A stretch of DNA of 43,870 nucleotides from Escherichia phage AnnaReinhart_Bas75: the sequence record PQ850596.1. The stretch is one strand, 5' to 3'. The notes beneath the pieces are model-generated. The model made no database searches. It saw only the letters and a list, made by a program, of their open reading frames with translations, and was not told where the DNA came from. Shown here piece after piece: positions 1-43,870 of this stretch; positions within the stretch are counted from its first letter, which is position 1; each line of letters starts with the position of its first letter. Made by a program: the position numbers and the translations under genes.

Positions 1-42
1 GTGCGCTCTGATGGTCAGACGCATATGCAAGGGGATTCTATG

Positions 43-549
43 AAGCTGAAACTTAAGCAGCCATCGCCAGAGGTGGTACAAGCTGCACATGAAGAAGCTG
101 TTAGCGCAAACCGTCGCCGTAAACGACCGCGCGGTAAACAGAGCCTTTATCAATCATCCCGTAATTCTGCGGCATTGTGGGACCCGGACTACTGTGACGC
201 GTTAATCGAGTTCTTCGACCGCACGTCGTGGGAGCTTGTGCCAACGTCTAAGGGTGACGAACGCCCGCTGATTCAGGATAAACCACCGTCACTGGCCCGC
301 TTCGCCTTACACATCGGAGTCACTATCCCGATTATTAAGCTTTGGCTGCGTGAGATTCCCGCATTTGCAGAAGCCTGGGAGACAGCACAGGCGCTGGAAG
401 AGGCATACTTCACTGAAACGGGGGCCGCGGGCATCTCTGCTACGTTTGCCGCCGCGAAACTGGGCCTGAATAAAACAGTTGTCGCCGAAGAAGTACGCGA
501 CGAGCCAATCAGCGAAGTAACAATTAAGGTGGTGTCCGGTGAACGTTAA
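43..549 (+). CDS. putative terminase small subunit (packaging DNA-binding protein)
   Basis: ORF directly upstream of and overlapping terL; Arg/Lys-rich N-terminus; AAGGGGA RBS before ATG at 43. Frame is open back to position 1, so the true 5' end may lie upstream or at ATG 25. Function inferred mainly from position. Confidence 0.45.
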   Translation, partial: KLKLKQPSPEVVQAAHEEAVSANRRRKRPRGKQSLYQSSRNSAALWDPDYCDALIEFFDRTSWELVPTSKGDERPLIQDKPPSLARFALHIGVTIPIIKLWLREIPAFAEAWETAQALEEAYFTETGAAGISATFAAAKLGLNKTVVAEEVRDEPISEVTIKVVSGER

Positions 550-1810
550 TATCACGGCAACGGAGCCGCAAGGCGCGTTTCTCGGTATGCATTGCAAGTT
601 TCCGGCATTCGTAGCTGGCTTCGGTACGGGTAAATCCGAAGTTATGTGCAACTCTGCACTACTCGACAGCATGGAAGGTGGGAGCGATTCTATCATCGCC
701 ATGTATGAGCCGACTTATGACCTGGTGCGCCTCATCCTTGCACCGCGTATGGAAGAAAAGCTCACCGACTGGGGTATCCGGTACAAATACAACAAGTCTG
801 ACAACATAATCTATACGTCTTCCGGACAATTTGGGGATTTTGTTCTGCGTACACTTGATAATCCAGCACGAATCGTTGGCTACGAATCGTTTCGTGCGAA
901 AATCGACGAGTTGGACACCCTTAACATGGAGCACGCCGAGCACGCGTGGAACAAAGTCATCGCCCGTAACCGCCAGTTGCCGCGGACATATAAACCTATT
1001 ACACCGAAACCTGCTAATACCGTTTCCGTGTTCACTACCCCGGAAGGATTCCGTTTCGTACATGACCGCTGGGTAGTCAAAAAGAATCCATGCTACGAGA
1101 TGATTCAGGCGTCCACCCTGTCTAACCCGTTCCTGCCAGAAGATTATGTGCAGTCGTTACGCGACACATACCCAGGTCAGTTGATTGACGCCTACATCAA
1201 CGGCGAGTTCGTCAACCTGACGGCGGGGACTGTCTATTACGCCTATGACCGCAGGAAAAACAGCAGCCGCGAAACAATAAAACCAGGCGAGACTCTGTAT
1301 ATCGGGCAGGACTTTAACGTAGGCCACATGGCTAGTACAGTTTACGTGCAACGTGGCAAAGTCTGGCATGCAGTCGCCGAGTTGGTGGATATGTTCGATA
1401 CGCCCGATGTGGTGAGAGCCGTAACAGAGCGCTGGAAAAGTAAGGGCCACTATATCGTTATGTACCCCGACGCAAGCGGTAAAAACCGTAAAAGTAACAA
1501 CGCCAGCACATCTGATATTGCCCAGTTACAGCAGGCCGGCTTCGAAGTGCGCGCTAAATCGACAAACCCACCGGTTAAAGACCGCGTAGCGGCGATGAAT
1601 AAGGCGCTTGAATCTGGTATGGTCATGATTAATGAACAGGCTTGCCCTGTTACCGCACGATGCCTGGAGCAACAGGCTTACGACAAGAACGGCGAACCGG
1701 ATAAATCAGGCGGTGTGGACCACCAGAATGATGGAACCACATACCCTATCGCGTATGAAATGCCGATTCGCAAACCAGTTATTAACGTCCCGGTGACTTT
1801 CGCACTTTAA
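539..1810 (+). CDS. terL: terminase large subunit
   Basis: 423-aa ORF with GTG start preceded by AGGTGG RBS; N-terminal P-loop-like GFGTGKS; sits directly before the portal gene in canonical packaging order. Confidence 0.8.
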   Translation: MNVNITATEPQGAFLGMHCKFPAFVAGFGTGKSEVMCNSALLDSMEGGSDSIIAMYEPTYDLVRLILAPRMEEKLTDWGIRYKYNKSDNIIYTSSGQFGDFVLRTLDNPARIVGYESFRAKIDELDTLNMEHAEHAWNKVIARNRQLPRTYKPITPKPANTVSVFTTPEGFRFVHDRWVVKKNPCYEMIQASTLSNPFLPEDYVQSLRDTYPGQLIDAYINGEFVNLTAGTVYYAYDRRKNSSRETIKPGETLYIGQDFNVGHMASTVYVQRGKVWHAVAELVDMFDTPDVVRAVTERWKSKGHYIVMYPDASGKNRKSNNASTSDIAQLQQAGFEVRAKSTNPPVKDRVAAMNKALESGMVMINEQACPVTARCLEQQAYDKNGEPDKSGGVDHQNDGTTYPIAYEMPIRKPVINVPVTFAL

Positions 1811-1822
1811 GAGGATTATTCA

Positions 1823-3304
1823 ATGTTAACTATGAACGGTCAGAATCAGGGTGTTAAGACAAAACACCGGGAATGGCTGCATCACTTCGATAAATGGCAG
1901 AAGGTACGCCACGCTCTTGAAGGCGACCTTATCCGCTATCTGCGCAACGTCGGGAAGAACGAGCCTGACCAGACCTACGCAGCACAGCGACAGGAAGAAT
2001 ACGAGAACGGCGCTATCTGCTACAATTTCACCAAACGCACGCTGGCGGGGATGACGGGGTCAGTGATGCGCAAAGACCCTGAGCAGATTATCCCGCCTGA
2101 ACTTGAGTACCTGTTGCACAACGCTGACGGTTCAGGTGTCGGGCTGTGGCAGCACGCGCAGGATACGCTGATGGAGATTAACTCGATAGGCCGTGGCGGG
2201 TTGCTGGTGGACGCCCCGGAAACAGCCGCAGCAACGGCGGCAGAGCAGAACGCGGGATTATTAAACCCGGTAATCGCATTCTATACCGCGGAGAACATTA
2301 TCAACTGGAGACTCACCCGCATCGGTTCAGTGAACCGCGTGACGATGGTTGTATTGCGTGAGGCATGGGAATACTCGGAACCAGGCGCTGAGTTTGAAAC
2401 AAAATTCGGCGAGCAATACCGCGTCCTTGACCTGATTGACGGTCGCTACCGCCAGCGCATCTACCGCTTCGATGCCGAAGGTGGCGCACAGGATGAAGTA
2501 ATCGAAATCTTCCCGGAACTCGGCGAACAGTTGCGCGGTAAAATCCCGTTCACGTTCATTGGCGCAAGCAACAACGACGCCACTATAGACGATGCGCCTT
2601 TACTGCCGTTAGCTGAGCTAAATATCGGTCATTTCCGCAACAGCGCAGACAATGAGGAGTCCAGCTTCGTTGTAGGCCAGCCTACTCTGTTCATCGCCCC
2701 AGGTGAGAACATGAGCATGGAGCAATGGAAAGAAGCCAACCCTCACGGTGTGCGCATGGGGTCCCGTTCAGGTCATAACATTGGTTACGGCGGCAATGCG
2801 TTTCTGGTTCAGGCAGGAGAGAACAACCTCGCCAAACAGAACATGCTGGATAAAGAGAATCAGGCCATCCAGATTGGCGCGCAGCTTATCACCCCGACGC
2901 AGCAAATCACCGCGGAATCGGCCCGCCTGCAACGCGGCGCCGACACGTCAGTCATGGCAACAATAGCACGTAATGTAAGCATGGCGTATACCGATGCGTT
3001 GCGCTGGGTTGCGGGTATGCTTGGGCTTAGTGAAGATACTGAGATTGAGTTCAAGCTGAATATGGAATTCTTCCTGCAACCTATGACAGCTCAGGACCGC
3101 GCTCAGTGGATGGCGGATATTAACGCTGGCCTGCTACCCGCCACCGCTTACTATGCTGCGTTGCGCAAGGCAGGTGTGACTGACTGGACAGATGAGGACA
3201 TTCAGAACGCTATTGAAGACGCACCTCTGCCGTTGGGTTCTGTTGCTCAGGTAGCGGGAGAGATTCCGCAGTCGGCGCAGCAACAGGACACCACTCAGCA
3301 GTAA
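1823..3304 (+). CDS. portal protein
   Basis: 493-aa ORF immediately after terL; acidic C-terminus; followed by a GNRA-loop hairpin. Assignment by size and gene order. Confidence 0.7.
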   Translation: MLTMNGQNQGVKTKHREWLHHFDKWQKVRHALEGDLIRYLRNVGKNEPDQTYAAQRQEEYENGAICYNFTKRTLAGMTGSVMRKDPEQIIPPELEYLLHNADGSGVGLWQHAQDTLMEINSIGRGGLLVDAPETAAATAAEQNAGLLNPVIAFYTAENIINWRLTRIGSVNRVTMVVLREAWEYSEPGAEFETKFGEQYRVLDLIDGRYRQRIYRFDAEGGAQDEVIEIFPELGEQLRGKIPFTFIGASNNDATIDDAPLLPLAELNIGHFRNSADNEESSFVVGQPTLFIAPGENMSMEQWKEANPHGVRMGSRSGHNIGYGGNAFLVQAGENNLAKQNMLDKENQAIQIGAQLITPTQQITAESARLQRGADTSVMATIARNVSMAYTDALRWVAGMLGLSEDTEIEFKLNMEFFLQPMTAQDRAQWMADINAGLLPATAYYAALRKAGVTDWTDEDIQNAIEDAPLPLGSVAQVAGEIPQSAQQQDTTQQ

Positions 3305-3314
3305 GTTCACCTAT

Positions 3315-3335
3315 AGCCCCGAAAGGGGCTTTCTT
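3315..3335 (+). terminator. hairpin AGCCCC-gaaa-GGGGCT followed by TTCTT; intra-operon attenuator or processing hairpin after the portal gene
   Basis: Perfect 6-bp GC-rich stem with GAAA tetraloop and short T-tract, seen directly in sequence. Confidence 0.45.
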
Positions 3336-3340
3336 ATAGT

Positions 3341-4417
3341 ATGCTATTAACTTTAGCGCCACAGGGTTTATCTATGAGCTTACTTACATCCCTAATCAGC
3401 CATCAGATATGGCTGCAACGCACCGCATCCGGTGAGGTGAAAGACCTCACGCCGTTCATTCAGGAGATAAGGGATGAAATCAAACGGCAGGTGCTGTTAT
3501 TCGGTGACGACGGTCGCAGCACTGCGCGACTGAATAAACTGTTACGCGACCTGGAAGAAGCACTAACCGGTATTACGGGTGACTGGCAAACAAAGCTAAC
3601 AGACGACCTTAAGGAACTGGCGGCGTACGAGGCTGAGTGGAACGTAAAGACACTGACCGCCAACGTAGACGCGGAATTTGTTACGCCTACCGCTGAGCAG
3701 GTATGGGCCGCTGCCGAGTTTCAACCATTATCATTGAGCGACAAGCCCGTTGATTTCACCAAGCTGATGTCTGGATGGGGCGAAACGGAAGTAGCACGTC
3801 TTGTAACTGGAGTTAAGATGGGCTTTGTGCAAGGTCAAACCACACGGCAGATTGTTAAGAATGTTGTTGGCGCTGGTGGACTAGCCGACATCTCAGAACG
3901 TAACGCGACTACGGTAATCCGCACCGCGCTGTCCCACGTATCCAACGAGGCCCGTAACGAGACGTACCGCCAGAACGACGACATCATCGAGAAGTACGAG
4001 TGGGTGTCAACGCTTGACAGCCGCACCAGTACGATTTGCAGGGTCAGAGACGGGATGACGTGGGAAATTGGTAAGGGGCCGATGCCCCCAGCCCATCCGA
4101 ACTGCCGGTCGTGCACGGCTCCGGTAATCAGTTCCGAGTTCGACTTCCTCGATAAAGGCGCAAAACGCGCGGCTAAAGGCGCGGAAGGTGGCACTCAGGT
4201 AAGCGCAGACACCACTTACTACGAGTTCCTTAAACAACAACCGGCGTGGTTTCAGGACCAGGCGCTCGGCCCGGTGCGAGGTAAGATTTTCCGTAACAGC
4301 GGTATATCGCCGGAAGAGTTTCGCGTAATATCTGTAGATGGTTTCGGGAATCCGCTCACGCTTAAGCAGATGGCGGAACTCGATAAACGTGTTGCTGATT
4401 ATCTGAAAGGGGAATAA
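3341..4417 (+). CDS. head morphogenesis / minor capsid protein (Mu gpF / SPP1 gp7-like)
   Basis: 358-aa ORF following portal, the conserved position of F-like head morphogenesis proteins; alternative start at ATG 3374. Family assignment from position and general sequence character only. Confidence 0.55.
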   Translation: MLLTLAPQGLSMSLLTSLISHQIWLQRTASGEVKDLTPFIQEIRDEIKRQVLLFGDDGRSTARLNKLLRDLEEALTGITGDWQTKLTDDLKELAAYEAEWNVKTLTANVDAEFVTPTAEQVWAAAEFQPLSLSDKPVDFTKLMSGWGETEVARLVTGVKMGFVQGQTTRQIVKNVVGAGGLADISERNATTVIRTALSHVSNEARNETYRQNDDIIEKYEWVSTLDSRTSTICRVRDGMTWEIGKGPMPPAHPNCRSCTAPVISSEFDFLDKGAKRAAKGAEGGTQVSADTTYYEFLKQQPAWFQDQALGPVRGKIFRNSGISPEEFRVISVDGFGNPLTLKQMAELDKRVADYLKGE

Positions 4418-4878
4418 TGATGGGCTTTTTCAAAGTAACTGACGTACCGTCTCGTCGCGTAGTCCAGTACGCCCGCGTGTCTGGCTCTGGCGAGAACGTG
4501 GTATTTATTGAGGACGAAAGTGTACTCGGTACACCGGTAGATGATATGCCGTTTGCAGATAAAACCGGTATTGCGTTGCCCGCCGCCGGTATGCTTTATG
4601 AAATTCCGTATCTGGCGGACGCTGGCGACGTGTATTTCTCTGTGCAACCAAAAGACGCTGAACTGGCCGACGGCAGCGCGACTATCACTGTCGAAGTTAA
4701 AGCAGGTGAAGCGCCGTATGCACTGACCTGGTACAAAGACGGTAAGGAAGTTGTCAACGCCCCGGAAGAGGCACTTTCCTTGACGGTTAACGCAGTGGGT
4801 GAATACTTCGTTAAAGTTACCGATGCTGATGGTGTAGAGGCTGTCAGTAAAGCTGCGAAGGTCACTAAGCCCGAATGA
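4417..4878 (+). CDS. Ig-like domain protein (possible capsid decoration protein)
   Basis: 153 aa; C-terminal segment TITVEVKAGEAPYALTWYKDGKEV...GEYFVKVTD resembles Ig-like (I-set/Big-type) domains; paralogous to 8190..8540. Confidence 0.5.
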   Translation: MMGFFKVTDVPSRRVVQYARVSGSGENVVFIEDESVLGTPVDDMPFADKTGIALPAAGMLYEIPYLADAGDVYFSVQPKDAELADGSATITVEVKAGEAPYALTWYKDGKEVVNAPEEALSLTVNAVGEYFVKVTDADGVEAVSKAAKVTKPE

Positions 4879-4881
4879 TAA

Positions 4882-4905
4882 AAGGCCCCATTAAGGGGCC
4901 TTAGT
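4882..4905. terminator. bidirectional rho-independent terminator AAGGCCCC-atta-GGGGCCTT
   Basis: 8-bp GC-rich stem flanked by A-run upstream and T-run downstream; lies between convergent genes 4417..4878 (+) and 4908..5111 (-). Confidence 0.7.
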
Positions 4906-4907
4906 TT

Positions 4908-5111
4908 TCAACGGAATCTTGTGTTTAAATCCTGCTCGTGGACGACCCTCAGAACAGTGTCATAATCCCCGTATCTTCCAGGTTCAAATATATCTAATGC
5001 CTTGTAAGCAGACATTGCGTCAGGGAAAACCTGCAGAACCTTTTTAACCCGGCACAAGTCACCGTCGAACTCTTCATCGAACTCTTGAACTACTTCGCAA
5101 ATTGCATACAT
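4908..5111 (-). CDS. hypothetical small acidic protein (67 aa), single-gene minus-strand insert
   Basis: ORF with AGGAGG RBS 8 nt before ATG, own early-type promoter (5139..5167) and shared terminator; opposite orientation to flanking structural genes. Confidence 0.6.
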   Translation of the reverse strand: MYAICEVVQEFDEEFDGDLCRVKKVLQVFPDAMSAYKALDIFEPGRYGDYDTVLRVVHEQDLNTRFR

Positions 5112-5138
5112 TTTTCACCTCCTGTTTAAGTTAACTGA

Positions 5139-5167
5139 ATAGTACCCTATTATATTGGGGTGTGCAA
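5139..5167 (-). promoter_or_regulatory. sigma70-like promoter TTGCAC-N17-TACTAT containing palindrome AATAG-N4-CTATT
   Basis: Read on minus strand: TTGCAC accccaatataataggg TACTAT, then AGGAGG RBS and ATG of 4908..5111. Near-identical to sites at 14262, 37025 and 38441. Confidence 0.6.
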
Positions 5168-5442
5168 ACTATTTATTTACGTATTCCAGTTATTCCACCG
5201 AATTGTAAATGTTGGAATAAACTATTCGAATAGTTGACTTTTCACTAAAAATATGATAAGCTCCACCTGAGCTTGTGAAATATGAACAAGCGACCGCGGC
5301 GCGGGCAGGTAACGGAGCGGGACGTAAGTCCTGAGTGTAGTTACGCTGACGCGTTCGGAAGGGCCATACTCTATTGCTTGTGTAAAAAGTAACAGGTTTA
5401 CTGAGATTACGCCGTTTCTATGTTTAAATGATAAGGACTAGC

Positions 5443-5468
5443 GCCCTGCTTTAAGGCAGGGCTTTACT
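5443..5468 (+). terminator. hairpin GCCCTGC-N-GCAGGGC followed by TTTACTT
   Basis: 7-bp stem with T-rich 3' flank, immediately upstream of the Rz RBS. Confidence 0.4.
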
Positions 5469-5486
5469 TATCGAGAAAGGAGAAAC

Positions 5487-5873
5487 ATGAATCTTAAAGC
5501 AACTGTCGTAGCAGGAGCATGTTTCATCATCCTGGTTTACGCACACGGCATCTACCAGTATCGCAGCGGATGGAACGAAGGCCGGGCTAATCTCGTTTCG
5601 CAGCAACAGCAGAAAGCACAGGCTGAGTTAGCGAAGAAAACACAACGGCAGCAGCAGGATGAATCGAAGGCCGCCGCCGCTGACAACGAAGGCAAGACGA
5701 AATCAGAGGTGATTACCCGTGAAGTCGTTAAGTACATTAAAACGCCTGGTCGCAGTGTGTGCGCTTTTGACCCTGAGCGCGTGCAGCTCAAGTCCCGCGC
5801 CGTCGCAAACGCCAACTCCATCCCCGGATACGACGATGATGCAGCCGCCGTGCAAACTGGCACCGCCAAGTAG
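5487..5873 (+). CDS. Rz: i-spanin (Rz-like inner membrane spanin)
   Basis: 128 aa; N-terminal transmembrane segment (VVAGACFIILVYAHGIY), then Gln/Ala/Lys-rich predicted coiled coil; contains an embedded out-of-frame lipoprotein ORF, the hallmark Rz/Rz1 arrangement. Confidence 0.6.
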   Translation: MNLKATVVAGACFIILVYAHGIYQYRSGWNEGRANLVSQQQQKAQAELAKKTQRQQQDESKAAAADNEGKTKSEVITREVVKYIKTPGRSVCAFDPERVQLKSRAVANANSIPGYDDDAAAVQTGTAK

Positions 5874-5982
5874 CGACGCCGACGAGGATTTGGCTATCGA
5901 CGTTCAGAACGCTGAATGTGTACGGCAACTGAGGCTGAAAGTGTTTATGTTGCAGGATTACGTGAGGAATATTCTGGAATAG
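5719..5982 (+). CDS. Rz1: o-spanin (Rz1-like outer membrane lipoprotein), overlapping the 3' end of Rz in another frame
   Basis: GTG start with GAGGTGA RBS; signal peptide ending in lipobox LSAC; Pro-rich mature region (SPAPSQTPTPSP...PPC), typical of Rz1. Confidence 0.55.
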   Translation: MKSLSTLKRLVAVCALLTLSACSSSPAPSQTPTPSPDTTMMQPPCKLAPPSSDADEDLAIDVQNAECVRQLRLKVFMLQDYVRNILE

Positions 5983-6064
5983 TTGCCTTGCATGTTGGAA
6001 TAATTTATTCTTGACATGTAAATCCGGGTGGCCCGGGTTCCAACGTCCAGGGGACATACTGACT

Positions 6065-6769
6065 ATGAATCGTTTTTTACGTTATCCGTTCCAGGAAGAA
6101 GCTGGGGCAGAAGATAAAGCTGGTGGCGGTGACGCGCCGAAAATGTTCACCGCTGAAGAAGTTCAGGCGCTGATTGAGAAAGAAGTTGCCGGGCTTAAGG
6201 CTAATCAGGAAGCATTGTTGGCGGAGAAGAAAGAAGCCGCTCGCAAAGCAAAAGAGGCCGAAGAAGAACGGCAGCGCGCGCACCAGGAGGCGTTAAAAGC
6301 CGCTGGTAAGATGGACGAGTTCGAAAAGACGATTCGTAGCCAGTATGACCCGGTGTTAGCCGAGAAAGACGGTCGCATCTCCAGAATGGCAGAGCGTATC
6401 CTCGGCAGCGAACGTAAAGCGGTGCTAGGCTCTTTCGCGGGTGACTTTATTACCCCGGAAGCAGTGGACATTCTTGCGCCGTTCGTTAAGACTGAGTTCG
6501 AAGGCGATGATGTGGTTACTAAGTTTGTTGGTGCAGACGGTAACGTAATCACGACTGACCCGGAACAGTTCCGCAAATACCTGCGCGAACACAAGGCGTT
6601 TTCGCATTTGATTAAAGCAAATGCAGCTTCCGGCGGCGGGGCTTCCGGTAGCAAAGGCGGCGGGGCCGCACCAGCGTTTAAAGACATGAGTGAAGCGGAG
6701 CGTATCGCTCTGTACGAATCGAACCCTGCCGAATTTGAACGGCAACTTAAAGCCCTGAGGAAAAAATAA
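6065..6769 (+). CDS. scaffolding protein
   Basis: Highly charged, Ala/Glu/Lys-rich coiled-coil-like protein immediately upstream of the major capsid gene; ORF listed from TTG 6011, ATG at 6065 preferred. Confidence 0.6.
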   Translation: MNRFLRYPFQEEAGAEDKAGGGDAPKMFTAEEVQALIEKEVAGLKANQEALLAEKKEAARKAKEAEEERQRAHQEALKAAGKMDEFEKTIRSQYDPVLAEKDGRISRMAERILGSERKAVLGSFAGDFITPEAVDILAPFVKTEFEGDDVVTKFVGADGNVITTDPEQFRKYLREHKAFSHLIKANAASGGGASGSKGGGAAPAFKDMSEAERIALYESNPAEFERQLKALRKK

Positions 6770-7818
6770 TGGCAATTACTACTATCGGCGACATCGTAAC
6801 TGGTAAAGAATCGGTAATCCTGTCCTACATGACAGAGGACCCGGTAGAGAAAACCGCGTTCTTCCAGTCCGGTATCCTTACCTCGACTCCGTATGCCGCC
6901 GCTATCGCAAACGGCCCGTCCAACAAAGCGGTCCTGCCGTACTGGAAAGCTATTGATACCTCTATCGAGCCGAACTACTCGAACGACGTATATCAGGACG
7001 TCGCCACCCCGCGTAACGTGCAAACCGGTGAGATGGATGTTCGCGTAGCTTACCTGAACGAAGGTTTTGGTCAGGCTGACCTGACGGTAGAACTGACCAG
7101 CCAGAATCCGCTGCAATCCGTGGCTTCCCGTCTGGATAACTTCTGGCAGCGTCAGGCACAACGCCGTCTTATTGCTACCGCGCTCGGTCTGTACAATGAC
7201 AACGTAGCGGCTACCGATGCATACCACGAGCAGAATGACATGGTGATCGACGTTTCCGCTACTATGGGCTTCGACTCCGGTGCGTTCATCGACGCTACCC
7301 AGACTATGGGTGACGCGCTGATGGGTAACGGCGGTGAAGTGCTGGGGGCTATCGCGATGCACAGCTTCGTTTATGCGCAGGCTCGTAAGCAGCAGCTTAT
7401 CGACTTCATCCGTGATGCTGACAACAACACCATGTTCGCCACCTACCAGGGCTACCGTGTGATTGTTGACGACAGCATGACCGTAGTCGGTACTGGCGGC
7501 AGCCGTAAGTTCATCTCCATCATCTTCGGCAACGGCGCTATCGGTTACGGTGAAGGTTCTCCGTCAAACCCGCTGGAATACGAGCGCGAAGCGTCTCGCG
7601 GCAACGGCGGTGGCGTCGAAACCCTGTGGACCCGTAAGACCTGGTTGCTGCATCCGTTTGGTTACAGCTTCACCAGCGCAGTAATCACTGGCAACGGCAC
7701 CGAGACTATCGCCCGCTCTGCTTCATGGCAGGACCTGGCGAACGCTTCCAACTGGAACCGCGTTGTTGAGCGTAAGCATGTACCGATTGCCTTCCTGGTA
7801 ACTGGTGTCGGGGCTTAA
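6769..7818 (+). CDS. major capsid protein
   Basis: 349-aa ORF after scaffold, start overlapping scaffold stop; followed by a strong UUCG-loop hairpin terminator, as expected for the most abundant virion protein. Confidence 0.75.
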   Translation: MAITTIGDIVTGKESVILSYMTEDPVEKTAFFQSGILTSTPYAAAIANGPSNKAVLPYWKAIDTSIEPNYSNDVYQDVATPRNVQTGEMDVRVAYLNEGFGQADLTVELTSQNPLQSVASRLDNFWQRQAQRRLIATALGLYNDNVAATDAYHEQNDMVIDVSATMGFDSGAFIDATQTMGDALMGNGGEVLGAIAMHSFVYAQARKQQLIDFIRDADNNTMFATYQGYRVIVDDSMTVVGTGGSRKFISIIFGNGAIGYGEGSPSNPLEYEREASRGNGGGVETLWTRKTWLLHPFGYSFTSAVITGNGTETIARSASWQDLANASNWNRVVERKHVPIAFLVTGVGA

Positions 7819-7833
7819 GGTTAAGATATAATC

Positions 7834-7860
7834 GAGAGGGACTTCGGTCCCTCTTTTCAT
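7834..7860 (+). terminator. hairpin GAGAGGGAC-ttcg-GTCCCTCT followed by TTTCATTT (terminator/attenuator after capsid gene)
   Basis: 9-bp stem with one mismatch, UUCG tetraloop, T-rich tail. Confidence 0.6.
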
Positions 7861-7877
7861 TTACTAAGAGGTAAATT

Positions 7878-8177
7878 ATGGCTAAGACCGGAAAAGGCTT
7901 GCCTCGCAGCCTTCAGAATGTCGACTTCGGCGACTTTGACATCCCAGTAACGCCGGCTACTACCGGCGTAGTTGGTGGGGTTAAAAAGTCAGCTACTGTA
8001 GCTGCCCCCGCGGCCATTACCGCTGCCGCCGGGTCGCAGTCCGCTGCGGACCCGACTAAGCCCGAGTTCGATGCCCTTGTAGCCGAGTACAACAAACTTC
8101 GAACTGATGTAACCGCGCTGCGCACTACCGTAGCAAATCTGTTGACTGCGCTTAAAAATGCAGGAACTGTAAGCTAA
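7878..8177 (+). CDS. hypothetical structural protein (99 aa, Ala-rich)
   Basis: AAGAGG RBS before ATG; located between capsid and Ig-like genes. Confidence 0.55.
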   Translation: MAKTGKGLPRSLQNVDFGDFDIPVTPATTGVVGGVKKSATVAAPAAITAAAGSQSAADPTKPEFDALVAEYNKLRTDVTALRTTVANLLTALKNAGTVS

Positions 8178-8189
8178 AGGAGCTTAAAA

Positions 8190-8540
8190 ATGGTTGATGT
8201 AATCAAACGTCGTATTACTGGTGTTTCTGATGATTCTCCTGCCGATGGTCAGGTTGAAATCGATATGGCGAATATCTCGCCCGCATCTTTTTCTACCGCA
8301 CTTGCCGCTACCACTACCAAGTCTACGGGGCAGACGATGACTCTTACCGTAGCCGTAACTGGCGGTCTGGCCCCGTACACATACCAGTGGTACAAAGATA
8401 ACAACGCTATCCCAGGCGCTACCGCCGCCACCTACGAGAAAACTTCGCTCGCTACTACCGATTCCGGTACGTATAAAGTGGTTGTCCACGATGTATATGG
8501 TAATATTATCTCCAGCAGCACCGTAGCAACTGTATCTTAA
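8190..8540 (+). CDS. Ig-like domain protein (possible capsid decoration protein)
   Basis: 116 aa; motif MTLTVAVTGGLAPYTYQWYKDNNAI...GTYKVVVHD matches Ig-like domain signature and parallels 4417..4878. Confidence 0.55.
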   Translation: MVDVIKRRITGVSDDSPADGQVEIDMANISPASFSTALAATTTKSTGQTMTLTVAVTGGLAPYTYQWYKDNNAIPGATAATYEKTSLATTDSGTYKVVVHDVYGNIISSSTVATVS

Positions 8541-8545
8541 TACCG

Positions 8546-8561
8546 CGGCCCTTCGGGGCCG
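8546..8561 (+). other. stable hairpin CGGCCC-ttcg-GGGCCG (no T-tract)
   Basis: Perfect 6-bp GC stem with UUCG tetraloop directly after the stop of 8190..8540. Confidence 0.5.
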
Positions 8562-8576
8562 TAATAAGGAAAGGTC

Positions 8577-8756
8577 ATGGCAGATAATTATGTAATCCGC
8601 GAAAAGTACACCCACGTTGATGTTGTTGACGGTCAGGTTATGCCCGTTCGCGGTGTTGTAGAAGCGGATGAACTGGTAGCGGTTCAACCGGACAACGAAG
8701 AAGCGCACAACAACGGCGGTGGCACTAAGCGTCGCCGCCGTAAGTCAGAGGAATAA
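8577..8756 (+). CDS. hypothetical protein (59 aa; below the ORF-track size cutoff)
   Basis: ATG preceded by AAGGAAAGG; clean ORF ending just before the next gene; basic C-terminus GGGTKRRRRK. Confidence 0.45.
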   Translation: MADNYVIREKYTHVDVVDGQVMPVRGVVEADELVAVQPDNEEAHNNGGGTKRRRRKSEE

Positions 8757-8759
8757 TTT

Positions 8760-9272
8760 ATGCCGCTAATCGTGGAAACTGGGGCAATCGTCCCGAATGC
8801 CGACAGTTACATTAGTCTGGCTGACGCCCGCGCGTTAGCGGCTAATTATGGCCTTGAGCTACCGGAAGACGATACCGCCGCGGAGGTGGCCTTGCGTAAC
8901 GGCGCCACTTATGTCGGGCTTGCGGAACCGCAGATGTGCGGTCGCCGGGTATCCGCCGAACAGTCTCTGGCGTACCCACGTACGGGAACAACACTGAACG
9001 GCTTCACTGTAGCGGATAATGATATTCCGTCGCAGTTAATCCGGGCGCAGGTAATCGCCGCTGTTACATATGGCGCAGGAACTGATGTTCGGGCTAACTC
9101 TGATGGGCGTTCCGTGCAGACTGAGCGCGTAGAAGGCGCGGTGACCGTGACATACTTCAACAACGGCAACAGTGGCGCTACGACCGCGATTACCGCTGCT
9201 GACGACGCTTTACGCCCGTTATTGTGTGGCGGTCTTAACAATGGTTTCTCGTTTAACGTGTACCGGGGTTAA
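8760..9272 (+). CDS. putative head-tail connector/adaptor protein
   Basis: 170 aa, in the head-completion position; N-terminus (IVPNADSYISLADARALA) resembles gp6-like adaptor proteins. Assignment is tentative. Confidence 0.45.
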   Translation: MPLIVETGAIVPNADSYISLADARALAANYGLELPEDDTAAEVALRNGATYVGLAEPQMCGRRVSAEQSLAYPRTGTTLNGFTVADNDIPSQLIRAQVIAAVTYGAGTDVRANSDGRSVQTERVEGAVTVTYFNNGNSGATTAITAADDALRPLLCGGLNNGFSFNVYRG

Positions 9273-9274
9273 AA

Positions 9275-9889
9275 ATGGCGAAGACTAAATCAGAGATATT
9301 CACGCTAATCGGTTCCGAGCTACCGGACAACACGACCGGACTTATTACGCCTGCGAAGTTGCGCGGGGTATTAACCCAGATGGCTGACTCACCTATTTAC
9401 GCCACTCCGGGTGTTAAAGAGGTTGAAGTTCTCCGCGCTGCGTCGACAGTAGCGCAAGCGCCTACCGCAGTAGATACGGCGTTGCAGTTAACTTTCGGCG
9501 CTGCGCAGGGTAGTGCATCCGACCCGGTAATGATTAATGCCGCTGGCCTGGTTACATTTAACACCGCTGGCAACTACGCCGTTCGCATCAAGTTACAGGC
9601 GGGGCGCACAGGGGCCAGCGGCACGCCCATCCTGTTATCGCGCATTCTTCTTAACGGAGCTCAATACGGCTCACCAGCTGCCACGAAACTGGTAAGCGCC
9701 GATGTAACAATCCCGATTGAATCCCGTGTAGTGATTAACCCAACCGCCGGGCAAACATTCGCCGTTCAGATTATGCGAGATAGCGCCGGGACTAACTTCG
9801 GAGGCGTATACCCGCAGGTGGCTACTGTAACTGCATGGGGCACGGCACCGTTAGCGTTACTGGTTATTTCGAGACTGGAGGCTGCGTAA
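9275..9889 (+). CDS. hypothetical structural protein (204 aa)
   Basis: Tightly packed in structural operon with translational coupling to neighbours. Confidence 0.5.
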   Translation: MAKTKSEIFTLIGSELPDNTTGLITPAKLRGVLTQMADSPIYATPGVKEVEVLRAASTVAQAPTAVDTALQLTFGAAQGSASDPVMINAAGLVTFNTAGNYAVRIKLQAGRTGASGTPILLSRILLNGAQYGSPAATKLVSADVTIPIESRVVINPTAGQTFAVQIMRDSAGTNFGGVYPQVATVTAWGTAPLALLVISRLEAA

Positions 9890-10020
9890 TGCGTAAAATA
9901 ATTAATATGTGGATTAACTCTGATTTTTTGTGGAAGTACGAATTTTTGGTATCAGTGTTTGCGCTGGTATCAACAACAGCTCTAATTATATTTTTAGCGG
10001 TTTGCGGGGAGTCAACATGA
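9889..10020 (+). CDS. small membrane protein (43 aa) encoded by an AT-rich insert
   Basis: ATG overlapping upstream stop (TAATG); single hydrophobic helix LVSVFALVSTTALIIFLAV; local GC clearly lower than flanks. Confidence 0.45.
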   Translation: MRKIINMWINSDFLWKYEFLVSVFALVSTTALIIFLAVCGEST

Positions 10021-10376
10021 GCACCGCTTTCAGCAAACGTATGCAGGGCGTGGGTACACGCCTGCTAACCAAATTCGGCAGCACAGTATCTCTGGTTCGC
10101 GCTGGCTCGAAAGTGTGGGATGAAGTTCTCGGTGAATACGTCTGGTCTGCGGATGAAGTGTTGCCGTTGAAGGCTGTTCCGGTTCCGGTAAACGCGGGAC
10201 TGGTAAACGGTACGACGATTCAGGCTGGCGACATGATTGTTAAAGCGGATTGCAGCGTCGTTCCGAAGATGGAAGACAAAGTGCAATTCGGTGGCGAGCA
10301 GTGGTCTGTCGTAGCCATTGAGAAGAAGATGGTTAACGATGATGTCGTGGCATACTTTATTCAGGTGAGAAAATGA
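10017..10376 (+). CDS. hypothetical head-tail joining protein (119 aa)
   Basis: ATG 10017 overlaps upstream stop (ATGA); position between connector and tail-completion genes. Confidence 0.5.
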   Translation: MSTAFSKRMQGVGTRLLTKFGSTVSLVRAGSKVWDEVLGEYVWSADEVLPLKAVPVPVNAGLVNGTTIQAGDMIVKADCSVVPKMEDKVQFGGEQWSVVAIEKKMVNDDVVAYFIQVRK

Positions 10377-10873
10377 GTTTCGCGCTTGATGTCTCTAAGT
10401 TCGTGGAAAAGGCGAAGAAGAACCCTGAGAAGGTGATGCGTCAGGTGTCTATCAAGCTGTTTTCCGCTATTATAAAGGCGAGTCCGGTGGATACTGGCCG
10501 CTTTCGTATGAACTGGATGGCCTCTGGCGGTACTCCTGCTTCCGGTACGAGTCGCGGTACCGACCCTAGCGGGGCGAACGCGATAAGCGCTATGGTTTCT
10601 ACGGTGTCAGGTTTACCCGACTGGAGCGAGTTTACCCTGACAAATAACCTGCCGTATGCGGAAGTTATAGAGTTCGGGGGTTACGCTACTGGCTTCCACG
10701 GCCCTAAGCGCCCTTCTAACTTAGGCTCTAAATTTGTTGGCCCATTGAGGCCGAAAGCGCCCAGCAGAACAACCACAGACGGATATTCCCTTCAGGCTCC
10801 GCAAGGTGTTGTCCGGGTTAACGTTCAGCGATTCAATAAACTGCTCGAAGAAGAAGCGAGGAAGTATAAATAA
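10373..10873 (+). CDS. tail completion protein, HK97 gp10-like
   Basis: 166 aa; motif SPVDTGRFRMNW matches the conserved PVDTG-R signature I recall for the HK97 gp10 family. Confidence 0.55.
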   Translation: MSFALDVSKFVEKAKKNPEKVMRQVSIKLFSAIIKASPVDTGRFRMNWMASGGTPASGTSRGTDPSGANAISAMVSTVSGLPDWSEFTLTNNLPYAEVIEFGGYATGFHGPKRPSNLGSKFVGPLRPKAPSRTTTDGYSLQAPQGVVRVNVQRFNKLLEEEARKYK

Positions 10874-11286
10874 TGGGCTACTTTGAGGACTTAACAAAAG
10901 CGTTCGATGTTCCGCTGGTAGCCTTCGGAACCGCCAACGGCATCAAGGTTGCGCTTGAAAACATCGACGCGCCGACGTCAACCGATACGCCGTATCTGGC
11001 GAGTTACATGCTACTGGCAGATACCGAGCAGGCGGATTTGTTCTTCACTGAGCAACGCTCTGGTATTTATCAGGTAGACATTAACTACGCATCGGTGAAA
11101 GGTAGCGCGCCAATCAATAAAATGGCAGACTTACTTAACACGGCGTTTAAAGCAGGTAAGTCATTTTCGCGTAACGACATCTGCGCCGAGGTTCAATCGG
11201 TTAGCCTGGGGCCGCTGATTGTAGAAAACGGATGGGCCAAACGACCATTGTCAATTAACTTTATTGCATTCACCAAGAGGCTGTGA
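10873..11286 (+). CDS. putative tail terminator / tail completion protein (137 aa)
   Basis: Position immediately upstream of the major tail protein gene; start overlaps previous stop. Confidence 0.45.
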   Translation: MGYFEDLTKAFDVPLVAFGTANGIKVALENIDAPTSTDTPYLASYMLLADTEQADLFFTEQRSGIYQVDINYASVKGSAPINKMADLLNTAFKAGKSFSRNDICAEVQSVSLGPLIVENGWAKRPLSINFIAFTKRL

Positions 11287-11288
11287 AT

Positions 11289-12455
11289 ATGGCTACAACT
11301 CCTTTTAAGGGCGCGAATACCGCGCAATTCTATGTGGCGGAAACTACCCCTGGCGTAACACCGACTAACCCGGTATGGTCGCCGTTGCGTAACACGGGCG
11401 GCGTTCCCGCTGTAACCCGCGATGCACTGACTTCCAACGAACTGGACGGCAGCCGTGAAACTACATCCATCCGAACCGGTAACAAGCAGGTTAGCGGGGA
11501 GTATGCCATCGAACTTAGCTCTCGTAGCCAGGATGATTTCCTTGCGGGAGCGATGACTTCTACGTGGCAAGCTGGGGTAGAGATTACTGGCGCCGGAATT
11601 ACGGTCGCCCCAGCAGGTAAAACATTCACCCGCGCTGCCGGTAGCTTCATTACTGACGGTGTAGAAGTTGGCGACCTTATTGCGTTCACCGACTTAACCG
11701 GCGACAACGCAAAACCGTTTATCGTGACCGCGGTTTCCGCTCTGGTAGTTACGGGCGCAGGTATTCAACACACGCTGACAGCAGAGACAGTAACCACTGA
11801 CGCAAAAACTGGCGACAAGCTGGAAACCGGTAACGCGTGTAAGACGTTCTCCATCCTGACGTGGTTCAAGGGCCAGTGTGGTAACCCGGACGCGTACATG
11901 CTGACCAAAGGTGTGGAAATCTCTGGCTTTACCGTAGAGCAGGCGGTTAACGCCATGGTCACCGGCAGCTTCCCGTTCATCGGCCTGAGTCAGGAGATTC
12001 TTACCGCGCCGCCGTCTGGCTCTGATTTCTCTCAGGTTACGTTCACCGATGAGCCGTTCTCGTCGGTAGATGTGTCGGTGTTCGATGGCTCCACGCCGTT
12101 GCGTTGCGATACTCTCACCATCACCAACGACAACGGAGCTTCCGCGCAGTTCGAACTCGGTAACAGTAGCGTGGCGTTCGTCGAACGTGGACGCGCAGCT
12201 AACACATTCTCTATCTCTGGCAAGCTGTACGACATGGCGATGATTCAGAAGTTTATCAACGAGCAGCAGGTAGAGATTAACTCTATTCTGGCAGGGGTAA
12301 ACGGGGCTATGTCTTTCAGTTTGAAACGTGCAGAGCTTACGGCGGTTACACCTGAGATTGGTGGGCCTGAGTCAATCACTCAGTCCATTGAAGGCCAGGC
12401 TACCGGCAATCAGTACCAGTCGTCTATCGTAATTCAACGTATCACCTACGCATAA
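11289..12455 (+). CDS. major tail protein
   Basis: 389 aa, Thr/Gly/Ala-rich; AAGAGG RBS; followed by strong terminator; located upstream of chaperone-tape measure genes. Confidence 0.6.
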   Translation: MATTPFKGANTAQFYVAETTPGVTPTNPVWSPLRNTGGVPAVTRDALTSNELDGSRETTSIRTGNKQVSGEYAIELSSRSQDDFLAGAMTSTWQAGVEITGAGITVAPAGKTFTRAAGSFITDGVEVGDLIAFTDLTGDNAKPFIVTAVSALVVTGAGIQHTLTAETVTTDAKTGDKLETGNACKTFSILTWFKGQCGNPDAYMLTKGVEISGFTVEQAVNAMVTGSFPFIGLSQEILTAPPSGSDFSQVTFTDEPFSSVDVSVFDGSTPLRCDTLTITNDNGASAQFELGNSSVAFVERGRAANTFSISGKLYDMAMIQKFINEQQVEINSILAGVNGAMSFSLKRAELTAVTPEIGGPESITQSIEGQATGNQYQSSIVIQRITYA

Positions 12456-12460
12456 AACTA

Positions 12461-12483
12461 AGGCCCCTTTCGGGGCCTTTTTC
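12461..12483. terminator. bidirectional terminator AGGCCCC-tttc-GGGGCCT with flanking A and T runs
   Basis: Between convergent major tail gene (+) and minus-strand cassette; same stem sequence as terminators at 4882 and 24518. Confidence 0.7.
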
Positions 12484-12714
12484 TCACTCATCAATATTAC
12501 TTCGATACTCCCGTAACTTCTCCAGACTTTCAATTGCTTCTGCTAAGTCGGTTCCGGTGTCCTTATGCCCGCGAAGACCCATGCACAATAACTTCTTCAA
12601 TGCGTGCTGTAGTGCGGGGTCACGGATGTCGAAGGCACGGAGAACATCGTAAACGTCTACGGTCATAGTGCTGCCGTGAGTGTTTGTCATTGTTCGGTTG
12701 TATTTTGAAGTCAT
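12484..12714 (-). CDS. hypothetical protein (76 aa), last gene of minus-strand insert
   Basis: Start overlaps stop of phosphoesterase gene; no recognisable motif. Confidence 0.5.
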   Translation of the reverse strand: MTSKYNRTMTNTHGSTMTVDVYDVLRAFDIRDPALQHALKKLLCMGLRGHKDTGTDLAEAIESLEKLREYRSNIDE

Positions 12715-13841
12715 CCCAGCATCTCCGGTGAAATAGTTAAACGTGCGACCTCGCCATATTCGGCGCTATAAGTAATTACATTTGCACTACGGCCTGACAT
12801 CCACCCGCCGCGGGAGGCATAGGCGTCTTTAGCCGCTAAGGTGCGGTGTTGCTCAACAATCATGTTACGGCTTTCTACAATCTTCTGGTGGTGCAGGTGG
12901 CCTACGTGGGCGTAGCTATAGACACTCTCACCGAACGCTTTGCGGAATTTGGCAATCATAACCGGTTCGATAGCATCGAATCGCGCCTTATGCCCGTGGT
13001 GAAAGAACAACGTCGTTTTTCCGTGTTGCACCATCTTGTAAACATCCGGCGACGTATCGACAATCACTCGGCTGTCGTTCGAATATAAAACTGTGAACAT
13101 TTCAGCCAGCCATACAGAGCCTACAGGGTCATGGTTCCCCTGTACGATAAGCAAGCGAACATTTTTATGTTTAACCAGTGCCATATCTACAACACGGCGT
13201 ACCATACGAATCATGTAGCGGACGAGTTTCTGGTAGCGAGTGTCTGCGTCCAACACGTGACGCGACTCAGGTGTAACGGCATCCAGACTATCGAAGTGCG
13301 CGAAATCACCCAGCAGGTTAATAACTCCTGTTCCTGCATCCGGTGCTTTCTGAAACGCCGCGTCGAACCAACGAGAGAACAGGTCTTCCGCAATCTTTAT
13401 ATCCCAGTCGTCGCCGCTCTCGTCGGCCCAGGCAAGCATACCGAGATGGAAATCAGATACCGTGTAAAGATTGAGTAGCTTGTCGTCGCGTTTGGCTCGA
13501 GTCGCTTTAGCCGGCGCAACTGGCGTAATCTCTGACTTCATGCCTTCAATCACGGCTTTCATCAACTCGACCTGACGTTCAGCGTCGGTGTCTGTCTTAA
13601 CCCATTGCAACTTAGTATTGCCGAACTCGTCTACCAGAGACGACGTCCCTTTAATCTTGTAGCCGTCTGGGACAAGGTGGCTAACGTCACGCCCGTGGCC
13701 TACACCTTTCTTAGCCAGCTTCGCTTTACGGATACGAATAACTCGGTCTGAGATGCCGTATTTACGGGCGATGTCTACATTCTTCATCCCGGCGTTCAAT
13801 TCTTCCTGTAACTGTTCGTCGGTTATTTTCTTCTGGGCCAT
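12711..13841 (-). CDS. HTH domain fused to calcineurin-like metallophosphoesterase
   Basis: 376 aa; N-terminal HTH-like segment (KNVDIARKYGISDRVIRIRKAKL); C-terminal phosphoesterase motifs in order: SDFHLG (D-x-H), GDFAHFD (GD-x-x-D), GNHD, then His-rich HHGH and GHLHH. Confidence 0.7.
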   Translation of the reverse strand: MAQKKITDEQLQEELNAGMKNVDIARKYGISDRVIRIRKAKLAKKGVGHGRDVSHLVPDGYKIKGTSSLVDEFGNTKLQWVKTDTDAERQVELMKAVIEGMKSEITPVAPAKATRAKRDDKLLNLYTVSDFHLGMLAWADESGDDWDIKIAEDLFSRWFDAAFQKAPDAGTGVINLLGDFAHFDSLDAVTPESRHVLDADTRYQKLVRYMIRMVRRVVDMALVKHKNVRLLIVQGNHDPVGSVWLAEMFTVLYSNDSRVIVDTSPDVYKMVQHGKTTLFFHHGHKARFDAIEPVMIAKFRKAFGESVYSYAHVGHLHHQKIVESRNMIVEQHRTLAAKDAYASRGGWMSGRSANVITYSAEYGEVARLTISPEMLG

Positions 13842-13906
13842 GCTTACTTCCTCGTGTTTAGGATTTGTCCTATTTAACCACAGTGGATTCCTTTAAATAA
13901 AGGCAA

Positions 13907-14233
13907 CTATTTACTTTCTGCGCCTATCGCCCACCCTGTCATTACCATTTGCAGACGGGTGGCTGTCAGTAGGCTATAGAAAGCATCTCCGTTTTTCTCT
14001 ACCGAACGTATCACTGTGTAGGTTACGGCCTGCGGGGGTAGGCCCGATTTACCAACCTCCACGGCGGCCTCACACTCGCGAACTGTAGAGTCCTTGAACG
14101 CCTTTACAATAGTAGGGTCGGCTTTATCAAGCACACCAGAAGTCATAAGAACAGATTCACTAAATACCTGTTCGCACGGGGCTCCAAAAGTAGCAAAAGA
14201 CATAAAACCCAGAGCTAGTACTAATTTACGCAT
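13907..14233 (-). CDS. secreted/periplasmic small protein (108 aa) with N-terminal signal peptide
   Basis: MRKLVLALGFMSFATFGA signal-peptide-like N-terminus; GAGGA RBS; first gene downstream of early-type promoter 14262..14290. Confidence 0.55.
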   Translation of the reverse strand: MRKLVLALGFMSFATFGAPCEQVFSESVLMTSGVLDKADPTIVKAFKDSTVRECEAAVEVGKSGLPPQAVTYTVIRSVEKNGDAFYSLLTATRLQMVMTGWAIGAESK

Positions 14234-14261
14234 AATTATTTCCTCAGTAAGTTACATGTGA

Positions 14262-14290
14262 ATAGTACCCTATTATATTGGGGTGTGCAA
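14262..14290 (-). promoter_or_regulatory. sigma70-like promoter TTGCAC-N17-TACTAT with AATAG-N4-CTATT palindrome
   Basis: Identical 29-bp core to 5139..5167; drives minus-strand cassette 14233..12484. Confidence 0.6.
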
Positions 14291-14397
14291 GTAGTGTGCT
14301 AGAATAAGTTTGCGCCTAGTGTCGCACACGAAAAGCGGGTGGTTCCCGCCTGGCGCATTAACCATAACCAGTAACCTCTTAACCAAAGGACTAAAGA

Positions 14398-14814
14398 ATG
14401 AAACTTTCTGATTTCTATTTTGCCGACCGCCACGCCGCCGGTACTAAAATGCCTATCCTTCTGCCCAGTGGTAAAGATTCCGGTGAATGGTTGCAGGTCA
14501 TCGGCCCCGATTGTGACGCTGGTGTTCGTGCGGGCCGTGCCTACACAACGGCAATTCGACGCCTTACGGAAGAACTTGCGCCATTAGATAAAGAGTGCGA
14601 GGCGCTGAATAACTGGGCGCGCTATAATGATGAGAAGGGCTGGCGGGTGATGGACCTGAACAAGCAGCTTGCCGTGGAAATCGTCACCGGTTGGTCATTC
14701 GACGAACCATTCAGCAAAGAGGCGCTTGCTAACCTGTTCGACCAGTACAGTGGGTTGGCAGAGGCCGTAGTTAAGCATCACACCGATAGCCGTGAGAAAC
14801 TCTCGGAAAAGTAA
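14398..14814 (+). CDS. tail assembly chaperone (gpG-like)
   Basis: 138-aa ORF directly upstream of tape measure; downstream ORF in -1 frame overlaps its end (see frameshift feature). Confidence 0.65.
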   Translation: MKLSDFYFADRHAAGTKMPILLPSGKDSGEWLQVIGPDCDAGVRAGRAYTTAIRRLTEELAPLDKECEALNNWARYNDEKGWRVMDLNKQLAVEIVTGWSFDEPFSKEALANLFDQYSGLAEAVVKHHTDSREKLSEK

Positions 14815-15176
14815 AAGCGCTGTATGAATTTGCGCAATGGTGCTTTGTCGACCGCCACAAACGTAAGCAATTCGACGACATCGCGGCGGGCCACCAGGCG
14901 GCTTTGATTGCAATGGGCGTGATTAAAGAACCGCAGATGAAAGAAGCGACGGGGCCGGAATGCCCCGTTTCTCTTATCGACGTGTTCGAGAAATACCGTG
15001 CCATTAAATTCCTACAGCGCGAAACAGATGATACTATCGTTATAATCCCGCGCGATGCGCTCAAATGGCAAGATTTGGTAGCGTTTCGTGATGTCGCCGG
15101 TTACGGCATAAGTTTGTTCGAAGCCGAGGTTATCATGGGCTTAGACGGAATATTTGAGGGCAGAGAAGATGGCTGA
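14398..15176 (+). CDS. tail assembly chaperone frameshift fusion (gpGT-like), requires -1 shift near 14805..14811
   Basis: -1 frame opens at 14796 (after TGA 14793-14795) and runs to 15176; zero frame stops at 14812; candidate slippery heptamer G GAA AAG at 14805-14811. Fusion ends where tape measure starts. Confidence 0.55.
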
Positions 15177-17481
15177 TACGGCTTCCCTAATTGCCAGAGT
15201 AAAAACAGAAGGCGCTGATGTAGCCGCTAAACAGCTTGACGCTATGGCGGCATCCGCAGACCGTGCGGACACATCCGTAAACAAACTAACGCCGGATGTT
15301 AATAAAGTAAACTCCGCTACGTCTAAAGCGGCTTCTGACGGTTTCGCTAAATTCCGTAACGCCGCCGGGCAGGTAGGCTTCCAGGTGCAGGACATGGTCG
15401 TCCAGTTGCAGTCCGGCACGTCTGCATTCGTAGCAATCGGGCAACAAGGCTCTCAGCTTGCGGGTGCTTTCGGCCCTGGTGGTGCGGTGCTTGGGGCTGT
15501 AATTGCTCTTGCGTCAGCTATCGGTGGCGTCTTGTACAAATCGCTAACAGAGGCGGAGGGGAGTTCAAAAGACCTCGAAGCCGCGCAGAAACAGTTAAAA
15601 GACACCTTCCAGCAAACAGCATCCGGCTCTCTCGAACTGACAGACGGCCTTATCCAGCTTACCCAAATCAGCCGAGAAGCGGCGGAGACTCAGCTCGCTC
15701 TGGCTAAGGCTAACGCAGACCTTATCGCGCAGCAAACAGCTAAAGCCGTTCGAGAGGACGCAGAATCATGGGAGACATGGAAAGCCTCCACAGCATCGGC
15801 TATTAGCCAGTATGATGCGCTGGTTTCTAAGGGTGCTGATGTAGGCGACACGTTAGAAAAACTCGGTGGCACTTACGAGGGTAATATCGTAGGCGTCAAC
15901 ATGCTGGCACAGAATATAGCAGAGCTTAGTAGTAAGTTCGGGGTTAACCGTGACCAGGCGCTGGAGATGATAGCGGCACAGAGCGCGTTTAATAAAGAGC
16001 CGACCGCTGAGAATGCCCGCCGCATCGCCGATGTGTTTACCGACTGGCTTGGTAACACTAAGCAGTTGAACCCGGAACTTATCCGCCTGACAGACAACGC
16101 CAACAAAAACGCCACGGCGCTGGAAAACGCAGAGAAGTCGGCAAACGCGGCGGCGGAGGCTCAAAAGAACCTCGGTCGTAACGTTAACTCAACCACGCAG
16201 AGATTCCAGGAACAGAACGAAGCTATCGTCAAGAATCAGCAAATCGCCATCTTAAGCGACCGTGAGCGTATCAGGGCACAAGCTGAACTGGATAAGCAGG
16301 CGTTCGCTAAACGTGAAGCTGTCACCAAAGAACAGATAGCCGCGTATAACGCTGCCCGTGACGCGGAAGCGCAGCAAGACATAGCTCGCATTGACAAGAC
16401 CGAGAAAGAGAAGGCAGACCGCGAGGCTAAATCGAACGAGAAACGTCTGGCGGCGCAGGCCAAACGCGAAGAAACGGCGGCGCAACGTCAGAAAAAAGCG
16501 GCGGAAGATTTCCTCGCTACTGTCGACCGAACAACCGGAGACGAAATTTCTCGCATCACGGCGGCAGAAGAGCAGAAACTGGCGAAACTTGAAGAGTTTA
16601 ACCGCGCCGGAACAATAAGCCAGCAGCAGTACGAAAACGCCAAAACGCAGATTATGCTCACCGCCGAGCAGGCCCGACAGGAAGAACTGGATAAGAAAAG
16701 AAAAGAAGCCCAGGAAAAGCAGCAGAAAGGCGACGACTTCATGGCACAGATTATGGGCCAGAACGCTACTGAGCTTGAGCTTCTCGACATCCAGGAACAG
16801 CAGAAGCTGGCGGTCGCGGATAAGTATCGAGAGCAGGGGCTTATTAACGAGGAACAGTATCAGGCGGCACTTAACGCTATAAATGAGCAGTATGCTACGA
16901 AGCGCGCCGACGCTTTAGGTAATTCTTTCGGTGACATGGCGGCTAATGCTAAAACAGCATTTGGCGAGGCGTCCACCGCGTATAAAGCGTTTGCTATCGC
17001 ACAGGCAACTATCGCCACGTACACATCGGCTATCGAGGCATATAAGTCAACGGCTGCCATCCCTGTTGTCGGCCCATTCCTGGCGCCGGTTGCTGCGGCT
17101 ACTGCCGTTGCCGCGGGGCTGGCTAATATCGCCAAAATCCGCTCGGCGCGTGAGCAGGGCGGGCAGTTATCCGCCGGGCAGGCTTCTACTATCGCAGAAC
17201 GCGGTAAACCAGAAGTTATTATGCCTGCTGGTGCATCGCGAGTACGCACTGCACAGCAGATGAAAGAAATTATGGGGCAAAACGGGTCTTCTTCCGGCCC
17301 ATCTAATGTTACCATCGTAAACAACACGAGTTCTCAAATCGGCAACGTATCCACTGAGCAAGATGATGAAGGCCGTTTGCGTATCATCATAGAAGAGCAA
17401 GTTGCTGCATCTTTGCAGAACAGCAACAGCAAGATTAGCAAGGCCCGCAAAGCCACAAGAAATGCGCCGGGGTTTAAATAA
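15169..17481 (+). CDS. tail tape measure protein
   Basis: 770 aa from ATG 15169 (ORF opens at TTG 15154); Ala/Gln/Glu-rich coiled-coil character; hydrophobic Gly/Ala-rich segment (AFGPGGAVLGAVIALASAIGG); largest gene of the tail block. Confidence 0.8.
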   Translation: MADTASLIARVKTEGADVAAKQLDAMAASADRADTSVNKLTPDVNKVNSATSKAASDGFAKFRNAAGQVGFQVQDMVVQLQSGTSAFVAIGQQGSQLAGAFGPGGAVLGAVIALASAIGGVLYKSLTEAEGSSKDLEAAQKQLKDTFQQTASGSLELTDGLIQLTQISREAAETQLALAKANADLIAQQTAKAVREDAESWETWKASTASAISQYDALVSKGADVGDTLEKLGGTYEGNIVGVNMLAQNIAELSSKFGVNRDQALEMIAAQSAFNKEPTAENARRIADVFTDWLGNTKQLNPELIRLTDNANKNATALENAEKSANAAAEAQKNLGRNVNSTTQRFQEQNEAIVKNQQIAILSDRERIRAQAELDKQAFAKREAVTKEQIAAYNAARDAEAQQDIARIDKTEKEKADREAKSNEKRLAAQAKREETAAQRQKKAAEDFLATVDRTTGDEISRITAAEEQKLAKLEEFNRAGTISQQQYENAKTQIMLTAEQARQEELDKKRKEAQEKQQKGDDFMAQIMGQNATELELLDIQEQQKLAVADKYREQGLINEEQYQAALNAINEQYATKRADALGNSFGDMAANAKTAFGEASTAYKAFAIAQATIATYTSAIEAYKSTAAIPVVGPFLAPVAAATAVAAGLANIAKIRSAREQGGQLSAGQASTIAERGKPEVIMPAGASRVRTAQQMKEIMGQNGSSSGPSNVTIVNNTSSQIGNVSTEQDDEGRLRIIIEEQVAASLQNSNSKISKARKATRNAPGFK

Positions 17482-18881
17482 TGAGCGACTTATATTTCCC
17501 ACGTAGCCTTAAGCCAATTGTATCGAAAGGCTACTCAATGACCAGACGTAACAACGTCTGGAGTGTAGATTTAGCTGGTGGCGGTGTACGTCAGGGGCGC
17601 GACACGTATTACGACGTGTTCCCTGTTAGCGTAACCCTGATTACATCCGCAATGGGGCGACAGGCGTTTCTGTCGTTCCTCGAAAAAGTAGACGGCGGTG
17701 CGTCAAGTTTCTGGATGGCGCACGACTTCGGCATGGGTATTCAGGATTACCAGGTAACAATCACGTCAACCATCGCAGAGTCCACCGAAGATGGTATTAA
17801 CTGGACAATTACTTTCACGGCAACCGCCGAGAAATCGCCGTTCCAGGACCTTGAGAACCAGTGCCTGATTAACAATCTGCCAGATTTGTACGGCTGTTAC
17901 GGGGATTGTCTGGGTAGTTTCCTGAAAATATACGCGAACTATGAGACGACGTTCCCTCGCATCTGGAGCAATGAAGGGCCTGCAGGATACCCGCCGATTA
18001 ACATGCTGGCATCTACGCTTGATAGCCGCATTGTTTACGATGGGCCACAGGTTTACTACATCAACCGCAACGGCAATCTTGTGCAGTCCGCCGCTAATGA
18101 ATGGCCTCTTACGTTTATTGATGGGGTTGCTGTCGGGCGTGTGCCGCCGGAAAAGGCGGCTATCAACGTGGTAGAACACTCTAACAACTTACTATCTACA
18201 TCATTTTCACGCACCAGAACAAAAACAACGGCGAGTTCTTTGACGTTATTCCAAGAAACTTACGCCGCTAAATTAACCGCAACGTCGGTATCAGGGAACC
18301 ATTATATAAACCAGGCAGAGTCCCCAGAACAAGAAACAAGATACTCTATTAGTGCTATTATAAAAGCAGATGAGTACCAGTCATCCGCGGTAGCCATCGG
18401 CAACCGAAACGCTTTAGATAATTTCCAGTATGCCTATGTTGACTTAGCCTCTGGCTATTTGATATCAGGCGACACCTCAAGGTCGTTCGTAAGCAATCTT
18501 GGTGGTGGGTGGTATCACGTTTCAATGTCCGCGGACACTAACGACTCCGGCGGATTGATTTATTCGCAGATAAACATGTTGTCGCCGTCTAACTCCCTCA
18601 CCTTCACAGGGGATGATGTCAGCGGGTTCATTATAGCCCTAATCCAGATGGAGCCTTCAGAGTTTGCCTCATCCCCGATAGTAACCGAGGAGTCACCAGT
18701 AACCCGAACGACGGCATCCGCAAAAGTAACCATGAATGGCGCGACAAGCATTGACATTACCTACTCCGACGGCTCCGTGATAAACGTTCAGGCTGTTGAC
18801 GGTTACGCCTCCATACCCCAAGCGGATTCGGCGTGGGGTAGTAAGTACATCACTCGTATTGATTTTAATGTGGACGGTTAA
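17481..18881 (+). CDS. distal tail protein: lambda gpM-like N-terminal domain with ~340-aa C-terminal extension
   Basis: N-terminal region (VSVTLITSAMGRQAFLSFLEKVDGGASSFWMAHD) matches lambda gpM pattern V-TL...FLE..GG..SF-W from memory; rest is Ser/Thr/Asn/Tyr-rich. Confidence 0.5.
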   Translation: MSDLYFPRSLKPIVSKGYSMTRRNNVWSVDLAGGGVRQGRDTYYDVFPVSVTLITSAMGRQAFLSFLEKVDGGASSFWMAHDFGMGIQDYQVTITSTIAESTEDGINWTITFTATAEKSPFQDLENQCLINNLPDLYGCYGDCLGSFLKIYANYETTFPRIWSNEGPAGYPPINMLASTLDSRIVYDGPQVYYINRNGNLVQSAANEWPLTFIDGVAVGRVPPEKAAINVVEHSNNLLSTSFSRTRTKTTASSLTLFQETYAAKLTATSVSGNHYINQAESPEQETRYSISAIIKADEYQSSAVAIGNRNALDNFQYAYVDLASGYLISGDTSRSFVSNLGGGWYHVSMSADTNDSGGLIYSQINMLSPSNSLTFTGDDVSGFIIALIQMEPSEFASSPIVTEESPVTRTTASAKVTMNGATSIDITYSDGSVINVQAVDGYASIPQADSAWGSKYITRIDFNVDG

Positions 18882-18884
18882 TTT

Positions 18885-19400
18885 ATGAGCCAGGAATCAG
18901 TAGAAGCAGCCTATCGCCGTAAGCTGGCCTCAAATCCAGACGGCGAGATGGACTACATCACGTTGCAAATCAGCCACCCGTTGCTGTCAAAGACGTACTA
19001 TCTTGTGCGCGGGCTACAGGAACTTACGGCAACACTGGAGACAGGCGAAACTATCACGTTCGAACCTACCCCGATGGAGGCGTCGGGGGCCGCTAACAAC
19101 AGTGATATGGACCAGACGACTACGTTTACTTTACCGGATATTCTCAATCAACTTGACGATGAGATGGATAAAATCCCTATGAGTAACACCGAGTTGCCGA
19201 AGTTCGTCTTCCGTCGTTACGTCAGCACAGACCTGTCTTATCCGGCTGACGGTCCTGTCATGTATGAGTTGCAGGCCATCAACCAGGAGAAGGGCGAGTT
19301 CTCCGCGGATGTTGGTACACCTATGCTGAACCAGCGAAGCACTGGTATACTGATGACACCTAAAGAGATACCGTTATTACGCGGCCTGTTGACCACATGA
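18885..19400 (+). CDS. putative minor tail protein (171 aa, gpL-position)
   Basis: Gene order after Dit-like gene; no motif recognised. Confidence 0.4.
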   Translation: MSQESVEAAYRRKLASNPDGEMDYITLQISHPLLSKTYYLVRGLQELTATLETGETITFEPTPMEASGAANNSDMDQTTTFTLPDILNQLDDEMDKIPMSNTELPKFVFRRYVSTDLSYPADGPVMYELQAINQEKGEFSADVGTPMLNQRSTGILMTPKEIPLLRGLLTT

Positions 19401-19762
19401 ATATTAACGACTACACGGGCATACCTTACGACTTTCGCAAGCGCAATTGCTGGCATCACGTGCGCATTGTCCGCGCGGATGCCGGGTTAGAAACCCCAGC
19501 GTTCGACGTTGCAAGCCCAACGGCGATTAACGAAGCGTTTGACGAAGGGCATCGCAACACGAAGGGGCTTACAAAAATTGATAAGCCTGAAAACTTCTGT
19601 GCGGTTCTTATGGGGTATCGCCGTGGCGGTCGTATCGTGTGGCACGCGGGAGTTTACTTCGACGGGATGGTGAGTCATTGCGAGCTTGCGTCCCGTCAGG
19701 TACGGCTTGACAGGCTGGCGGATCTCAGAGACACGTACACGGAGATTGAATTTTGGCGATAA
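19397..19762 (+). CDS. putative tail assembly protein with Cys/His pair (possible NlpC/P60-like, gpK-position)
   Basis: 121 aa; conserved-looking Cys (RNCWHHV) and His (WHAGVY); position equivalent to lambda K. Tentative. Confidence 0.35.
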   Translation: MNINDYTGIPYDFRKRNCWHHVRIVRADAGLETPAFDVASPTAINEAFDEGHRNTKGLTKIDKPENFCAVLMGYRRGGRIVWHAGVYFDGMVSHCELASRQVRLDRLADLRDTYTEIEFWR

Positions 19763-22320
19763 TCCTGCACTACACGCGAAACGCTGATGGCGCTTTCAAC
19801 CGTACAAAACACGTCGGGATGCCGATGGAGTTTGTCGTTAACCGTATCCCGGACGGCGTTCCGGTACGCGTCTATCTTGGCGAGATTGGTGATGATACTG
19901 ATGTTACAGACGACTTCGACGCGCTCAAAGACGAGGACGCCGTGTACCACATTATTGAGGGCGCTGGCGGCGGCATTGGCGACGCCATCGGGAGTGTATT
20001 CAGTTTCATCCTTAAGCCAATCGCCAAATTGTTCGGGCTAAACACAGCGGCTAACGCTAATTATTCCGCTACCAACAATCAGGCTACGTCGCCTAACAAC
20101 AGTCTCACCGACCGCTCAAACAAGCCACGACCTTATGAGCGTTCCTATGATATCTGCGGGACAGTGCAGACCATCCCCAATGACCTGATGCAGACATATA
20201 AGGTGTTTAATGCCGCGGGTGCGCTTATTGAATATGCGTACTATGACGCCGGTCGAGGGTATCTGCATATTGAGGAAGACGGTGTAACTGAGGCAGATAC
20301 CCGAATCAGCGAGATAACTGGCTCGTCGGTGACGGTGTATTCTCCTTACACTTCGCCGAATAACACCAGCACACCACAATTGCATATCGGCGACCCTATA
20401 GACCAGAAATTGTACGTTACATTTAAAAACGCCGATGTCGATGGCGCTGTTCTTCCCGCCCCTAATGATATCGCTATAGACGTGCAGGACTACACTGTCC
20501 AGCGGCAGGGAACAACCGGCGTTGTGGTAGGCGATGACGCTGGTTTCGATGAGTTTTTGGCGGTCGGGGACCTGGCATACTTCGATAACGTATATGCAGA
20601 TACAACCCCAGGGTCTTTGGGTAATGAGGTTAACCTGGACGGGAGGTACACGGTTCTTTCGGTTAGTGAAACCACCCTTATTGTGGACGTCAGTACAAAT
20701 CAATCAGTATGGAACCAGCTAGGGGCGTCTGTGTGGTTTATAGGTGAAGAGGGTAACCATCTTATAGGCCCGGCGGACACTTACGCGGCTTCTCTCTCTG
20801 AATGGGCGTACATCACCCGCGGTACTGTCGACCGTGTTGTAGCCAATGTCGCCGCCAGCAACGGCATGTATAAATACAACGGCGACTATAACCGCGCTTC
20901 AGTGACAGTCGAACTGCAATACCAGATGGTAGATGAATTGAAACAGCCTGTAGGTGACATATTTACCGTACGAGGAACCGTAACAGGCCGGAACACGGAT
21001 TACACAGGGATTACTCTTTACGGAAGTTTACCAACTGCTTCCAGATTCCGCGCCCGTATGCGTCGTGTTTCGGACACCGATAAAGATTTTGAAGGTACTG
21101 TTAGCGACGAGGTTACTTTCACTAATCTGTATGGGCAGTCGCTGGACACAACCCCCCACTACGGCAACCGTACTACCGTACACTGCGCCCGTAAACAAAC
21201 CCCACGTGCAGCCGAGGTGTCCGAACCGGAACTGCGCATGATTGCGACCGAGATGTGCTACAAATACTTAGGTAACGGCGTATTCGATACGGTAATGACA
21301 CCGAACACTCAGGCCGTGCAGTCGCTAATCAGGCTGGCGCGTGACCCTGTGGTGGGTAATCTGGACCTGACAACGGCAAACATGGACAAGTTACTTGCTG
21401 TGCAGGAAGAGATTGAGTCATATTTCGGAAGTGAATTAGCGGGGCAGTTCTGCTACACGTTCGACGACTACGACACCACAATGCAGGACATTGTTCAGAC
21501 TATAGCTGAAGCCGTGTTCTGTACTGCGTACCGTAAAGGCGCGGATATTATGTTGCGCTTCGACCGTCCTGTCGCGGGGCCTGAAATGGTGTTCACCCAC
21601 CGCAGTAAGACGACCGGTACGGAGAAATGGACCCGCACATTCAACGATTCGACTACCTACGATAGCCTTTCGTTCTCGTACATCGACCCGGATACTAACG
21701 TACAGGAAACTATTTATATCCCGGAAGAACTCGGTGCAAACACTGAGGAATACGAATCGAAGGGCGTGCGCAACTACCAGCAGGCGTACTGGCTTGCGTG
21801 GCGTCGATATCAGCGCAATGCGTTAAGTAAAGTTGTCGTAGAGTTCGAAGCTACCGAAGAAGGCGCTCTAGCTACTCCCGGCGGCGTAATCAGCGTGGTT
21901 AAAGGCTCCCGCATCGCGCCGCAGGATGGTTATGTTGTCGCCGTTAATGGGCTTACGCTTACGCTGTCGCAGCCGGTTACGTTTACTCCTGGTGATGACC
22001 ATTCCATCATTCTTAAGAAGCGCGACGGCTCTGTGCAGAGTATTTCTGTTATCAAAGGAAGCCACGACCGCGAAGTGATTATGCTCTCCGCGCCGGAGGA
22101 GGCAATCTACACGGGGAATAGTGCGCTAAAAACTGAGTTTTCATTCGGCAACGAAGCAAGGCATAATGCTCAGAAGATAGTTGTTTCTTCAATCGACCCC
22201 GGCGACGACCGCACGGTCAAGATTACGGGCTACAACTATGATGACGGATTCTATAAATACGACGGCGTCGCGCCATACGGCAGCGGTTTCTCCGACGGAT
22301 TCAGCAATGGTTTTAATTAA
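19753..22320 (+). CDS. tail tip / central fiber protein (gpJ-like host specificity protein)
   Basis: 855-aa ORF after K-like gene; listed ORF opens at TTG 19753, alternative ATG at 19819. Confidence 0.55.
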   Translation: MAIILHYTRNADGAFNRTKHVGMPMEFVVNRIPDGVPVRVYLGEIGDDTDVTDDFDALKDEDAVYHIIEGAGGGIGDAIGSVFSFILKPIAKLFGLNTAANANYSATNNQATSPNNSLTDRSNKPRPYERSYDICGTVQTIPNDLMQTYKVFNAAGALIEYAYYDAGRGYLHIEEDGVTEADTRISEITGSSVTVYSPYTSPNNTSTPQLHIGDPIDQKLYVTFKNADVDGAVLPAPNDIAIDVQDYTVQRQGTTGVVVGDDAGFDEFLAVGDLAYFDNVYADTTPGSLGNEVNLDGRYTVLSVSETTLIVDVSTNQSVWNQLGASVWFIGEEGNHLIGPADTYAASLSEWAYITRGTVDRVVANVAASNGMYKYNGDYNRASVTVELQYQMVDELKQPVGDIFTVRGTVTGRNTDYTGITLYGSLPTASRFRARMRRVSDTDKDFEGTVSDEVTFTNLYGQSLDTTPHYGNRTTVHCARKQTPRAAEVSEPELRMIATEMCYKYLGNGVFDTVMTPNTQAVQSLIRLARDPVVGNLDLTTANMDKLLAVQEEIESYFGSELAGQFCYTFDDYDTTMQDIVQTIAEAVFCTAYRKGADIMLRFDRPVAGPEMVFTHRSKTTGTEKWTRTFNDSTTYDSLSFSYIDPDTNVQETIYIPEELGANTEEYESKGVRNYQQAYWLAWRRYQRNALSKVVVEFEATEEGALATPGGVISVVKGSRIAPQDGYVVAVNGLTLTLSQPVTFTPGDDHSIILKKRDGSVQSISVIKGSHDREVIMLSAPEEAIYTGNSALKTEFSFGNEARHNAQKIVVSSIDPGDDRTVKITGYNYDDGFYKYDGVAPYGSGFSDGFSNGFN

Positions 22321-22332
22321 AGAGGACTCTAT

Positions 22333-24513
22333 ATGTCAAGCGGATGCGGTGACGTTTTAAGCCTGGTGGATTTACAAACCGCCAAGAAACACCAGATTTT
22401 CGAGGCCGAGGTTATCACCGGTAAAGCTGGCGGTGTAGCTACGGGTGCTGATATTGATTACGCAACTAATCAGGTTACGGGACAGACACAGAAGACGTTG
22501 CCAGCCGTGTTGCGTGACGCCGGGTTCAGACCTGCGCCATTCACATTCGAAACAGGTGGGACTTTGGGCGTTAACGACGCTGACCTGGCGGTGTTGTGGC
22601 CAGGGCCATCAGGCGACGGCAACTATTATGCATGGAAAGGTGCCCTGCCAAAAACCATCCCGGCATCCTCAACGCCAGCATCTACGGGCGGAGTAGGCCA
22701 GACCGCATGGGTTGCCGTTAGTGAAGCTGCATTGCGCCGTGATTTGGCCCTAAGCACTGGCGCAGGGTTAGTTGGGACAACATCCGGCAGGACCGTACAG
22801 GCAGAGTTTGACTACCGCAAGACTCAAGCAGCAAAAACAGAGATAAACATACTTGACTACCTTCCAGCTAACGTGATCGCAGCTCTAAACGATGTTAACG
22901 CGTCAAAAGCACTAGGAAGCGTAAGGACATACATTGAGCAGGCTTTAGCGGCAGCAACTAGCGAGAATATCGGTACTGGGGTTACTTTACGTTTCCCGGC
23001 TGGGTTCTTTTGGCTTGATTCTACTCTTAACCTTCCAAAAAGGACGCGTATTGTTGGGGTCTACCCAGAAACATACTTTATGGCTCTCCCTGACTTTACT
23101 GGCACTAACGTAATTGCCGGTTCCACAGGACCCGCTATAGTCGCTATTGATAACACAGGACAAGACCCGTTTTATATTGAAGGTTTCCAGATAAACGCAG
23201 ATGGTTCCCAGCCGAATGTGGTTGGGCTGCACATTGGCGGCTGCCGTAATTCCGTCGTCCGTCGGATATCTGTATCTGGAACCTTCGATGCTGCTGTTGT
23301 TATCCACCCTAAAAACGCAACATCTGGAGACGTGGAGAACCTGGAATTAAGCCACGTATGGACATTAGGCGGTGGGCTTGTGCTCAGGACTAATACAGAT
23401 ATCGACCGTGGAAATTTAACAGGCCTGTCATTCCGGGATTGTATGTTTTTCAGCACAATCGGCAACAACCCTTCATGGGCGACATCTGGCAACCCTAGTA
23501 TCAGGTTCTCCTGCCATGTAGACCGACAGATTTTTGCATGTACATTCGACCGTGTAGGATGGGCGAGTCGCGCAACATACGCCATCTATTCAGAAAGCCT
23601 AGCCGGAAATAGTGCATCTGATGTCAAGGGCTTCCGCGATATTCATTTTACAGATTTCCACGGAGAAGCCCACAATGCCGATGGGTCATTAACAGCGGAC
23701 TGTACTTTTGCCCTTCTTGCGAATATGCGTAACAGTACATTTACTAATATCCAACGCTCCGGCGCTGTGACTCGCGGCGGCATTATCATGGATGGGTGCG
23801 AATACGTAACATTCAACTCAGTATCATTTGCGGACCCTAATATCACAACAGGAACAACGACACCTTGTTGCGTATACCAGAACTCCACCAACAGATTTAA
23901 TAGATTTATTAACTGTGACTTAACAGATGCAACCGGGAGCATGTTTGATTTAGCCGGTTGGACCGTGTCATCCAGTGTAATGTATTATTTTAAGGGTCTT
24001 TTTTGGGACGATAGTGGGACAAGTACCTGGGAGAGTGAACAAATGTCTTCAAAACCATTTGTTCTTTTTAAAAGGTCTGCGCTTAACGCCAATAACGGTT
24101 CTGCTTACCCGCAGGAATCAGGCGTAACTATGGCTACTTCTGGTGATAATCTACAGGTTACCTTTGCACGAGACGCTACCACAAAAACATTCACAATACC
24201 AATCACAACTACAAACGCTGTTTTCAACAACCACGACCGTGTTTATGTCCTATTCCGTCATCAGTTCACTAGCTATGGCACTGGCACAGTTGTAAAAATA
24301 GGGCTTGGAACATCCTATGTGACTATCTCACCTCAGACAGGGAACGATTATTTTGCGGCTATTAGCTTAGCACGTAGCCAGGCTACTAGTTTTAATATAC
24401 AAGTAACCTATAGCGGGGCCTCAGCTGACTGCGGAATATTAATTAGGGATTTAATTATTTCTGACAGGATGCCGTGGGTGCCGAACTTCACCAAAGCATT
24501 ACTTTGCGATTAA
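22333..24513 (+). CDS. tailspike / receptor-binding protein with probable beta-helix polysaccharide depolymerase domain
   Basis: 726 aa; N-terminal segment typical of tail-fibre anchor domains; central/C-terminal region shows repetitive Gly/Asn/Ser/Thr-rich pattern of beta-helix enzymes; last structural gene; GC drops in the 3' part. Confidence 0.55.
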   Translation: MSSGCGDVLSLVDLQTAKKHQIFEAEVITGKAGGVATGADIDYATNQVTGQTQKTLPAVLRDAGFRPAPFTFETGGTLGVNDADLAVLWPGPSGDGNYYAWKGALPKTIPASSTPASTGGVGQTAWVAVSEAALRRDLALSTGAGLVGTTSGRTVQAEFDYRKTQAAKTEINILDYLPANVIAALNDVNASKALGSVRTYIEQALAAATSENIGTGVTLRFPAGFFWLDSTLNLPKRTRIVGVYPETYFMALPDFTGTNVIAGSTGPAIVAIDNTGQDPFYIEGFQINADGSQPNVVGLHIGGCRNSVVRRISVSGTFDAAVVIHPKNATSGDVENLELSHVWTLGGGLVLRTNTDIDRGNLTGLSFRDCMFFSTIGNNPSWATSGNPSIRFSCHVDRQIFACTFDRVGWASRATYAIYSESLAGNSASDVKGFRDIHFTDFHGEAHNADGSLTADCTFALLANMRNSTFTNIQRSGAVTRGGIIMDGCEYVTFNSVSFADPNITTGTTTPCCVYQNSTNRFNRFINCDLTDATGSMFDLAGWTVSSSVMYYFKGLFWDDSGTSTWESEQMSSKPFVLFKRSALNANNGSAYPQESGVTMATSGDNLQVTFARDATTKTFTIPITTTNAVFNNHDRVYVLFRHQFTSYGTGTVVKIGLGTSYVTISPQTGNDYFAAISLARSQATSFNIQVTYSGASADCGILIRDLIISDRMPWVPNFTKALLCD

Positions 24514-24517
24514 AACT

Positions 24518-24540
24518 AAGGCCCCAAACGGGGCCTTTTC
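24518..24540. terminator. bidirectional terminator AAGGCCCC-aaac-GGGGCCTT
   Basis: Between convergent tailspike (+) and minus-strand replication-module genes; same stem as 4882 and 12461. Confidence 0.7.
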
Positions 24541-24541
24541 T

Positions 24542-24679
24542 CTATGCTTCTGATAACTTCTCCAGTACAAACGCCAGTTGCGCATTCGCCGTGTCTCTTT
24601 GCTGCCGTAGTCGCAGAACCTCTTCTTCGAGTTCCTTGATACGTTTTTGCAATGCTGGAATCGGGGCTATGATGTTCAT
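24542..24679 (-). CDS. hypothetical small coiled-coil protein (45 aa; unlisted)
   Basis: ATG at 24679 overlapping stop of upstream gene; Leu/Glu/Arg-rich helical sequence. Confidence 0.3.
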   Translation of the reverse strand: MNIIAPIPALQKRIKELEEEVLRLRQQRDTANAQLAFVLEKLSEA

Positions 24680-24861
24680 TTCTTACCTTCGCTTTTCTTG
24701 AAGCTGCGCTTTACGTCCGGCAGCGTGTAACATCGTGACTTTTCATATTTACCGTTCGAGCTTACTAAAACAAAGCTGTTGCCGTCTTTTGATATGTACT
24801 CGATGGTGAAAGTATTGAATGAGCGTATGCTGTATATTTCATCACCAACATTAAGTTTCAT
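24676..24861 (-). CDS. hypothetical protein (61 aa)
   Basis: Start overlaps stop of helicase gene (translational coupling). Confidence 0.45.
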   Translation of the reverse strand: MKLNVGDEIYSIRSFNTFTIEYISKDGNSFVLVSSNGKYEKSRCYTLPDVKRSFKKSEGKK

Positions 24862-26282
24862 TTCTTACCTCGTCTCTTCATGTAATTAAGCAATTCTTCC
24901 TGCACCGATTTCTTCTCGTCCGTACGCGCAGCGACAACCTCGTCCAGTGTGTTTTTAGCAACGATATGATAGAGGAACACCGGGCGCTCGTGGCCTGCCT
25001 GTTTCTGGCGGACCGGGCCTATTCGTTCGACAACCTGCAAATAGTGCTCAAGGTTCCAGCCTTGCGAGATGAATGCCAGATGGTGTCCGCCGTCCTGTAA
25101 ATTCAAACCATGACCGGCTGATGCGGGATGCACGCATAAGATTTCTATTTCACCCCGGTTCCACGCCTCCATCTGCTTATTACCCTTCGCGCCTTTGGCA
25201 AACGCCTGTGCTTGCGGGAATCGCTTAAGGATGCGCTCCAGTTCGTGCTTGAACTGATAGGCCACCAGTAACGGTGCCCCCTGTAACTCCTCAACAATGG
25301 ACTCGAGCGCATCAAGTTTCGTGTCGTGCACTTTCTCCCATTCTTTGGTTGCTTCGCCGTCTTCGCCCGTCACATACACGGCACCGGAAGCAATCTGCAA
25401 GCACTTAGCCGTTTTAGCGGCAGCGTTGGCAGCCTGCACCTCCCCACTCTCCAGTTCCGCGATTAACTTTTTCTCCATGTCGTCGTACGCCTGACGCGCT
25501 TTCTTCGGCAGGTCTATTTCGACCGGTACGATAATCGGCGCTTCACAACCAAACCACTCGGCAGGGTCTATGGTCAGGCTGATGTCTTTCATCTTCTGAT
25601 GAATCTCATTATCCGCACCCGGTCGTGCATGATACTCGCGGGCCATAGCCGATTTACCTTTCTGTACCGAGTTAAACCAGCGGTCGGTGAATGCTGTGTA
25701 CGAAGAGCCGAGGCGCTCGCCAGCGTCGATAAACCAGTTCTGACCCCACAAGTCTTTGAGGCCGTTTGGTGACGGTGTGCCTGTCAGGTTGATGAAACGC
25801 TTAACCTTTCCGAACGCAACCTTGCTGAGCGCCTTTGCCCGCTTGCTACCACCCGAACGGCTGCGGAACGATTTAAGCTTCGTGCTTTCATCGGCAACGA
25901 TAACCGTAAAAGGCCAGTCGTCTTTGCCGTAGTAGTCAATTAGCCACTCGATAACTTCGTAGTTAGTGCACACCACGTTAGCATCTGACTCCAGCGCTGC
26001 GATGCGGCGCTTCTCCGAACCAGTTGCATCTACGACACGCAGACAAGGGAATTGCCATTTCTCTTGTTCAGCGGGCCACGTACCGGACGCAACACGTAAC
26101 GGGGCAAGGATTAACACGCGGTCCTCTTCCGTAAGCTGCCCGTTGCGGAACAGGCGGTTGAGCACCCACATAGTGGAGGAGGTTTTACCTCCCCCCATTC
26201 CGCACCAGATATTACAGCGCGGGTGTTGCAGCATGAACGAAGTCATTAGCTTCTGGTACTCACGCCTTTGAAACTTACTCAT
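24858..26282 (-). CDS. SNF2-family DNA helicase
   Basis: 474 aa; Walker A GMGGGKTSS, DEST (DExx) box, C-terminal helicase region (HPASAGHGLNLQDGGHHLAF). Confidence 0.75.
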   Translation of the reverse strand: MSKFQRREYQKLMTSFMLQHPRCNIWCGMGGGKTSSTMWVLNRLFRNGQLTEEDRVLILAPLRVASGTWPAEQEKWQFPCLRVVDATGSEKRRIAALESDANVVCTNYEVIEWLIDYYGKDDWPFTVIVADESTKLKSFRSRSGGSKRAKALSKVAFGKVKRFINLTGTPSPNGLKDLWGQNWFIDAGERLGSSYTAFTDRWFNSVQKGKSAMAREYHARPGADNEIHQKMKDISLTIDPAEWFGCEAPIIVPVEIDLPKKARQAYDDMEKKLIAELESGEVQAANAAAKTAKCLQIASGAVYVTGEDGEATKEWEKVHDTKLDALESIVEELQGAPLLVAYQFKHELERILKRFPQAQAFAKGAKGNKQMEAWNRGEIEILCVHPASAGHGLNLQDGGHHLAFISQGWNLEHYLQVVERIGPVRQKQAGHERPVFLYHIVAKNTLDEVVAARTDEKKSVQEELLNYMKRRGKK

Positions 26283-27072
26283 TTACTGCCCCCATGAACG
26301 CCTTTATAAATTCAGCGGCTACTTGCGGGACGATGGCATTGCCATAACCGCGCAATCGTCCCACTCTTGCGGATACCCCATGAGTTGCCTCGCAAAATCC
26401 GCCTGGTATGACTCTAGTTTCCTTATCTGCTCCATGGTTGGGTTTCCATGAATCCCATAAACATGAAGCCACATCTGGCGATAAAGAGTATCGTTCCTGA
26501 ATTTTCCGTCCTTTCTGTAAAATGTCTTGCTGAGATCCCCGTAATCCTTCCATCCTCGCGCCGTTGGTGTCGCCCATCCTCGCGCCAAAGATGATTCTTT
26601 TCCTTTCCTGTGGAGAGCCGACGCTGCAAGCTGGCAATACTGACGCCCCGCAGGCGTAGCCTTTGTCTTCCAGGTTAAGGAATACAAAATCGAGCCAGTG
26701 CTTCCCAATTGCTGCTGCAACCTGCTCTCCAAACAGCAATTCAGGCTTGCACTCTCTGATGAGCCTGAGAAATGCTGGGGCAAGGTGTCGATCGTCGTCA
26801 AATCCGAGAGACTTACCGGCAACGCTAAACGGCTGGCAAGGTGGTGATCCTGTCCAGAGTCGAGTGCTTTCTGGTATTCCTGCCAGCTGGAGTGCAAGGG
26901 GCCACCCTCCGATTCCGGCAAAGAAGTGACACTGTGTAAATCCTTCCAGGTCTGAAGGGGTGACTTCGGTGATTGATCGTTCATCGACATATCCGTAAGG
27001 AATTAGTTTATTGTTAATTAATTCACGCAGCCACGCGGCTGCGCCTTTATCCCATTCGTTGTAATAGTTCAT
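26275..27072 (-). CDS. DNA (cytosine-5)-methyltransferase
   Basis: 265 aa; motif I FAGIGG and motif IV PPCQPFSVAGK (catalytic Pro-Cys), plus FGEQV (ENV-like). Confidence 0.75.
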   Translation of the reverse strand: MNYYNEWDKGAAAWLRELINNKLIPYGYVDERSITEVTPSDLEGFTQCHFFAGIGGWPLALQLAGIPESTRLWTGSPPCQPFSVAGKSLGFDDDRHLAPAFLRLIRECKPELLFGEQVAAAIGKHWLDFVFLNLEDKGYACGASVLPACSVGSPQERKRIIFGARMGDTNGARMEGLRGSQQDILQKGRKIQERYSLSPDVASCLWDSWKPNHGADKETRVIPGGFCEATHGVSARVGRLRGYGNAIVPQVAAEFIKAFMGAVNE

Positions 27073-27260
27073 TTCGCCACCAGCACCAGCTCTTTACGCC
27101 CGAACGCCGTAACGTTACCCGTTACATCTTCGATAACCAGTTTACCGTTCGACTCGACGAACACCATATCAACGGCAACAGGACGACGGGTCTTAACGTT
27201 GAAAATCATGTCACCCGGTACGATGTCACGTGCTGGTTTGCGGTCGTATTCGTGTTTCAT
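27069..27260 (-). CDS. hypothetical protein (63 aa)
   Basis: Downstream of promoter 27295..27323; start overlaps VRR-NUC 3' end. Confidence 0.5.
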   Translation of the reverse strand: MKHEYDRKPARDIVPGDMIFNVKTRRPVAVDMVFVESNGKLVIEDVTGNVTAFGRKELVLVAK

Positions 27261-27579
27261 TTCTCAATTCCTTATATTGTTGGTGTATGTGCTTACTATA
27301 ATAGTCTGCTATTAGGGTGTCAATCTGTTTTATCGAACCAACGACAAAAACATTTGCACCACGTTTACGCATCCGCTCGTGCTCTCGTAACTGGTGCGGG
27401 TCTGGCTTCGTGTTTTCGTCTTTCTTAACCTCGACGAACCAGATGATGCCACCAGGGAGAATTACCAGCAGGTCGGGGGCGCCGGAGCGCCCCTCATAAG
27501 ACAGCTTACGAACGAGGCCACCAATGGCCTCGAATCGCTCTTTTGCGTATTTCTGCACGCGCCCCTCAGGCGTACTCAT
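27226..27579 (-). CDS. VRR-NUC domain nuclease
   Basis: 117 aa; PD-(D/E)xK-type core (GAPDLLVIL ... FVEVKK). Confidence 0.65.
   Translation of the reverse strand: MSTPEGRVQKYAKERFEAIGGLVRKLSYEGRSGAPDLLVILPGGIIWFVEVKKDENTKPDPHQLREHERMRKRGANVFVVGSIKQIDTLIADYYSKHIHQQYKELRNETRIRPQTST
27295..27323 (-). promoter_or_regulatory. sigma70 promoter TTGACA-N17-TATAGT with AATAG-N4-CTATT palindrome in spacer
   Basis: Minus strand reads TTGACA ccctaatagcagactat TATAGT; embedded in 3' coding region of VRR-NUC gene, upstream of 27069..27260. Confidence 0.55.
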
Positions 27580-27660
27580 CTATACACCCCTCACGTTTCG
27601 TATGTTCAGTACCGCAGCGCGGACAGATTCGACAGTCTTCTTCATAAAACCAGTAGATTT

Positions 27661-27791
27661 TCATTCCAGCACCCACAGATAAATTGCGATGAACATGCCC
27701 AATATGGCAACCATCATGCCGTATTGACCCTCGTGACAGTAGACACCTGCGGCAAATCCCGCCAGTACCGCGATAATCAGTTTACTTAGCA
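27661..27791 (-). CDS. small membrane protein (43 aa; unlisted)
   Basis: ATG at 27791 overlapping polymerase stop; hydrophobic sequence LIIAVLAGFAAGV...MMVAILGMFIAIYLWVL. Confidence 0.35.
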
Positions 27792-29962
27792 TAGCGTTTT
27801 AACTCCTGACCTTCCGCTACAAGAGGGAACCCCTCCGCCCATTCTGGTAATTCGCACATCAATCGCTCAAGCTCTGCGACATTGTATTCCGGCGTATCTG
27901 GAGTTTCGCAGATAATCTCATCGTGGACATGAAGTACAATTGGATAACCGTTTGCTTCTACGTTCAGCAGCGCGTTGGCCAGCAAATCACGGCACAACGC
28001 CTGAGTGCAGTTTTCCACCAGTTTACCAGAGTAGGTGTACTGGAAGCCCCACTGCCGGGTTAACTGGTTTTCGCCCTGGTACTTGATGCGCACGTTAGTA
28101 GACACCTTTCCATCTTCGTCTGTCTCTTTCGACACACTTAATCCGACGCCCGGGTATGACATAACGCGACCCGACGGCAACGTCATGCGCAACCACCAGC
28201 CCGCGACTTTGTCGCCGTTGTTGTCTGTCTCTATGTTACGCGAAAACTTAACGCCTCGCGGTCCTGCGGTGAACTCTTTACCTGGATTGCGGATAGCGGC
28301 CATAGCTGCGTCTTCAATATCTCGCCAGAAAGCTACTGTTTCAGGGTGTGACTCTCGCCACATACGCTTGATAGCGTCACAGGTACGCCACACTTTCTTA
28401 TCAAGAATATACGATGGTCGGTCATCCTTCTCCCCGGGTCGCGGCGGTCGCTTGGCTTCCTGAATACGTGCCCATTCATAGCCGCGTGCAGTAGCCGCCC
28501 AGATGTGGTCCGGGAAAGTACCGTCCATTGTTTTTGACATATCAACAAGGTCAAGTCCGAGGTTCTTAGCAAACTGAACGAAAGCGCCAACACCACCAGC
28601 GTAGCCGAGGCCAAGCTCGCAGGCTTTACCAATCTGGCGCAAGTCTTTGCGTTCCTTCTTAATGTAATCCGGCTCCATGCCGAACATCTTACCCGCGGTT
28701 ACACAGTAAATGTCCAGCCCGGCGCGGAACGTATCTAGCGCGGTTTCTTCGCCTGCCAGCCACGCAAGCCCCCGACCTTCAACGTTAGAGTAATCGGCGA
28801 CGACAAACTTTTTTCCGGCTTCCGGGATAATGCAGCTACGCACCGTCGATGCCGTTAGCTTGGCTACGTCGAAACGGCGATGCGCACGACCCTTAAGTAG
28901 CGCTGAAATGCCCTTATCCAGTTCATCATCGTGATAGTACCCGCGCGCCAGGTTCTGTGGTTGGAAGCCTTTACCTGCGAACCGTAACGTACGCTTGGCC
29001 CCACCGTACTGGATGCAACCACGGCGGCGGTCGTCCGACGAGCGACCCAACAGCAGCGGGTTATATTTCGTTGACGCAGTGGACGCGGCCCCGAGGCGCA
29101 TTTCTATAATTGTGCGGGCGTCGTCGGGTAAATCCTCATCCGCCAGCAGGTCGTTAAGCGTTGACTTCTGTGCATTGTGTATGCGGTGCGCGGGCGCAAG
29201 TTCACGCAGAATCGGCAGGAAGTCTTTACCAGTAAGCGAGCCGCCGTATTTACGTTGAGCTTCTTCCTGTAACTGTGCCTTGTGCTTCTCTACGGCTTCA
29301 ATAGCGGCTTCCGCCAGTGCGACGTCAACCTTAAATCCGCGGTCGTTGATTAACTGGTCAAGCTCCAGTACACGGTCTTCGAACTCGGAGTTACCCCAAC
29401 GCGGCAGCTTATGGAAGACTTCACGCATCGCAGTGATGTCGCTCACGGCGTACCTGATGAACATCGCCCACTCGTCAGGGTGAGTTTCTGCGGTGTAGCG
29501 GCGGATTTTGTAGTTCTTCGGCGTCGGTTTAGAGAAACGCTTAATCAGAGCCTTGCCGCGTTTATCTTTCGCGTTGTCTGCAGACACGCCCAGCACTTCG
29601 CACAGCGCATCGAGTGACCCCGGCAGCGCGTGACGAAACGCCCAAATCATCGTATCAATGGCGTTGCTTACGGGAATATCAAAGCCCCAGCAGTGTTTCA
29701 TGATGAGCCTGTCGAACATTGAGCCGTTGTGCCACACCATCTTAATACGACTGTTCGGCTTAACCAGGCGGCGCAGTGCGCGGTGCAAATCACCCGGCAT
29801 GTCGCTTCCGTCGGTGCAATCCCATACCCGCACAGGCTCGTCGTCAAAAGCATATGTGCAGATAAGCACTTCGGTAGTCGGGTGTTCGGCGTAAGCGTAG
29901 GAGCCGACTTTCTTTAAATCGGCTTCGGAGAATGTTTCAAAGTCCAGGTATAAGTAGCTCAT
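27782..29962 (-). CDS. DNA polymerase, family A, with 3'-5' exonuclease domain
   Basis: 726 aa from ATG 29962 (AAGGA RBS); Exo I motif LDFETFS, motif B-like RQIGKACELGLGYAGG, motif C VLHVHDEI. Confidence 0.85.
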   Translation of the reverse strand: MSYLYLDFETFSEADLKKVGSYAYAEHPTTEVLICTYAFDDEPVRVWDCTDGSDMPGDLHRALRRLVKPNSRIKMVWHNGSMFDRLIMKHCWGFDIPVSNAIDTMIWAFRHALPGSLDALCEVLGVSADNAKDKRGKALIKRFSKPTPKNYKIRRYTAETHPDEWAMFIRYAVSDITAMREVFHKLPRWGNSEFEDRVLELDQLINDRGFKVDVALAEAAIEAVEKHKAQLQEEAQRKYGGSLTGKDFLPILRELAPAHRIHNAQKSTLNDLLADEDLPDDARTIIEMRLGAASTASTKYNPLLLGRSSDDRRRGCIQYGGAKRTLRFAGKGFQPQNLARGYYHDDELDKGISALLKGRAHRRFDVAKLTASTVRSCIIPEAGKKFVVADYSNVEGRGLAWLAGEETALDTFRAGLDIYCVTAGKMFGMEPDYIKKERKDLRQIGKACELGLGYAGGVGAFVQFAKNLGLDLVDMSKTMDGTFPDHIWAATARGYEWARIQEAKRPPRPGEKDDRPSYILDKKVWRTCDAIKRMWRESHPETVAFWRDIEDAAMAAIRNPGKEFTAGPRGVKFSRNIETDNNGDKVAGWWLRMTLPSGRVMSYPGVGLSVSKETDEDGKVSTNVRIKYQGENQLTRQWGFQYTYSGKLVENCTQALCRDLLANALLNVEANGYPIVLHVHDEIICETPDTPEYNVAELERLMCELPEWAEGFPLVAEGQELKRYAK

Positions 29963-30114
29963 TTCTTTTTCCTTAAATCCAGTGCCTTCGTTTCGCTGAG
30001 TCTTATTTTCATACAATCACGGCAAATCCACACATGCCTGTACCCGGCGCGGTACTCATCCGCGTACCACGGAAGCGGTTTCATATATCGGTATACGTGC
30101 TTACAGAAAAACAT
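29959..30114 (-). CDS. hypothetical small Cys-containing protein (51 aa; unlisted), possible zinc ribbon
   Basis: AAGGA RBS; stop overlaps polymerase ATG (ATGA); paired Cys (FFCKH ... WICRDCM). Confidence 0.35.
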   Translation of the reverse strand: MFFCKHVYRYMKPLPWYADEYRAGYRHVWICRDCMKIRLSETKALDLRKKK

Positions 30115-30134
30115 GATTTTTGACCCCTAGTAAA

Positions 30135-30154
30135 AAGGCCCAATGAAGGGCCTT
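30135..30154 (-). terminator. rho-independent terminator AAGGCCC-N-GGGCCTT with T-run on minus strand
   Basis: Directly downstream of stop of 30174..30800. Confidence 0.6.
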
Positions 30155-30173
30155 AGTTAAATTGATTCAGATA

Positions 30174-30800
30174 TTAGCGGCGGCGACGTTCGCGGCGCGG
30201 TGCTTCATCTTCTTCGTCGTCTTCCAGGTCATTGACGCTCGCAGCGACTTTAGAACCGCCGAACGCTTTGCCTTCGCCAACGTATTTAATCGCCAGCAGG
30301 TTAACGCCGAGGACTTTGTATTTCTGGCTGAACCAGATTTCAACGCTTACGTTAGCTAAGCATCCGCTGTAAACCTGTTCACCTTCAATCTGTTCGCCGT
30401 CTACGTTGAAGTCCTGCTCTACCTGAGTCTCACCTTTTTTAGAGGTTACAATCAGCGGCTGTTTCTGTGCCTTCGCTTTGAAGTAGAAGCCTTCCGGGAA
30501 GTCTTCAAACGGATTGTCGCGCTCGGCAATGTCTTTAATCGCGCATTTATCCATGTGCTTACCTTCACCGTAGTTGGACTTCATCCATTTCTCGGCAGCG
30601 GCTGCGCCTAACGCTTCTTCAACTACAGCGTAAACGGTGTCGTAGAGTGCATCGATTTGAGCATGGTCAGACGGCAGGATGATAGTCGCGCTGTACTGGC
30701 CTTTAGTGATTGAGCCATCATCGTTTTCACGGTCTTTTTCACGTTCAAATACGTTAACCCAAGCAGTGTTTACTTTACGCAGATTCAGTTTAATACCCAT
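30174..30800 (-). CDS. putative ssDNA-binding protein (function tentative)
   Basis: 208 aa; C-terminal acidic stretch DLEDDEEDEA then Arg-rich tail; own strong promoter and terminator suggest high expression. Confidence 0.4.
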   Translation of the reverse strand: MGIKLNLRKVNTAWVNVFEREKDRENDDGSITKGQYSATIILPSDHAQIDALYDTVYAVVEEALGAAAAEKWMKSNYGEGKHMDKCAIKDIAERDNPFEDFPEGFYFKAKAQKQPLIVTSKKGETQVEQDFNVDGEQIEGEQVYSGCLANVSVEIWFSQKYKVLGVNLLAIKYVGEGKAFGGSKVAASVNDLEDDEEDEAPRRERRRR

Positions 30801-30859
30801 CTTAATTTCTCGCTTTTAAGTTTCGTTTACTCCGGGAAGCTGCCCGGTCAGTGATTAGA

Positions 30860-30888
30860 ACTATAATAGCTAACTATTCAGGTGTCAA
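30860..30888 (-). promoter_or_regulatory. sigma70 promoter TTGACA-N17-TATAGT with AATAG-N4-CTATT palindrome
   Basis: Minus strand reads TTGACA cctgaatagttagctat TATAGT; upstream of 30174..30800. Confidence 0.6.
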
Positions 30889-31107
30889 ATAAAATTTCGC
30901 AATACGGACTATGTTCTCGAAATCATTCATATCAACGGGTTCGAATTCATCCTCCACATGGTTGTATCGCACCATCGTGCCGTTCAGGAACGTAAACGAT
31001 TCCGAATGGATATAACCGCCCCAGCGCCATATCATCACAAAATCTTTATCTGTGGGCATTTCATTTACTTGAATCATTCCAAATCCCCCTCTGTTACCTG
31101 ATTCCAC
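30874..31107 (-). CDS. hypothetical protein (77 aa)
   Basis: Start overlaps 3' end of nuclease gene. Confidence 0.45.
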   Translation of the reverse strand: MESGNRGGFGMIQVNEMPTDKDFVMIWRWGGYIHSESFTFLNGTMVRYNHVEDEFEPVDMNDFENIVRIAKFYLTPE

Positions 31108-32330
31108 TCAGGACGTTTGTCGTCTGCCGTTGCGACACATGGTGCGCCTGGCTTACGGGTAATGAAGTCTTTCAGTTCTTCTTCCGGTACAATTTTAACC
31201 GCTTCGGTCGGTGTCATAAGAACTACCTTTTGCAGCATAGTACCGTACTTCTCGAATACTGCGTCGGTATCTTTCCACGCACGATTACCGTGGCGACCTT
31301 CAACCAGTTTGTATCCTGGCACTTTCTTACCTGAATGCAAAGCAGCAGCCATCGCTTTCTCAACCTTGTCGATGTGCTGGCGCAACAACGGCAGCTTCTC
31401 ATACTCAGCGACGAGTTGCTCTGGCGTAAGTTCCAGCGCACAGTCGTCCTCAAGTTCTTCCGCCAGTACCGCGTTAACGGTTTTTGTACGAGCTGCGCAC
31501 TGTTCCGAGAAACGACACCACTGACAACCATCTACCGACGGCTTGAAGTCCGACGCTTTAAGGTTCTTCTTGCCACGGGAATAAGCATCAAGGGCTAACA
31601 GCGCTCGTTTCCGCGCGAACTTAGCGAACAGCTCCAGACCTTCAACCGAGATGTCCCATTCCGACGCGCCTCCAGCATACGGCTGGAAGATGACCAGACG
31701 AACCACGGTGATGTTATAGCGTCTCTTGAGTCGGCGATAAACACCGAGAGCGTAAAGCATAAGCTGCTTGTTTTCTTTCGCTTCGACACGATGTCGCCCG
31801 GTTTTCAGGTCACCGATAATGAGCATGTGCCCGTCGGTGTTAGCCAGTTCCTGCACGGCTACAAGGTCGGCGGTTCCGAACGTCTCAACGCCTTCGTAAC
31901 CCGGATGCAGCACCTCAGTAAGATTTACGCGCATCTCCAGCTTAGCGTAAGTCGCCACGTCAATAATCGCTTTGCAGTAGTCGGTGTACTTGCGTACCTG
32001 CTCAATCATGTCAGCCGTAATAAGTACCGCACCTTTCATCGGACTGATTAGCGCCTTAATCTGACCTTTACCCTCATCCAGCACGTAAGCGCCGACTTCT
32101 CGTTCTAACGGCAAAGCAGTTCCTTTGATGTACTGATTCAGGTGAATCTCAGATATCGTGTGCATAGCCGTGCCTGATATGGCGGCTTTACCTGACGTGT
32201 TAGGAATGTCTTTTTCACATGCCAGCGATGCACTGCACGCCAACCATTTCTTAGCACCAGACGGCGACAGTAAGGCGTGTACATCGTTATTTCCGCCGCG
32301 TTCCTTTAAAACCATGCTCTGCTCTCCCAC
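31074..32330 (-). CDS. PD-(D/E)XK exonuclease with C-terminal Cys cluster (Cas4-like)
   Basis: 418 aa; N-terminal LSPSGAKKWLAC motif; C-terminal Cys cluster DGCQWCRFSEQC. Confidence 0.55.
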   Translation of the reverse strand: MGEQSMVLKERGGNNDVHALLSPSGAKKWLACSASLACEKDIPNTSGKAAISGTAMHTISEIHLNQYIKGTALPLEREVGAYVLDEGKGQIKALISPMKGAVLITADMIEQVRKYTDYCKAIIDVATYAKLEMRVNLTEVLHPGYEGVETFGTADLVAVQELANTDGHMLIIGDLKTGRHRVEAKENKQLMLYALGVYRRLKRRYNITVVRLVIFQPYAGGASEWDISVEGLELFAKFARKRALLALDAYSRGKKNLKASDFKPSVDGCQWCRFSEQCAARTKTVNAVLAEELEDDCALELTPEQLVAEYEKLPLLRQHIDKVEKAMAAALHSGKKVPGYKLVEGRHGNRAWKDTDAVFEKYGTMLQKVVLMTPTEAVKIVPEEELKDFITRKPGAPCVATADDKRPEWNQVTEGDLE

Positions 32331-32584
32331 TGGTCAATTAAATGCCGTGTCTTGTGGTCGCAATGTAAGGCCCATCCATACATCGACTCGAAGACATAAA
32401 AGTCGGGCTTGGCGAATGTCGTGCGTTTAATCCGCGACACGTGACGACCTATATCTTTAGGACGCGGTACTTTGCCTAAGTACGCCATCTCTTCCATCTG
32501 GTGTGCACCGGACGGCGCACGCAACAGCCACAACGCCTCTGTGTTATCCCGCCTGTCTACGGCGCGGTAGAGTTGGTAAATCAT
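32306..32584 (-). CDS. hypothetical protein (92 aa)
   Basis: Coupled to downstream nuclease gene; His/Cys-containing C-terminus. Confidence 0.4.
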   Translation of the reverse strand: MIYQLYRAVDRRDNTEALWLLRAPSGAHQMEEMAYLGKVPRPKDIGRHVSRIKRTTFAKPDFYVFESMYGWALHCDHKTRHLIDQWESRAWF

Positions 32585-32627
32585 ATTTCCGCCCCTCCGT
32601 TAAAGCGACCCGAAGGCCGCCTGATAG

Positions 32628-33128
32628 TTATTCTTCTTCGAAATACTTGTTCTTGATTGCTGTCAAGCGTTCCAGGTATTCAGCCAGGTCTTCGTCTTTA
32701 ATCGCTGCAATCTTCATTTTCTTACCTGTGAACTCTTCCAGCAGTTCATCAGAATCATCGCACGCGGCATCGCTCGGACCTTCGTTAATTGCATCGTCGA
32801 TAGCCTGAATCTGGTCGCGCAGAGACTTATAGTCTACTTCTTCTTTCTCTTCTTCCGGCTCTGGCGTCGTTTCCTCTACTTTAGCTTTACGCGGCTTGCG
32901 TTTTGGCTTCTCTTCTTCTGCCGGTTTAGTGTCAACGATGTCTTCACCTTCTACCGGGATTTCTTTTGTTGCTTCTTCAGCGCACTCAGCTACCGCTTCT
33001 TTGGTGTACGATACCGTCTCTACTTCCAGCGGCGTGGCAACCTGAACAACTTGTTTCGCACTGTTCGCGGCAATCAGTTCGTGCGCAACTACGAAACGTT
33101 CCAGTAATACTAAGAATTTCTCTAACAT
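32628..33128 (-). CDS. hypothetical highly acidic protein (166 aa)
   Basis: Glu/Asp-rich with a central Lys/Arg patch; good RBS GGAGAATAAATAATG. Confidence 0.5.
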   Translation of the reverse strand: MLEKFLVLLERFVVAHELIAANSAKQVVQVATPLEVETVSYTKEAVAECAEEATKEIPVEGEDIVDTKPAEEEKPKRKPRKAKVEETTPEPEEEKEEVDYKSLRDQIQAIDDAINEGPSDAACDDSDELLEEFTGKKMKIAAIKDEDLAEYLERLTAIKNKYFEEE

Positions 33129-33152
33129 TATTTATTCTCCTGTTTATTTGGG

Positions 33153-33317
33153 CTACTCGCCGTCGCCTTCTGTAAGGCTATCGTCTATTAATTCAAATTT
33201 ACCGTTTGGGTGTTGAATAGCTTCTTGCCCGCAATGGTCGCAGACAACAAGTTTATCGAACCCATCAAACTCATCCCCTACTACGCAAGAAAGTACAAAT
33301 TTATGTTTTGTGCACAC
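33153..33317 (-). CDS. hypothetical small Cys-rich protein (start uncertain)
   Basis: Protein-like frame with paired Cys (SCVVG ... VCDHCG) downstream of promoter 33409..33437; only GTG at 33317 found as start and the frame stays open upstream. Confidence 0.3.
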   Translation of the reverse strand: MCTKHKFVLSCVVGDEFDGFDKLVVCDHCGQEAIQHPNGKFELIDDSLTEGDGE

Positions 33318-33408
33318 TTCTTGCGGAGCGCCGAAAATTGCTCGAAAACCTTTAGCTATGGCCCCAGTGATTGTGTTCTTATCTGCCCCTCTCGTTTGGT
33401 ATGGGCTA

Positions 33409-33437
33409 ACTATAATAGCGAACTATTCACATGTCAA
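33409..33437 (-). promoter_or_regulatory. sigma70 promoter TTGACA-N17-TATAGT with AATAG-N4-CTATT palindrome
   Basis: Minus strand reads TTGACA tgtgaatagttcgctat TATAGT; followed by conserved AAACGAGAGG leader. Confidence 0.6.
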
Positions 33438-33457
33438 TGGGCTTTTCTAAAATAATT

Positions 33458-33471
33458 AATATGGTACTATT
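33458..33471 (+). promoter_or_regulatory. second palindromic box (AATAT-ggta-CTATT) in divergent control region before the XRE gene
   Basis: Imperfect copy of the AATAG-N4-CTATT box 44 bp from the first; overlaps TACTAT that may be the -10 of the plus-strand promoter. Confidence 0.4.
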
Positions 33472-33501
33472 CACATATCAACTGACTAAGGAGTAATTGA
33501 C

Positions 33502-33717
33502 ATGCAACCATCTGAACTAGGCATCCGTGTAGAACAACGCCGCAAAGAACTCGGCATCTCCCAGCGCCGTCTGGCGGTCCTGGCTGGCGTTTCCCAGGGC
33601 GCGATTAACCAGCTTGCGCTCGGGGTAACTCAGGACGTCCGGCCGGCGACGCTGTTCAAGCTGGCGGAAGTGCTACAAGTAGACGCCAAGTGGCTGGCGT
33701 TAGGTGAAGGGGCTTAA
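33502..33717 (+). CDS. XRE-family (Cro/CI-type) HTH transcriptional regulator
   Basis: 71 aa; classic HTH_3 signature LGISQRRLAVLAGVSQGAINQLALG; AAGGAG RBS; only plus-strand gene inside the minus-strand replication module. Confidence 0.8.
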   Translation: MQPSELGIRVEQRRKELGISQRRLAVLAGVSQGAINQLALGVTQDVRPATLFKLAEVLQVDAKWLALGEGA

Positions 33718-33732
33718 AGCCCCTTTCTTTTT
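33707..33732 (+). terminator. rho-independent terminator AAGGGGC-ttaaa-GCCCCTT followed by TCTTTTT
   Basis: Hairpin overlaps the stop codon of the XRE gene; strong T-tract. Confidence 0.65.
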
Positions 33733-33734
33733 AC

Positions 33735-35942
33735 CTATTCCAAATCCTCCTCTGTCACCACCAGCATCTCATTTGGTTCGTATAGTGTCTTCGGCCTTAA
33801 TCTATCCCCTATTCTTTCGGGTATACGATATGTTCTCGGTACTACTTCGCCGTTAGCATCGCAACCAAGCATTAGTTCTCCATCTTTCAACATTTTATCA
33901 AGATGGGTGTTAGTCACAGAGAAGTCACCGGAACGAGCCACTATCTGCTGCTGAGTAAAACCGCGACCTGTGTCATCTGACTGTTGCAGGTCTTCCAGTG
34001 CCGAAAGTATTGACTCCTTCCTTACTTCATCCCTGCCGCGTTTAACTTCTTCCTTTACTTTTTGCTTACCTTCTTTCGTCAACCCTTCTTCCCGCTCTTT
34101 CTCCTCGTCAGTTTTGAACGGCTCGAAACCCCACGGCATCAACACAAGCGCCTTGTGTGGTTCAGGAAGGTCCAGGTTTACGATTGTGCCGTATTCTTCT
34201 GTGCCCCCCAGGAACTCAACCGCACGGTACTCTTTCGGCGGCGGAGCTTCGCGGAACTGCACAGACTCCAGCACCATGCCAACCGTTTTCTGTTGAGGAC
34301 CGTGCTTAAATTTCGAGTGGTATACGTTTATTTGACGGTCGGTTGCACGTTCGATTGTCAGTTCCACGTCAACACCCGCATACAGCGCCCCACTGCCGCG
34401 TGCTTTCTTTCCACCCTTCGGCGTATGGTGGACAACGCCTACTGCGGCTTTAGTTGCATCGCGTACTTCTTTCAGAATGGCGATAACTTTACCCATGCCG
34501 ATTGCTGTTGATGAACTGTTCTCGTCGAACTTATCAATCGTCAGTGCCAGGGTCTGGTTAAGGGTGTCGAACGCAACCATGCCAATTGGCTCGTCGCCAG
34601 CAGTTTCGCGCATTAACTTAATCAGGCTTTTAAGTTTGCCGACTTCGCCCATATCGATGACGTGTACATAATCTTTACCTTCCCCGCCATATTTAGCCGC
34701 TAGTGCATCAATACGGGTGCGTGTAGCTGCGCCACCCTCACCATCAATATAGAAATGGTGGCAACGTTGGGTGTCAGCCCCCGCAAACCGGTACCCGGCG
34801 GCGCTCAGGTACATCATCCCCAGCGTATAGAATGATTTGTACGTGCCGGATTCCCCGACAATATCCCAGATACAATCCGACGGCATGTACCCCTCAACGA
34901 CGAAATCAGCCTTTACCGGTTCTGGTAACTCGTCCTCTTCTTCAAGGTCTTCCAGCGTGCAAGTTACAGGCTCCTCGTTCTCTGTGCGGTGCAGTTCTTC
35001 AATCTCTTCTTCCGGTAAATCAGGCAGAGCCGCACGAATGCTGTTAATACTGATAGGTTGCTTGTCTACGTTAAGCTCGTCTGGCAGGCCGCACATACGC
35101 AGGGCCAAATGCTGTCGGCGGTTAAGCTCGGTGCAAGCGCCGTTGTTTGTATGCTGGCAGACAAAGCGCACTTCTTTACCGTCGAGCATTATGCTGGTGG
35201 AGCCCTTGCCTGTATGCAGATGTTCGTTAGGGCATGGCACTTCGTACCCGCGCCCGGAAGATAAAGCGTCAAGGCCAAGCTCGGCTTCGCAGAAGTGTGC
35301 TATATCCGCGTTAAGCCCATGCTCATCAGCGGCAAGTGTTTTAGCCTCACGCTTACGCAACCCCATCTCTTCGGCTTTCTTGATGTACCGCTCGGCACGG
35401 ATAACACGCCCTTCTGTAACCGTTATCTTCGACTCTTTGTGCGGCAGGTAGATAAGGCGGTTGCCATCTTCCGTGCAGTGGTCGCGCAACGCTTCGTCTA
35501 TTTCTAACTCTGCACAAATAGCACGTTGCACCATCCACGCGTCGTTAGAGTTAAACGGCGTGCGAGCTGGAACCAGAACGCGGAAAGCGTAATCTCCGTT
35601 TTTACACACATGCTGATGCGATGCCGTTGTATGCAGAATATTGAAGAACGGTGCGTTCTTGAATTTGCGGGTAAGGTCGCGGTACTGAGTACGGTTGAGA
35701 TGGTCAAAATCGAACTTAACCACACTGTCTTCCAGAATAGCGTTCTTACGGCGACCGCCAACAGGCGCAATAGCTTTCTGTTTAATCTTGGCCGCGTCGT
35801 ACTCTTCCTTAGTCCATGACGGGTCCACGGATAAACGCTTCGATGTATCGCAGACATACTCCACAAACTGCTCGAGCGGCATCTCACGCGCTACAGGGTT
35901 TTTATCGAATGTGTTACGCAGCGTTGCAAAAACAATATTCAT
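33735..35942 (-). CDS. DNA primase/helicase (P-loop NTPase)
   Basis: 735 aa; Walker A GESGTYKS; RecA-like region with VVHHTPKGG; size and position typical of phage primase-helicase. Confidence 0.6.
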   Translation of the reverse strand: MNIVFATLRNTFDKNPVAREMPLEQFVEYVCDTSKRLSVDPSWTKEEYDAAKIKQKAIAPVGGRRKNAILEDSVVKFDFDHLNRTQYRDLTRKFKNAPFFNILHTTASHQHVCKNGDYAFRVLVPARTPFNSNDAWMVQRAICAELEIDEALRDHCTEDGNRLIYLPHKESKITVTEGRVIRAERYIKKAEEMGLRKREAKTLAADEHGLNADIAHFCEAELGLDALSSGRGYEVPCPNEHLHTGKGSTSIMLDGKEVRFVCQHTNNGACTELNRRQHLALRMCGLPDELNVDKQPISINSIRAALPDLPEEEIEELHRTENEEPVTCTLEDLEEEDELPEPVKADFVVEGYMPSDCIWDIVGESGTYKSFYTLGMMYLSAAGYRFAGADTQRCHHFYIDGEGGAATRTRIDALAAKYGGEGKDYVHVIDMGEVGKLKSLIKLMRETAGDEPIGMVAFDTLNQTLALTIDKFDENSSSTAIGMGKVIAILKEVRDATKAAVGVVHHTPKGGKKARGSGALYAGVDVELTIERATDRQINVYHSKFKHGPQQKTVGMVLESVQFREAPPPKEYRAVEFLGGTEEYGTIVNLDLPEPHKALVLMPWGFEPFKTDEEKEREEGLTKEGKQKVKEEVKRGRDEVRKESILSALEDLQQSDDTGRGFTQQQIVARSGDFSVTNTHLDKMLKDGELMLGCDANGEVVPRTYRIPERIGDRLRPKTLYEPNEMLVVTEEDLE

Positions 35943-36067
35943 TTCTTTTTCTCCGCACGTTCTAAGGCTTCCTGCATACGGCGCATTGCGCGGTTCATCT
36001 TTACCGGTGCGAAGAAGTCAGCGCCGTGTTTCTGGCGGCGTAGCTGTGGAACTATTAACTTTGTCAT
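35939..36067 (-). CDS. hypothetical small basic protein (42 aa; unlisted)
   Basis: AAGGA RBS; stop overlaps primase ATG (ATGA). Confidence 0.35.
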   Translation of the reverse strand: MTKLIVPQLRRQKHGADFFAPVKMNRAMRRMQEALERAEKKK

Positions 36068-36136
36068 TGTATAATCCTTATGCTTACTTTGATGATTTGT
36101 ACTTTAGCCCCGACGTTCTGGCGTTGGGGTTTCTTT

Positions 36137-36427
36137 TTACCGTTTAGCCAACCCTTCCAGCAAATTTTTATACTCTTCAAAATATTCCTCGACCAAATCA
36201 TCGCCGAAATAGAAGTCGATATACTCGAGATTATCTCTTACGTTAAGCGATGCCGACATGGTGCTTAGTTGGCGTAAGCTAATTAGCTTCATTTCTGTTT
36301 CTACGCAGAAAGGCCGGTAGGTATCAAGATGGCAAGAGATATTGAAGCATAAAGCGAACTCTCCGGCCACGGAGTGAACCATATACACTTCGTTTTCTGC
36401 TTTATTGTGGAAAATTACGCCTTTCAT
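36137..36427 (-). CDS. hypothetical protein (96 aa)
   Basis: Start overlaps stop of upstream HTH gene; acidic C-terminus. Confidence 0.5.
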   Translation of the reverse strand: MKGVIFHNKAENEVYMVHSVAGEFALCFNISCHLDTYRPFCVETEMKLISLRQLSTMSASLNVRDNLEYIDFYFGDDLVEEYFEEYKNLLEGLAKR

Positions 36428-36606
36428 TTCACGTTCTCCTTAATCCATGCTTCGACTTTATTACGGTCAAATGTTCCCGGTAAACGGCGGCCCATAACCT
36501 TAATACAGCAGTCAGGGAATTTGCCGCTGCGCAACCAGTTATTAATCGTCTGACGTGTCACCCCGATACGTTCAGCTACTTCATTCTGCGTCATATAATG
36601 CGACAT
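36424..36606 (-). CDS. AlpA/excisionase-type HTH DNA-binding protein
   Basis: 60 aa from ATG 36606 (CAGGAGATATAAAAATG); motif TQNEVAERIGVTRQTINNWLRSGKFP. ORF-track version extends to 36720 but lacks RBS. Confidence 0.6.
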   Translation of the reverse strand: MSHYMTQNEVAERIGVTRQTINNWLRSGKFPDCCIKVMGRRLPGTFDRNKVEAWIKENVK

Positions 36607-36703
36607 TTTTATATCTCCTGTTTGTTTGGTGAAACTGAGTATAGGATAGCGGGAATGTAAAAGCAACCAATCTCTGTAATATTTAATCTTTACAAAAATG
36701 TTA

Positions 36704-36733
36704 TTGAAAGTTCTTGACACATGTTTGTATAAT
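36704..36733 (+). promoter_or_regulatory. candidate sigma70 promoter TTGAAA-N18-TATAAT
   Basis: Good -35/-10 with 18-bp spacer; no protein-coding gene follows for about 350 bp. Confidence 0.4.
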
Positions 36734-36757
36734 GGTTTTGGGACTTGTATATATTAC

Positions 36758-36795
36758 GGAGTTGACGAACCCTCCCCGAGGGATTCGTCAACTCC
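36758..36795 (+). other. long inverted repeat / RNA hairpin (17 bp stem with one bulge, CCC loop)
   Basis: GGAGTTGACGAA-CCCTC ccc GAGGG-a-TTCGTCAACTCC read directly from sequence. Confidence 0.6.
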
Positions 36796-36932
36796 TCCCA
36801 GACAGCTGAGATGCTTGCCTTGGGGTTTAAGGATAAGTGTATCTAAATCTCATTTAAAGAAGTAACCCGCTGAAATATCTACTGTTTCTTAATGTGCCGT
36901 AGATTCGCAACCGTAAAAATGTAACGATTATT

Positions 36933-36955
36933 GGGCAGGCTTAAGCCTGCCCTTT
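36933..36955 (+). terminator. hairpin GGGCAGGC-ttaa-GCCTGCCC followed by TTTAGTT
   Basis: Perfect 8-bp stem, plus-strand orientation, in a non-coding region. Confidence 0.5.
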
Positions 36956-37024
36956 AGTTACCAAGTAATAAGAATAAAGGCACAACCCTCCCCGAAGAAT
37001 CACAACGGCAACGTAACTATTCTC

Positions 37025-37053
37025 TTGCACACCCCAATATAATAGGATACTAT
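37025..37053 (+). promoter_or_regulatory. sigma70-like promoter TTGCAC-N17-TACTAT with AATAG-N4-CTATT palindrome
   Basis: Near-identical to 5139 and 14262 copies; followed by CGAAACGAGA leader, AGAGGAG RBS and ATG 37088. Confidence 0.6.
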
Positions 37054-37087
37054 TCACTTATCGAAACGAGACAGAGGAGTGGTGGTT

Positions 37088-37279
37088 ATGTTTAAGAAGG
37101 GTCAGTTGATTAAAACGATGTACGGTAGCTTAGGTATTATTGAAAAGAAATCGGCAGTGTACCGAAGTTCTTATGTCGTTAGCTTACTCAGGGAGCACGG
37201 GTTAAGTTCCGCGGCGTATTACCAAGAGTATGAAATGAAACTAATTGGCAACAATTTTAAATTCAAAGGGGTGAAGTGA
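37088..37279 (+). CDS. hypothetical early protein (63 aa)
   Basis: First gene after promoter 37025; RBS AGAGGAG. Confidence 0.5.
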   Translation: MFKKGQLIKTMYGSLGIIEKKSAVYRSSYVVSLLREHGLSSAAYYQEYEMKLIGNNFKFKGVK

Positions 37280-37494
37280 TGGAAGAATTAATTTGTATTG
37301 AATCCCGCCAGGATGTGCAGGATTGGTTTGTGAAAGGTAACAAATATTCGTCAGGAGTATATTACGACGGCCGTCGATACGTTTTAGATGAAGACGGTGA
37401 TGAATGGGATTTAGAGGACACTGTGGGCGAGACTTTAACCGTTAGTTTTCTTCAATGTTGTTTCCGCATCATTCACAACGGCGCCGAATCATGA
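37279..37494 (+). CDS. hypothetical early protein (71 aa), acidic
   Basis: ATG overlaps upstream stop; RBS AAAGGGG. Confidence 0.5.
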   Translation: MEELICIESRQDVQDWFVKGNKYSSGVYYDGRRYVLDEDGDEWDLEDTVGETLTVSFLQCCFRIIHNGAES

Positions 37495-37526
37495 TGCTCG
37501 TGCCGACGACTCTGAGGGAGGTTGCC

Positions 37527-37751
37527 GTGAATAATATTTTAATTGTGGGGGTTGATATGAGTCCATATAACCAATTCCGCCTTGAGCGTCTACGTCGCGG
37601 ATTAAGTAACGCTAAATTAGCTCTCGATATATGGGAGAGTACGCCATATTTTTCCTCGAAGGCCTGGTATGTAGCTCGCGCTAAAGCGTCCGTACAGTAC
37701 CGCGAGTATAAGTTAAACAGTTTCCTTAAACACCACGGGGTAGCGTTATGA
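37527..37751 (+). CDS. hypothetical early protein (74 aa)
   Basis: GTG start with strong GAGGGAGG RBS; ORF-track version starts upstream at 37455. Confidence 0.45.
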   Translation: MNNILIVGVDMSPYNQFRLERLRRGLSNAKLALDIWESTPYFSSKAWYVARAKASVQYREYKLNSFLKHHGVAL

Positions 37752-37891
37752 GAGAAGCATTCGAACGATGGGCCGTCGTAGAGGGTCTGCCGGTTAACAA
37801 GGGTTTAAAGAAAGAGTACCTGAACGTTAAGACGCGTCTTGCGTGGCGGGCGTGGAAAGCTGGTGCGCAAGCTGTGATGAATAAGGGGTGA
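37748..37891 (+). CDS. hypothetical early protein (47 aa; unlisted)
   Basis: ATGA overlap with previous gene; ends 3 nt before the next ATG. Confidence 0.35.
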   Translation: MREAFERWAVVEGLPVNKGLKKEYLNVKTRLAWRAWKAGAQAVMNKG

Positions 37892-37894
37892 TTT

Positions 37895-38089
37895 ATGGGT
37901 AAGTGGATTAAGTGTAGTGAGCGGATGCCGGGTGACTTTGAAGATGTCCTGGTTTCGGATGGGGGTAACGTCGAGGTGATGTGGTGGGACTGCGACGGTT
38001 TCTGGGATTGTTGGGCGCCGCGCAACTCAAACATCGATATAGACGATGTGACTCACTGGATGCCGTTACCTGAGCCGCCAGAAGTGTGA
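37895..38089 (+). CDS. DUF551-like small protein
   Basis: 64 aa; Trp/Cys/Asp-rich with WIKCSERMP ... HWMPLPEPP pattern resembling DUF551 as I recall it. Confidence 0.45.
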   Translation: MGKWIKCSERMPGDFEDVLVSDGGNVEVMWWDCDGFWDCWAPRNSNIDIDDVTHWMPLPEPPEV

Positions 38090-38232
38090 TGTTATATTGT
38101 AACAATAGTTTGGGATTTTACTGAGTGACTTACGCTGCTACACAGCAGCGTACAACTTTAGATTAGTGTCGTCAAAAAGCGACACTTTCACCAAACGCAA
38201 CAATCGAAGTGACTATTGCAGGAGACGCAACA

Positions 38233-38400
38233 ATGATTACTAAAGAACAAGCGCAATCATTATATGATGCGATTATCGCAGTTGCAGAGGCACACGCGGA
38301 CTACGCAACAGCGGATTACTATAGTGTTGACGACGCTGGGGGTAGGAAACGCGAGGCCGAGACAAATTTATGGGATGTGTTGCAGAGGATGACCTCGTAA
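38233..38400 (+). CDS. hypothetical early protein (55 aa)
   Basis: AGGAGA RBS before ATG 38233. Confidence 0.45.
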   Translation: MITKEQAQSLYDAIIAVAEAHADYATADYYSVDDAGGRKREAETNLWDVLQRMTS

Positions 38401-38440
38401 CCTGTCCCGTGGTGACAATACAAACACCAATAAAATTTAC

Positions 38441-38469
38441 TTGCACACTAAGATAGAATAGGCTACTAT
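38441..38469 (+). promoter_or_regulatory. sigma70-like promoter TTGCAC-N17-TACTAT with AATAG-N4-CTATT palindrome
   Basis: TTGCAC actaagatagaataggc TACTAT; followed by ACAAACGAGAGGAG leader and ATG 38501. Confidence 0.6.
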
Positions 38470-38500
38470 TCATTTACACAAACGAGAGGAGAGACGGAAG

Positions 38501-38650
38501 ATGGTTACTTTGATGGTTATGGAATTCGAAAACAGCGTAGCAACTTACCGCGAGATGACTATGGCGCAGGCGTATCACCTGGCCTCAAACGGCAACTTCT
38601 ACAAGGCGCAAATCATCAATGAGTTCGGGGTAATTGACTATGAATTTTAA
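38501..38650 (+). CDS. hypothetical early protein (49 aa; unlisted)
   Basis: GAGGAGAGACGGAAG RBS region then ATG; overlaps start of next gene. Confidence 0.4.
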   Translation: MVTLMVMEFENSVATYREMTMAQAYHLASNGNFYKAQIINEFGVIDYEF

Positions 38651-38912
38651 CAGTTACACCGTGACCGTTGATTTTGAGGGGCTGGAGTTGCCCCTCCCCA
38701 ACAACTACAGATATATAACACGTGACCGTTTCGGTTTTATCCAGGGGTGGCGGAACAAACCAACAGACACTGAGTTCGGGATGTCAGGAGGAGAAGAGTT
38801 GCCGATCACTTTCGGGCATCAGAGTAGTAATGAAAAACTTAAAACTGTGATTCGTAAGTATCGACGCCGTGGTAATACCGGGCTTATAGCGATAACCGGC
38901 GCTGTTGAGTAA
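38640..38912 (+). CDS. hypothetical early protein (90 aa)
   Basis: ATG 38640 overlapping upstream stop. Confidence 0.5.
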   Translation: MNFNSYTVTVDFEGLELPLPNNYRYITRDRFGFIQGWRNKPTDTEFGMSGGEELPITFGHQSSNEKLKTVIRKYRRRGNTGLIAITGAVE

Positions 38913-38931
38913 ACGGGAGGAGAGACAGAAG

Positions 38932-39618
38932 ATGAGTAACAAAAACGAAGTATTCGAGTACCTGATTGACCAACTACGTCAGCAGGTAAATAACAACCAG
39001 TGCGAAGACCTGGCGCATGAGGTGCAGTCACTTAAGAATCAGTTACGTGATGCGTCGGCGCTGGTGGCGGAGTTGCAGGAAGACAACATTAAGAAATCTG
39101 AGCACATATCGCACCTGTCGGAACTGGTGGACGAGTTGATGGGGACTATAACGTTAATGAACGGGGACGTTGAGGCTTACAAAGTTCTACGCAAATGTGC
39201 GTGCGCCTATGGGCAATCCGGTTGTCGCGACGACGCCGCTCATATCGAGAAATCGTGGATTGAGCACGCTGGCGCCGCATGCCCTGTACCGGACGATACT
39301 GTTGTTGATATTAAATTCCGAAACGGCAAAATGGAAAGTAATACCAAAGCGCTATGGTGGAGTTGGGGCCTAAATGGCGGACCATACGAAATTGTTGCGT
39401 ACCGTGTTGCCGCGCAACAATGCAATAAGGACGATACTCGTGAGTGCGCGCATGATTGGGTGCTGGACGAAAAAGGGGACTACTTCATTTGCGCTAAATT
39501 CGGTAAGCAAGAAGCTGACTTAATTGATTGCCGACACACTAATACCGTCGGTTTGCGTAAGGGCTTTGCGCCGGGGTTTACTAAAAAGTGTCTGGATTGC
39601 GGGGCTAAACTGAAATGA
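38932..39618 (+). CDS. hypothetical protein with N-terminal coiled coil and C-terminal Cys-rich domain
   Basis: 228 aa from ATG 38932 (GGGAGGAGAGACAGAAG RBS); about 12 Cys in C-terminal half (CACAYGQSGC ... CPVPD ... CLDCG). Confidence 0.55.
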   Translation: MSNKNEVFEYLIDQLRQQVNNNQCEDLAHEVQSLKNQLRDASALVAELQEDNIKKSEHISHLSELVDELMGTITLMNGDVEAYKVLRKCACAYGQSGCRDDAAHIEKSWIEHAGAACPVPDDTVVDIKFRNGKMESNTKALWWSWGLNGGPYEIVAYRVAAQQCNKDDTRECAHDWVLDEKGDYFICAKFGKQEADLIDCRHTNTVGLRKGFAPGFTKKCLDCGAKLK

Positions 39619-39818
39619 CCAGCATCCTCTTTATCTGGGTACTGTCCGCAGGCCAGATGCAACTGGCGGCAGCAGAAACGTTTTATTCGATGGAGGCGTG
39701 CCAGTCAGCGGCACGCGCCGCAGAGAACGCGCACTTCCTGTTTCAGGGCGACAAGCCAAACGATTCAGAGGTACGCGCTATCTGCTCACCTAAGCGACTT
39801 GGTAAACAGGAGAAATAA
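39615..39818 (+). CDS. small secreted protein (67 aa) with signal peptide
   Basis: N-terminus MTSILFIWVLSAGQMQLAAA resembles a Sec signal peptide; two Cys in mature part. Confidence 0.45.
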   Translation: MTSILFIWVLSAGQMQLAAAETFYSMEACQSAARAAENAHFLFQGDKPNDSEVRAICSPKRLGKQEK

Positions 39819-39819
39819 C

Positions 39820-40005
39820 ATGGTACAGAGATACGATGTATGGTGCATAGAAGATATTTTTAAGAATAGCCACGACGGTAGCTATGTTAAATACGAAGAC
39901 TACGCGAAACTCGAAGCCGAGTTGCAGAAATACAAGGACCAGTTTCCTGATTACGTTGAGTGCGCGAACTGTGGGTCAGTTACACATGTGGAGGGGGTGG
40001 AGTGA
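39820..40005 (+). CDS. hypothetical protein (61 aa), CxxC pair at C-terminus
   Basis: CAGGAGA RBS; ECANCGS motif. Confidence 0.45.
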   Translation: MVQRYDVWCIEDIFKNSHDGSYVKYEDYAKLEAELQKYKDQFPDYVECANCGSVTHVEGVE

Positions 40006-40286
40006 TGTCTCTTGCAACTGACATCCTGAAACGAAGCGGCCTTGCGCCGCTGTCACCGAAAGTTAAGACGCGAGCACGTAACGCAACTTACAAGGAACTG
40101 GCAGAACGGCGTAAAGCTATCCGCGCCTGTGGATTCCAGAACGGGAAGGCCGTTAACCTCGGTGAGTTTAAAACACAGGAACGCGCGGCAATCGCTAATC
40201 GGTTATTTAATTACTGGAAATCGCTGGGATACGAGGATATTCCGACGAAACCACAGAGACGACAGTACATCTGGAGACACAAATAA
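40005..40286 (+). CDS. hypothetical protein (93 aa)
   Basis: ATG overlaps previous stop; GAGGGGGTGGAG RBS. Confidence 0.5.
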   Translation: MSLATDILKRSGLAPLSPKVKTRARNATYKELAERRKAIRACGFQNGKAVNLGEFKTQERAAIANRLFNYWKSLGYEDIPTKPQRRQYIWRHK

Positions 40287-40361
40287 ACCGTTATTAAGAT
40301 AATTCCTACCCGTGGTATCCTCCAGTTACTGCATACTTAATACGCACCTGGAGGATTCATC

Positions 40362-40670
40362 TTGGATAAATTTACTGAAACAGTGACTGGGTGGCTTCTG
40401 GCAGCCGCACTAGCTGGTGGGGTAATCGGACTACGACAACATAAGTCCGCTATTTCCGGCCCTATCGACGGCTTCTGCTTTATTGCAACTGGCTTCACTT
40501 GCGCCGTATTTGGCGCACCTCTCGCAGCTCAATGGTTTGGAATCACGGGCGACCGTGAAATCGCAGGCCTGGGCTTCATTATCGCTATTCTCTGGATGCC
40601 TATCTATTCCCGTCTGTCCGGTATCGTCGCCGGAGAATACATCGCACGTCGAGGAGGCCCGGATGAATGA
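40362..40670 (+). CDS. holin (three predicted transmembrane segments)
   Basis: 102 aa; three hydrophobic stretches and charged C-terminus; CTGGAGGA RBS; immediately upstream of endolysin. Confidence 0.6.
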   Translation: MDKFTETVTGWLLAAALAGGVIGLRQHKSAISGPIDGFCFIATGFTCAVFGAPLAAQWFGITGDREIAGLGFIIAILWMPIYSRLSGIVAGEYIARRGGPDE

Positions 40671-40935
40671 GTTATTCTGGTTCTGCGGTATGCTGGCAAT
40701 CGGAGGCACATCGCTGTTTAATGTGTATCATCCCAGCGTTGACGACGGGCTATTTGGCCGGGTGCTCTATATCCTGACTGCTATTGTCTGCGCCGCAGGA
40801 TGTATCCACCTGTTACAGGGCAGCATGTCTCCGACGCTGCCTGAGACATTAATCACATTAGTTGCGCTGCGCCAGATTCGTCAGGCGTGGCTGTCATACG
40901 GAGGACATAAGCGTGTCTCGAAATATTTCAGATAA
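40663..40935 (+). CDS. second lysis-associated membrane protein (two TMDs; holin or antiholin candidate)
   Basis: 90 aa from ATG 40663 (GGAGG RBS); two hydrophobic segments; overlaps both neighbours. Confidence 0.45.
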   Translation: MNELFWFCGMLAIGGTSLFNVYHPSVDDGLFGRVLYILTAIVCAAGCIHLLQGSMSPTLPETLITLVALRQIRQAWLSYGGHKRVSKYFR

Positions 40936-41398
40936 TGGATTGCATTTCACCGCTGCGTTCGAGGGATTCCGCGGAACTGCATACCGCGCTACGCCGAACG
41001 AGAAGTACCTGACTATCGGGTACGGGCACTATGGGCCGGACGTAACCCCGGGTAAGACCATCACACCGGGGCAAGGCCTCCTGTTACTGAATCGTGATAT
41101 GGCTAAGGCCGTAGCTGCGGTTGACGCAGCAGCACACCATTCATTGACACAGGCACAGTTCGATGCAGTGTGCGACCTGGTATACAACGCAGGTGCTGGT
41201 GTGATTGCAGCTGCTACCGGCACAGGAAAGGCGCTGCGTTCTGGTGACATCGCGACACTGCGGGCTAAACTGGCGCTGTTTATCAACCAGAACGGCAAAC
41301 CGTTACTTGGTCTGCGCCGCCGTACTGCCGGGCGTCTTGCACTGTTTGACGGCAAGCCGTGGCAGGAGGCGGAGGCCATTGGGAGGGCTGTTAAATGA
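40913..41398 (+). CDS. endolysin, phage lysozyme (GH24 / T4-lysozyme-like)
   Basis: 161 aa from GTG 40913 (GGAGGA RBS); N-terminal catalytic region FEGFRGTAYRATPNEKYLTIGYGH resembles the E...D...T lysozyme core. Confidence 0.75.
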   Translation: MSRNISDNGLHFTAAFEGFRGTAYRATPNEKYLTIGYGHYGPDVTPGKTITPGQGLLLLNRDMAKAVAAVDAAAHHSLTQAQFDAVCDLVYNAGAGVIAAATGTGKALRSGDIATLRAKLALFINQNGKPLLGLRRRTAGRLALFDGKPWQEAEAIGRAVK

Positions 41399-41487
41399 CA
41401 GAGTTTGACTTCATTTTCCTGGCTATTGGAGCTGGTGCGATAGCTGGCGCGATTTGGGGTGTGATTGACGCTCTCCGTAAAGGTTGA
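41395..41487 (+). CDS. small hydrophobic peptide (30 aa) coupled to endolysin
   Basis: ATG overlaps endolysin stop (ATGA); single Gly/Ala-rich TM-like helix. Confidence 0.35.
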   Translation: MTEFDFIFLAIGAGAIAGAIWGVIDALRKG

Positions 41488-41553
41488 CACCTAAGACTAA
41501 TCCGACGATACTTAAATCACCTCCTGTTCCATCCCTCTGCTCTCCAGTTTTAT

Positions 41554-41583
41554 CCCGGCCCTGACCCAGCCGGGATTTTTTTA
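41554..41583 (+). terminator. rho-independent terminator CCCGGC-N9-GCCGGG followed by ATTTTTTT
   Basis: 6-bp GC stem plus 7-T run after the lysis cassette. Confidence 0.7.
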
Positions 41584-41604
41584 TCTATTTTCTGCAATGA
41601 CTAG

Positions 41605-41633
41605 TTGACTATTACCTACGACCCTATTATATT
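41605..41633 (+). promoter_or_regulatory. sigma70-like promoter TTGACT-N17-TATATT
   Basis: Followed by CGACAACGAGAACGGAG leader similar to those after promoters 37025 and 38441. Confidence 0.5.
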
Positions 41634-41729
41634 TACTCCATCGACAACGAGAACGGAGTAGAGAAGATGAGTAACGTACAGACAATCGCAATAACCGAGG
41701 AACTTGAAGCCAAATGTATCGCATAGACT

Positions 41730-41915
41730 ATGGGTAATGACCTGGTTGCTATGCGTAAATTTCCAATGAAAATCACAGATACCGAAGCATTCAAAGACGC
41801 ACAACTGATGGCGCGTATCGCCGTTAGTAACCTGAGCCGCAATATCCCTGCGGATGCGTTCTGGTTCGCTGCTATGCAGACACTGAAAGCAGCTTATGCA
41901 GGAGAGAAGAAATGA
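41730..41915 (+). CDS. hypothetical protein (61 aa); possibly continuous with upstream 19-codon ORF 41667..41726 across an in-frame TAG
   Basis: ATG 41730 lacks an RBS, while ATG 41667 has a strong one and is in the same frame, separated by a single TAG. Confidence 0.4.
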   Translation: MGNDLVAMRKFPMKITDTEAFKDAQLMARIAVSNLSRNIPADAFWFAAMQTLKAAYAGEKK

Positions 41916-42064
41916 CAGTCTATGTCGTAGAAGGGCGTAACGAATATGAAGACCCCGAAGTATTGGGTGTGTTCGGCGCCGAGGAATCGGCGAAGCACTT
42001 TGTTGACATGGAACAGGGCACTTACGACTTTTTCTCAGTTACAGAATGGGAGGTACAACAATGA
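41912..42064 (+). CDS. hypothetical protein (50 aa; unlisted)
   Basis: ATGA overlap with previous gene; GGAGAGAAG RBS. Confidence 0.35.
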   Translation: MTVYVVEGRNEYEDPEVLGVFGAEESAKHFVDMEQGTYDFFSVTEWEVQQ

Positions 42065-42219
42065 GTGAACAAGGACCAGTAAGCCAACCATTACGGGTAG
42101 GCCGTAAAGTCAGTAACACCCCGTTCCCGTCACGCGAGGAACTGATGAAACGCAACAGTTTCCCCGGGCCGGACAAGAACAAGTATCTTAATCGCATGTG
42201 GGGAGAGCGTAAAGAATGA
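42061..42219 (+). CDS. hypothetical protein (52 aa; unlisted)
   Basis: ATGA overlap with previous gene; GGGAGG RBS. Confidence 0.35.
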   Translation: MSEQGPVSQPLRVGRKVSNTPFPSREELMKRNSFPGPDKNKYLNRMWGERKE

Positions 42220-42401
42220 CTGACCGCGAATATGAAAAGATGATGGTTGAGGCCGTTAACAGCGGCGTAGACATCGGACACGTGATGCGCGTCCTGAATA
42301 CTAAAATCGCGGTAGCCGAGCAAATGGTGGAGTCGCTTTATGAGACGCGCCGCGAACTGATTAACCGCTTCAACCTGAACAAAGGTGACACCAATGCCTA
42401 A
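42216..42401 (+). CDS. hypothetical protein (61 aa)
   Basis: ATGA overlap; chain of translationally coupled small ORFs. Confidence 0.45.
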   Translation: MTDREYEKMMVEAVNSGVDIGHVMRVLNTKIAVAEQMVESLYETRRELINRFNLNKGDTNA

Positions 42402-42693
42402 AATCACAATTGCATCGCTCGAGCGCCGTATTATGGTGCTTGAGTCGGAGAAACAGACGTTAGGCGGGCAACTGTCAATTAACGGTGAGTTTCAACTGGA
42501 GGCGTATAAAGAACTTCTAGAGGCGTTTAAAGAGCTACAAGCCATCGCGTCTGACATAGAAAATATGATTGGATTGTTGCAATCCGGGGAGTGGGCCGAA
42601 CACTGCACTAAATCGGCGTTAGGAAAACGGCTTGAGACGGAGATTACTGACATGCTGAGTTGTCTTGTTGAGGCGCCAGATGAGCACGCCTGA
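42394..42693 (+). CDS. hypothetical coiled-coil protein (99 aa)
   Basis: ATG 42394 inside listed ORF 42385..42693; overlaps previous stop. Confidence 0.45.
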   Translation: MPKITIASLERRIMVLESEKQTLGGQLSINGEFQLEAYKELLEAFKELQAIASDIENMIGLLQSGEWAEHCTKSALGKRLETEITDMLSCLVEAPDEHA

Positions 42694-42862
42694 GCCGGTA
42701 GTTATCGATGGCGTCCTGTGGAAACCTTACTCGGTTAACCACATCGACGCCGATGGGAAGAAGTTCAGTTTCTACATTTTTGCGATTAGCCGTGAGCACG
42801 CTGCGTGTGTAGTAGACGATATACGAGAAACGGCGTGGCTTGGCGATGAGATAGTGGGGTGA
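42680..42862 (+). CDS. hypothetical protein (60 aa)
   Basis: ATG 42680 with GAGG RBS. Confidence 0.4.
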   Translation: MSTPEPVVIDGVLWKPYSVNHIDADGKKFSFYIFAISREHAACVVDDIRETAWLGDEIVG

Positions 42863-42949
42863 GAGCATGAGTCTTGAGGCGGTTATTGGTCTTGTAGTGG
42901 CAAGCTATTTTATCGGCGTATTGGTTGGTTTTGTGTGGGGTCGAAAATA

Positions 42950-43231
42950 ATGGCGCGTACTGTTGCATCGAGATTCACTGATATTGAATCTGCGATAGAA
43001 GAGGCCGTCTATCGTAAATATGCAAACGCCAGTGAAACACAGAATTACGGTGTTATCTCGGTCAATGGCATGTTCGAAACACGCAGGGTGCGCGCTTGTC
43101 GACCGCAAGAGTTTATATGGTCTACAGAGGGGTTGGTTCCTCGGTGCCTCGTTCTTACTAACGGCAGCCATACGGTGTTCGTAGACCTGGATAAGAAAGA
43201 CATAACGGTTACTAAGGGAGAGATTAATTGA
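42950..43231 (+). CDS. hypothetical protein (93 aa)
   Basis: ATG 42950 inside listed ORF 42935..43231. Confidence 0.45.
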   Translation: MARTVASRFTDIESAIEEAVYRKYANASETQNYGVISVNGMFETRRVRACRPQEFIWSTEGLVPRCLVLTNGSHTVFVDLDKKDITVTKGEIN

Positions 43232-43464
43232 TTACCAGCATTCCTAACCTTATTAAAGAATTTGGCACGATGGCGGAGACGTGCCGACAAACAGGCCTCA
43301 ACGAAATGACGATTGCGAAGTACAGCAAAGACGTGAAATGCGAGCGCCATGTAATTTATAATAACCGCCTTATGACGCACGTTAAGACAAGCCCGGTGTT
43401 ATTCACGCGCCGTGGTATCACTAAAACAGAGCAACGCATTGCGCGAGAGGAGAGCGGGGAATGA
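43228..43464 (+). CDS. hypothetical protein (78 aa)
   Basis: ATGA-type overlap with previous gene. Confidence 0.45.
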   Translation: MITSIPNLIKEFGTMAETCRQTGLNEMTIAKYSKDVKCERHVIYNNRLMTHVKTSPVLFTRRGITKTEQRIAREESGE

Positions 43465-43733
43465 TTGAATATGATAACTACCACATAAACCGGTGTGAGG
43501 CACTTGAATTTTTGTCCAGAAACTTCCACGATTTCCCAGAACACATGCCTAATGTACGCGAAGTTGCGGAGGGTATTTCCGAGAACATATTCAAAGGCTG
43601 GCGATTCGTCGTTATTGATTCTGGTGAGTTGGTTTTCGCTGATTGCCTTTCACCATGTATTCGTAAAATAGACCTTGAGGAATTTAATGCAACTTTTAGT
43701 CTTTCCGAATGCCTGGGTTATAGCGGTAGCTAA
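43461..43733 (+). CDS. hypothetical protein (90 aa)
   Basis: Start overlaps previous stop; followed by terminator at 43793. Confidence 0.45.
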   Translation: MIEYDNYHINRCEALEFLSRNFHDFPEHMPNVREVAEGISENIFKGWRFVVIDSGELVFADCLSPCIRKIDLEEFNATFSLSECLGYSGS

Positions 43734-43792
43734 CGACCATTACGGCGGCGACGGTAAACGAGCGCCACGCCACGGCCTATATAACTGATACA

Positions 43793-43814
43793 AGCCCTCT
43801 ACGGAGGGCTTTTC
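43793..43814 (+). terminator. rho-independent terminator AGCCCTC-tacg-GAGGGCT followed by TTTT
   Basis: 7-bp stem, tetraloop and T-run after the last small gene. Confidence 0.6.
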
Positions 43815-43870
43815 TGTACATCCCGCCCAATCCCCTTATATAATCCCTTTAGACGCGTAGGGCGCGTCTG

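Follow-up and report, generated by a model that had tools for sequence, protein, structure and literature searches.

At the end of the lysis cassette of Escherichia phage AnnaReinhart_Bas75 (sequence record PQ850596.1; all 43,870 nucleotides were analyzed and are called the window here) lies a reading frame of 30 codons whose start codon overlaps the stop codon of the endolysin gene. Is this micro-gene a real gene, does it belong to the lysis machinery, and what might its product do? The window comes from a Kagunavirus (Guernseyvirinae) coliphage with ~97% identity to KMB35 and Bas70, and positions 40362-41582 almost certainly represent the late lysis operon of a Kagunavirus siphophage that infects E. 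coli. An earlier note on this DNA had read four coupled ORFs here as a lysis cassette, and we recovered all four on the plus strand: holin-like protein 1 (40362-40670; TTG start, 102 aa), holin-like protein 2 (40663-40935; ATG start, 90 aa), the endolysin (40913-41398; GTG start within the ORF at 40862-41398, 161 aa), and the micro-gene (41395-41487; ATG start, 30 aa). Successive ORFs overlap by 8, 23 and 4 nt, with the 8-nt overlap of the first two genes (ATGAATGA) lying at the start of the second, and each of the four starts is preceded at 5-7 nt by its own GGAGG-type Shine-Dalgarno (SD) sequence. The holin/holin/endolysin cassette is conserved and so annotated in 326 related phage records in GenBank, and five lysis genes, the same as here, have been described for Kagunavirus (PMC9825357). 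These three genes form an ordinary, well-sampled and already annotated module, to which the micro-gene is a modestly interesting extra.

Searches against PHROGs placed both membrane proteins in holin families, the 102-aa protein in phrog_2359 (1e-29) and the 90-aa protein in phrog_2508 (1.5e-34). Neither protein has a Pfam match at E<=0.1, NCBIfam returned only noise, and PADLOC has no family for either; in a set of 5.8 billion proteins, every homolog shows 67% identity or more and none has a Pfam domain. Hydropathy combined with AlphaFold2 secondary structure upheld the three-TMD and two-TMD counts that had been proposed for the pair (the models, with low mean pLDDT of 62 for the 102-aa and 69.5 for the 90-aa protein, were used for helix boundaries alone). 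The 102-aa protein has three hydrophobic helices (residues ~4-26, 34-59 and 64-89) that match or exceed in hydrophobicity what we take to be the three TMDs of lambda S105, a short charged C-terminus (ARRGGPDE), and a predicted N-out/C-in topology; TTG is the sole possible start of its ORF and is preceded at 6 nt by GGAGGA. In the 90-aa protein, two firm transmembrane helices (~2-22 and 29-51), the first rich in Gly, Ser and Thr, are followed by an amphipathic third helix (58-79) and a basic C-terminus (GGHKRVSKYFR). This third helix is probably not membrane-spanning because its mean Kyte-Doolittle hydropathy is low (0.59), its Hessa-scale sum is +10 kcal/mol, and it contains two Arg residues. 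Both proteins share the general features of holins: small size, one or more TMDs, a C-terminus bearing charge, and a gene next to that of the endolysin. The earlier note took the two-TMD protein as a possible antiholin or second holin; which of the pair is the holin and which the antiholin is not assignable from sequence. In published annotations the label 'class II' goes to the 102-aa protein and 'class I' to the 90-aa protein, and DeepTMHMM predicted three TMDs for a homolog (PMC9825357; PMC12529148); these labels run opposite to our helix counts. The sole relevant holin assay comes from Jerseyvirus S10, where viability fell 100-fold with the gene positioned like that of the 90-aa protein but not with the one positioned like that of the 102-aa protein, the correspondence being one of position alone; both genes were assayed as trigger-factor fusions, and the assay is weak (PMC9677904).

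The third ORF was confirmed as a GH24-type endolysin: residues 15-138 match PF00959 at 95.1 bits (Pfam cut-off 22.3), and the protein is 95% identical over its full length of 161 residues to PDB 8HP8, 'Endolysin mtEC340M'. Residues E17 and T34 align with what are presumably E11 and T26 of T4 lysozyme, and the position of D20, the second catalytic carboxylate of T4 lysozyme, is occupied by Ala26 in an alignment with T4 lysozyme and P22 gp19. A 2-residue insertion (P28-N29-E30) follows, and E30 may stand in for the absent catalytic Asp. The absence of a D20-equivalent Asp is no bar to activity since the 95%-identical parent enzyme EC340 is active, with peptidoglycan degradation detected by zymogram (PMC8886149). 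By hydropathy, the endolysin N-terminus (MSRNISDNGLHFTAAFEG) has no hydrophobic stretch and no SAR or signal sequence, and the only hydropathy peak of the protein is internal (residues 83-101; Hessa-scale sum +9.3 kcal/mol). As judged from these features, the endolysin is a soluble enzyme of the GH24 (T4-lysozyme) type. A SAR endolysin working with a pinholin was thus ruled out, as the endolysin lacks an N-terminal TMD, and a pure pinholin system is excluded because the endolysin is not SAR.

The strong terminator reported at the end of the unit is present on the plus strand at 41554-41582, where it closes the lysis operon: a hairpin (41554-41574; CCCGGC/GCCGGG stem, 9-nt loop, centroid -13.8 kcal/mol) is followed by an A and then by seven T residues (41576-41582). 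A simple terminator scanner made no call at 41554 solely because the loop exceeds 8 nt. A possible short transcript of ~65 nt, with its start near 41519-41521, would likewise end at 41582. The terminator is kept in all Kagunavirus loci examined, and in Jersey-like loci the stem is altered on both sides with pairing kept (CCCGGTAAC...TTACCGGG; GTTACCGGG in L040). Neither the window nor any of nine related loci has an Rfam match. The spanins, which had been placed outside the cassette, were found at 5487-5982 on the plus strand. The 128-aa i-spanin (5487-5873) has an N-terminal transmembrane helix, matches phrog_2536 'Rz-like spanin' (6.6e-57), and is a spanin in the Bas70 annotation; the o-spanin ORF (5719-5982) encodes a signal peptide and the lipobox LSAC and matches phrog_5672 (4.4e-30) and phrog_1267 (3.6e-20). 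The o-spanin ORF overlaps the i-spanin gene, and the pair has the features of a two-component Rz/Rz1-type spanin.

The micro-gene is predicted to encode a 30-aa single-pass peptide (MTEFDFIFLAIGAGAIAGAIWGVIDALRKG). The start codon shares bases with the stop codon of the endolysin (ATGA), and 7 nt ahead of it, still within the endolysin gene, lies its SD sequence, GGGAGGG (41381-41387, plus strand), formed from a rare AGG Arg codon. This codon is AGG or AGA at 24 of 25 loci that have a coupled downstream ORF, and CGC or CGT at all 23 loci that lack one. The hydrophobic core of the peptide (residues 6-24, 19 residues) has a mean Kyte-Doolittle hydropathy of 2.24 and a Hessa-scale sum of -0.7 kcal/mol, and its small residues A10-G14-G18-G22-A26 line up in a stripe as a glycine zipper; (G/A/S)xxxGxxxG is a packing motif of oligomeric or channel-forming helices. 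The N-terminus is acidic and the C-terminus basic, with a net charge of -1, a low hydrophobic moment (0.11), and a predicted N-out/C-in topology. Expression of the peptide, its insertion into the membrane with this topology, and any effect on lysis are inferences. The G-x-x-x periodicity of the zipper is encoded by a 12-nt (4-codon) tandem repeat (41430-41453, plus strand; 2.0 copies with 91% matches in Tandem Repeats Finder) whose copy number varies among relatives: phage BUCT823 has 2.8 copies at 95%, and phage HSE2 has one 12-nt unit fewer, resulting in a 26-aa peptide. No Pfam, NCBIfam or PADLOC family covers the peptide, and its only matches are below threshold: phrog_23152 (E ~1e-3), LapA_dom (E 0.3-0.7) and, for one 33-aa variant, HIG_1_N (PF04588; E=0.0024, below the curated cut-off). 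The name 'YtxH-like' on one metagenomic record of the peptide is unsupported by any HMM match. Disruptins are cationic amphipathic peptides of the phiKT gp28 type in phages without spanins; a disruptin-like spanin substitute was ruled out here, given that the window encodes spanins and that the peptide is not of the cationic kind.

A comparison of closely related genomes revealed that the micro-gene falls in an 86-nt stretch, bounded by GTNAAA microhomologies and attributable to insertion or deletion, that is missing from the closest relatives. Bas70, which lacks the peptide, encodes holin-like proteins that are 98% (one) and 100% (the 90-aa protein) identical to those of the window. The micro-gene was present, by blastn, in 5 of 326 related GenBank phages, and in 2 of the 35 IMG/VR loci that fall into one of three junction types; a degenerate DNA pattern for MTE[FI]DFI..IG matched just two IMG/VR contigs, the same known carriers. 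Approximately 95% or more of Kagunavirus/Jerseyvirus-type genomes lack it. (A protein-level tblastn search of 50,697 phage records returned 0 matches, almost certainly due to the low-complexity filter, as blastn found the five.) When phmmer was run exhaustively over 1.84 billion representative proteins, only two clusters matched, and the peptide has no relatives outside its phage group. HSE2 and SZH-1 leave the micro-gene unannotated, the BUCT823 record has no annotation at all, and vB_VIPECOTPH05A alone annotates it, as a 'hypothetical protein'. Because the closest relatives lack the 86-nt stretch despite holin-like proteins that are 98-100% identical, the micro-gene is an accessory and not a core lysis gene. 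The sequence observations of the earlier note stand, including the ATGA coupling and the hydrophobic helix of the peptide, and its interpretation stands in part: the peptide is mostly absent from relatives and is not an integral member of the unit, and the split into holin and antiholin is not readable. A role as a lysis regulator, as had been raised for the peptide, would be at most accessory since the peptide is rare and missing from near-identical phages.

One reading of this patchy distribution is that the ORF has no function: a repeat-expanded insertion at a recombination junction would have produced it neutrally, chance would have left it open, and a GC-rich, hydrophobic make-up would be the only reason why gene finders call it. 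Absence from most relatives, a core made of a 12-nt repeat of variable copy number, and the lack of relatives beyond the clade would all fit such an origin, as would a frameshift of the micro-gene in SZH-1 and a stop-loss variant, P0042, of 43 aa. The pattern of variation argues otherwise. Across ~140 contigs we found 23 intact protein variants, and their length of 30-33 aa is kept in lineages only 80% identical in DNA; pN/pS is 0.18-0.41 at pS of 0.23-0.71, and variable sites fall 13/7/20 by codon position, with the third most variable. Substitutions exchange one hydrophobic residue for another, and G12, G14, G18, G22 and D25 are invariant among the 23 variants. The gene order holin-holin-endolysin-peptide and the ATGA overlap occur in 10 of the 10 loci listed (16 contigs examined), amid differing flanking genes. 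The micro-gene thus shows the purifying selection, conserved frame and translation signals of a protein-coding gene, and selection on it is not absolute, given the frameshift in SZH-1 and the shortening in HSE2. Because these variants, the fixed coupled position, the pN/pS and third-position variation, and an SD codon that tracks the coupled ORF all point the same way, we consider the micro-gene likely to be a real, translated gene and the neutral by-product improbable. It is far less credible that the ORF serves as a C-terminal membrane anchor, with a -1 slip at AAA-TGA tethering some endolysin to the membrane. Seen from the endolysin, the ORF does lie in the -1 frame, beginning one base ahead of the endolysin stop, and the window peptide bears a weak similarity to residues 88-111 of the endolysin, a score equaled by 3 of 5000 shuffles. 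However, an X-XXY-YYZ slippery heptamer is lacking and no stimulatory structure was seen downstream; the ORF has a conserved SD and ATG of its own, and the similarity to the endolysin is not common to other peptide variants. Descent of the peptide from a duplication of endolysin residues 88-111 was rejected on the same grounds, as 76, 216 and 1278 of 5000 shuffles scored as high for other variants.

If the micro-gene is real, it could still be a moron unrelated to lysis that rides the late lysis transcript for expression, acting in superinfection exclusion, in interference with a host membrane protein or defense system, or in type I toxin-like depolarization. A moron without a lysis role is rather doubtful. 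In its favor, the junction in which the peptide sits is hypervariable: other relatives have an 8-codon mini-ORF there, and behind it come either unrelated cargo genes or stretches that are non-coding. The presence of the peptide is also independent of both the holin sequence and the neighboring HslV-like accessory gene. On the other hand, the ATGA tie to the endolysin means that the peptide would be made only very late, which is poor timing for exclusion or anti-defense, and the peptide matches nothing in PADLOC, Pfam or NCBIfam. The sole link of the peptide to lysis is its place in the lysis operon. Modulation of lysis through the timing of holin triggering is nevertheless our best guess at its function, held tentatively; judged from near-identical phages that lack it, the peptide is in any case dispensable for lysis. 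Taken as a whole, the composite of a lysis operon, a coupled micro-gene and a role in lysis timing is the best explanation of the locus and, in our view, somewhat probable.

For the lysis-timing reading, we propose the following mechanism, modeled on the canonical holin-endolysin-spanin pathway. The two small inner-membrane proteins would build up late in infection, and, because the endolysin has no export signal, we propose that at least one of them is a large-hole holin, with the other serving as a co-holin or antiholin. Triggering would then give the soluble GH24 endolysin access to the murein, after which the Rz/Rz1-type spanins, encoded 35 kb away, would fuse or disrupt the outer membrane. 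Ribosomes that end at the endolysin TGA would restart at the overlapping ATG, served by the SD sequence of the AGG codon, and the resulting peptide would self-associate or pack on holin helices in the inner membrane, thereby shifting the time at which the holin triggers. A more specific and still more tentative form of this proposal is that the peptide is an unrecognized accessory lysis-timing factor (i.e., a holin micro-partner or a small depolarizing pore) that originated where the endolysin gene has its 3' junction, by expansion of the 12-nt repeat, such that its gain or loss retunes the lysis clock of otherwise identical Kagunavirus cassettes. If so, the locus would show a new membrane peptide arising from a short tandem repeat, and a peptide that alters lysis timing would rank with the smallest lysis regulators known. 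The micro-gene offers a natural experiment, as phages that differ by little beyond 86 nt either have or lack an endolysin-coupled membrane peptide; for annotation, it was overlooked in two of the three annotated GenBank carriers, with a fourth carrier bearing no annotation. The holin-like proteins lie outside curated families and carry contradictory class labels, which bears on how the inner membrane is opened by Kagunavirus and Jerseyvirus, a large phage group in wide use for therapy and biocontrol. A crystal structure exists for the endolysin family, which already serves in enzybiotic engineering.

The closest known counterpart of the locus is the Kagunavirus/Jerseyvirus lysis module itself (e.g., fBC-Eco01, XY2 and Bas70), which has the same three genes, ordered and overlapping as here, and spanins remote among the head genes. 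DNA identity is 90-98% among the Kagunavirus-type Escherichia phage records listed and drops to 60-80% for the remotest of the related records; compared with most of them, the window adds a coupled fourth gene of 30 aa. Like EC340 of phage PBEC131 (of which 8HP8 is the engineered form, mtEC340M), the endolysin has a PF00959 fold and no cell-wall-binding domain, and the two differ by few substitutions. As with lambda S105/S107 and phage 21 S68, small inner-membrane proteins are encoded directly 5' of the endolysin: the 102-aa protein resembles lambda S105, in what we take to be its sequence, in having three helices of similar hydrophobicity, and the 90-aa protein resembles S68 in its two TMDs, basic C-terminus and glycine-rich first helix. 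Unlike those holins, the window proteins have no Pfam or NCBIfam holin relationship and no dual-start motif, and they are the products of two genes rather than two products of one. Nor does the window fit the S68 pinholin type, since its partner endolysin is soluble and not SAR. The peptide resembles small glycine-zipper peptides such as the membrane toxin TisB in having ~30 residues, one TM helix and a small residue every four positions, with no detectable homology. Phage P1 (lyz-lydD-lydE) differs in using a SAR endolysin and a pinholin and has no sequence similarity to the window, but it likewise combines several holin-like proteins with a small ORF overlapping the end of the lysis operon. 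This small ORF, lydE, has been proposed as a possible regulator (PMC9025707). Deletion of lydE from a plasmid-borne cassette had no effect on lysis (PMC9025707), and as the nearest analogue of the micro-gene it weighs against a lysis role for the peptide.

The four ORFs that an earlier note had read as a lysis cassette were all present on the plus strand, exactly at the positions claimed: a holin-like gene with a TTG start (40362-40670, 102 aa), a second with an ATG start (40663-40935, 90 aa), an endolysin gene whose GTG start lies within a longer ORF (40913-41398, 161 aa), and an ATG-started peptide gene (41395-41487, 30 aa). The genes overlap by 8, 23 and 4 nt in order, and a GGAGG-type Shine-Dalgarno (SD) sequence lies 5-7 nt upstream of every start. 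The terminator said to end the unit was also found: its hairpin spans 41554-41574, with a centroid energy of -13.8 kcal/mol, and runs into seven T; a simple terminator scanner missed it only owing to its 9-nt loop. Megablast with window 40200-41700 matched 326 phage records, led by Escherichia phages vB-Eco-KMB35 (97.7%) and Bas70 (97.4%), the remainder being Kagunavirus and Jerseyvirus phages of E. coli and Salmonella, within the Guernseyvirinae. Relatives' records label the same three genes holin, holin and endolysin, and a description of Kagunavirus names exactly the same five lysis genes as found in the window (PMC9825357). These results support the lysis reading and demonstrate that the cassette as such is already known; the window carries a known kind in a slightly new four-gene form. 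In many relatives, a 146-aa gene labeled 'HslV family peptidase / ATP-dependent protease' lies directly upstream of the first holin-like gene (1584-2024 in related phage locus L002, 646-1086 in L003, 968-1408 in L093-L099); neither the window (at about 40287-40361) nor Bas70 has it, and its occurrence does not follow that of the 30-aa peptide.

The GH24-type assignment of the endolysin was borne out by its match to Pfam PF00959 (95.1 bits) and by 95% full-length identity to PDB 8HP8, the structure of an engineered EC340, the endolysin of coliphage PBEC131; EC340 was active in a zymogram (PMC8886149). A search of the endolysin for an N-terminal hydrophobic segment found none, which rejects a signal-arrest-release enzyme and makes this a soluble endolysin dependent on a large-hole holin. 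When aligned with T4 lysozyme and P22 gp19, E17 and T34 fall on catalytic Glu11 and Thr26 of T4 lysozyme, and the Asp20 position is Ala26, beside a two-residue insertion; E30 may take over the Asp20 role.

PHROGs placed the 102-aa and 90-aa proteins in two 'holin' families (1e-29 and 1.5e-34), and neither was matched by Pfam, NCBIfam or PADLOC models. Every homologue found in a collection of 5.8 billion proteins shares at least 67% identity and lacks a Pfam domain. Hydropathy and AlphaFold2 helices backed the proposed counts of three transmembrane domains (TMDs) in the first protein and two in the second. The 102-aa protein has hydrophobic helices at 4-26, 34-59 and 64-89 (pLDDT 62), each equalling or exceeding the three lambda S105 TMDs in hydrophobicity, and the positive-inside rule suggests an N-out/C-in topology. 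In the 90-aa protein, two TMDs are firm (2-22 and 29-51) and the tail is basic; helix 58-79 is amphipathic, contains two Arg and scores poorly for insertion (Kyte-Doolittle 0.59; Hessa-scale sum +10 kcal/mol). Class labels in GenBank and papers are the reverse of these counts, with the first gene 'class II', the second 'class I', and three TMDs given to a homologue of the second protein by DeepTMHMM (PMC9825357, PMC12529148). In the sole experiment found, the endolysin-proximal gene of Jerseyvirus S10, and not the distal gene, lowered viability 100-fold; both were trigger-factor fusions, and they are set beside the window's genes by position (PMC9677904). Either protein may therefore be the holin, and the other the antiholin or co-holin.

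As the earlier note had said, the spanins lie outside the cassette: we found an i-spanin (5487-5873; phrog_2536, 6.6e-57) and an overlapping o-spanin ORF (5719-5982; lipobox LSAC; phrog_5672, 4.4e-30), the same Rz-like pair that the Bas70 annotation places among head genes. Read from GTG 5719, this o-spanin carries a complete signal peptide with its lipobox (MKSLSTLKRLVAVCALLTLSAC). The Bas70 annotation covers the last 47 codons only (5839-5982), would be without a lipoprotein signal, and is probably truncated.

By sequence comparison, the 30-aa ORF is accessory and the sole unusual feature of the cassette. Alignment revealed that an 86-nt stretch holding it (about 41392-41477) is absent from the closest relatives, whose endolysin ends GRAVKG*; Bas70 lacks the stretch despite holin-like proteins 98% and 100% identical to those of the window and an endolysin 98% identical. 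The segment turned up in no more than 5 of the 326 related GenBank records: BUCT823 (30-aa peptide), HSE2 (a 26-aa form with one less repeat unit), SZH-1 (counted twice, through its two records, and with a 1-nt frameshift in the ORF), and vB_VIPECOTPH05A (a divergent 30-aa version, and the sole GenBank carrier with it annotated as a CDS). Among the 35 IMG/VR loci falling into three junction types, 2 have the peptide, 21 a plain KG* ending and 12 a third arrangement. The endolysin 3' junction (41381-41487) is a hypervariable hot-spot with three states: KG* with nothing coupled; SD, ATGA and the peptide; or the same SD and ATGA, an 8-codon mini-ORF (MMDEYEGV* or MMEENWDV*) and variable cargo of extra genes and possibly structured non-coding DNA. 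This last state was seen just after position 2483 in loci L009, L015, L017, L019, L021, L023, L025, L032, L033, L035, L037 and L046.

Several observations indicate that the 30-aa ORF is probably a genuine gene. A 15-billion-protein collection contained 23 distinct variants on about 140 contigs, and the order holin-holin-endolysin-peptide with its ATGA overlap recurred in 10/10 places displayed, with differing flanking genes. Pairwise pN/pS was 0.18-0.41 at a synonymous divergence of 0.23-0.71, and variable sites fell 13/7/20 at codon positions 1/2/3. Replacements are hydrophobic-for-hydrophobic, and G12, G14, G18, G22 and D25 are invariant. The peptide's SD, GGGAGGG (41381-41387), arises from the endolysin's use of AGG, a rare codon, for its penultimate Arg. 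In 24/25 loci where an ORF is coupled downstream, this codon is AGG or AGA, and in 23/23 loci lacking such an ORF it is CGC or CGT; 10 of the 13 peptide-bearing loci in this count were chosen for carrying the identical peptide, and part of the association could be simple linkage inside the swapped segment.

The peptide consists of an acidic N-terminus (MTEFD), a 19-residue core and DALRKG. No other segment of the cassette is predicted to be as membrane-prone as this core (Kyte-Doolittle 2.24; Hessa-scale sum -0.7 kcal/mol), for which the positive-inside rule points to N-out/C-in. Small residues recur at every fourth position (A10, G14, G18, G22, A26) and form a glycine zipper, as is typical of helices that pack tightly or oligomerise. 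A 12-nt tandem repeat (41430-41453) encodes the core, and because its copy number varies among relatives, copy-number change is suggested as the way the peptide grew. An exhaustive phmmer search of 1.84 billion representative proteins matched two clusters and no more; both belong to this phage group, and one is a stop-loss read-through. Family libraries gave nothing significant for the peptide; the weak matches were to phrog_23152, a family of unknown function (E about 1e-3), to LapA_dom (E 0.3-0.7) and, from a single 33-aa variant, to HIG_1_N (PF04588), where E=0.0024 falls short of the curated cut-off. The window's peptide (41407-41484) also weakly resembles endolysin residues 88-111 (41174-41245; DLVYNAGAGVIAAATGTGKALRSG), with an alignment score of 44 reached by only 3/5000 shuffles; since other variants lack the similarity, either chance or a remnant of origin by internal duplication may explain it. 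The window's only other small ATG-started ORF (20-60 aa) combining an SD with a strongly hydrophobic segment encodes 43 aa in the replication-gene region (27661-27792, minus strand; MLSKLIIAVLAGFAAGVYCHEGQYGMMVAILGMFIAIYLWVLE).

The non-coding block after the cassette (41484-41584) shows stronger conservation than does the coding sequence of the endolysin. It contains an invariant sigma-70-like promoter (TTGACA, 17 nt, GATACT; spacer variable), then ~60 CU-rich nt (UCACCUCCUGUUCCAUCCCUCUGCUCUCC, containing anti-SD-like CCUCC) and the terminator. Rfam gave no match for the block, which could represent a ~65-nt small RNA or a promoter-proximal terminator for antitermination control. Two minus-strand genes have complementarity to this region: a 12-mer covers the SD of the one that starts near 5111, and an 11-mer covers the SD/ATG of the one that starts near 32317.

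The sequence features support the established holin-endolysin-spanin route as the core pathway: the holin-like proteins would build up in the inner membrane until they trigger, after which the soluble GH24 enzyme would break down murein and the remote spanins would act on the outer membrane. Termination-reinitiation at ATGA would yield the peptide late, at an endolysin-tied level. Because the peptide is dispensable yet under purifying selection, and is a predicted membrane helix made with the lysis proteins, we tentatively propose that it modulates holin triggering or membrane energisation, and hence lysis timing. The main rival, that it is a moron (an accessory gene unrelated to its neighbours) with no part in lysis, draws on the cargo hot-spot at the endolysin 3' junction and is only slightly less probable than this tentative reading. 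A non-functional ORF is doubtful given the purifying selection, and an endolysin anchor fused by frameshifting is highly improbable. The nearest described analogue is P1 lydE, which was put forward as a regulator but gave no phenotype in a plasmid assay; like the peptide gene, it is a small gene at the end of its cluster, trailing lyz-lydD (PMC9025707).
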